Assembly (NCBI GenBank): GCA_018398765.1
Contig: JAHBMJ010000099.1
Span: 1-56,944 of the forward strand
Direction: 5' to 3'
Length of the DNA stretch: 56,944 nucleotides
Source of the DNA: Chromera velia
Lineage: Eukaryota
Shown: piece by piece, positions 1 through 56,944 of the stretch
How the letters are laid out: each line of letters begins with the position of its first letter
How positions within the stretch are numbered: position 1 is the stretch's first letter
The notes under the pieces: generated by a model
What the model was told of the DNA's origin: nothing
Database searches by the model: none
Seen by the model: the letters and a program-made list of their open reading frames with translations, nothing else
Program-made: the position numbers and the translations under genes

Positions 1-276
1 TCAAGACAGTACCAGGCAAATTCAATTGACGTATGAGAACATTCCCAAATGATCCCGTCTCTGAGAGGTCCCGGGACATCCATGACCGAGAGAGAAACTG
101 AAGGACAGAATGGAAAAATGAAACACCGACAGATCGAGAAGGACGAGGAAACACGAAGCACGGAGGAACTCGCTGACTGACAGACTGAACAACAACGCGC
201 ACTCAAGAAGGAAAATAAAGAGACAGACTGAATGTCTCTCCAAGAAAGAAAAGCAAGCAAGCAACAAAGAAAGAAC

Positions 277-867
277 TCAAAAGAAGGCGTCTTCCTCGTC
301 GTCCTCTTCCAACGAGAGCAGCCCCCCGTCACCCACACCTCCTTCCACTCCCCCTACACCCCCCTCCTTTCCCATTTGTGTTGCCATTGCCTCTGCCCTC
401 CTGGCCTCCCTCTCTTTGAATTCAGAGAGACCCGACACACGCTCCAACTCGACAGGGTCACGCAAGACCTGAAAGAATAAGTGAATGAATGAATGAATGA
501 ACAGACAGATGTTGATGCGATCACGCACACGCAAGAAGAAGAGGGAAAAATGTCTCTCCATTCATCTGTCTTCATTTCTGTGCTTCATATCTGCCCATGC
601 ACTTTTTTGTCTTTATTGCACAAATGTTCCCCCCCCCTGCTCTCCCTCCCGCTTCCCCCACCAGCCGACAGAAAAACAATCAAATCGAGACAAACAGACA
701 GACAGACAGATAGATAGAGAGAAAGAGAGAGGACCATGTAGCTCCACTCACCCTGAGGAGAAACTCGTCGCCCTCCTCCTGCACTGCCTTCACCACACCA
801 TCGCTGCACCCGATGCAGTGCTCGAACGGGTCGGTCTGTTGAGGGGACAGGCGGAAGTCTGCACACA

Positions 868-943
<76 letters not shown>

Positions 944-946
944 CAC

Positions 947-977
<31 letters not shown>

Positions 978-1644
978 GGGGGGGGGCACAGGAAGGGAGA
1001 CAGAGGAGGTCCTGTCTTGCGCGACGACGGTCACAAAGATGAAGAAAGGCAAAAAGGACCTGTCTGATCATCGTGACAAAAGAAACAAAGAGAAATAGAA
1101 CCCAGAAGAACCGGAAGATCGAAACGGAACGAAACGACCATCAGAGGAACTCATCCCAAACAAATGCCACGCGAGACAGACGTCATCGACGAAAAGGAGA
1201 AGGAGAACAGTGGAGGCGAGAGTCGAAATCGTCCCGCTTTCTCTTTTTCTCTCTGTCTCTCTTTATCTCTTTTCTTGGTTTGTGCGTCTGCGTGGGTCCT
1301 CTCAATGTCTCTGTTTGTCTGCAGCTCAGAGTCTCTCTGTCTCTCCCTCTCCGCACCATTCATCTCACCGTTGAGAAATCCCCTGATCGCCTGAGGTGCA
1401 GCACCCAGACACCCAACGTCCCCCCGATCCTCTGTCGTCGGGGGAGCACCAAAACCTCTGCACGCACTCACGCAGGAACGCACGAAAAGGGGGTAAAAAT
1501 ACAAGACATGCAAGACAGTAAAAATACAGCACAAAAAGGGGGTAAACGCAAGACAGCATGCCGCCACGTCACACCTTCTGTAACCGTTTTGGAGCTTGGA
1601 GCACAAAGATGTACCGGGTGTATCGCATACCATCCTTCGCCATG

Positions 1645-1691
<47 letters not shown>

Positions 1692-2018
1692 AACAGGTGG
1701 CCCGCACACAGAATCAAAACAACTCGTCTCATCTTTTCCCCCGTGAAACCTCTTTTCAGATGACCCTGACGAAGAAAGCAGAACCCTCTTTGACACCATT
1801 TGTTGTCCATTCCTCCTCCAATCCAGCTGATCCTCCAAGCCAACAAGGAAGAAAGTCCATCTGTCAGTTTGCCTTCTCTTTTCTTTCTCCTTTCCTGTTG
1901 GAAGACTCCGCGCATTTCCTTCCGCCTCTCAGAATTCTTTCAGCCTCCGAATTTGGCATCACCCAAAGAACAATCACGTAACTCTTTCTATGCGGCTTCC
2001 TTCTCCTTCCTTCACGTT

Positions 2019-2090
<72 letters not shown>

Positions 2091-2150
2091 AAAAGAAACA
2101 AAGAAAGAAAGAAAGAAAGAAAGAAAAGAAAGAAAGAAAAAGAAAGAAAA

Positions 2151-2190
<40 letters not shown>

Positions 2191-2208
2191 AAAAAAGAAA
2201 AGAAAGAA

Positions 2209-2240
<32 letters not shown>

Positions 2241-4940
2241 AAACAAGAAACAAAAAAAAAAGAAAAGAAAGAAAGAAAGAAAGAAAAGAAGGAAAGAAGG
2301 AAAGAAGGAAAGAAAGAAAGCTGACAGACCGACCCCGAGTGCTGCACAGCAGAGGCCAGGAGCTCACACGCAAGGGACGCCGCCATGGAGGAGACGCCAG
2401 GTCTCGTCACTGTGCACTGCTGGTCTAGAGTCCTGCTTGATGGAATCAAGAGGAAGGAAGGAAGAAACGAGTGAAAAAGGAGGGTGGACCGATGGACATA
2501 GGGAGGGATCTTCAAAACTCAAGCGATCTTCAAAACTCATAGGTCAAAAACACAGACAGGTCTGCAGGACACGCAAACGGAGAGGCATGAAAACAAAACA
2601 TGCCTTGGGACTGTCACAAAGGAATGAGGCAATGAAAGAGAAGTGTTCTTTCTGCGCTTCTTTCCCAATGTTCCCTTCTCACTCCTTGATTATGAGAAAC
2701 CACAATCACTCACCGATTTGCTTGGGCATCTGCTGGGGCTGCATAGTCATTGCAGAAGTAGCACCCCATTTTCTTTCTCCCTGTGGGTCCCTCAGGGTCC
2801 CCCCAAGCGTGTCTAAGCACCAGGAAGGAGTCAAACCCCAACGCTACCGTCACTCCGAGAGGCGCTCTGGCTCCTGCTTTTCCTTCCACTCCGTTCTGAT
2901 GAGGAGAAGACGAGTCAGCCTGAGACGAAGAGGAAGAGGAAGACGCTGCTGCGAGGAGAACCTGGGGAAGCCACCGTGACTCTCTGGAGTCGGTCAAGAG
3001 CATGACGACATCGTGAGACTCCAACAGAGACCGGACCTTCTGGACAGACCCCAGGAGGCCTGCCGAGCCCTCCTGCCCTCCTGGGGGAGGATGAGGAGCG
3101 GCTGTGGCTGTGTGTCCAGGCAGGGGAATCTCCAGTTTGACTCCCTCAGCGTGAATGTCCGGCCGGACTTCACGCAAGCGCTCGGCGGCAGCGACTGCCT
3201 TCGGGAGGCCCGAACAGCCCTGCAGGAGGGAATTTAGGGAGAGGGAGAGGACAAGGACACTCAGTCAATGCGTGGTGATTGATAAATCCAGGATCAGAGT
3301 TGAAAAGCGAGTGAGAATGGGAAAGTCAGACAGAGGGAAGAACCAGGAAGGAAAGTCGGGAAGAAAAGGGGCGTTCGGCGAAGGAAAGGGACCAAGGAAA
3401 GAAAGAAAGGAAAAGTCCGACATAAATGCCCGTCAGGCCAGGCACACAACCTGTGAAGCAACAAATGCCCATAACACGCCAAGCGCCTTACGGCTTCTTC
3501 CCTCTTGCAATGTAATTGTCTACCTCCATTCATCTCCCCCCCCCTCGGCCTCGATTATGTCCGTGTGGCTGTCTAACTTCTTCTATTTCTATTTGTTCTC
3601 GCGTCTGATGATCTTTCTTATTCTTCCTTCTTTCGTCTGTCAGTCCTTCTCGAAGTTCTCTTTATACTCCCTCCACCCACCTCCGCTGCAGCGTCCTTGT
3701 GAGTGAACAACGACTGCCTCACAGGGTTGGACATCGCCACCCTCCCCGAGTCAACGAACGTGAAATGACGCACGCCCCACCCGAGAAGACCGCGCGCAAC
3801 CGCACAACCAAGGGTTCCCGCTCCAATGAGGAGGAACTGAAGCTGGCTGATCCTCTCAGGTTCCAACTCAGGCACCATTCTCCACTTGATCAGCTTCACG
3901 TTCAATTCAACAGCATTGGCCTGGAGTGCCGTCGCGTCGAGAAAATGGGCCAAATCGAGAGATGACACAGTCGAACTTTTCTTTCCGGGACCACTCAAAA
4001 AGAAAAGCCATCCAGCAGCAGGGACACTCTTGCCTGGCTGGGGATACTCAGGAATTCGGATCGTCCAGAGTTTGAAGTTTTCTTCTGTAAACCCTTTACA
4101 CTTCTTTACAAGCACTCTACAATACCAATTACCCCCCTTACCCCCAGCACTCAAAGTTTTCGAAAACCAAAGAAAAAAGTTTCTCCACACCCAACTCAGC
4201 ACGCCATCTGCACCACAAGGATCTACCAGAACAAGAAAAACCGATTTCCCCCCTACCTCCTCCTGCTGCTGACTGCACGCAGCAGCCATGTCAGGGCCGT
4301 CTCGCAAAGCCACTGGAGGCACATCGGAGGGGCTGCTCAGATCAATTGCATACACCTGAGGGGACGTGAGACTGTGTTGATCCGTCTCCGTAAATTGCAG
4401 GAGACGGTCTCGTTGTGTGGATGTGAGAGCTTCGGAGACGGCTTCAGGCAGTCTCTCCAAGGAGACGGCACAATTGGGGTCCTCGTGATGGACTGCCGGT
4501 ACCGTGACAGAATAGTGGACTTTGTACTTCTTCAAGTCCATGAAGGAAAGCACGAGGAAACGTGTCAAAGCCGTCAAGGGAAACCGTCCAGAGACAGTAC
4601 TGAACGAAGCTGCTGCCTCCTCAACTTCGGCAGCCACTTTCTGGGCCGCCCCAATCCGGTCAAACTTTTTGAAATCTTCCAGAGTATTGAAATTCAACAC
4701 ACGACCGTAGACCAGAACCTCTTTGCTATCCTTCCCTTCCAAGTGACCTTCCAGAGAGAGACGGTCCAGCCGAACCTCTCCAGGAGTCTTCCCATCGGCA
4801 CCAGCGATGAAAACACCTGTCACCGGAATTTCTGGAGTGCTCAGCTTCAGCACATCCAGCTTCCGACTTCCAAGTTCTTGCCAAAAGGAAATATCAACGG
4901 AAACATTGAACGGAGCAAAGTGCACAGCTTGTTGCGACAT
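277..4940 (-). CDS. ATG7: Autophagy E1-like activating enzyme ATG7; 6 exons: 4940-3681, 3219-2714, 2432-2334, 1457-1369, 858-752, 468-277 (750 aa)
   Basis: N-terminal FAPF..VDISFW.EL..KLD motif, NAVELNVKLIKWRMVPEL, GAGTLGC ATP-binding loop, VDSGRVAMSNPVRQSLF, LLTDSRESRWLP, ALGFDSFLVLRH, GCYFCND, catalytic RTLDQQCTVTRPG, PQAIRGFL and C-terminal CIGCS. All introns are GT-AG with consistent phases; the joined length of 2253 nt is divisible by 3. Confidence 0.96.
863..976. repeat. (CA)n microsatellite in an ATG7 intron; further (CA)/(TG) tracts at ~1647-1688, 7844-7869, 9019-9370, 12513-12538, 23040-23070, 29805-29850, 34953-34988, 51083-51130, 54669-54725
   Basis: Direct observation. Confidence 0.95.
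2020..2320. repeat. (AAAG)n degenerate microsatellite in an ATG7 intron; similar (CTTT)/(CTTC)n arrays at 54950-55200 and 55475-55830
   Basis: Direct observation. Confidence 0.95.
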
Positions 4941-5631
4941 GGCTGAGCACGCAAACTCGGCAGCTGACTGAGTGGAGCACCCCGGCTTGAGAGAGTGAAA
5001 GTAGCTTGCTTTCGACCTTTTCAACTGTCAATCGATGCCGCCGATTCTGTTTTTCGCTACATCCAAACCAATGCCAGGCTCCGCTTCGCACAGAGAGACT
5101 GAGCACAAAACATATGTCAACTGCATGCATGAGCTTGCCCGAACCCAACTTCAACATACTTCAACTTAGTTGGCAGACTGCAATGAGTACGTCGGTCGAT
5201 GTCAGCTAGGATGCCGTCTCCTCGGGGATCCTCGGGGTGCGCGCACCGCCCATGCAGCTTGTGGGGCACTTATTCATAAATTAATTCCTTCCTCTGACGC
5301 ACGCAGTGTTAATTATATAGGCTGCCGACCGATACGTACCCAACTGAAGCATGCAGACGTACAGACGGAAGAAAGGTTCTCTTTAATTATTCTGGACGAT
5401 CGACGTCCTGATCGATCTGCTCCGACCGGACTAAGTGGTACGGTGGACTCTCTCGTACGTACAGGAGAAAAGGTGAACTGAATCAACGCCTTTCAAACAC
5501 GATCTGACACATAGTCGGGCCATCTGTGTGCTCAGCGAGTCCATGCATGCCAACTGCATGCGAGCATGCGCTTAAATTCGATCCTTAATTGACTTTCCTC
5601 CAAGTGATACTGGCCTTTGAATAATCCAGCC
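4941..5631. promoter_or_regulatory. Divergent intergenic/promoter region between ATG7 and the pepsin-family gene, with TGCATGC(A) motifs
   Basis: Head-to-head start codons at 4940 (-) and 5632 (+). TGCATGCA at 5122-5129 and TGCATGC at 5544 and 5555. TGCATGCA is a known ApiAP2-bound motif in apicomplexans. Confidence 0.5.
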
Positions 5632-7819
5632 ATGCCGAGTTTCTGCTCATTTATCGTGCTCCAGGCCCTGGCACTTGGTTGTCTTACGGCGGTGTCCGTG
5701 TGGGGTCATGAGGGCAACGACGACGATCACGACCAATTGACGGGGAGGCACATGCACTTCCATACAAACAGACCAGTGGACGTGAAGGTGCGTAATCCAA
5801 TTAGACGTCACAGTGGTTTAGTCAGAAACAATACGACTGTTCTGCTTACAAATGCTTCTAACTGTACAAAAATGCAAAGCAAAAAAAGCTGTGCGTCAAA
5901 AGCAAACCTGACCATTTGTTGACCTCTCTCTTTCTCATTATATATGCTTAATTGTTTTCTTATATATATACTTGTGTGCAGCTTCCGGGATGCGTGGTCA
6001 GTCAGTCAGTCGGCCTGGTGGCTTTGGGTGCTGAGAGCTTCTTCAGAATCCTTTCTCCTCCTGTCACACTCCTGCCTTCTCCCCCAACCCAAACTCTCCT
6101 CTCGCTCCTTTCCGTCCTTTCCTGTTCATTCACACATATATATAAAGCCCTCAAATGAAGTTAAAAAAAAAAGACGCCCCACCCCCTTCCATCCCACCCA
6201 CTCCGTCTTCCTGTCCCGTCTACTTACCCCTTCCTCGCACTTGTCTGTTTCTTTGTTTGTTTGCTTGTCTGTCTGTCTTGCTGGCTGCGCGCAGACTGAA
6301 ATCTCGGCAGGGAACATGGACTTCACTGTGGGAGTGGACATGACAAGCGACCTCAGCTGGTTCCCCGGTACGTCCGTCAGTGAAACACTGTATGCGTGTC
6401 AGTCTGCTTTACAGTACACTGTATGCGTGCAGTGAGGGTGTGTGTGAGTGCATGGGATGGTAAGTGAGTGAGTCAATGCGTCACTTCGTGACGAAGTTGG
6501 TGGATGCGTGAATGAATGGAAGAATGCGTGAGTGAGCTACTAAGCCTGCGAGTGACTTAGTGAATGAATGAGTGAGTAAGTGAGTGAGAAAGCGACAGAG
6601 CTGTTGAGTGAAAGAGTCTGTATGCGAGTGGGTGTGGAGAGGGCAGAGGGGATGTCCCCGAATTCATGAACGAACACACAAAACCCCCCAAAAGATCCTC
6701 CCCCACTTTCACAACAGAAGTGAAGGGAAGCGACACTGCCCCCAGAGGCGGTCTTTTTCACTCACCCCTCCTCTACCTGCTGAAAAATGCGTCCATTCCC
6801 GTATGTCTTTCTGTATACAGGCAAGAAAGCCTTGGGAATATGAAAGAAGAACTTTTTCAAATTGCCATTTTTTGCTCTTCTCGAATTCACTTCTTCTGCC
6901 GGGGTCTCTTTCGCGTTTGTGCAGGCCTGGGCTGCAAACTTTGCAAGAGTCAGTGGCTAAGTCGTGAGAAAGTAAAAACGGAGTCCGTACAAAAGACGCT
7001 CAGTGGGTGACTCTGTGGATCATCCTCGTTCTTTCTCCTTCCCTCCTCCTTTTTGGCGCAGCTCGGACCAGCTCCCTTGGCGGTGTTCTGCAGTGCCTTG
7101 TTGTGGTTCCAAATTGCTCAGCTCTTTTTGTTTTTGTTTTCACGTTTTAATGGTCCCGCCCCGCCTCTTGGGCAGAGACGTAAGTATGGCTGGCGAGCCT
7201 GCCGGGACGCACACCCCTAATTCTTTCTTTCTTTCTTTCTTTATTTATTTATTTCTTTGGTTAGTGTCCTCTCTCATGTTGTTTTTGTACCCCCGCGTAC
7301 AGCAGAGAGACATTTGATGTCTGGTCAGAGAATAAAAACCGACAAGCAAAAACAGGCATCTACTAGCCGTGTATGTGCATGCCCTGCTTGGTTTTCGATG
7401 CTCTTACTGAATGACCGCAGCCAACTCGCCCGACGGGTGCACACAGCAGTGCGGACGGAATGTGCGAATGCCTGAGTGTCGGGAGTCGATCCGGAAGGAG
7501 GACGAGAACGGCAACGAAGTCATCGTCATGGGGAACAGCAAAGACCCAAGACTCGTAGACCAAGTCGGAGTGAGCGAAATGAAAGTGATGAGATCTTGGG
7601 GAGGGGCACACTCAGCATCAGGACCAATCTGTGCAACCAAAGTCACGAATGGAGGTGAGGGGATTCATCGGACAGCGAAGTTCAATTTTGGTTTGCCTGC
7701 AGATCGCATGGGGTGAGAGACCCAATCAAGTAAGGGTGCCCTCCCCCCCTCGCAGAGCTTCACATTGACGTTTCTTTCCTTTACCAAGTGTTTCAGCAAA
7801 GAGACTGCATGACATGACT

Positions 7820-7861
<42 letters not shown>

Positions 7862-9015
7862 TGTGTGTGCATTTGCAGAATGCGGGCTCGAAACTGTAGT
7901 TGAATACATTTTTGCAACGCTCGAGCATGTCGTCGGGTTCCCTTCTAATCCTCCTCAGGACCTCATTCCGGTAGGCTCTTTCTCTCTTATCTGTGTTTGC
8001 CTGGATGCATGCTTGTGTGACTCTAATTGTCTAGAATATCTGAGGTAGGCTTCTTTTCTGTCTTGCGTCTTTCTTTCTTTCTTTCTTTCTGTCTTTCTGT
8101 CTTTCTGTCTTTCTGTCTTTCTGTCTTTCTGTTTTTCTGTCTTTCTGTCTGTCTGTCTGTCTGTCTTTCTGTCCGTCTGTCTGTCTGTCTTTCTGTTTTT
8201 CTGTCTTTCTGTCTGTCTGTCTGTCTGTCTTTCTGTCTTTCTGTTTTTCTGTCTTTCTGTCTGTCTGTCTGTCTTTCTGTCTTTCTGTCCGTCCGTCTGT
8301 CTGTCTGTCTGTCTGTCTGTATAGTCTGCCTGTCTGTCTGTCTGTCTGTCTGTCTGTCTTTCTGTCTGTCTGTCTTGCTGTGTCCGCTTGTTTCCCTCAA
8401 TTCCCCGTCGGGCACTCTCCTGCAGGGCGGAATGCTTGGTTTCTCCCCCCAATCAAAACGTGAGTCCGTTCGTTGGACTGTCAGTCAGTCAGTCAGGCAG
8501 GCAGGCAGGCAGGCAGGAAGGCAGGCAGTAAAGCGATTCAAATCGACTTTCTTTTGCAAGCGTGCGACTGGGACGAGGCCTTCCTTTCCTCCCCCTGCTT
8601 CTTCTTCTTCTTCTTCTTCTTCTTCTTCTCCTTCTTCTTTCTTCCTTTTTCTCCTGTTTCTTTGCTTTTTTGTTTCTTTTTCGCGTCTTCTTGTCGTGTG
8701 CCTTAGCTTCCTTCATTTCTTGCTTGCTTCCTTCCTGGCTTTTGTTTTTCTCCTCTCCCCCCCTTTCAGTTCTGGAGTCCATCATGCGATCGGACCTCCA
8801 GGGCCTCCAGGGACAGTGGAGCCTCCTTCTGGGGCCTGGGAAGGAAGGGGCAAGGGTGGGTCGGTGGGGGGGAGAAGGGGGGGGGGGCATTGACTGGATG
8901 ACCGCAATCTTTTGCTTTGTCCCTCTTGCCTTTGCCAGGCCTACTCTCAATGGTAAAACTGTTTGGCGCTTTCAGGTGGAGCATCTCACAGGCATCATCT
9001 TTCACAGATACACAG

Positions 9016-9111
<96 letters not shown>

Positions 9112-9301
9112 GCACACACACGCACACACACGCACACACACACACACACACACACACGCATACACATATATATACACACACACATTCACGCAGGTGCACA
9201 CGCACTTACATACACGCATACATACACACATCTGCACATACACACACACACACACACACACATGCACGCAGGTGCACACGCACGCACTCACACACACGCA
9301 T

Positions 9302-9336
<35 letters not shown>

Positions 9337-12300
9337 CACGCAGGTGCACACGCACTTACACACACGCATACATATATACGTACACCTGTCACTGGGTGAA
9401 TGCGTCAACAAGTGATCGGTATGCTGTCATAGAGTTCTCCCCGCTCTGTTTTCTTTCTGCCATTACTTTTTGAATTCACGAAGATGGCGTGCTTCTTCGT
9501 CTTTTTTTTGTCAATTTGAACTCTGTTTTCCATTCTCCATGAAAACCTGTCGGAGCAAATTCAGATGGCTTTCGGCACCCCCGATGAAATATCAGAAGAG
9601 GAACCCACACGCGTCGTGTGCACTAAATGGATTTCTGCCTGGAAGGCGCCTTGGGGGAAGAACGGAGGGGGACGCGTGGAGTCGGATGCCAACGCGAGTG
9701 ATTTGGCATCGGATCCTCCGACTGAAGAGGAGGGAGAAGCATCAACTGAAGAGGCACCGGACCTCTTGTCTGACGATACGCAAACGGTGGAAGAGAATGT
9801 GAAGCGTTCCAAAGGTCTCTGGGCATTCCACGTTGACAGAGTGAGTGTGTACTCTCACACACTTGCAGGATCACCTGGGAGGTCCACAGCGTGTCTGTCG
9901 TCAAGCTTTTTCGAATCTGTGCAAGGTATCAAAAAATGGTTTGGCTTTGCAAATGACGACAATGGAAAAGAGAAACAGACAAAAGAAAAAACAGTTTTGT
10001 GGACCCGGGAGGGTTTCGTGAAGGCCGGTAGTCCTCCTGAGGCGCTTAACGAGATCAGAAAAGAAGGTCCGAAAGCAAAAATCAGGGACTACGTTCAGGA
10101 GTTGGATGAGGCAGAGCTTGACCTCTCCGCTTGGGAAGAGACCGGTTGGGAGGAGGGAGAAGAGGGAGACGGGTCGGAAGATCTGTTTCAAGACACGCCA
10201 ATTGAGGACACACACAAAATTCCTTCCACAGAAGTTCCCAGTAACGAAAAGGACCAGAGAGAAAGAAAAGCCTTCGAGAGGCGAAAACTCGCAGGAAGAC
10301 GCGACAGAAGAGCGAGAAAGAGAGCGTCAGGAGAGGAGAGGGATCGGTGTGTTTGGGGAAAGAATTCCACTGAAGACCCCAAACATCTCCCCGGACTGGG
10401 GCGAAAGAGAAAGAAAACGATCATCGCGGAAGAGTCAGTCAGTCAGTCAGTCAGTCAATCACAGGACATCGATCGCATGACTCTCTCTCTCTCTCTCTCT
10501 CCAAGGAATTCGTCCATTCTCTTTTCTTCTCCGTGATCCATGCCCATCAACCCGGGCGGCTTTTGGTGGAATGAGAGACTACCTGCAAATTGTTTGACTG
10601 TTTTGCTCCACGACAAAGTGGGTGGCTGTTGCTCTCTTCAAAGCTATCGCCTCTTTCGGTGCTTTGCCCAAAAGTCCTCACTCAGTGCGTGACAGTTTCG
10701 AGGCTTCTGTCACTCGAAGGTCATCTTTCTTCGCCTTCGATTCGCTGTGTGTAGTTTCGAAGCACCAGAAGAGCTTCACAAAAGTGTACTTTCTTTCTCT
10801 TTTGCTTGCAGTCAATATGCTGCGTTCAACTTGGGTGTGGTGCCGATCATCACTCCTGCCGGACTAGACAAGGAGCTTCGAGAAAAACTGGTGGAAGCCC
10901 TGAAGCCGAGTGACTTCGAGTAAGTCTGCGATGACGGATTGAGTGAGAAAGCCCAAGTCGGATTTTCAATTTGCTGAGGGAAGCAAGTCTTCATTCGTAA
11001 GATTCCGAATGATTTCTACTAGACGACTTGGTTTGCAGCTCAAAAGCCAGCCACATGGTCCTAAATTCCTCCTCTCAGGCAGACCCGCTGGGAAAAACAG
11101 AGAAAGGATGAGCAAGAAGGGGGAGTAGAGAATTCAACAATGCCGGACTTCTCTCTTGCAAGTTCTTTCTTGCATCGGTCTACTCTCTCATGCTTTAAAG
11201 ATTCCTCCGTGCGTGTAAAGAAAGTCACTGAGCCTGCTACACGACAGAGCGGATGTACGGCACTTTCTGCCGCACCTGTACTAGGTTTCCAGTAATGTGC
11301 TTACTCAAACCTTCCTTCTTTATTCTTACACTTTGCAAAACAGGTTTTTCTTCTCTCTTAATTGCCATTTGCTTTCAATTTGCAGACAATTAAGAATCAG
11401 AGACTGTGACGCAGGTACGTCTGTCTGTCTGTCTGTCTGTCTTTCTGTCTGTCTGTCTTTCTGTCGGTCTCTGAGAGCAGAATTCTAGCCCCGCCCCGCT
11501 GTGCACATACAGAAAGAAAGAATCGAGGAAAACAAATGCAGGAGTGATAGAGAGAAAAAGTTTTCACTGAAGTCTTTGGCAGCTGAGCAATTAAGAGCGA
11601 TAATGCGCGTCTGGTTGATTCAGGCCAGAGGTAAATACTCCTGTCTTCTTCACTCAAGTTTGTGATCTGAATTTTCTTTCCGTTCAGCTATATCAGGAGA
11701 CGTCATCTTACATGCCCCAACTTCCCTTGGCAATCTCTTTGTTTAGGACGGAGATTTTTCCGCGGCCTTTTTCGGCCTTTCGCGCTGCATTCCTTTCTCT
11801 GTCTGGCTTTCGCAGAAACATTGGAGAGCCTGGTGTGCACGTGCGAGTCTGTGTGGCTCGACCAGGAACACAAGTGGGTCAGTCAGGTGGCTGGCTGTAT
11901 TACGGATTCACCTTGAAACCTCCATGAACTTTGCTTTGTGACGCTGGCAGTCAATCAATTCATCTCACCTTATCTGCTGTGTGATCTCGCTGCGTGGGAC
12001 CTGTTCCGCTCTCAAGTCAATGCTTCCAAGAGCGGCCAGAGCGTTTTATCCATATTCCAGTGAATCTTTTCTATGGTACCTTTCTTGACCCATCTCCCTC
12101 CCTGCAGGTGGGGGCGTCTGGTGTTTGAGGTCAACGGGTGGGAGTTGGACCTCGGCCCTAGAGACTACTTCTGGCCCATAGAGGATACTCAAGACTCGAG
12201 GTGCAAACTGGGTGCGTTGTCTGGGACAGACAGACAGACAGACAGACAGACAGGTCGTCAAATCGTTGCAGTAGGAAAAGGAACACGAATGCATTTTCTG

Positions 12301-12472
12301 GATCAATTGATTAGGGGGAATCAAAGACGGATGTGGTCAGAAGGTGAGGCGACACTTCCAATTTGTGAATGCCATTGTACAAGGAGAATAGTTCTCGGCT
12401 GCTTGTGTACAGGTTCTTCGGTCCCCCCGTATTCGACTCATTTTTGCCTGATTCCTTTGCTTTACGGATGTC

Positions 12473-12530
<58 letters not shown>

Positions 12531-14956
12531 TGTGTGTGCAGTGATTTTTTCTCCCGAGAGACAACGGATCACCTCCAGAGCCACAGCTCCTGTGTGGATC
12601 CTTGGGGAGGTCCGTCGGCTTGAATGCATTGCCTCTGGGTCTGAAATTCCACAAATTAGAGCAGAAGAAAACAGGAAAGAAGAGCAAAATGGATTTTGCC
12701 GTTACTACAAAATGAAACAAAACAGAATACAAAGGTTTTAGGGATGTCGTCAAGCTGCTATATGAGGAGGGATCGCGTTGATCGATCCAGGAGAATGCAT
12801 GTGCGAGAAAGAATAAATATCCAAATGATTTCTTTTCGATCTATCAGTCAAGGGGAACTCAATTGAATGGCCGGGCTGCATGCGCGGCAAGTCGGCACAT
12901 ACCTCCATTTGAGAACACTAAACCATACAGGTTGCATTCCGCCTCTGTGTGTCGTCGGTCTGTGTATCTGTTGGTAATTCGATCTCCCCACGCTGATTCA
13001 TTCCTTCCTTCGTTCGTTCGTTCGTTCATTCATTCATTCATTCATTCATTCTGCTTGCCTCCCTCCCTCCCTCCCTCCTTCTCTCCCTCCTTGCCATGCG
13101 TGCGTCAGGCATTTCTTCGAAGATGGGCTGTGGGAGTCAGCATGAAGCACCGTCGAGTGGGGTTCACAGGCAAGCGTTCAGCATGTTTATTCTCATTCTC
13201 ATTTTGGGGGGGCGACGGGGGATCAGGCGGGGAGATGGGTGGGATTTTATGAGAGGATCAATAAATGGTCATGTTCTGTGTCTGAGTGTTCATCTGTCGG
13301 TGTGCGCATGGACACCGTCCATCGCGATCACAATGCATCCTGCTGTATCCATAGCAGAATCGGCCGTTTAGTGTCTCGTCAGGCTGAAAGCAGATTTGGT
13401 TGCACTCATGCAACACACACGTCTGTCAGTACTGGACCATCGACTGAATCTCTCTTTCGCTTCTTCCTTTTTTGTGTTCGTGCAGGTTTCTATGAACAGG
13501 GTCCCTGTATCTCTGAAGGCGGCAGAAAGCAATCTGTACCCGCAGAAAGCAACATGTGTGCAGGTGGGTGCATGGGGGGGGAACGGGAAGTCTCTTGACA
13601 GAATGCATGAAGGGAGGAAGGTTGCATCCATCAGAACATCCGTGCCTTCTTCGATCACCTCTATCTGTTAGCTCTTTCTTGTCACACTCCTAAGAGAGGC
13701 AGGGGGGGACTACGACTACTTCACATCTCTCGATCGATCTGCCAGAAAGAATCGATACAGACGAGTTAGAATGGAGACCGAATTACTTGTCGCCTTTCTG
13801 TGGGACAATTATGATTCCTCCCTTTCTGTCAAGAGGGAAAGCCCAGTTCATTTTCTTTTCGCCTTGCTGTGCAGAGCCGGCGGAGCGCTTCTCGCGTGCC
13901 TCAAATTGGTCAGTGAGTGGGGGGGGCGGGAGGGGATGAAGCTAGGAAGAAAAAAGGGAGAAAGCTTAAGGGAGAGTCGGCAACATGATTCCATTAATTT
14001 CGGGTGTTGAATTTTCTTGGCAGCTAGACGAAAAAGAAGATGCTGAAGTGACTTTTCTTTCAGAATACAAACCGCACGCGCTCCCATCTCTGTTCTGTCT
14101 GTCTCTCTGGACTGTCTCTCTGTTCTGTTCTCTCTGCAGGTTCTCGCGTTGGGGCTTTACACTCTCGATGGTGCTAGTATTCCTTTTTGGCATTTTCGCA
14201 ATCGCAGTCCTTTTTTTGAGCCTTGCGAATGCACGAGGAAGAGGAAGGGTGCGCAGATGTCCAACGTGTCCTCTCTTTCAACGGATCTCTTCGTTCTTCT
14301 CCCGACATGGGGGAAGATCTCAAGGAGGGGGGGGGCGATCAAGACTGCGTCCAGAATTGTCCCACCTAGAGGCTGGGGACGCGAGTCCTCACGCTCAAAG
14401 GGGCCTGCCTGCTTCAAGTCCATCATCTGCAGAACTCGGAAGCTCCGAGGGAAGACGCGATAGAAAGACCACAATTTTTGTCGATCACTTCTCAGCCTTC
14501 TACAGAGGAGGCAAGCGAATGCTGAGTCGCATTGGCGTCGGTCGAGATGAAGAGGCAGTGAGAGGAGCAGATCAACAAACGCTTCGAACTCCGAGTGACG
14601 TCACACAAGCCTCCGCTGGACTCAGTCCCCTCCGGCCGTCTTCTGGAAGCTCGGAGGTGCGTCTTCCCCAGGCTGATGAAGGGTTGCTTCAGAAGGGGTC
14701 CATGCTGAGTCAGCCGTCTGCAGCGGGACGGGAAGTCGGGGTTGCAGAGGGCTCTCAGGGAGGTGCTTACCCTTCAGTAGGAAGTCCTGCGGGAGGGGGG
14801 AGAGCGGGGTCTGGACACGGGGGAGGCGGGAGTCCCTTGGCAGTCAGCTTTGCAGAAGACGGGGGGCAGAGCGTGAAGAGCGCTGGGAAGAGTACTCCAG
14901 GGACAGAGCCCCGATCCATTTTGAAGGGCCCCAATCGAAGCAAAGGACTTGGATGA
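5632..14956 (+). CDS. Pepsin-family (A1) aspartic protease homolog with signal peptide, C-terminal TM helix and cytosolic tail; probably catalytically inactive. Exons: 5632-5787, 6295-6367, 7421-7654, 7879-7970, 8426-8459, 8770-8855, 9565-10433, 10812-10919, 11386-11414, 11816-11873, 12108-12211, 12542-12609, 13109-13169, 13486-13563, 13875-13908, 14140-14956
   Basis: Hydrophobic N-terminus. Pepsin landmarks occur in order: [15 protein letters not shown] (DTGS..LW.P), GGMLGF (DGILGL), [25 protein letters not shown] (second DTG site), [35 protein letters not shown]. These are followed by TM segment [24 protein letters not shown]. Exon phases join without stops. Confidence 0.85.
8070..8375. repeat. 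(TCTG/TCTT)n degenerate microsatellite in an intron of the pepsin-family gene
   Basis: Direct observation. Confidence 0.95.
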
Positions 14957-15443
14957 TAAGGGGCCACAAGGCTATCAACAAGAATTACAAGAATAGAAAC
15001 TTGAAGTTCATGGCGTGCTTACTGCAAACTTTAAGTGCACTGGCCATTTCGCACTCAGTACTGCTTGTTCACGCTTTTTGAGTTGCATCAAACAGGCGAC
15101 TCATTGTTATAATCATCAACTTAACAAAGGTTCTTAAAAAAACAAACAGATCATCATCATCATCATCAGAGCCACCTTGAAGGGGAATGATCTTTTCAAA
15201 GTTATGTTTTTAATGATAATAGTTCAATCCATCTTCCTGCTAGCTTGTCTGATTGTCTGAGTTTCAGTTGAGTTTCATATAAACAAACGTTGTAAAGATT
15301 GATAAGCGTTGATTCCTAGTTGATTCATTATGTATGCAAAGTTCTATCTAGCTATAGACTTCCATCTTCAATGCTGCATATCACAGCCTGAGTGCATGCT
15401 CCACTGTCCCTAACTGATCCTAATTGTTATGTGATCTTCCTGC

Positions 15444-16102
15444 TACCTCCTTGAACCTAATGTCCACTTGAATGGTGGGGCCGCATTTTTAGATAGGCTT
15501 GAACGCCCACGCCGCAGGCGCGGGTGGTATCTTGAAGGCCCGTGCCGCAGGCAGGGGCGGTGTCTTGAAAAGCAGCGCCGCAGGCGCGGGCAGTGTCTTG
15601 ACCGGCCGCGCCGCAGGCGCGGGCGGTGTCTTGAAAGGCGGCATGCAGCTGTATGCTAAAGAATCGCAGCTGCATACGTGTCAACCCGTCTCCCGAAGTG
15701 CAAATGTATCTAAACAAAACGCAGGTGCAAGCCCGTGAAATCTGCAGGTTGAGCAATCTTACTAGCAATCTTGCTGATTCTGATTCAGAAGATGAATGAA
15801 TAGAGATGTTATATATAACCATATACTGGCACCAAGCTATGTATGATGTAATCTAGGATGTAATATTGATATTGTATGATTATATATGATGATATGTACA
15901 AAACCTAGGCATGAATAGTATTTTAAAGGCAATATATCGATTTATTTATACTAATTTATACGTTATTATTTTTTAATTTTTTTTTATATTCTTTGAATGA
16001 GATTTGCTAGGCCGCAAATTTGGATAGACTTGATTGGCCGCGCCGCAGGCGCGGACGATCTTGATATTTTTTTTTCAAGTGGACATTAGGTTCAGGGAGG
16101 TC
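15444..16102. mobile_element. Non-autonomous DNA transposon (MITE), 659 bp, hAT-like by TSD length
   Basis: Left end TACCTCCTTGAACCTAATGTCCACTTGAA (15444-15472) is the reverse complement of 16074-16102 with 2 mismatches. Identical 8-bp direct repeat CTTCCTGC at 15436-15443 and 16103-16110. No transposase ORF. Confidence 0.9.
15499..15640. repeat. Four ~33-bp GC-rich tandem repeats (core CGCCGCAGGCGCGGGCGGTGTCTTGA) inside the MITE; a fifth copy at ~16030-16064
   Basis: Visible directly, and produces an 11-aa periodicity in ORF 15457..15822. Confidence 0.85.
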
Positions 16103-16179
16103 CTTCCTGCCTGCGCTTCTAATTTTGTCCGCCGTGTAGTGGTCTGATAGTGCCGCTGTCAGTGCGCGCGGAGTTAAAT

Positions 16180-17520
16180 ACAAATTTTGTAAGGGTTTGG
16201 ATGTGTGGTCAAGTCTAGCTAGAGTTGACTGCCATTTAGAGATTAATGTTTATGTCTGTCTGACTGTCTAACAGTAACTGCTATTAAAGCAAAAAATATG
16301 AGTCTACTATGAGAAAAATTAATCCTAGGATTCATTTACACAGGGATCTTCCTGCATAAATGCACCATCAGAATGTTCATAGACCTGAGCATGGTCCAGT
16401 GAACGTGAAATTCGTCGTAAATCCTAGCGTAAACTAAAGCGTGAATCACTTCTGAACCTAGTTCTGAACTATATAGCGTGTGAAAGCAAATTTATGTAAG
16501 ATCCATTTGAATACTACTTTAAGAATTTGAGATTTGAATAACTCTCCCAAATGAATAGTGAGAAATGAGTATTACTATTTTTTTTAGGGTCACAAAGTGT
16601 ATAAAGCTAGCTAGAAAGCTAGGTATAAAGGTATAGAAGTGTCACTCTAATACGTGACTCTATGTTTCACTCCCAAAGTTAATCGAATTTAAGTTAATCG
16701 AAGTTTATTATTCTTATACATGTGAGTGACACTTTTATTCAAACTATATATAGTTAATTGAAACAAGCAATTAATATGAGAGATTTCGCGATTTACACTG
16801 AATTTTACAAACTTATCAAACTATCATGATAGTTCACAAACTAGCCTGAGTTTACAAACTTCTTTTTGAATCTAGTTTTGGATTCAGTCAGGTCTAGAGT
16901 CAAGTTTGTTATAGTGAAACCTAGACTTAAACTGATTTCAAAATTGTATGCAAAACAGATCTTGATATAGATCTTGACTCCATGTATTACTCCATAACGT
17001 CCACATATATATTGAATTTTGAAGCCATAATTTAGCTGTTGCCAGCCTGTTGAATACTGTTGGACCACAGGGCCCAGGCAATTGTCAGGAATGTATTTCC
17101 GAGTCACAGAACTAGTCACAGAATGATTCACACTACTGTAGTTTTAGCAGCCTCAGGCTCTACTAGTTTATTTTCTTTTTTATAGTCTTCATCACACAAT
17201 CACTAATCAGAATTAACACAGGAATTTTCCAGATTAGTGACACTCTGTCACAGTGAATCAGTGATTCTGATCTAGATTCTGATTAACCAAAACTAGAGGT
17301 AAAACTCGAGGTGAAAGTAATATGAAACACTAGATAAAACATTATCTGGAGTGATGCGGGGATGCATATGCATGCATGGAAAGGATACACATTAGAAGCA
17401 AGCAGATTTGGAAAGTTGTTGGAATACATAGACATACATGAATCAGTGGATCAAAACAATTCAGCATACATGCATAAACGAATGGAGGAATGGGGGTTGA
17501 GGGGGGCCCTCCCTGAATTA
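16180..17520. mobile_element. AT-rich degenerate block, probable transposon relic
   Basis: Abrupt compositional shift to AT-rich, TAG/CTA-rich sequence with no microsatellites and no long ORF. Ends not identified. Confidence 0.4.
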
Positions 17521-20500
17521 TATCCACCGGACACGTAGTCTCGGTGACGCAAGCAATTGATGCCGGGCCTTTCCCTTCTTCCGTTCCTCTGCTTCACCGG
17601 GAGGTATTGGAGTGCTTGCGCCTTCTTTTCTTCCATGCACCGCATCATCATTGTACAGAAGGCGAAGGGGGGAGCAAGGAAGATCGTTCGAGTTGCTCAG
17701 GGAGTAGAGAGGGTAGACGCAAACAAAGACTGTATTGAGGCAGTGGAGGCGACATTAAGAAAGAGGCACAGGGCAATGAAGGTAAGAGAAGTCCTTTTCC
17801 GTATTCGCAGTCTTTCTGGATTCTTTTCTCGTCAACCCTTCTTCCGTTATTTCGCTCTTTCTTTCGGTCGGCGGCCCGCCCGGACAGCAAGGCCGACGAG
17901 GTAGGACTTTGTGCTTCTTGAAAGAAAGGGGAGAGGAGAAGGGAGGGGGGGGACAGGCAGGCACGACGAGGAAGGTTGGACGTTGATAACGATCCGAAGA
18001 GGACTGGAAAGAGAGACGCAAACAGGCAGCGCAAACACCCACACACCTCTACCAATTCATTTAGTCAGCACTGTGATTCTTCCGACCAGAGGGACGGCCG
18101 TTTTGGCACATCTGGTCGGTCGAAATCATCATGGGCAGGGATGGTGAGAGTGAATCAGTGGGAGGTACAGCGGTGGGTGTGAAGCCTGGGATGGGTCCGT
18201 GGATCAGTCTCCGTATCCTGTCTGCCTGCTGTGCTGCTGTGGGTCCGTTGGTCATCTTCCTTCGTGTGCTGTCTTAGCTTTGCTGCTGCTGGAGGGAAAA
18301 GAGTCACGGCAGAAGAGAAGATTGCGAGGCTCCCCTCCCACCCGTGGAAGGGAAGAGGGGCCGCTCAGCAACCCGTATGAATGCCTGCCTGACCACACTC
18401 ACTCCACTGCAGCATCGAAAGATGCAAACTTGCTTTAAATTCTCTCTGTGGGGTTTCCCCCCCCCAATAGTACTTCTGAAAGACAGTGACTCTCATTCAG
18501 ACAGGAAGACTTCCTTGCTGGTTGCTACGAACGGGAAACGAGAAACGTAGGATGGGCCAAATCACGGCTCGCTGCTTTTCATATGATAGAGCGGAAGCAG
18601 AGAGGAAAGGAGAGAGGAAAAAGCAGAGAAAGATTGAGAAACGAGAGATGCAGGGGGAACGCTCGTCTCATCCATCCATATTGATCTGATCTGGTCCATC
18701 GGTTTTCTTTTTGGGGTGTGACGAGAGCTGCCCTCCTATCTCGTTCCCGATGCTGCCCCGCCGCTCACTCTCCATCCCTCTCGCCACTTCCCATTCGCTC
18801 AAAAGTCCTTCGATGTGTCCGTGGGTGCTCGTAGATCTCCATCCTCCACCCCTTCTTCCTCCAGGAGAAGGAATAAGTCGGGGATCTCCTCGTTCCCGCT
18901 CCGAATGACTCCGTGCCAACGGCTGGCTGGTTGCTCTGCGCATTCGCTCTACACGCAGAGAGGGAAAAGGACAAGAGGGAAAACCCCCCCCTTCCCTCCC
19001 TTCAGTGCAGTGTCTGTGAAAGAACTCAGCATGTCACTGACTGCGTTGTGTCTCAATGGGATGGGTACTCAGGTGCGGCTGAGATCCTAAGGAGGAAACG
19101 AGAAAAGAAAAGAAAAAAAAAACGGGCGGGAAAAACGAAGGAGGAAGGGGACCAGTCCCTGGCCCCCGGGGTCCCGTGTCTCTGCCATCTCTCTCAATCA
19201 ATCATCAACAGGAGCGAGTAAAGTTGCCCCCCCCTGCCTTGACTGAACGAATCGATCCATGACTCATCTGTCAGACAGACGCGAGGACGCCCGAAGTCAT
19301 CGCCGAAAACCAAATCCTCCTCCATCTCCTTCGATCTCCCCTCCCTCACACGTCCCCCCTCGTAGTGTCGATCCCCCGCGCACCGTTGCACGCACCACCT
19401 GGAATGGGAACGAGCCCCCCAGCGATCGAGCGAGCGTGTGTCCCTCCACTCCTGCCCGCGAAGGGGATCTCTCTCTCTGATGGGGCAGTCAGTCCACCCG
19501 TCCGCGAACCTACCTGAATGAGGCATGCACACGTTCGTGCAGACAGACAAATCTGTTGCTGGAGAGATCAGGAAAGGGGGACGGAACGATGGAAAAGGAA
19601 GGAAAGGGAACGCGCTCCTCCGGCCTCTCCCAAAAAGGAAGAGACGAGCGCCGTCCTCTCCGCATGTCCATCCATCCATCCATCCATCGGCAGGGCACAA
19701 AAAGAAAGAAGAAACAAGACGGCCAGACACGAGTCAGTCCCTTGACCAAAATCATGATATGGCTCCGGCTGATGTCTTGAAATCTTCTCTAAGGCACGCA
19801 GCAGGAAGGAGTCATCTTTCTGTCTGGACTACTTCTCCTCCTTGCTTGTATTCCTTGATGAAAGAGAGGATTGATGATGAAACGGGACTGGACTGACTGA
19901 TGAGGTAGGTCGGGAGAAAAGTAAGAAAGAAACTCGTCTCTCTGGTCTGTCTGGAGACGGTAGGGAAGAAGAAAAATAACCTAGCCTTGCTTCATCAAAA
20001 TTCATTTCCCTTCCGGCGAAAGGAAGGAAGAGGCGGACTGAGGAATGAAAAGACGAGTGAATTCTTCAAACAGAACCAAAGAGCAGGCGACAAAAGCAAG
20101 TCGTAAACGAGTAAGCGTTCTCTCTCTTTTTATTGATTGATGGTGATATTACTTCCTCCTCACTCGCTCCATCGAAACGTTCATTCATTGAGTCGAACGA
20201 CGCACGCACAAACTGCACTCACGAATGAAGAACGAACAGTCACCTTTTTCATTGACAATTGAATGAATACAATGAATGCTGTCTTCTTCGTTTCTCTCTC
20301 TCTCTCTCTCTCTTTGTCGAGCACACACACGATCAGATTTCTCGAAGGAGGAAAGACAAAAAGAGGAAGGGGCCCGCTGTTGAAGAAGAAACCAACCGGC
20401 GGAAGTGGAATCCACCCCGCCACAGAGAAAAGAGGGAGGCTCCGCCCCCCTCCTTCGCTTCCGCAGGCTGCGGCCGCATGCCGCCGGTCATACAGGAGAG

Positions 20501-21950
20501 TTTCCTCGCCCGTGGTCCTTCCACTCTTTGTTTTTGTTGACGCTCTCCCCGGACAGAGAGAGGTGGCCCTCATCGCCCTCTTTTGCCTTCCCCCTTCCTT
20601 TCTCGTTTGTCTAGTACTGTCTGTGTGCCATATTAAATGCCCTCTCCTGCCCAACGGAAGACCCCCTCTTTTTCCCCCCTTTCTTTCCATCCACAGTTAG
20701 TGCATTTCCACAACACAAATGGAGAAACTCGCTCACGCAGCCACACACCCACACGCAAACATGTATGTAGTCACGCAAACGAACGAAGAGAAAAAGCGCG
20801 ATCGATCCGGAAGAAACGAAGGAAGACGGAGGGAGGCGAGAAGAAGAAGAGAGAGAAAGAACGGATCAAAGATGATGCACTGATAGTTGACTGGGGCGAA
20901 GAAAAACAACGAAGCGGAGAAAGAAGAAATTTTTCACTGCTAATGGAATGAGACGGAAGGACAGGAGGAAAGACAGTCTGATCCATACATGCACGGACAT
21001 ATACATACATTCATTCCTCACACATTGTTGCTTTCTTGCTTGCTTATTGCCTCATTGATGCATGACTGTCACTCATTCTCTTTCTTCCTTTCTCTCACTC
21101 CACCCTCTAAGATGATAAGACCTAACTGCTGCTGCTGACGAAGGAAGACAACAGATACGAACAAACGGCTTCCTTCCATTTTTCATGCCTTTCCTTGCAG
21201 TCTCGGCAGGGCTCCTCGCCGCTGTGTTCCCTCTCCTTGAAGAGAGAGTGGCGGCAGAGAGTGTCTCTTTGTTGAGAACAACTACAAACACGCAAACCAA
21301 ACGAGTTGATCAATGGACACAGCAGCAGACAGACGTCTCTTTCAAAGAGAGAAGGGGAGAAAAAGAGCTGAAGGATGAGTGAGAGAGATGGAGCTTTTAT
21401 GACTGCGAAGAATGCATGGTGAGGGATGATTGCAGAAATAAGATCAGAAAAAGAGAGGGACAACCAACCGAGTCTGGAGATTCCTATTGATACGTTCAAA
21501 CTTCACTGTCCTTTTTGTTCTGTCTGTTTGGAGTACGATTCATCCAGCAGAGGGAGGATAGGAGAAAAAGGGAAACCGACAAAGACTGCTAGTCTACACA
21601 ATTCTCCTTCCTTCCCTCTCCCTTAGCCCTCCTGTAACTCATATCGTGAGCTAACACAGAGAGCGAAGGAGTCAGACTGACACCCCTCCGAACTTCGCAA
21701 GCACCAACGACGCACTCCGCCAACGGCTCGCTGGTACGCAGAGGCGACCAACCAAAAACCCCAAACCCAACCGCACAGACAGACAGACTCTTCATCTTTT
21801 CTTCTCCTTGCAGACTCGGATTGCCACTTTACTTCAACTGTTCTCTCCACCACCTCCCACACTGCTCGACTCTCCCACAATCATTTAAAGTCACTTCATT
21901 CACTTTCACCACCCCACCTTCTTTCGATTCTTTCCTTGATGTTTTTGATG

Positions 21951-23038
21951 TTACTGCTGCTGCTGTGCCTGCACTGCGGCCAGCGATGTGCGGACCGTAT
22001 CGTTCAGCCTGGTGCAGTCTCTATCGCATGCCACGAGGAGCCCCTTACCCCCCAACTCGAGAGCTGCTTGGATACTCCCAAGTCCGGCGGCAGAAACGAG
22101 ACCAGAAGACACAAGGGCGAACAGAGCCTGCACGGTCTGCCTCAATAGCAGAGGAGACGCGCAAGGAACGCCCATGGAAGAGACACCGTGCCATTCCCCC
22201 GCCGCCACCTTCACACCCCTGAGAGAAACTTCAGGCCTGCGACGGGGGGCCTCACAATGCCCCTCTCGGGCCCAGGTGGCCGGCTCGGGTCCCTTCTCTG
22301 CATCGTCTGCGATCTGCTTCAGAAGCACTGCGAGCACTTCAACAGCCCGTGACTCAATGAACACACGAGCGTCATCCATCGCACACACAGCGAGTGCGTA
22401 AACGAACGGAAGCAGAATCTCGGGACGAGCGTAGCTGCGTCTGTCTTCGACAAGGCCCACAAGCGTGGAGGCACCCTCAGGCGTCAGCAGACGCGGGCGG
22501 AGAGCGGCTGCACGCACACAGGGAGGGAGGTTCAGAGGAGGATCCTTCCTACTTGCTGTAGGCAGCAGGCTGCAGGACGATGGCGAAGGGGGGAAGGGAA
22601 GAGAGAACGCACAAGCGCGAAAGACAGAGAGAACGAGAGAGAAGAAAGCGAGAGAAGGAAGAGAGAGGACAAGCAGAGGGAGGGGACTGACGTGAATCAG
22701 CCATGCGGGCAGCAGTGCCTGCTGCTTCCTCGATGTCAGCTGCATTCTGCGACTTGGCATACACACCCAGAGAGAGGAGAGGTCCCTGGGAATCGACCTC
22801 CATCGGTTGAACATCGTCGTCACCGTCCCTCTCGAGTTCGTTCGCCATCTCCTCTGCAGCAGGAGGGAAGGAAAAGAGGAAACACGTAAATAAAAAATGA
22901 GCTTCACTGCGAGAACAGCTCACACACGCCTTCCAAGTGCACCTTGAAAGATCAGGACAGAGACAGACCGACAGAGACAGAAACAGACACGCCCATTGCA
23001 GCGAGAAAGCGGGGAGGGAAGGAGAGAACACAAACGCA

Positions 23039-23072
<34 letters not shown>

Positions 23073-24840
23073 GAGAGAGGGAGGGGGAGAGAGAGAGAAA
23101 GAGAGAAAAAGAGAGACTCACACACAGAGAGAGAAAGAGAAAGAGAGAGAGGCCCACTGACCCTCCAGATTGTCCATATCAAAAGAAGGAAACTCAGATG
23201 TCACCCAAGTCTCTGCGCACTGGGAATGGTTGGATGTCGTCGTTGCTGCTTCCAGCCCCTGCTGATGGTGTTGATCCTTGCCAGGCAACACTCTCTGGGC
23301 GTTTTGAAAGATCGCAACAATTTCCTTCCACACGCGGGAGAACAGAATTGCATCACCGTACAGTCTGCCTGCGTCGATCACGTAAGCGCGCTGCACCCCG
23401 CCATTCGCACCCACTACTGCTGTCCCATCAGTGCCAGACATCAGTTCACCGTCATCCCAAAATGTCAATCGAGCCTCCACACATGCAGACCAATCCTGAA
23501 AGAAAGTTCCAGTCACCTGCAACAAACACAAAATGACACGCACACACACACTGTTACCTTACACCTCAGTAAGAGAGACAGAAGGAGACAAGGAAACGAG
23601 ACAAAACCAGGTGTCCCCCCCCCCCCTTTTTGAGAAATCCTGCAGTGCTGCTTGTTGTGCGGTTCCGTAACGCTGTCCCATGGCCAAGAAAAAGAAAGAC
23701 GATGGAAAACCGTGCGTGCATTCATGAGGTCGGACTCCCCCCCCCCTCTCTCCAGTGACGGACCATCCAGTTGACTTTGTCACAAGCGTACTCAATGTTC
23801 CAAGAAGACCCAGAGTTGACCATCTCATCGAGACCCTTTCCGAGAATCACCAGGAGATCTTCGACGGGTCCCATGACACGAAGGCTGGTAACAGAAATGA
23901 ACGAGAAATCATTTAACGGGGGGGGCGGCGGGAGGCTAGAGAACTGCCGCTGGGTGTCCTGCGGCACTTCCTGCTGCTTCGGTCCCACCACCTCAAACCC
24001 GAGCTGATGCTTCTGATTCACTGGCTGTTGCTGCTTCACAAGACCAAACGTCTCCCGCGGGAGAAGTCCAGCGTTGCTGCCAGAAAGCAACCACTCAACA
24101 GAAGCCGCCCCACCTGCGCAAAAGGAAAGCAACCGTTTTCCTTCCAGTGGGGGCTTCGACAAGCAGAGGCGTAACGAGAAAAGCAAAACAGCAACCAGAA
24201 GCAGCGGAAAGCAGGCACTTCTTCGCGACGCGCTCTGGTAAATTCACTGGTCCACATCACTGGAGAAGTGATGAGGGAGGAAGGCCGTGCGATTGCGTGC
24301 AGCGGCATCAGGAAAATCCACAGGCAGGAGGAAGTGCGGAGACATCCACAGGAAATCCAAAACAGGAAAGCGGTTAAGAAAGCTGATCTGGAAAAAGGGC
24401 GAAAAGGCAGCTGCTGTGGCGTTATGAAGAGAACGAAAGCCCTGTACACAAGAAGAAAGAGACTCACCTTCAGGTCCAGAAGCCGGTGCTTTCGGTTGTT
24501 TTGCGGCTCCTCTAGCCATCAGGACAGAGTCCACGAGGGAAGATGCGGCGTGCGAGGGCATTGCCGACACTCCCCTGACACCAACACAGACCACACCAGA
24601 AAGAGAAGCGCAGGTTGAGTCAACTGTATTTCGGGATGAAACGGTCTTTTCCCAAGAGTCACATGTTGTTGTTGAACCTCTTTCTCTGAAACTGTGAAAC
24701 AAACCGCGCACCAGAAAAGCGTCAGAAAGGGCAGAGACACACCTGTGAACCTCCCCTGCTGGGTAGGGATCCGCTTCGGCAAAAGCCTGGGCTCCACCAT
24801 ACGCTTTAGAAGACCGCGAATGAAGTCCTGCAGGTTTCAT
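21951..24840 (-). CDS. Hypothetical protein, ~598 aa; exons 24840-24468, 24113-23764, 23516-23162, 22853-22692, 22507-21951 (alternative in-frame ATG at 24906)
   Basis: Five protein-like ORF segments join by GT-AG introns with consistent phases (1797 nt). The C-terminal part looks helical/ARM-like (FIESRAVEVLAVLL). No family recognised. Confidence 0.7.
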
Positions 24841-26009
24841 AGAGGAGGAGCAGAATGGTGAAGTAAAACATCTTGCATCCACTTTCAAGACTCTCAGGCA
24901 CCCCATCCCCTTCCAATAAATGTGGAAAAGCGCGAAGCCTGCCCAAAGATCGAGTGGTTAGAGGCCACTGAACTCCTGCAATGCTTCACTGCGCGTGCAG
25001 GCTGCTTTTTGGTCCTCATATATCAGCGAAGTTTTAGCACTCAAAAACAAAACAGACATCTCAAGCGATAGGGACTCGAAAAGAAGAAAAGAAAGACTGA
25101 CCGTCCATTGGAGCTGGAGTCTGGGTTGAAATCCACAATAGGGCAGAGTGGGTAGCAACCGCAAACGGAGTAGCTTCCAACGAAAGAAGTGAACGCGGAA
25201 ATCCGACGAAAGGGAGGGGGGGGATGTCTAGCAAGACTCCACAAGGATCGTGACGCTTTGATTGGAAATCATTTTGATTAGGTGGTCTTCGTTACGAAGA
25301 GTGAAAGGGGTGATCCAAGGTATAGTACGGAAAGTCTTCTGAAAGTAGTGTGATCTGCTTCTGTATTGATCCACTCGATTGTGGCCTGCGCAGGGCAGTC
25401 CAAAATTATATATAGAGCCCCCCGAAAATATAGATATCTATATTTTCGTCTTTCTCAAGCGTTTGTGCCGGATATCCCCGCGCGCGGTCGAATGCGCAAA
25501 TCGAATTGAGGCTCTCACCAAAATTGACGTTGAGGGGCCATGAGGCCCAAGGAACTGAAATCTTATTAAGTCAAAAACTCGCATAGAGTTTTTTCTCCAA
25601 TTTATTCACGGATCACGAAAAACGACTATAAAGTCGGCCCAGGAACGCAAACTTTCCGAAAATGGGTTTGATGCAGATGGCAGTACCGCAAGTTTGGACT
25701 CGCGAAGCGCACCACTCTTGTGACGTCAATTCTATATCTCACTAAATTCCGACTGAATGACGCAAGATCTGACTGTTGTTCAATGTCAGGGTCGATCCTA
25801 CACCAGAGGACTTTTTCACACGATGATTGCGCACTTCCTCGTGACACAGCTGGACTTTTCCATAGCCTTTTCAAACCTGTTCGTACTGCACCTGCACTTG
25901 AATCACAGGAAGTGGATCGACAATGCTGGTAGACGGTCAAAAATCGAGGACCTGACCCGTTTAATTTTGACACTCTGCACATCCTTCTTGAATCATTTTG
26001 AGTCTGAAG

Positions 26010-29000
26010 ATGTCCACTCTCTCTTTTATATCCGAGTCTCTTCGTCAAATTTCCCTCGAGGAAGTTCTGGTTCTTCTGGATGATGGGTGGTACCTTCTTT
26101 GGAACGTAAGTCTTGCAAACGAAGGAGACTGCCTAATTTTGCTGCTTTGTCTGAACGGATCACCACTTTTCCTATCTTCACCCGGTGCTCGCTTTTCTTT
26201 GCAGCCCTGGTACGCTTGGATCCTGTTTTGTGCTTTCGTCCAAAAACAGTTGTGGAGTCTCTGGGTATGTGCCCATCTTTCACTCGCACACCTAGTCGCA
26301 CCGCTGCCAACAAACCGAAGGTCAGGCAGATGCAATAACAGACAGGGAAAATAAATCCCAATTGATCCCGCCAGGCAGACAGACAGCCAGGGAAGCAGGC
26401 CTTTAGACGCGCAGTGCAAGGGGCAAGGGCAGACACACTTCATTCACTGTAGCTTCTGTCCCAGATGCTGCCGGGTGCCTTTGTTTTGTTTTTTTGCGGA
26501 CACTAAAGCGATACCATCCTCAATCTTCTTTGTGTGATGTTCACGATGGACGCCCCGGCCCATGGACAGTGAACAGAGATGGAGTTTGTGGAAAGAGATA
26601 GCGCAGGAGTTGGAACTCACCGTGATGAAATGCATCGCGCGAAGCGATGAGGGATGCACGTGACGAGAAAGGTAAACTGAATGACAAAACAGCTGTGTAA
26701 ATGCATTCGAAGCTTTACTTCTTGTGCACAGACTTGCATGCAAACATTCATTCCCTTCTGCTCTAGCTGCAGGTTGGGAACCGTTCGGCTGGACCTGCAA
26801 AGTTTCTCTGAGGGCACGCGGACGCCCAAGGGGTCTGCCCTTTTCGTGAGGTCGGTCAGCTTCTTCCTTCCTTCCTGACTATTTCCAACCTTCCTCCTGG
26901 TAGCCTCCCTTCCCCCGGACCATTCTTCACTCCCCATGTGCGCGTGTGTGATGATGTGTGTGGGCCTGTACCTATTTGTGAAAATGAGCGTGTGAGTGCG
27001 GAGCCTTCCTCATGATTGTAGTTTTGTGCTCGTGTTTTTGTGACTTTTGTGGTTTCCGGACCATCCTGATCGGACACTTAGGAGCCAACTGTGCATGCGT
27101 ATCTCGCTTGCGCCCTTTCGTCCTCTGGACGCGTCCCTGGTGGGTCTGGAGAGAGAGATAAATTTAAGGGACGTCGTCGTGATGGTCTTTTTCTCAACGC
27201 GTGTGTTGCTGTTATTCTGCAGGGTGTCTGTGAACGAACAAGTTGTGTACATCTCGGGGCTTTTCGAGGCCTCAAGTCGCAGCAGCAGAAGGGAGATAGA
27301 GAGGGAATCCCAGACAGACTGGAGAGGGGGCCACGCGGAGGCGCACAGGGGCCCCAGTTCTCCCCCCTCTTTCTCCTCAGGGGAGTCGGGCCCTCCTCAT
27401 ACCTTTGCCTTTGGGTGGCACAGAAGGGGAAGGCCGGGGGAGGCAACGCTCCTTCTACCGGTCCACAATCCTTTTGACGAATACAAAATTGAAGTGTGCA
27501 TCCACAGATACATTTGGCCTCTTGCCCTCCCCCCCTTCGTCGCATTCCTCTTGCCTCCCTCTCTGGCCGCCTCATGCTCTGCCCGGGTTGTTGTCAGCGA
27601 GAGGCTGCGAAAGGAGACGGCGACCTTCTTCTTCGACCAAGAGGCCCCACTGGCCCCGCCTCCTGCACGAGAGCGTAAGTCAGTCAGTCAGTCAGTCTGC
27701 GTGTCTCCCTCCGACCCTTCTTTCTGTCTGCTCATTTACCCCCTCACATGACTCACCCACGGGTAGTGCCTGGGTACGGAGAGAAGTAAGAGTGTGTGTG
27801 CGTGTGTGCGTGTGCGTGCGCGTGTGTGTCCGTCCGTAGACGAAAGTCTTCCTTTTTTGCCGGCCATAAGATTTGTCCATGTTTTGATCCTACTCTTATA
27901 TTCATATGATCTGTTCCTCTGTGTGTGTACTCTCAGGTGCTCTCGCCCTCCCCCCGTGTTGGCGCGGCAGGGACAACAAAGAAAGGGAGAAGGAGAGGGA
28001 AAGGCGGCGCGACAAGGAGAGGGACAAACAAGACCAAGGAGGACAGAGAGAGAGATCGAGAGAGAAAAGCAACGAACCAAAAGGAGAAGCCGGAGCAGGC
28101 AAAAAGCCTCCGACTCCCTCTGCCAGCGTCTCACGGATTCCAGGACAAGCTCTTCCGCTTTCTCCGGGGAACAGCGGAGGGATTGGCTTGTCAGAAGAAG
28201 AAAAAAGCGGAGACAAAACCCAGACGGGGCCGAAGGGAGTTGGGGGGAAGGAAGGAACCGCAATTGTGACTTCTTTGTCGCCTCGTGGCTCGGGGGATTC
28301 TGCCATGCATCGGGTCCCTCCCCAGACATCCTCAGAGGATCCCGCATCCCTCACACGGACTCCCGGTTCCCTTCGTTCTCCCGCATCTCCTGCTCAACAG
28401 CACCCGTCCTCCTCTTCCGCTTCCTCCGGGGGTGTGGGGGGAGAGGGAAGGGGAGGTTCGGGTGTGGCTCCTCGTGCTCATCTGAGACTGTGTGCCTCTG
28501 TAGCGATCTGGAAGGGGGATGCGAGTGCGGAGTTTATTCGGCTGGTCAAACGGGCAGAGGCCGAAGAAGAGGAAGCCGAAAGGAGAAGAGCGGCAGGCCC
28601 TGTCGCATGGTGGTGCGTCGGTGGGGATCTGCTTGATTTGCTTGTTTGCTCTAGCTCGATTTGTTTGACCGTTGATTCGCTCTTCGCTCTCCTGCCTGTT
28701 CTTTTTTGTGACTGTGTTTCTCCGGCTGTTTTCGAAACGCATGATAGTCTCGTACATGCAACAAGTCGGATTGCTGTTCGTCTGTTTGGGTCCTTTTACT
28801 TCTTTTCTTTCCCTATTTCTTTCTGTTTCTCTTTCTTCTTTCTTTCGCTCCTTCCTTGTTTTCTTTCTACCTTCCTTCCTTCCTTCCTTCCTTCCTTCCT
28901 GCAGTTTCGACACCCTGGAGGAGGCTGCTGATGGACTCTCTCAATTTGATGCCGAGTGAGTGAGTGAGTGAGTGAGTAAGAGAGTGAGGGAAAGGTTGGA

Positions 29001-29806
29001 AGAACCACTAGTGGCCTTGCTCCTCGTCAGCCTGCCTGCCTGACTGACTCTCTGTCTTCCTGCCCGATGCCTGGGTTGGTGCTTCACTTTTTCTTGCTCT
29101 TCTCGATTTGTAAGGCTGCCAGTCATGCTTGCAAACCAAAACCTCTTCACTTTTGAAAAATCTCCATTCCGCTTCCCCAGAGAAGCGCAGAGAGCCCAGT
29201 CATCAGTCAGCTTTGATGTTTCTCCCGTTCACCTGTCTGAACGAACATGTATGAAGATGGCAGCCTGTCTCTGCATGAACGGCTTGCTTCCCTCCGCGAT
29301 GCGATGTGTTTGCATATGCATGCAGCTGGGTCGGGTTGGGCATTGGCTCCCTTGCCGGTCGCGTTGTTGCGTCCCTCCGTTGGCCCTGTGAGATGGTGGA
29401 GGGACTGGGGGGGCCTCTGATTGTGGCGGGCCTCGGGAGACTGCCGGTCCGTCCGTCTCTTGGCAGTTTTTTCTGTTGTATTCGTCTCATCAGTTCTGTC
29501 GCTGCGTGTGCTGCAGCGCAGCCAGTGCGCGGCTTCTTTACGTGTTGCAGCCATAACATCCCATTTTTGCCTGTCGGTCCAGCCTCCCATGAGATATGGC
29601 AAAGTAAATTCATAGCGGCTCATGAACTTGTACGTACAATCGGGGTGTGCCCGTACAACCCTTTTCTTCTTTCAGTTTTCTTTCGTTGCTGTCGTGGCAG
29701 TCACTGCCGATGCGTGAATGAATCTCGCTCGCTCTGCGACTGCTGCAGGCGGAAACTGCGGCTGTGATCGAAAACATCGGCGCCTTGTGTCGACGGGTAG
29801 GCGTCT

Positions 29807-29843
<37 letters not shown>

Positions 29844-32800
29844 TGTGTGTGAGAGAGAGAGAGAGTGAGTGTGTGTTTGCAAGAGAGAGGGGGCGCGGGG
29901 NGGGGGGGGGGGGGGGGGGGGGGATTGAGAGAACACGGTCTTCGCGCGAATCGGCACACTTCTGTCAATAACTTCAAGAGTCTTTTTTCTTTTTGGAGTC
30001 TTTCGTTTTCGCTCTCGTTTTTCTTGTGCCGTTTGTTTGCGGGTTGAATCTGCGCACTCAAGATTGGTCTTAACGGGTTTCTTCCAGTGAACTGCTGCCT
30101 GTATGCTTGGATGTGCGTGTTTGTCTCTGTGCGAGTATGTGCAGTCGGCCCTGCTGTGGCTGTGGACGGGCGGACTCTATCTGCGTCTGGTAAGCGGGCA
30201 GGGTGCAGGGCCGTTGTTGCCGCCTCGGGGTCGAATGGGCGTTGCCCACCAGTGCTTCTATGCAGAGAAAAAATGAATCAATCCAACTGAACGTTCCGCG
30301 GAAAGGCGGGCCGTGCCTTCTGCCCCTTGTAACGCTAATTTCTGTTTCTCTCTGTCTGTCCCTGGATGTGAGAGCATCGTCAATTAAGCTGCAGGGGGGC
30401 TTCTGTCCGTCTCTTTCTGTTCGTGTTGCATCCATTCGAACGATCTGTCTGCTCATTTCTGCCCTCGCCACCTTTCTCTTTGCAGGCTCTGTTCACTCTC
30501 GAACCTTCGGTCAGTGAGGCAGCAAGGCAGTCCAACCGCTAGATTAGTTTAATGAATCGGTGCGGGGGGCAGCTAGGCTATCGGAAGGCAGCTATCGATA
30601 GTCTTCGTCCCAACCCCGGCTTCGGTCTTCTCTTCTCTTCTCTTCTCTTCTCTTCAATGCCCTCCCTTGTGAAGGGGCGGGAGGGAGGTACGAGGCTGAC
30701 TCTCTCTCTGTCTGCTCTCTCTCGATCGTACCTTTTATTTTCCTCAGGCTTTCCGTGCTCAAAGAGTGACTCACTGTGCGCAAATCGGCTGAAGCATACA
30801 TGCATGAGTGCATCTATCTGCGCGTGTGCGTGCAGGCTCTGTATACGTGCCGTCTCTTGTGCCGTCTGGCTTCCCGTCTCCAAACCGCCAGGTGGAGGGA
30901 GGGGTTCCTCTCTCACTCTCTCGCCTCGCCATCAGAACAGGAGGCTGGAGGGGGAGGGGGAGGAAGAATCGTCTCTCGACGTGGGGGCTGGGGTAGGCGG
31001 AGGGAGAGCCGAGGACTCGCGGCGGCAGGGGGAGGTGGAGGAGACACAGGGAGGACAGTGGAACAGTTGAATCACCGTCAGAAGAGAAACCCCCAATTGT
31101 CTCTCGTCATGGCACAGCCGGGAGGGGGAAGAAACCGTTCACCACAAAGAGACCAACCTCACACACCAGCACCGTCTGTTCTTCGGACTGGTCTAGAAAA
31201 TGGTGGTGCTGACTCTCAGCAGATGGTGTCCCCCCCTGTTCCTGGAAGCACTCAGGGAGCGGGGCGGGGAGAGGGATCTGGAATGGGAGTCAACATCATT
31301 TCAGGAGGGCAGAGGCCCAGAAATCCCTCGCTTGTCTTTTCAGTTGTCGCCGTGAATGCTCTTGCTCCACGCCCACTCTCGCGTCTGTTCTATATCAAGT
31401 CAGTGGTGTCTTTCATGTTTTCTCTGTTCTTCTGGCAACGGAGGTTGTTCCTTTTCTTGGGCATTTTGTGTCAGAGAGCTTTGTGACCCGGGCTTTGTCT
31501 GTGGTTGGAGTCGGAGAGAATTCCGAGGTTGGACATCATAAAGCAAGCTCGCTCTCATCTGTTCTCTTTTATCATGGGCCGAATATTCATTTTCATACCA
31601 TGCGGCAGTGACAAGGCCCTCTTCCCTGCTCATTGATTCACTCCGTCTCCTACCCACCTCCTCCCCGAACCCATCCCGTCCCATCCCCCTTCCTGCTTGC
31701 AGAGTCCAATCTGAATCGGATTTCCAGAGGGCCCAGAGGAGGCAGAGAAGGGAAAGGCAAAGGGGAAGAGACAGAATAAGGAGATTCAGACGAATGGGAG
31801 CACAGACACATTCGTTGGAGGAAAACGTCTATCGATCCCCGCTTTTCATTGAGGGCTCTGGGTTTCCTGACCAGCAGCCGGCTCAGCAAGGGGGGGGGCA
31901 GAGCGGCGGGGGAGACAACCAACCTGCAGGACGGAGGGGGCCCGTTGCTGCTGCCGAGAGGGGCCTGACGTCTGAGTTGCGTCTCCGTCTCCCTCCCGCT
32001 AGCTCTCCCGTCTGGTCCATGCAGCCCAGACAGAGGCAATATCAGAGCGAAGAAAAAGAGAGACAGAGAGACGAAGCACGTTTCCTTTCAAAAAGAGGGG
32101 TTGCGGCAACAACCCGAAAAGATCGAGAAAGAGACCGATCGTCTAGGCGGAGACAATGCACTAGGGAGGGGAGAGAGAGATTGGCACCCCTAGAAAAATG
32201 TCCTGACTGCGATCAACGTCATCCTGTGGGAGGCGTAGCTGAGGACGGGGATGTCGACGCAGACGCAGATGACACCACAGAGACAGATGAATCCTTTTCC
32301 TTCTCTGGCAGAAGGAGGCAGAGGACGTCTCGTTATGTTGAGGAGGAGGAGGAAGAAGAGGAAGAGGATGAAGAGGATTTGTGCTGTGTGCGCTTTGAGA
32401 TACGCACCAGATATCTCCTCACAGGGTGCGATCGCCTTGTTGCGCGTGCCGTTGTGGATGTACGAAGTCTCCCTCTTCCTCTTCTTTTGCAAGGACAAGG
32501 AGGGGGAGGGGGGGAGTCCCAAGCAGAGGGACCAAGTCCAAAAGGTCAGTCAGGTAGTCGGGGTGAGGGAGAAGGGTTGTGATGGGAAGGAAAGGAGGGA
32601 AGGATCCCTCCCTGCTTTCATCTACATTTGTACATACATGCATACAGAGAGCCACGGAAGCCTATGCACACCGCAGCTAATATGCTTACAGACAAGCTGG
32701 CCGACCGGGCAGGAAAATAAACAGCTGTAGCTAGACAGAGCGATGACGAAGGTCAATGGTCTCGCATTCTCTGTTTCTCTTGCTATATATGTCTCTCGTT

Positions 32801-34948
32801 TTCATCCTTTCTCGCGCTGCTCATTTGCTTACGCCTGTGCTGATGAAACAGATGCTCTCTCTTCGTTTTAGACAGGCCTGTGCCTCCACCCTTTCCACGT
32901 TCCTTCGTTCTGTTCCCGTTTGTCCGCCCTCTTCTTCCCCCTGCTGACCCTGTTGTGCGAGATGAAAGAGAAGTGTTTACATAAAGGAGACGAGCTGTGA
33001 GGTGCCAGGAACTGCCCTTTTCGTTCACCTTTCTTCCTCCTCCTTTGATGAGATTGTCAACAAGCCCTCGCTCGACCTGTCTGTCTGCCCCTCCAACCTT
33101 GCAACCTCCTGCCTCTGCTGCCTGCAGTCACTGTGACGTTACCTCTCGAGGATCTATTCCCAGCTGTCTTCACTGCTGAGGAGCCCTCCTTCGTCCTCTG
33201 TTGCTCCCTAGAGGGACAGGCCCTCCAGGGGTCTCTCTCGAATGTGTCCCCCTCAGATACCAAGGCCGAGACCAACAAGTCTCCTCTGCCATTCCGCCTC
33301 TTCTCCCGCTCCGTGCGCCCGCCCCCCCCGATCCAGACTCGTCTCCTCGCACTTCCCCCAGGAGTGAGGAGCCCCAACAGAGACCTCCGCACTCCTACAG
33401 ATTCGGATGTTTCCTTCTCCCGCTTTGCGTCCCAGCCGGCAGGGGGCGAGGGCGATCCTCTGAGTCCGTTGGGAATCCAAACTCAAACTCTAGCGGCAGG
33501 GGGGGTGAGTGGCAGTCTGCCTGGAAGTGCGATCTCGATCCATCACACAGCTGAGAAAGAAAGGAAGAGCGCACTACGGGAAAGACGAGAGAAACGCCGC
33601 CGGGAGAGAGAGGCCGCTATCGAAAAGCGAAGGGCTCTTCTGGGGTGTCAGAGGGCGTTGGAAAGCGTCACTACGGGCTCTGTGAGGGACTGGCTGCTCA
33701 CACAGGGAATTTTGGTTTCCTCCACACTTCTCCTGTCAGTAATTGTTCTCATCTTTACATACATTTGGAGTCACCCGGCTCCTGTCAGAGACGAAAATCT
33801 CTTGTACTTTCATCAGTGCTCTCGTTTTTGCCCTTCCCCCCTTCTCCTGTGTATGTTCGATACGGCAGGCGTCTTCCGCTTCTGGTTTCCCTCCCTGCCT
33901 TTCTCCCGGCAGGCTCAGATTTTCCTCTGTTCATCTACTCGCATTGCCATTAATTCCAATCTAGGCCTTCAGCCAAGACTTACAAGAAATGCTCTGCAAT
34001 TGCGTGAATCAGCAGCATGTCGAGGAACATGGCTAGCATCGTTCTCTGCCGTGATGTGCAAATACGGCCCGGATGACTTTTTTCTCTTTCCTGTTGCATA
34101 CTTGCAGGCTCCTGCCCAGCCCCTTTCTACTTTCCCTGCTTGTCTACGTCTGGGTGGATGTTCTTCTGTGTGTGGGCTGCTTCCTTACCCTCAACCGACC
34201 GTCCCTGTGGGAGTCCAGAGTCGGCAGGGCGCTTCTTGGGAAGGTGGAAGCGGTCAGAAAGTGGTGGAAGAGAGAGGAGGGAGAGGGGGGTGCGTTCCGT
34301 CAGGTCGCACCTCCGCAACCTCAGGTTCTTGCGAGTGCTCCTCTCTTCCTCCGGGGGGTCCTGGCGGGGGAGGGGCGTGAGGGGGGGACGGGGGGGCGCA
34401 ATTGCTCAAGAGATCTTGGGGATTCTGAAAATTTCATGAGGGGTTGGAATTGGTCTAGCGTTGGTTTGGGGGGGTTGGGAGGGAGTTCGAGATCCAAAGA
34501 TGGAGATCGTTTGTCTCGTCGAGAAAGGGAGAGGGAGAAGGCAGCCGAGGCTGCCCAAGAGAGACTCATTGCGGTAGCGCTTCCTCTTTTCGGGTCTGTC
34601 GGAAAAGTTGCAGCAGCGGGGATCCTCGGAGTTCCCTCTCTAGTTCCTACCCCAATTTTGAAAAGGGTCAGTCAGCACGGTGTATGGATCTGCTGCTTCA
34701 TATGATTTATTATCGTTTCTTCCTTCTCTCGAAACCTCCCTTATATTCGCGTGGCATTTATCGCCTTCTGTTGGTTCATTCTTGTTGTTCATCTTCTTCA
34801 CAACGCTTACCGGGACAAGACTTTTCAACGGTCTTCATCAAATGTCCGAGAACTTGGACAAGTGCCCAGCCAGTTGTCTGGGTATGTTTGTCGGTCGCTT
34901 GGTCTTCTGGATACAATCTGCCTCTGTGTCGCTATGTGTACGTGAGTA

Positions 34949-34991
<43 letters not shown>

Positions 34992-35270
34992 GCTGAGAAG
35001 CACCCCCACAGTGCTCTCTGTGTTCTCCACGCTGGAGCTTTCGTCCTTTTGCCCCCCTTTCTGGTGTTCTTCGTTCGGAGTCTCTGTCTTCTCTCCTCTG
35101 TTGCTGCCTGGCAGGGTGGGTATGCCCTCTCTGGTCTGTGGCTCTGGTGGCTTGTCGTGCACTTCAGGGAGGAGAGGGAGAGGGGGGACAGCAGAGAAGG
35201 GAAGTCCTTTGGGGAGGGAGGAAGAGAGACCAAAAGGTGGTCGTCCTCGTCTTGCTCAGCGCATACGTAG
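26010..35270 (+). CDS. Probable multi-C2-domain and transmembrane protein (MCTP-like); model incomplete, could be two genes. Supported exons include 26773-26850, 27082-27674, 27937-28612, 28905-28955, ~30834-31398, 31703-32544, 33128-~33783, ~34108-34667, 34992-35270
   Basis: C2-like strands: ELELTVM...LGTVRLDLQSF; LPVHNPFDEYKIEV; LVFSVVAVNAL...FYIKVQ...SSPVWS...DESFSF...VRFEIRTRYLLTGCDRLVARAVVDVRSL. Several hydrophobic helices near the C-terminus. Many consecutive exon phases agree, but some junctions (26266-26560, 28956-29470, 33783-34108) could not be resolved. Confidence 0.5.
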
Positions 35271-36299
35271 AGAAGAGAAGAGAGAGAGAGAACGAAGGCG
35301 TTTTCTCTGCTCTTGTAAGAACATACTACTATTTAGACAGATTGATTGATGTGTTTTGAGAGAATTAAGCACCGCTCCTGTAGGCGACTGGCTGGTTTTT
35401 TGAAAGAAGTGCCAGGTAGGCATGCCTGCTGTGTCTGGTACAAAGGCAAGATCGATATCGCATTTGGGGTGGGTGGGTGGGGGGGGGCAACGGGAATCTG
35501 CATTGGTTTGTTTGGGAAATTCGAAGGTTATTCGTTGATTCCCTTTTTTAAGTGACCAACCAAGTGGGTGGTCCACTTCGTTTGAGTGAAGGTTCATCAA
35601 TTGATGAGTGAGTGAGTCAGTGAGTGAGTGAGTGAGTGAGTGAGTGGAGAGATCGTTGGAGCGTGCCGGGTTTCTTGCCCTTTTTTAAAGTTTTTCGGCA
35701 ACCTGAGTCGATGGGTGGGTGGAGGGGCGAGTGAGCTGACGAAGACAGCACCACCCCGTGTATAAGATTGTCTCCTGCCAGGTGTGCTTTGGGTTGGAGG
35801 GGAGTGGTTTCTCCATTCTGCCTTCCTTTTTTGAATCGTGATGCACTCGATCCTAGCGGCATGCGCGTGCATGCGCTTCCCTTCTTCCGCGATGGTTTCC
35901 TTAATTATATGCTTCGTCCACCCCTTCGATTCCTTAATTATATGTTGCTCCCTTATACCGCCCCCTTCGATTCCTTCTGACGTGTGTCAGCGGACGACCA
36001 CGAAGGACCCGGTCGACCTTTCCAGCACGTTTACGTACAGCATGTGTGCAAAGATCAGACAGATGCTGTGATGGTCTGTTTTAGTTCCAGTGATGCTGGC
36101 AGAGTTTGAAAGCGTTGGAGCTGGAGAGGGAGGCGACTGGTATCAATGCAGGCGTCCATGTACATGCGGTCCTTCGCAAACAAGGAACTGCAGTGACGCA
36201 GAGATTGTGACACGGTTCTGAACTGTTATTTAAAGAAAACCCTGGAGATCGACTAGGAGATCGAATGTTACACAATGCTGGAGGTAGCCAGAGGAATGG

Positions 36300-37560
36300 T
36301 AAAGGTATGAGACAAATCTCATGTATAATAATTATGTTGTTTGATTTTATGTTGGCTGCTAGGTTGGCTGCTAACTTCAGTGCTAAGCCTCAACGGCTTA
36401 GAATTAAAGTACGTTAATATTAAAAAAAATATCTCGGCTATTATTGGCTATGCAAAAAAATGGAATGAACATACAAATACGTTATATTATACGTATAAAA
36501 ATAATGTGTAAAAATCTAGGTAAAAATAAGTTTCCACTTAATCTAGTACTTAATTTTGATAAAAAGCAATAATTATAAACTTTTGAAACGAAACCCGCTC
36601 TGGCGAGTCAGTGGCGACCTTTTAATTGACTTGAAGAGGCAACTAGAAACTACTAGAAACACTTTGAAAACTTAATAAAATTAGGTACTAGATAGAACTT
36701 AAAATAACAGTGACTATGTGATAGGCACCGTGTGACCGGTCTTAAGAATAACTTTGATAGTTTGAAATAATGGCTCATCTACTAAGTTACATTTTGAAAA
36801 ATAACTTCTTTTAGCTTTTTTGAACAAGTAGTAACTAGAGTAGTAACTGTTATACGCCGAAGTGGCCTAGTATAACCGTTACAAATCGCTGCGCCTTCGG
36901 CGCGCCTGGATAAATAACCGTTATACACCTCAATTAAAGCCGTGCACACTACTGCATAAAACAAGTTTTGAGCTTACCAGTTATTAAAATCTTGTAGTTT
37001 AGATCAGAGACAATTAAGATTAGAGATAATTATGTTCTGCTGCAGAACTCAGTGGGACATAGTGGGACATAAGATCTAATTGTGACTAGAATATTGTGAT
37101 TGAGGAGGAGGGAGAGGGGGGTAGGTAGGAAAAGGGGGGAGAGGACGGAGGAAGAAAGAAAGAAGGGGTCCTAGAGGGAGTTGCTGAAGAGGGGGGGCTA
37201 GAGGGGGGCAGAGGAATGGGAGTGAGGGACGCAGCAGGCAGTATGGCAGCCACAGTTGCTATCAGTAACAGACGCAGAGAGAGAGAGAGAACTTAGAGAA
37301 GAAAATGAAGGAGAGGCGGAGGTAAGTAGACCAAAGGGAAAATTTTTAGGGCGTGCTCAGCCATGCAGTACGATAAGCGCAAAAAGGTCAAAACCTTGCC
37401 CACCAGAGGTTTTTCCTTATAGAAGTTAGGTAAAGTTAACATAACTCTTACTGGAGGCTGTAGGACCTTAACCTTAACTTAGTAACCGTAAATTGGTAAC
37501 CCGGCCGGCTGTAACCAAACTAAAAGAGTTACTCTTAACACCTCACCCTACTATATGACT
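36300..37560. mobile_element. AT-rich degenerate block, probable DNA transposon relic
   Basis: AT/TpA-rich and ORF-poor, with short internal duplications (TTGGCTGCTA x2 ~36352, AGTGGGACAT x2 at 37051) and a GCGCC-TTC-GGCGC hairpin at ~36891. Confidence 0.4.
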
Positions 37561-38760
37561 ACAAATTGAATTGGGGGTGATAATGATGATGATGAAACCG
37601 TTGTTTTGAGAACATCACTGCTTCAAACTTGAGACGACATCCCACAAGAAAGCTTTCTAGAGATTTTTCGTGAAGAAACAGTTTCGCTTGAGCACCGTTT
37701 TCAACGGTTCCTTCTCCACATCTGTCAGACTCAGCCAGCATCTCGCCTGTATATGCCTGTATAACTCCCTCTCCATAAATCAGATTCTACTCCAACTCAA
37801 GAGCTATAGTTAACAGTGACGACTGGCTCTGCTTCCTTGCGTTTGCTTCTCAAAAAGGCAACAGTTTGACTCTCCGTTGCTGACCTATCTCCTTGCCGTC
37901 TCCAGGCCGTCTCCTTGAATCAGTTTGTTGTTGATCGCTTCTGTAATGGTCGCGTGGCCAACGTCCGCACTCTACAATGGAGTGGAACCTCCTTCTCGCC
38001 CTCCCCATAAAGCGATGCCAACACGCCCCCTCCACAAAACAGTGCATCCATGTTCTCCTCCTTGAATTTGAAAGGCGATTCCGTCAACAAAATCCCTGGA
38101 CTCGTCTAGTAGACTCGTCTACTCCACTATGAACGTTGGTTCCTCAAAACCCTTCTCCCCACGCACTCCTCCTGAGGTTCCTTAAGCCTCAGTACACTTC
38201 ATTCACCTTTTTCTTGAAGGACACTTCAGCCAAAACCTGTTTGGGCTTTCAGCTCAGACTGTTCATAAGCTGTTTGACCTTTGTGTACAGGAGGATCTGC
38301 CTTGTTGTGACGGCGTAGATTTTGTTAGGCAAAGGGGCCTGGAGGCAGTTTTTCGTTGTGACATGACGGAGAAGCATGCCAACGATGTCATTGCTGCCCA
38401 GGATGAGCGTTCGCTCTTTTCTATTTGCGAGTATGGAGACGCGTTCCCTTCTTGTAAGGTGCGGCTTCGTGTCTGCGGAGAAACTCACCTTTCTGAATCA
38501 GAGCAGGAAGAATGCAATGTGCAACGTTCCTAGGCAACGTTCTGTGCAGCAGCTCTTCTCTCTGCTTCCTCTTTCTGACCGCGTAAGTCCTCGTCTATGC
38601 TAGTATTCTGTGCAGCAGCTCTTCTCTCTGCTTCCTCCTTCTGACCGCGTGAGTCCTCGTTTAGCTATGCTAGCATTCTGTGCAGCAGCTCTTCTCTTTG
38701 CTTCCTCCTTCTAACCACGTGAGTCCTCGTCTACGCTTCACTGCACAGATGACGACAGTC
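37560..38760 (-). pseudogene. Decayed coding sequence of unknown family
   Basis: Balanced, coding-like composition. Protein-like minus-strand fragments (ORFs 38249..38488, 37850..38047, 37559..37741) are broken by stops. The 66-bp repeat reads DEDSRGQKEEAERRAAAQN, with CAG>TAG in one copy. Confidence 0.4.
38540..38740. repeat. Three tandem ~66-bp repeats (38540-38605; 38606-38675 with a 4-bp insertion; 38676-38740)
   Basis: Unit TTCTGTGCAGCAGCTCTTCTCTCTGCTTCCTCCTTCTGACCGCGTGAGTCCTCGTCTATGCTAGCA aligned by eye. Confidence 0.92.
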
Positions 38761-39841
38761 ACTCCCGCCGTCGTTTCCAAGTCGGCAAGGAAGTCTTGGC
38801 GTCAGAGGGTATAGGATTAGATTCAAGACGAGATTGGTTTTCTTGAACAGTTTGAAGAGGGGGAAGAGCAAGCGTCCAGCAAGGAGAACCTCTCCTTTGA
38901 CATGTCTTTCCCATCAGTCATATGCGCTGTACGGGCTTTTGCGACACTCGAAAACCATCTAGCAGGAGAGGGAGAGGGTGACCAACCTGGTCTTCAAAAG
39001 GGTAAGTTTGTTGCAACATGGCTATGACAGCAGACTGAGTATGAAGCTCAGCAATCGGAGTCTGTTCTGTTTCTTGTTTCTTTGTTTTCTTTCCTTTTTA
39101 TCTCCTCATTCTCTTCTCCTACAGATAAACGACGTAAACACAATGACCGAACGGTCCTTTTCCAAATTGTTCATCCCTTTGACCCTTTGAACGCCTTCTT
39201 CGTACATCCATTCCAATCCTTGTTCTCCCTCTTTACTGGTTTGCTCTGGCTGCTCTCAGTACCATGGACTAGACCGTGGATTAGTTTGACTGTCGTAGCC
39301 TTCTATGGTGAGGGGCGGTACTTAGATTGATTAAGCGTTATTCATACAGGCGCCAGGTTTCAGTTAGCAGACGGCAGCCCCACCCCGATGAGTGATGGAG
39401 GTCTGGCAAAGGGGCAATACAGCATTATCCTAGACTCATGCATTGCATAATAGCCTATAATAATAATAATAATAGACCGATTAATAATAATGATAATGAT
39501 GATGATGATGGGGTAGTTATTCTTTTTTTTTTAGTAATATTTTAATTCATCAAGCAAAGTGATAAAGTTTTTTTATTTGTTTTCATGCGCTTTATTTTTT
39601 TATCTTGCATAACGCACTGTTACGTAGAGATGATATGGCAGCTATATAAGGGTGGTCCAATCGATTCCGTCCTGTGAAGGGCACCCGCGTCGACCATGCA
39701 TCTGATGTAAGCAAGCTTGTGAACGGTCTCAGAAAGGAAGAAAAATGATAACTGGTTAATTGACGCACGCTTAATTAGCCTATTATAATAGCTGCTTGAA
39801 GCAGCAGACAAGTATATGCATGTGCGTGCTTCGTTAATTTA

Positions 39842-40031
39842 GTAAGTGCCCCCCGGCGCGCTTTCCGGGGCCATGGTAGTTTTTAAGACTTTTCTCAGTA
39901 TTTCTGAGCCAATAAGGAGTGGAGCTTTCCGGGTATTTCCGGGGCCTTCTTTTGGTGAAAGACAGCATGCATGGGCTGTATAGGGTATTTCTGCTTTGTA
40001 AGTGCCCCCCGCTTCGCTTTTCGGGGCCATG
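39842..40031. repeat. Two 34-bp direct repeats, each a GC-rich hairpin (39842-39875 and 39998-40031)
   Basis: GTAAGTGCCCCCCGGCGCGCTTTCCGGGGCCATG versus GTAAGTGCCCCCCGCTTCGCTTTTCGGGGCCATG; both have CCCCG...CGGGG arms. Confidence 0.8.
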
Positions 40032-40301
40032 CACGCCAACTTGTTTGGAAATCTTTGGAAGAGCCCTATAGGAGCGAGGGCCGGTTCGCAACGCGTGTTG
40101 TGTTGCACGATGTGTTGCGCTGTTGTGCAACATGACATGTGCACCCATGCAGTATACATAGAGGTGTCTGACATGTCTCAGATGCTTCAATTGAACTGCT
40201 TGCTTGACGCGGCACTCTTTAATTAGATGTGTATATGTGCAAAGAAGATCAAAAGTTTATGAATCAGATCCTGCAAGTTTGAGTCTGAGTTTGCTGCTAC
40301 G

Positions 40302-41969
40302 ATGCTTCCAAGACGAACGCAACCGGCTGTTGTTCGAGAATTGCTGCATCACAGCAAGAGATGCTTTCCCCCCCTGAAGTCCTCTGCAGGAAGTGCAGCC
40401 CTGCGCCGGGACATAAAGTGCTCAGAGAGACAAGAGACTGGTGTGGAGAGACATTGGTTTCTGGGAAGCATATCTCCTCTGCTAGAAGCGAACTCCACTT
40501 CACGCCCAAACTCACAAGAAAACATTCAGAGAAGCTTTGCGTGCAAAGAAGCGGACGGACCGGAAAAGAAACATGCGCACTTCGACTTCTTGCGCTTGCA
40601 GCTGTTGCAGCCAGAGAAGGATCTGTGCGACAAGAGGACATTTGCTGAGAACCTGTCCAGTTCCCCGTCAGGAATTGTGTCCTCTCGTTCCTTTTCTCCG
40701 ATTTCTACTCTCGCCCCCGTGCTACAATCAGGTGCTCGAAACAGTCATTGTTTTCCACTTTCTCTCGGAACCCTCCGTTGTCGTGCGCAACTGCACACGT
40801 TGGCTGTTCCTACTTCTCACCAGCTGACAGAAAAAAAGGGTATGCCGCAGATCCGATGTGTCCAGGCTGAATGGGTCACTGATATCCCTTTGCCTCTCGT
40901 CCCAGCAATGGAAGCACCATCTAAAACTCGTGTGACAGCGAGAAATAAAGGGAAGTGTCCTCACGGAAAGGATCGGTACTATTGCAAGGAGTGCGGGGGA
41001 AGTGGCATCTGTGTACACGGCCGCCAACGCAATAAGTGCAAGGATTGTGGAGGAACCAGTATATGTGAGCACGGCCGCGAACGCTGTAAGTGTAAGGAGT
41101 GTGGGGGAAAAAGTATTTGTGAGCACGGTCGGCAGCGCAACCACTGTAAAGAGTGCGGCGGGAAAAGCCTTTGTGAGCATGGTCGCTCGCGGAGTCAGTG
41201 CAAGGAGTGTGGAGGAAAGAGCATCTGCGAACACGGTCGCCGGCGCAGTATTTGTAAAGAGTGTGGGGGCGGGAGCATTTGTGAGCATGGTCGCTTACGC
41301 TTTCAATGCAAAGATTGCGGTGGGAAGAGTATTTGTGAACACGGTCGACGACGGAGTACTTGCAAGGAGTGTGGGGGAAGTGGCATCTGTAAACACGGCC
41401 GCCAGCGACACCATTGCAAAGAATGTGGAGGGAAAGGCCTGTGCAAACATGGTCGCCAGCGCAGTAAGTGCAAAGAGTGTGCTGGGGACAGGGTATGCGA
41501 GCATTCACGTTTCAGGGATCGCTGTCCGATCTGCCAAAAGGATAATCCCCTGTTTCTTGCCAAGAGAAAAGAGAAGAATGCTCAGCGACGGATGAGGTAC
41601 AAAGATGACCTCATCTTCCGGTTGGCCCATACCGTGCGTCGGGCAGTCTGGAGATGTCTCACTTCTATTCGAGACAAGCGTAGCTCTCTAGAAAAAAAGC
41701 ACAGTTTGGAGTACCTCGGTTGTTCCTCCCAACAGCTGAAGGCCCATTTGGAGAGAGACTTCCGTCCTGGAATGTCGTGGGACAATTATGGGGGAACTGG
41801 ATGGCATGTTGACCACATTGTGCCAATCATGTATCCGGGCCCTGACGGGAAGAGACCGGACGTTGAGACTCAGATTGCTCGTCTCCACTTTTCAAACCTT
41901 CAGCCGATGTGGTCAGAAGAAAACCTTCGAAAGGGTAACAGATTCGTCGGCAGGCCCGACTGTCTCTAA
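40302..41969 (+). CDS. Tandem CxH-x6-CxxC zinc-binding repeat protein with C-terminal HNH endonuclease of NCLDV/phage type. The true start may be ATG 40908, or upstream with an in-frame intron at 40840-40905.
   Basis: Eleven 18-aa repeats at 40953-41534, then YLGCS...LK.HLE..F.PGMSWDNYG..GWHVDHIVP...HFSNLQPMW.EEN.RKGNR, with intact DH, N and N residues of the beta-beta-alpha-metal fold. Confidence 0.9.
   Translation: MLPRRTQPAVVRELLHHSKRCFPPLKSSAGSAALRRDIKCSERQETGVERHWFLGSISPLLEANSTSRPNSQENIQRSFACKEADGPEKKHAHFDFLRLQLLQPEKDLCDKRTFAENLSSSPSGIVSSRSFSPISTLAPVLQSGARNSHCFPLSLGTLRCRAQLHTLAVPTSHQLTEKKGMPQIRCVQAEWVTDIPLPLVPAMEAPSKTRVTARNKGKCPHGKDRYYCKECGGSGICVHGRQRNKCKDCGGTSICEHGRERCKCKECGGKSICEHGRQRNHCKECGGKSLCEHGRSRSQCKECGGKSICEHGRRRSICKECGGGSICEHGRLRFQCKDCGGKSICEHGRRRSTCKECGGSGICKHGRQRHHCKECGGKGLCKHGRQRSKCKECAGDRVCEHSRFRDRCPICQKDNPLFLAKRKEKNAQRRMRYKDDLIFRLAHTVRRAVWRCLTSIRDKRSSLEKKHSLEYLGCSSQQLKAHLERDFRPGMSWDNYGGTGWHVDHIVPIMYPGPDGKRPDVETQIARLHFSNLQPMWSEENLRKGNRFVGRPDCL
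40953..41534 (+). repeat. Coding 54-bp tandem repeat, 11 units (consensus ICEHGRxRxxCKECGGxS)
   Basis: First Cys codon at 40956 and the eleventh at 41496, an exact 54-bp spacing. Confidence 0.95.
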
Positions 41970-42090
41970 ATTTGATATGAGTGCATCGCCAGTCTTGCCT
42001 GCGTTTACCCGTGTTCCAACTTCCAAGCTACTTCTATTCCTCATTTCTATGTATAATAAGTTTGCTTGCTTAAATACGTATAAAGGGTAT

Positions 42091-42700
42091 ACTTACTTAC
42101 TTACTTACTTAATTGTGGTTAAGCCTAGGGTCTCCGAAACTAGAGACAAATGGCAACCCATGCATGCAGTTGTAAATAAAAGGAGCAAACCACCGCAGCT
42201 TAGCCTGCTTCCGCATGAATATGAACAACCACAACCCTTCGCAGCCTAGACTGAAGCTAAAGGCTGAACAACCACACAAGACGTGCGTGCACTCATTTCA
42301 AACAAGCTTCGATCAGTGCACTTGCCTTCTTCGGCTCCCGGTCTACAATGAATGAAACGAGCTCTCTTACATATGTTTCTTCTTCCCCGATACCTCTTCC
42401 CCCAGCTATAGCAGTCCATCTTGCTCTGCAGACCCTTTCACTAATTCCTGTTCTCTCTTTCACTCTCTCTGCCAGCAAGTAAAGTTTAGATCTAAGCTGC
42501 TCTGTTCGCATGCATGCAGACAATCGATGCACCGCATCGTCGATCACCTTAATTTTTGTCTTTGACTGCAGGACAGTGAACACAGTGTTATACAGTATTC
42601 TTTGCAGGATTCACCGTGTCTCTTTCCCCCACCAGCACATGCTTGAAGGAGAGAGGTGAAAAGAGAACCACCAGACAAGAAAGAGCAAGGCAGAGTACGC
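42091..42700 (-). mobile_element. Decayed 3' fragment of a non-LTR retrotransposon (CCHC zinc-knuckle C-terminus plus (TAAG)n tail; RTEX-like)
   Basis: The minus strand reads H.L..E...*HCVHC / (frameshift) VIDDAVHRLSAC....QLR, with a stop at 42293, a short 3' UTR and then (TAAG)x~5 at 42110-42091. Confidence 0.5.
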
Positions 42701-43379
42701 ATTTGAACAGTTACTGTGTAACCCCACCCCTTTCTAACCCTCCCCCCTAAAAGCAACATGGGTAGACACTGGTGCGATCGGTTCTCTATCTGAAAATTAC
42801 TCAATTGGGAGTTGCATGGATAGATACTACATGAACGGATGAGCCTATACTCGCTGACGGGTCTTAAAGTCAACCATTCCGACAACCATTCTGAGGCTTC
42901 CCTTTCCCTTGCTTTCTGCCTGAGTGTCCATTTATTCGTTTTGTTTCTCCCTCTCTGGCTTTCTTTTCTTAAAAGATCTGGTATGATTGTCTAAAGCATG
43001 CTACTGGCTGAATTAGCTCATACCGGGGTTAGCGATCTGTGCTATGCATCCCAGACTGCCCGAGGAACCTCCCTTTCTCTTCTCTTTATGCTTTCTATGA
43101 AAGTTTAACCCCCCAACCGATAAAAAAGGATCTCTCTCATGAGACGTATACCAACCAAAACCAAAGTTGGCACTTTGAAAGAGTTATAGGGCAAACGGAA
43201 TGTCCAGTGCATAAATCAAAGTTGCAATACATCAAGTGCAACGATATCTCTCTGACTTACCGGTAATTAAGGCTTCCAGCGAGTACGTTGCCACCGGCTC
43301 CCAGAGTGCCTGCAGTAAATAAACTTTGCATCGAGGGCGCAAAGGACCTAAAGATCAACAAGTGCCCATCACTGCCCCC

Positions 43380-44150
43380 AAACAGCGTTCAGTTATAGGT
43401 TTAGTTCATAAGTTAGTTAGTTAGTTTAACAACGAAATGTGAAATAACTAAAAAATTAAACTAACTAAAGATTATGCTCAGCTTTTAACTTAGTTTCAAG
43501 TTAAAATAGAAAGAGTGGATTATCTATTATACTAAACGTATTATTAGCGGTATATAGCTTTACTGCCTGGGATTCTGGGCTGGGAGCTTAATGCTCAAAT
43601 TGGGGTTAGACATCCTGTAATTAACTGATTAACTAACTGACTGCTTATCCAACTAACTAACGAATTATCAGAATGGATGTCACAATGTTATCGTCATGAA
43701 ACTTCTAAGAAACATGTAAAAGGCCAGGAATTTAGACAAAAATTTAAATTTTTAAAACTTTGGAGCTCGATTTTTTACTAAGCAGGATGAGATAAGACTT
43801 GATATTAATAGTTAGTGCTTATAGACTATTATAGACCTATATAAGATGAGAATTAAGACGGGTTTGTCAGAAGGTTCTACTTTTTTAATTTAGTCTTGAA
43901 TCTAGGAGCAAATATGTTTATTGATCACTTTAGACCAGTTCCAGCATTGGTGGTTTGAACGATACGGTAGAAAAAGAAAAAAGGGAGAGAGGAAAGATGG
44001 GGTGAAACCTGCATAACTGTGTTATAACATTTTCTTTTCATTGTAAAGACTACCCTTTGTTATAAGAGAAATACCTTAATCTACCTTAATCTTGAAAAAA
44101 ACCGACCCATTTGCCTAACTCTTTCTGAGACTTTTTTAGTCTTTTCTTGG
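43380..44150. mobile_element. AT-rich degenerate block, probable transposon relic
   Basis: AT/TpA-rich with no ORF of 60 aa or more in the track, and a sharp boundary with the GC-richer promoter of the next gene. Confidence 0.4.
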
Positions 44151-44620
44151 TTTCTCCTTCCGGGAAGTTCTCCGCCTGAATGCAGTAGACCGAAGCCCCG
44201 ATCACTGCGCATTCGTCTCGTCTGGTCGGTCATGTCTGGTCATGTCTGGTCTGGTCTCGGCAGACTTCGTCGAGGCCGCGGAGTGCGCGGCGGCAGTGTG
44301 AGGCCGATGTCTTGAGCAGCCCCGTCTACGGACGTGCCACGAAAGCATGCAGTCATATGCAGTCCGACGAAAGGTTAATGCGTGATGTATTAATACGAGT
44401 CTGCAGATAGTCCGCCTTTACCTGTCACTTCAATGCACGGTAATAATCAGAACTTGAACAACCTCGCCCCTTTGGTTTTATCAGCTGCACGAGCTGTGCT
44501 TCATTGTGTGATGACTGGGTAGAAGACTTAACTTTCCAGCACCATCTTTCTGGAGACGGTCCCGTCTCTCCGTCTCCTCTATCTCAGGAACCAAGCCCTA
44601 TCGAGAGTGCAGTGCAGAAA

Positions 44621-45244
44621 ATGTTGAGGCAGACCGCTGCGCTGCAGGGCCTCCTTCGAGACGGAGCCTGTACAGTTTCTGTCCGTTATTTTTCTTACCG
44701 CGGTCCTCCGTTGGGTGCAATCTCGACGCACAAGGAATGGAAAGCGTTCGTCAAGGGGCCTCGGCGAGGGCCGGGGTCACGGAACATTCCTTTCCAGAAC
44801 CCCAAGGTGTCGGGATTCAAACAGATTCAACACAAGTACCCGTACTTTAAGTGGAGGACAAAGTCAAGACAGTACATCTGCAAACAGCATGGGGCGGTGA
44901 AGCCGATTCTCACTGCTGCCCACCTGCATGTGGAATATGACTTTCCGAATGCCCCCGTATTTTGGGAGTTGAAGGAAACCCTTGAGAGAGCCCTGCCGGG
45001 TGTCCGGGTGACGTCTCAGCCTGTGGAGCGAGGGGGGTTGAGGGTCATCAGGGAGAGAGACGACGTGGCGGTTGACCTCGCGGAGGAAATCCGAAAAGAT
45101 CCTCTGCTCCTTCATTCGACCAGTGGGGGGCACAAGGAGACTGATGCGACGGAAGGTGGAAAGCAAAAAGAAGGGACAAGAAGGGAGTCGGCAGGGGCAC
45201 GGGGAAGTCAAGATGGTGAGTTGGCTAAATTTATCCGTGCGTGA
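44621..45244 (+). CDS. Hypothetical, probably mitochondrion-targeted basic protein with a thioredoxin/Rdx-like segment lacking CxxC/U
   Basis: MLRQTAALQGLLR...VRYFS presequence-like N-terminus, a K/R-rich middle, and LHVEYDFPNAPVFWELKETLERALPGVRV...GGLRV resembling SelW/SelT/Rdx spacing. A possible donor GTGAGT near 45216 leaves the 3' end uncertain. Confidence 0.7.
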   Translation: MLRQTAALQGLLRDGACTVSVRYFSYRGPPLGAISTHKEWKAFVKGPRRGPGSRNIPFQNPKVSGFKQIQHKYPYFKWRTKSRQYICKQHGAVKPILTAAHLHVEYDFPNAPVFWELKETLERALPGVRVTSQPVERGGLRVIRERDDVAVDLAEEIRKDPLLLHSTSGGHKETDATEGGKQKEGTRRESAGARGSQDGELAKFIRA

Positions 45245-46009
45245 GTGTCAGAGAAAAAGCCTGTCTGTGAGTGTCGTAGCAAAGCCGCTATGTGTCTATT
45301 GTAATGCAGCACAATAGAGAGTGATTTCTTATGTCTTCAAGTACCGAGCTTTCCGTCAATCCCTCCATGCATCGAACGAAGCACACAACCAAAAAAACGA
45401 CCAAACAATGAATGAATCGCCCACTCGCATTTCTCTTCCTTTCTTCATTTCAGTTGCCTTTGGTCTGAATCGCCCTCAAGTTGCGTCTCGTTCTCTTCTG
45501 TTTTCTTTCGGTCTGATGTTTAGAAGTCAAGCGGACAACCAGGAAAACGGCAGCCAGTCCGTCCGTTTCGTTTGCCCGTTTGTGTGTCAGTCTGCCAGCC
45601 TACCACGGTCTATCCTTCCGTCTGTCTGTCCGTCCTCTTTTTCTGTCTTTCGTTCCTTCAGTCTCTGTCTGTCCCTCTGTCCCTCTATCCGTCTTTCGTC
45701 CGTGCCAAAGGCAAGGGAATACGTCTTTCGGGCCCCGGCCGACGCTGTCTGAGAGACCGTTTCATTCTTTCATTTTGTGGATCGATCTTGCTTTTTTCCG
45801 CGGTTGGATGTGCGCGTAAAAGGAAAAGACGGAGAAGGATATTTACACTCTGCCCGTCCGGCTGTACTTTGGCCTCTTTGTGCGTCACTTACTTCTTCTG
45901 TCAGTATGTCGCGCGTGTCTCCGTCTCTCCGGGTGTCTGTCCGTGTGTCTGCCCGTGTATGTGCCTATCTGTCTGCCTGCCTTTCGACCTGCGACAAAAA
46001 TCAAAATGG

Positions 46010-46049
<40 letters not shown>

Positions 46050-46269
46050 CTCTCTGTGCGTGCGTGCGTGCGTGTGTATGTGTATGCGTATGTGTGTGTA
46101 TGTATGTGCCTGTGTTCGTTCGTCTCTTTCTCTTTCTCTGTCTCTCTCTCTGTATGTGTATGTGAGGGTGTGTCTCTGTCTCTGTCTCTGTCTCTGTCTG
46201 TCTGTCTGTCTGTTCATGAAGAAAAGGAGGGAAAGAAACCACATAGTCTGTCTGTCTGTTTGTCCGTCC

Positions 46270-46304
<35 letters not shown>

Positions 46305-47069
46305 GTGCGAGTTCAGCCTGAGGCCAATATGATGGCAATGACGTGTGACGAAATCCTCCTGGTTATTTTCGAATAGCCTGTTATCTTTTCTCGTTTCCTC
46401 AAAGGAGGCATTTCCTTGCAGGTCCTTATACCTGTGAGCAGTCACACACATACTCACTCACACACGCACGCACGCACGCACGCACGCACACGCATTCTTT
46501 CCATCTGAGCGGGCGGTCAAAAGAAGAGATCCAACCAGAAGAGAGGGTTTTATTGTGCCTTCACATGAAAAAGAGAACCCCAGAAGAAGAAATCAAAGGA
46601 TGAAGGGAACCCCAGAAGAAGAGAGAGGCGACAGCTGAAAACAAACTTCGTTACCGGCGCTACGTCGCGACAGACCCTATGCGAAAGGAAATGAAAAGAA
46701 ACGAACTCGTTCAGATGGAAAGAATGTGGAAATGCAAGAGGGCAACCCTGCACTGGGCGGTGAAGGGCCGCAGGGTACGACTCAAGGCCTGGAGCTCTGG
46801 TACCCTTCCACTGAGAGCGCGCCAAAAGAAGAGAAGAAAACAGAACAGAATGAAAAGAAGGCTCTGTCTGTCCGTCTGTGTCTGTCTGTCTGTGTCTGCT
46901 TGTTCGTGTGTCCGTCTGTCTGTCTGTCTGTCTATCTGTCCGAAAGAAAGGAAGCGTTTCGGAAAAAGTGAAGTGAAGAAAAGACGATATAGTCTGTCTG
47001 TCTGTCTGTCGGTCGGTCGGTCGGTCGGTCTGTTCATGAAGAAAAAGTGGGAGAAGAAGAAACCATATA

Positions 47070-47144
<75 letters not shown>

Positions 47145-47559
47145 CCTCCCTCCCTCCCTCCCTCCTGTGTGTGTATGAGAGAGAGAGAGAGAGGGAGATG
47201 GTGCATATGCGTTTGTGCAGCAATTGTAGTGTCCTGCAAGTCCCTTTTGCCCTGCATCCCTTGTGCTGTGGGTGTTTGACTGTTCATCCACGTATTCATC
47301 CATGCAGCTCGGCGTCCAACACACCTTGCCCATGCAGACACGGGACTGCGTGGAGATCCGAGAGAGTTCGGAGACATGGCGGAGGTGCGGCATCGCGCGG
47401 TGCTGCTTGCCAAGAGGGTAATGCGGGATTTGGGATTGCCGGGCCACGTACACAGACCCTCTATCCTGGATTAGATGGGCATTTCATGTCGAGTTACATG
47501 GCGGACTCAATTAAAGGTTTGACTCTCCTGATCTGCAACTCACTAATTGAGTAGTCAGC

Positions 47560-48430
47560 AATCTTGTCCCTCCCCTAGTCTTCCCCCCCCCCTTTCTTCC
47601 TTAATATTGCCTACTTAATTGCGCTAGCTCTTTTGCGTATGCGCACTAATGCACACTGTCCCGGACCCTCCTTCTATGCATGGATCGTTTCGTCCCGACT
47701 CCCTAGCTTCGTCCCTCTCCCTAGCTAGCTCTCTATCCGTTCTGCATATGCATTAAGTGCATGCCTAGGTGTATGCATGCATTTACAATAATATTTTCCA
47801 ATATAGTTTTGAAAAGATGTATCGATTTCCTTAATAATGCTTATAATCTTCTACTAGTAGCTAATTCAAATGCTAGTTTAAATGTTGCATGCACTTTATA
47901 GACGTTCCACGTATATGCTTCGATCGATCAGCCTTCAGATATTTTTGGGTGTACGTGAGGCTAGACATGATATCGTATATGATAATAGTAATAGTAATTC
48001 TAGTAGTGATTTAGTTGGTACCCTAAGTCGAACCCTAGGTCTATAGCCTTATTAAGTTGAACACTGACACATCATCGGTGCAAGCCGATACCTGGCAGTG
48101 GACCGCGGGGATTCCTGGAACATCAAATCCTATCCTATCCTATCCTTCTCTAGTACGTCTCTTCTCTAAACTTTTCTATAAAAACTTTTACTTCATTATA
48201 GCTCGGCATTGGGGCAGGAGCCTAATCCTCCGTTATATCCTTTAGATTATACTCTAGATCCTCTGGACATTAATCCTATCCTATAGTTAATCCACATAAT
48301 ATATAGATGATGACAATGATGATAATATCTAGGATAATATAGACCTTAGTTAGTACTTAGACTAGTATACTTAGATCTAAACTCATACAGATACATTCTG
48401 AAATAACACATTTTTCTAGACATTTTTTCA
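47560..48430. mobile_element. AT-rich degenerate block, probable transposon relic(s)
   Basis: Dense TAG/CTA/TAA; internal duplication GGA(A)CAT(C/T)AA(A)TCCTATCCTAT at ~48117 and ~48266. Confidence 0.4.
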
Positions 48431-50191
48431 AACAAATTAGATAAAACGCTGTCTGCAAGCTGTCTGTTCGTTTTTTAATCGATCTGTGCTTTTTGTTTTC
48501 TGAATTCTATCCGCCGCGGCGCCGCCAGTCACAGGCCACCAAGTTAATTTATGTGTAAGCTTCGGCCTCTTCTCGATCCACTGAAACGATTGACTCAAAG
48601 CAGCTCCGTCGACTTTGAACGATGCATGTGGCTGGCCGGGTTCTTTACCTGCCTGTCTGCATGGTTCGATGTACGTTTGCACGCTCTTTCATCCGACCGG
48701 GAAGGGGAAGAGCAAATGTGTGCTACACACGCGGCACAGTCATACCGTCGTTTCAACGGCACCAAACAAAACGACCGCACAAACGCGCGCACCTGATCAT
48801 CCATGCAGCCGTGCAGGTGGGGTCTTTTCATCTTCTCTTCTTCTTTCCCTTCCTTATCCTCTTCTTTTTTTATCGATTCTTCTCTCTCGACAGATCTTGG
48901 CACGACTGTACTGGAACGAGTAAATGCAGACCTGCAGAAGCGGATACAGACAAGAGTGCGAGCGAGGGGGTGGAAAGGAGGCGGAAAAGAAAAAGGAAGA
49001 AAAAAAAAAACCTGAGTGTGTGTGAGTGACCGTGTGAAAGATTCGATCGCGATCGCGTCGTTCGTGGAAAGGAGAAAGAAGGGAGAACCTGGAATGCGTC
49101 AGGGTGGTTTGCTTTCGTGGAGGAAAGGAGGGGAAAGAGAAAAAGGCAGGCAGGAAGAGAGAAAGAGCTAGGGGAGAAAGGCTGCATGTCATGTGCTGTC
49201 AAGAAGACGGAAACCGCCGTTCCCTTCGTGCTGCACATGCACCGTTCCCTTTTCCCAGTACTTTTCTTCGTTTATTTTGGTCTCTCTATGCATCTTTTCT
49301 GCTGCCCTCCCCTTCTCACCCGAGTCCCCTTTCCCCGCTTGCTTTGTTAGTAAACCTCTAATGCCCATCACGCATTTGTCTTTGTGTAGAGTCGAAGAAT
49401 TCCCTTCTCCCTCTCCTCCTTCTTTCTTGCTGTATATATGTGTGCGTGAGTGAGCGATGGGCGCGTAGGAGTGCCTTTCCGAAGGCTGACTTGACTGTCT
49501 CGTTCTTCTTTAAATTTTAGTTTCTCTGCGTCTGATGCGATCGTTGTCTGCGCGCGCAGTCAGACAGGCAGACAACTTGGAGAAGCAAGACAACGACAAA
49601 CAAACGGCAAAGCACACAGCACATACATATGGTCTGGTGACACGACAAGAATACATGGCTGGGTGGGTGTCTGAGATGAGTGCAAGACAAGAAAGAAGAG
49701 AATGGGGCCAGGAAGAAAAGGCGCAGAAGAGAGCGGAGCAGCTTTGTCCACTCAAAGAAGAAACTTGAAAGGAAAGAAAGGGACAGACAGAACTACCACG
49801 ACGGTCCAGACTGACAGGAAATGCTTTCCACCGTTTAGATCGATCAATCAATGACTTTTCTAGGCTGCTTTCTTTTTCAGTAGGCGGGGGACAATGGAGG
49901 GGAGGGATGTTTTTCTTTTTTTTATTCGTGAGCAGCAATTTGATGCACGCCATCCAGAGAAGAACAAGAAAGAGAGATAGGCAGGCAGCACGGCAGACAA
50001 TTAGACCGACGACAAACTGCGAAACCGCTTCGCTGTCACCGCTTTTCATTTCACACCTTCTGATGTCCCCCCCCGCCACCCCTCATTTCTTTCTTTTTCA
50101 CTTTTTACACGCACACGGCGACCTTGCTACCATCTAGGCGGGCGTGTGGTCGCTCGGCTGCATTGGCTCTTTGCTGTAAAGTAAAGAGGGT

Positions 50192-52921
50192 TTAGCCGAA
50201 GTGCAGCTTGGAGAGAGAGTAAAGGAGCGTTCCAAGGATGGCAATTGCACTGCCGATGTAACCCTTGGTGTCCACGGGGTTCTGGAACACAATGATGGTG
50301 ACGCCAATGATGACAACTCTCTTGATAGTGTTGGCCACCGCATGAGTGACCTGGTGGACGCTGCAAGCAAAGGAAAGAAAAGAGAAGAAAAGGACGCCAG
50401 AAGAAAGCAAGGAAGCGACGCGGCACAACAAGGTAAGGAGACATACACGAAAAGAAGCAGAAAAGCAAACGGCAAGAAAGACAGAAGGGGAAGCCAGTGA
50501 TCAGACAGAAAGAACAGAACGCGAAGAGAAGGACCAGAGTCCTGCTATCATGGCGGGCAGCAACTACGCTCAGGAGGTCCACCCTCCGATAGAGGCCAGA
50601 GTGAATCCCCTTAAGTAGAAAAACCCGTTTTCTTTTTCAACGAGACGAAGGGGAAGGCTCCCAGGAGAAAAAAAAAAGACATGGTCAAGTGCCGGGGCCA
50701 CAGCGAGAGCGCAAGCAACATATGACAGGCCCGAAAAAATGCGAAACAACAACACAAAAACCTGCCAAGCAACCCCACCCACGAACAACCATGTGCCAGC
50801 CATGCACCACCACCGTTTCGCTTCTTGAGAAGGAAAAAGAAAGAAAAAGAAGGAAAAGAAGCTTGAGAGACAAAACGAAAGAAAGAAAAAGAGAAAAAAC
50901 AAACGACGGACCAACCGTCCCAGAGCGACGTATGCCACTTCGTTATAGGAGTAGTACCAGATGCCGGACATCACCATAGGGTAGAGGATCTCCCAGGTGG
51001 TCTTGTCCTCCTTGGCGGCCGAGATGGCTGGTCCAAAGGAGGAGAATTCCATGATCAAGGCGCAGGGAATGCAGGCAATCTGCACACACACCCACACCCA
51101 CACACACTCACACACACACACACACACACAGAGAGAGAGAAAGAGAGAGAGTTCTATATGGTTCTTTCTTGTCCCCCCTCATCACGACAGACAGACAAAC
51201 AGACAGACAGGGCGGGAAGGATGAGAAGCAACAGCAAATATAAGCATGTTGTTGTTTTGTTCGTGCATGTCAAGATAAGCAGACAGTACGGAGCGCGGAG
51301 AGATGCAAACACAATACATAGCACACAGAGCGACATGCAGAGGGAGAGAAGAAAAGAAAAAGAATCAGTCAAGTTTCTGAAAAAGTGCCGACAGACACGA
51401 ATGCACAAAGGAAGAACATCGCACGCCGGAAAGAGGATGCGATTTGGAGGAGACAAAATCTGGCTGCTCGAAAGAGTGGGAACTTCCAGATTTGTGCTAG
51501 ACTGAGTGGGTACTGCCGGATTTCTGCTTCTACGCACCCGAACAATACCATGAAGGAGGGCGAGAACGATGTAGCGTGTTGCCTGGTTTCCCTTTTAAAG
51601 CTGGCACTGCACTCTGATTCCTTTTCTTCCGCCTCTCTGTGCCCTGGCCCTTTCCTTGAATTCTCCATGCAAGCAGCCAGTGAAGCCTTCCGACCGCCCA
51701 CATGTTGCCGCAGAAGGTGAACGGATGATGAGAGACGGTGGGAATCGGGACATGAAAGAAAAAAAAAAAGCCGAAAGAGAACCAACTAGCTGTAGCAAGC
51801 TGACTCACGGACTGACGGTCGAGACGATGGTGAGCATGCTGTACATGTTGGCAGGAGTCAGGTTCTCTCCGAGTTGCTTGGGGTCCTTCATCACCATCTT
51901 GGCGTAGATGGCTGCACGCACGCACGCACGCAGGAAAAAGGGCATTCGAAGAGACAAACAGAAAAGCCAAACAAAGCACTCAGAACCCGGAACGCTGAGG
52001 TTTGTTGAACCATCACCAGGGCGACGGGGAGGGGTGGGATCAGGCTGAAGGAACGGAAAAGTGGCGGGTCAAAGGGACACCAAAGAAGGAACAGAAGCAG
52101 AGAAACCAGACCAAAAGACGGGTCAACATCGCGTGACAAAACAACTGAAGAAGCCCGTGCAGCGTCTCTTTACGCTCATATACTTGCATGCTTTATTTCC
52201 AAAAACTCCCCACTCACCCACTTACCGCGAAGAGCAGAACCCATGTTAGACACGTTTGCACCCCAGAAGGCGATCCAGGTGAAGGACAGCTCGCTTGCGG
52301 ACGCCAAGCAGATACCTCCAATAACGGGGACAAGTGCAAGGTAAGTCCACACGGAGAAGTACTGGCCGAGGACGGCAGCAGAGAGTGCAGCCATAAAGGC
52401 AGGCTCCATTGCCTTCACAATCTGGACAAAAGACACGGCACCCATGCCTGCAAAGCAGCAAAAAAAAAAAGAAGAAACAATGAGAAAAAACGAACTGCTC
52501 AGTTACCCAACAGGAAAACAACAGCAACATTTTCATATTGTTTCTACACCCCCCCAACTGACTGACCCATCGCAACCACGGCACCGAGATGCACCAGAAG
52601 ATGGCAGATACCCTGGGGGACAATTCGGGTCCAGAAAGTGGAGGAAGTGTAAAGCTTAGGAGCCTGACGGAGGCCAGTTCCCCAGAGAGGAAGGAACCAG
52701 AGCCACCCAACAAACAACTGGATGATGGAAATCGAATAGGGAAGGTTTGCAATGTTGAGGGCCTTCTTGTTATCAACATTGTACAGAGCGTTGAGAGCAT
52801 ACCAAGCAAGGATAAGTGCTGCTGTAATGCCATTGTCAGCCATGGAATTCCCTGCCTCTCCGTGGCTTGCCTTGGAAGCCTCCCCCTTGAAGGTTCCATA
52901 CTGCTGTCCCTGTGACGCCAT
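50192..52921 (-). CDS. Plastid (apicoplast-type) triose-phosphate/PEP phosphate translocator, similar to Toxoplasma APT1 / Plasmodium oTPT; exons 52921-52567, 52447-52226, 51911-51817, 51079-50916, 50360-50192 (334 aa)
   Basis: WYALNALYNVDNKKALN, QLFVGW, PQGICHLLVH.GAV..MG.GAVSFVQIVKAMEP, ELSFTW, YYSYNEVAY, THAVANTIKRVVII. Phases are consistent; 1005 nt. Confidence 0.95.
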
Positions 52922-53386
52922 CCTTTCTTAATGGAAATGAAGGTGGAAAGACTCTTTGCGGAAGAAAAGAAAGAAGGCGTCTGGACCTGCTTCCACTCTA
53001 TATTACGTAAGGTATTCTTAGGCTGTGACACAACTGCGGTATTTCAAATTCTCCCGTTGTTGTTGTCGTGACGGCTGTGAATCGTTGTTCGAAGTAGCTG
53101 TCTCCGTCAAACTTTTGCACCCGAATTTTTGGCGTGCCCACTCCCGGTGCTTGAGGGGCTCTTTCTGGAAATTTTATATTGGGAAACTCGATTTGTTCGG
53201 GACGCTCGCACTCCCGTATGTGCACCCCGGAAAGTGTCGTTCAAGAGTTGGCCCCCAATCGGCAAAACCAACCCGCCGAAATAACGCCGACCTATCCCAG
53301 TACAAGAAAATCGGGGAAACCGCTCGATCCCTACAGATCTTCGACAGAGGAGCTCCTTGAGTGGTTCGAGAGAAGAAGTCAGCGAG
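52922..53386. promoter_or_regulatory. Compact bidirectional promoter region between the translocator and RPL36
   Basis: Head-to-head start codons at 52921 (-) and 53387 (+), separated by 465 bp free of microsatellites. Confidence 0.6.
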
Positions 53387-54255
53387 ATGTCCAACCCAGG
53401 ATTGAATCCGAGCGAGCTGCCGGGTGCCACGGGTATCCGCGGTGAGTCAACTTTTTTTTTGGAGCTTTTTTGGTGTACTTTTCATAAGAAGTAGCAACAT
53501 GCTCTGCTTCCTCCCTGTCCTCTCTGCAGTGGGTTTCCACAAGGGATTCATTGTGGAGAAGCGCAAGCTTGCCGCCAAGCCCTCCAACAAGAAGGGCGTG
53601 CTCACCAAGCGTACCAAGCTTGTGAGAGAGGTCGTCCGTGAGGTGGGTAAAGTCCTCTCCCCCGCTACTTCTTATGTCTTCTTTTCGTTCTCTAGACGTG
53701 CCGCGGCACCTCTGGGGAGTGAGAGATGTCTTTTGTACTGGTTGCATGTGCACCCCATTCTTTGCCACTGAAGGTGATCTGCCGAGCCGTTTCGACTCAC
53801 CTAACGGATGCACCTTCCGCCATGTTTGGGGTAGAGAGACAGTTCTACTGAGGCTTCTTAGGAACCCCTGAAGGAGGTGGTCTGACCACCATGGTGATCT
53901 CAGGGGGCCGATAGTCGTCCTACAATGCTCGTGTGTTCTCGTGGATAATTCATGAGGGGCGTTTGTTCCTGAGCTCGAGGGGCGTTTGGCGATTCTGTGG
54001 TACGCATTCGTGTGAGCTCTCACCTCAAAGCAAGTATGTACTCTGGCATTGTGCTTGTGTGAGGCTTGCCTGCAGGTGGCCGGCTTCGCTCCCTACGAGC
54101 GTCGTATTCTCGAGCTTATCAAGGTTGGCAGCTCTGTCACTTTGAAGCGCGCGCTCAAGTTCGCCAAGAAGCGCCTGGGCACTCACAAGAGAGGCAAGAA
54201 GAAGCGTGAGGAGCTGACAGATGTCTGGAACGCCATGAAGCGCAAGGGAGCATAA
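53387..54255 (+). CDS. RPL36: 60S ribosomal protein L36 (eL36); exons 53387-53441, 53530-53642, 54076-54255 (115 aa)
   Basis: [74 protein letters not shown]. Phases are consistent. Confidence 0.97.
53750..53927 (+). ncRNA. Intronic H/ACA box snoRNA, snR34/SNORA65(U65)-like, in RPL36 intron 2
   Basis: Two hairpins (ACCCCA/TGGGGT plus GAAGGTG/CACCTTC; CCCCTGA/TCAGGGG plus GGTGGT/ACCACC). ACA at 53922-53924 lies 15 nt after the upper stem. Pocket 1 (TGCCAC, GCCA) fits LSU UGGC-Psi-U-GUGGCA; pocket 2 (TAGGAA, GCCGATA) fits LSU UGUCGGC-Psi-C-UUCCUA. Confidence 0.88.
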
Positions 54256-54665
54256 ACCAGCGAATCAATGAGACAGCCTTCACTCGGAGAGAAAAAATCG
54301 AGTGAAAGAGGGCAGCTCCACAGCAGCGACAAGACGACGTAGATCGAACACATCAGAACCTGAACGCAGCTGCAGGCGCAAACCTTCCTGGTTGACAGAC
54401 GTTTAGATATCTTGCAAGGGATTTTCATTATTTCTAAGTTGGACTCTCCCTCTGCCCGAGCTTTTTTTATTTTCTTGTTCCATTCTCATACCCTTGTCTG
54501 CCATGCTTTGTCAGCAATCCCCGCGGCTCCATTTTGTGGGTCGTTTCGTCACCAACCCTTTCTGTTCCTGTGTCTGCCGGTGCATGCGTCTGGATACGTG
54601 GATGCAGACAGTGGGTATGGATGTATCCACGTATACATGCATGTTCGTGCATGCCTGAACACGTT

Positions 54666-54720
<55 letters not shown>

Positions 54721-55168
54721 GTGTGCGTGCGCACGTGCGCGCGCGCGAGTGTGTGCGTGTGCCTCCGTGTTTGTGTGCGTGTGAGTGTAAGCGCATTCAT
54801 CTATGTCTGCAAACCCAAGCTATCTGTCCGTTTTGTTGGGTCAATTTATTTTTTGGTATTTTAATTCTGTCTGCGTGGCTGCTTCCCCCCCCCCTTTTTT
54901 TCTCCCTCTTTGCAGTCTTTCTCTTTTTCTTCCCCCCTTCCCTCCCGGATTTCTTTCTTTTCTTTCTTATCTTATCTTTTCTTTCTTTCTTTCTTTGTTT
55001 CTTTGTGTCTTTCTTTCTTTCTTTGTTTCTTTTTTTCTTTTTTTCTTTGTTTCTTTGTTTCTTTGTGTCTTTCTTTGTTTCTTTCTTTTCTTTCTTTCTT
55101 TCTTTCTTTCTTTCTTTTCTTTCTTTTCTTTCTTTCTTTCTTTCTTTCTTTCTTTCCTTCCTTCCTTC

Positions 55169-55199
<31 letters not shown>

Positions 55200-55648
55200 A
55201 TTTCTGTCTGTTTGTCTGTCTGTCTGTCCTTCTTTTCTTTTCTGCTCTTTCTTGTCTTGAGTGGAAGCAGCAGAGGAGTAGCGTGTGAAACCAGTGATCG
55301 CGTGAAAGTCTGTCGGGAGGTGGAGAGGCAAGGGGCGCTTAACTCTCACCTTTCGGGCCCCCTGCCCACTTTGTCTGAGTTGTCGTGATGTTCCTTTGTC
55401 TTTGTGGCTCTCTTTCTTTTTGTCTATTGTGTCCATGAAGAAAAGAAGGGAGAAGAAGAAACATACAGTGTGTCTTTCTTTCTTTCTTTCTTTCTTTTCT
55501 TTCTTTCTTTCTTTTCTTTCTTTCTTTCTTTCCTTCCTTCCTTCCTCTTCCTTCCTCTTCCTTCCTCTTCCTTCCTCTTCCTCCCTTCCTTCCTTCCTTC
55601 CTTCCTTCCTTCCTTTCTTCCTTTCTTTCTTTCTTTCTTTCTTTCTTT

Positions 55649-55688
<40 letters not shown>

Positions 55689-55999
55689 TTCTTTCTTTCT
55701 TTCTTCTTTCTTTCTTTCTTTCTTTCTAGCTTTCTTCCTGGCTTTCTTCCCTCCTTCCTTCCTTCCTTCCTTCCTTCCTGCTTTCCTGCTTTCCTTCCTT
55801 CCTGCCTTCCTTCCTTCCTTCCTTCCTTCCATTCGTTCATTCATTCATTCATTCATTCAGACCTTTTTCTCTTTTCTCTTTCTAGCTCTCTTACCTCGCT
55901 TTCTCTCTTTCTTCTTCAGTTCTTTTTTTTCTTCCTTCCGTCATTGGTTTGTTCGTTCTAGTTCGTTCGCTCGTTTCCGATTTTAATTCTTTTGTAATT

Positions 56000-56944
56000 C
56001 ACTTTTTTTTTCCACTATGCTTTTGTCTAGGCTTTTGTTCCGTTCTCTCGATCGATAGTCTTCTCATTTCAAAACGTATGTGGATTTCATTTAAAAGATT
56101 CAAATATAAATGGGGAATCGATAAATTTAATCTATTTTCCTAAATAATTCTAGTTTATATTGATTGATCCAAATTTTGAATTGAATGAATTCTGGTTTAT
56201 TTGTGTGAGTTCAGTATTCAACGCACACGTTGCAGTTGTTCTAAATCCTTAGCTCTAGGCGTGGGATAGTGACCCCCCCCCATGAATGTGTGCTCTGGGT
56301 TGTCCTCAAAGCCTTGCTAGTGGCTTGGGATTTGGCGTTGCTAAATCTAGGATTTAACCCTCAATCATCATCATCATCGATTTGATAGGATTTGATTTAA
56401 TTTGATTTGATTTTAGCTTCAAGCTCAAATCTGACCAGATTTGAGGTTGAAGTTTAGAGGTCACTCTCGACAGCACTCAAGGCGACATAGCACAGTCGAT
56501 ACCACTAACATATCCTAGAAAGCCCTAGACACAAGAAAATCACTAAAAACTAGACTAAAAACTACATTAAGACTCTCAAAATTAATGAGCTATTGTCAAA
56601 GCTAAGAGTTTACATAAGTAAAGAGCTTACAATTATATTACTCCGTCTTTCTGCAGGCCACACTTTCTTCACATAGCCGGCACTATATACTAATACGGCC
56701 TTCTTGCTAGCCTTCTTGTTGTTATGACCGGTGGGATTGTTTGACATCGTTGATCGATTTGATAAGGGGAGACCCAAGAAGGGCCCAAGCCTGGCAAAGA
56801 AAGAAGCGTAAAAACTGTCATAGGATAATAAAGAACCACTTTGCTATACGTTATCAAAGCGTGACTAGAAAGAAAATGAGAATTAAATAAATTGACTTAA
56901 TCGAAAATAGTGCTAAGCAAAAGAGAATGGTGTGTGTCGCTTAC
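56000..56944. mobile_element. AT-rich degenerate block running off the window end, probable transposon relic
   Basis: AT/TpA-rich with no ORFs; short (TGATT)n and (ATC)n runs. Confidence 0.35.

What the first reader, a model, noticed from the sequence alone, without database searches (positions are those of the whole stretch)
40908..41969. Natural ZFN/TALEN-like architecture: 11 zinc-binding repeats with position-specific variable residues fused to a viral-type HNH nuclease
Seen: eleven perfectly spaced 18-aa units with an invariant C-x-H...C-x-x-C scaffold and a fixed Arg. Variation concentrates in the five residues before the second Cys: KDRYY, RQRNK, RERCK, RQRNH, RSRSQ, RRRSI, RLRFQ, RRRST, RQRHH, RQRSK, RFRDR. 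A basic helical linker joins them to an HNH domain with intact WHVDH...N...N. Known: this GCS...GM.W.NYG..WH.DH..P HNH family occurs in giant viruses and phages, and CEHGR..CKECGG repeats are common in algal and giant-virus proteins. Inference: the array is a modular nucleic-acid reader with a recognition code in the variable positions, targeting a nuclease or nickase. It could be a reprogrammable homing-type selfish gene or a domesticated anti-virus/anti-TE factor.
Basis: partly seen in the sequence, partly recalled or inferred. Interest (0 to 1): 0.9.

Follow-up and report, generated by a model that had tools for sequence, protein, structure and literature searches.

The report
Virus-derived zinc-repeat nuclease in alga
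A single-celled alga carries an intact gene joining eleven tiny predicted zinc-binding repeats to a likely DNA-cutting domain; it likely came from a mobile virus gene, and in viral relatives two positions per repeat change unusually fast, which hints at, but does not prove, a DNA-reading code.

Summary
Observation confirmed: 11 units of C-x-H-x6-C-x-x-C at a strict 54-nt period, then a basic helix and an HNH-type domain with D-H...N...N intact. Positions 6, 8 and 9 vary; 5 and 7 are nearly fixed Arg. The closest relatives are Chromera velia paralogues, which form one clade inside array-bearing environmental HNH proteins (four known to be viral). In virophage-like contigs the gene occupies three different slots, with empty sites in relatives. 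In environmental arrays, units identical in DNA over codons 11-18 still differ at position 6 (35 of 53 pairs) and 9 (40 of 53), a PRDM9-like signature. This copy's array is old and unshuffled, so that test does not apply to it. No target, code, binding or cleavage is shown. The high-copy flanks look like separate retro-element ends, not a carrier. This scan has already noted the architecture repeatedly in giant viruses and phages; the nuclear, expanded HNH form is what is new here. Verdict: new variant of repeat-guided homing-type nucleases; code plausible, untested.

The parts
40302..41969 (+). Uninterrupted ORF, 555 aa; 353 aa from the internal Met at 40908
   Evidence: GC3 0.52 against 0.54 for the ATG7-like ORF of the window and 0.12-0.35 for nine environmental kin
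40302..40955 (+). N-terminal extension of about 218 aa, likely coding and poorly conserved
   Evidence: stop-free in 4 of 20000 shuffles; no significant blastp match of residues 1-215 to 14 Chromera models; single-copy depth at 40138-40871
40956..41534 (+). Array of 11 x 18-aa C-x-H-x6-C-x-x-C units, predicted CHCC zinc sites; variable positions 6, 8, 9
   Evidence: AF2 model pLDDT about 97 over most units, with a repeated beta-bridge and short helical turn; no match in Pfam, PDB sequences or PDB folds (73, 74)
41547..41672 (+). Basic helical linker (residues 214-255); its first half is an insert absent from the 29 environmental array-HNH proteins aligned
41703..41951 (+). HNH / His-Me finger nuclease domain with D302 H303 (41811-41816), N330 (41895) and N339 (41922)
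   Evidence: PHROG 1035 'endonuclease VII' E 3.9e-10; fold hits to HNH/His-Me proteins, weak, Z 4.3-4.6; BFVD HNH endonucleases E 4e-7; D302 and N330 invariant in 30 sequences
37578..39508 (+). Context, not part of the gene: high-copy repeat with a (TAA)n/(TGA)n tail and identical 18-nt flanks, likely the 3' end of a retro-element
   Evidence: summed depth rises 104 to 2281 toward the tail against about 18 single-copy; flanks D6; no Pfam domain
42086..43392 (-). Context, not part of the gene: 3' end of a longer high-copy element ending in a (TAAG)n tail, likely a 5'-truncated retro-element
   Evidence: depth about 1300 at the far end to 5800-9800 near the tail; a 3009-nt contig of a putative RNA run goes on beyond 43392; tail at 42090-42111

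Best explanation
This intact nuclear gene joins eleven 18-residue repeats to an HNH-type domain and likely encodes a site-specific DNA nickase or nuclease of the free-standing homing type, likely acquired once from a eukaryotic DNA virus and then multiplied in the host genome. Shown: the architecture; intact catalytic motif; one host clade nested among array-bearing environmental HNH proteins; movement of viral kin between gene slots; excess change at unit positions 6 and 9 in environmental arrays. Inferred: each unit binds one zinc through Cys1, His3, Cys10 and Cys13. The fixed Arg/Lys at 5 and 7 would grip the backbone, while residues 6 and 9 (and partly 8) would read bases. The chain of units would then specify a long site and the HNH domain would cut beside it; repair from the gene-bearing copy would spread or keep the gene. 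Recognition is likely modular but context-dependent, as in C2H2 fingers, rather than a one-to-one TALE cipher. This copy is an old, stable member under purifying selection.
For: HNH family includes an intron-encoded endonuclease of Bodo saltans virus (BFVD E 2.6e-7); such introns are described as homing elements (PMC5871332, passages). Viral kin occupy three slots among virophage-like contigs. L163 2927-3861 is absent at L162 about 956-959, and the L164 cassette is absent from L082. The cassette starts just after the upstream stop with its own leader. The same array carries HNH, PD-(D/E)xK-like or other tails. Of 53 disjoint unit pairs identical in DNA over codons 11-18, held-out synonymous codons differ in 34 of 336, but residue 6 differs in 35 and residue 9 in 40, against 7-10 at positions 2, 4, 5, 7. 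Neutral simulation predicts about 25-40%; 26 and 35 of the 53 pairs differ by 2-3 nt in those codons. Window array: scaffold pN 0.07 at pS 0.81. Motif intact in 22 of 24 host-clade HNH copies. Host clade 100 SH-aLRT inside a 97 clade with 30 array-bearing HNHs.
Against: The window array is not homogenised or recently shuffled, the codon usage is host-like, and the viral leader core is not upstream (3 matches elsewhere, chance level). All of this fits domestication equally well. In a prasinovirus-like clade the gene sits in one fixed slot, next to the same neighbours in 14 loci, and two virophage-like copies in one slot have unlike arrays (L163, L164); neither is simple homing. Many array proteins have no nuclease. 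The trees have few columns, no tested root and only quick searches.
Confidence: 0.5

Rival explanations
1. Same biochemistry, but domesticated: the host keeps a family of repeat-guided nucleases that cut invading viruses, Polinton-like elements or transposons, evolving by duplication and divergence as KRAB zinc-finger genes do.
For: Host-like GC3; long stem branch and single origin; catalytic motif kept in 22 of 24 copies whose tails are 53-77% identical to this one in the best-covered hits; stable old array; related sequences in contigs of putative RNA runs X5 and X8; about 30 Mb of transposons in Chromera (PMC4501334, passage).
Against: No target known. Tandem and scattered copies and a recent threefold 36-aa block in P0210 fit selfish spread as well. 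No RNA contig identical to this copy was seen, and 'RNA' is the tool's guess.
Confidence: 0.25
2. The array is an avidity or scaffold module (non-specific DNA, RNA or protein binding) and the variable residues do not read bases; the HNH domain cuts with little specificity or recognises structure, as endonuclease VII does.
For: PHROG label 'endonuclease VII'; hydrophobic residues are common at position 6 (Ile 13-20%, Val, Leu); 907 combinations at 6/8/9 over 2499 units with low mutual information (about 0.2 bits, 0.1 when shuffled); orientation of the residues on DNA could not be modelled.
Against: Retention of multi-nucleotide differences at two fixed positions while scaffolds are homogenised means those residues matter unit by unit. 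A non-specific nuclear nuclease would be toxic (inference).
Confidence: 0.17
3. An inert relic of an integrated virus, intact by chance.
For: It lies in an island of decayed repeats with strong transition bias; no RNA contig identical to it was seen.
Against: 555 open codons; 44 of 44 zinc ligands kept; scaffold pN 0.07 at saturated pS; ameliorated codon usage; no viral gene among 27 window ORFs scanned, where only ATG7 hit.
Confidence: 0.06

Closest known systems
Phage T5orf172 homing endonucleases with repeated CapR/DUF723/DUF4379 zinc-finger modules (PMC10448857, section 23 and passages read)
   Same: Free-standing nuclease gene with a string of zinc modules, repeat recombination and swapping of nuclease and binding parts.
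   Different: Those modules have a CxxC...CxC motif and a GIY-YIG-type nuclease in bacterial phages. Here the unit is an 18-aa CHCC repeat with no Pfam match, the nuclease is HNH, and the gene is nuclear in a eukaryote.
HNH homing endonucleases, including intron-encoded ones of Bodo saltans virus (PMC5871332, passages) and mirusviruses (PMC12768974, passages); I-HmuI chemistry is recalled
   Same: His-Me finger with D-H...N...N; structural match to a BsV intron-encoded endonuclease.
   Different: No intron or intein around this gene, and a long repeat array takes the place of the usual binding domains.
MIGE elements of Mimiviridae (10.1101/299784, first half of text read; PMC4669402, passage)
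   Same: [quoted passage not shown]
   Different: No MIGE sequence was compared. The host copy lacks the leader core, and an 11-unit array plus HNH is not in the descriptions I read.
PRDM9 and KRAB zinc-finger arrays (PMC6116924, passages)
   Same: Coding minisatellite homogenised between units while a few positions stay diverse; duplication and change in unit number.
   Different: Unrelated 28-aa C2H2 fold with proven base contacts (unit length from the 84-bp repeat); no nuclease is fused; here contacts are unproven.
Engineered ZFN/TALEN (recalled)
   Same: Repeat reader fused to a nuclease.
   Different: Natural, HNH rather than FokI, dimer state unknown, no code demonstrated.

Membership tests
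HNH / His-Me finger nuclease | beta-beta-alpha-metal motif with general-base His and Asp/Asn ligands | tested here: met
   D302 H303 N330 N339 present and conserved; PHROG 1035 E 3.9e-10; PDB fold hits weak but mostly His-Me proteins; BFVD HNH hits; Pfam HNH models do not score
HNH / His-Me finger nuclease | metal-dependent cleavage | not testable with these tools
   needs assay
Free-standing homing endonuclease | filled and empty alleles of the same site | tested here: inconclusive
Free-standing homing endonuclease | cleaves a long site at or near the empty allele | not testable with these tools
   no target inferred
Intron/intein-encoded homing endonuclease | embedded in a self-splicing element within a host gene | tested here: inconclusive
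   no interrupted conserved gene is evident either side; flanks are repeats; Rfam was not run
CapR/DUF723/DUF4379-T5orf172 HEGs | CxxC...CxC module and T5orf172 nuclease | tested here: not met
   unit is C-x-H-x6-C-x-x-C; no Pfam family at E up to 1
C2H2 zinc-finger array (ZFN/KRAB/PRDM9 type) | C-x2-4-C-x12-H-x3-5-H unit with recognition helix (pattern recalled) | tested here: not met
   different ligand order and 18-aa period; no helix of 4 or more residues inside the units of the model
TALE-like code | small alphabet of variable residue pairs mapping one-to-one to bases | tested here: inconclusive
   two positions stand out, but 251 pairs at 6+9 over 2499 units; no targets to map
MIGE | homology to PgV MIGE ORF plus conserved upstream non-coding piece | not tested
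   no MIGE sequence in hand; primary paper not held
DnaJ central (CR-type) zinc finger, the automatic label of relatives | four CxxCxGxG repeats in a J-domain protein (recalled) | tested here: not met
   label seen, but no DnaJ Pfam hit, and each unit has an invariant His

The most novel reading that the evidence does not exclude
The 18-aa CHCC repeat is an undescribed, very compact programmable DNA reader in which residues 6 and 9 of each unit set the bases read. Viruses use it to retarget swappable nucleases, and a chromerid alga has turned it into a nuclear family of natural zinc-array nickases, some possibly two-armed in a single chain, that act against mobile DNA.
Probability: 0.25. Interest if true: 0.9.

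Novelty: new variant of a known kind. Interest (0 to 1): 0.6.

Why it matters
At 18 residues per unit, this would be smaller than C2H2 (about 28) or TALE (about 34; both recalled) repeats, and it comes already fused to several nucleases. The family is very large: 37,685 representatives score E up to 0.001 to array plus HNH (this counts array-only and HNH-only proteins too). I found no description of the repeat: no Pfam, NCBIfam or PDB entry and nothing in ten literature searches. The selection result names the two residues to test first. A nuclear expansion in a relative of apicomplexans would also be a case of a viral selfish nuclease persisting in, or serving, a eukaryotic genome.

Tried and rejected
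Cargo of a high-copy transposon: suggested by depth on both flanks, rejected because depth falls to single-copy at 40138-40871 and 41985-42085 and the flanks behave as two separate, convergent tailed fragments. Retrocopy with poly(A): none seen after the stop. Single-sequence AF2 was useless (pLDDT 43); the 90-row alignment gave 90. The array was not folded alone, so its lack of PDB matches does not show a new fold. Pfam, NCBIfam and PDB sequence searches were blank. The exact protein is not in the cluster collection. The first viral scan with the tail found HNH genes without arrays (my script found 0 units in the ORFs it could call in 80 loci). No RNA holder was listed for the locus, which is no evidence on expression. 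The careful tree did not finish and no clade or root test was run. In-register comparison between prasinovirus-like arrays was confounded by unit gain and loss and gave no clear answer. The uncorrected pN>pS counts are biased by choosing low-pS arrays and by codon bias, so I rely on the held-out test. Its arrays come partly from related loci; one pair per array still gives 18 and 22 of 30 at positions 6 and 9. Position 8 (25 of 53) is near the neutral range. No code or target could be derived. Supplements of the papers were not read.

Full report
Observation. The window is eukaryotic nuclear DNA (an ATG7 ORF was the only Pfam hit among 27 ORFs scanned). A 555-codon ORF runs 40302-41969. It holds 11 units of C-x-H-x6-C-x-x-C every 54 nt from 40956, the only ones in the window; shuffles give at most 2 matches in 20000. 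Its start is an internal Met: the 215 codons before it are stop-free in 4 of 20000 shuffles. Within a unit, positions 6, 8 and 9 vary, and 5 and 7 are Arg in 10 and 11 of 11.

Domains. Pfam and NCBIfam give nothing. The tail matches PHROG 1035 (E 3.9e-10). With a 90-row alignment AF2 gives pLDDT 90, a regular repeated unit, a long helix and a beta-beta-alpha tail. PDB fold hits are weak (best Z 4.9 to an unrelated axonemal chain; His-Me proteins such as CAD, Cas9 HNH, PacI and Cap5 at Z 4.3-4.6) and barely cover the array. Viral models match well, including giant-virus proteins auto-named 'DnaJ central domain', HNH endonucleases and a Bodo saltans virus intron-encoded endonuclease. Zinc binding is inferred from the invariant Cys, His, Cys, Cys.

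Family. The full-length search gave 3844 hits among 7992 candidates. Of the 120 listed, a regular expression filed 82 tails as PD-(D/E)xK-like, 26 as HNH (one, P0043, is visibly misfiled) and 12 as other. Among the 339 proteins held, 39 besides this one have 3 or more units followed by this HNH; many others are array-only. The nearest Atlas clusters are 100% viral where known. The best hits are Chromera velia models: 14 of 93 tail hits plus P0210. I infer the window is Chromera or a very close relative. Seven of these 15 models hold two HNH motifs, and the catalytic pattern is intact in 22 of 24 copies counted, including this gene and P0217, which I placed in the group by similarity without a source label. 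P0210 carries an exact 36-residue block three times in a shifted frame, i.e. a recent two-unit duplication. Summed contig depth over the HNH end reaches 522 against about 18 single-copy, which points roughly to some tens of paralogues (depth is not a copy number). Contigs of putative RNA runs match the HNH part with 21 differences in 496 nt (X8) and 15-19% differences (X5), so relatives may be transcribed.

Origin. In a 110-row tree (20 host-group, 40 array-bearing, 50 of 229 array-less domains) the host group is one clade at 100. In a 70-row mixture-model quick tree it lies inside a 97-supported clade with 30 array-bearing HNHs. Only L081-L084 among these are known viral contigs. The root was not tested, so virus-to-host transfer is an inference. 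The gene's GC3 (0.52) equals the host's (0.54), not the kin's (0.12-0.35), so the acquisition is old.

Context. Both flanks are high-copy, but they resolve into a plus-strand element at 37578-39508 with a microsatellite tail and identical 18-nt flanks and a minus-strand, 5'-truncated element at 42086-43392 with a (TAAG)n tail. Calling them retro-element ends is an inference from tails and depth gradients; no RT domain was found. The gene itself is not cargo.

Mobility of kin. In virophage-like contigs (my reading from a packaging-type ATPase, and recalled protease and penton-like motifs) the gene is found in three slots. L162 is continuous at about 956-959 where L163 has a 935-nt insert, and that insert is 83% identical to L162's own copy elsewhere. 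Four copies begin right after the upstream stop with a shared leader whose core I recall as the giant-virus early promoter. Against simple homing: a prasinovirus-like clade keeps one slot in 14 loci with 6-14 units, and L163 and L164 share a slot but not their arrays.

Is there a code? Loci gave 94 array ORFs, 76 distinct, and 53 distinct arrays of 5 or more full units. Choosing disjoint unit pairs identical in DNA over codons 11-18 gave 53 pairs from 30 arrays. Held-out synonymous codons differ in 34 of 336 (0.41 between random arrays), yet residue 6 differs in 35, residue 9 in 40, residue 8 in 25 and positions 2, 4, 5, 7 in 7-10. A neutral simulation at that divergence gives about 25-40%. 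Codons 6 and 9 differ by 2-3 nt in 26 and 35 of the 53 pairs; the 24 pairs from HNH-tailed genes give 17 and 19 amino-acid changes. This is the pattern described for PRDM9 (PMC6116924, passages): scaffolds homogenised, specific positions kept different. It shows that those residues matter unit by unit; it does not show that they read bases. The alphabet is broad (251 pairs at 6+9, low mutual information). In the window's own array synonymous sites are saturated (pS 0.81) while scaffold pN is 0.07 and pN at 6/8/9 is 0.53 (10 full units): an old array under purifying selection, on which the test has no power.

Mechanism. Most likely a repeat-guided, homing-type HNH nickase or nuclease of viral origin, expanded in the host (0.5). 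Rivals: domesticated defence nuclease (0.25), non-specific or non-DNA array (0.17), relic (0.06). Binding, cutting, target and dimer state are untested.

Literature. Ten searches found no description of this repeat; subscription papers are not covered and no supplements were read. Seen: PMC10448857 (section 23 and passages), PMC5871332, PMC12768974, PMC6116924, PMC12220804, PMC5753266, PMC4669402 (passages), PMC4501334 (passages and section 34), 10.1101/299784 (first of two parts). The design, zinc-module strings on swappable homing nucleases, is known from phages. This scan has noted repeat-array nucleases in at least 8 other genomes, giant viruses and large phages, mostly with Vsr-type tails; those notes are leads only. 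What this finding adds is a nuclear, expanded, HNH-type branch and a held-out test that names positions 6 and 9.

Verdict. Real; a new variant of a known kind; interest 0.6; 0.9 if a usable code is shown (probability 0.25).

Noticed in passing
window:39839-39875 and 39995-40031: Two 37-nt GC-rich hairpin-like repeats (86% alike) in a stretch with the highest summed depth of the region; other genomic copies appear tandem (joints). Element type unknown.
   Followed up: partly
window:38540-38737: 70-nt tandem repeat (2.9 copies) inside the left repeat; other copies and a putative RNA contig skip 149 nt here.
   Followed up: no
window:36300-44100: Repeat copies here differ from other genomic copies almost only by transitions (X1: 235 transitions, 40 transversions), with an excess of T/A in the window copy, suggesting methylation-driven or RIP-like decay.
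   Followed up: no
P0003, P0005, P0028, P0067, P0077, P0105, P0123: Chromera gene models with two HNH motifs, the first running on without a stop into a linker and often a second array: tandem genes or single-chain two-armed nucleases; gene models cannot tell.
   Followed up: partly
L081:1-475 (-) and L082:4074-4898: Same slot after the ATPase and near-identical N-terminus, but different arrays and different C-terminal domains: a direct example of nuclease swapping.
   Followed up: partly
L212:2875 and 3333; L214:2881 and 3932: Tandem array-only genes without a nuclease, ending a few residues after the last unit.
   Followed up: no
window:3618-4940 (-): ATG7 N-terminal plus ThiF domains; ordinary host gene.
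   Followed up: no
P0210: Array-HNH gene fused in the public gene model to a downstream protein with PF18137 (recalled as an origin-recognition-complex domain); probably a mis-joined model.
   Followed up: no
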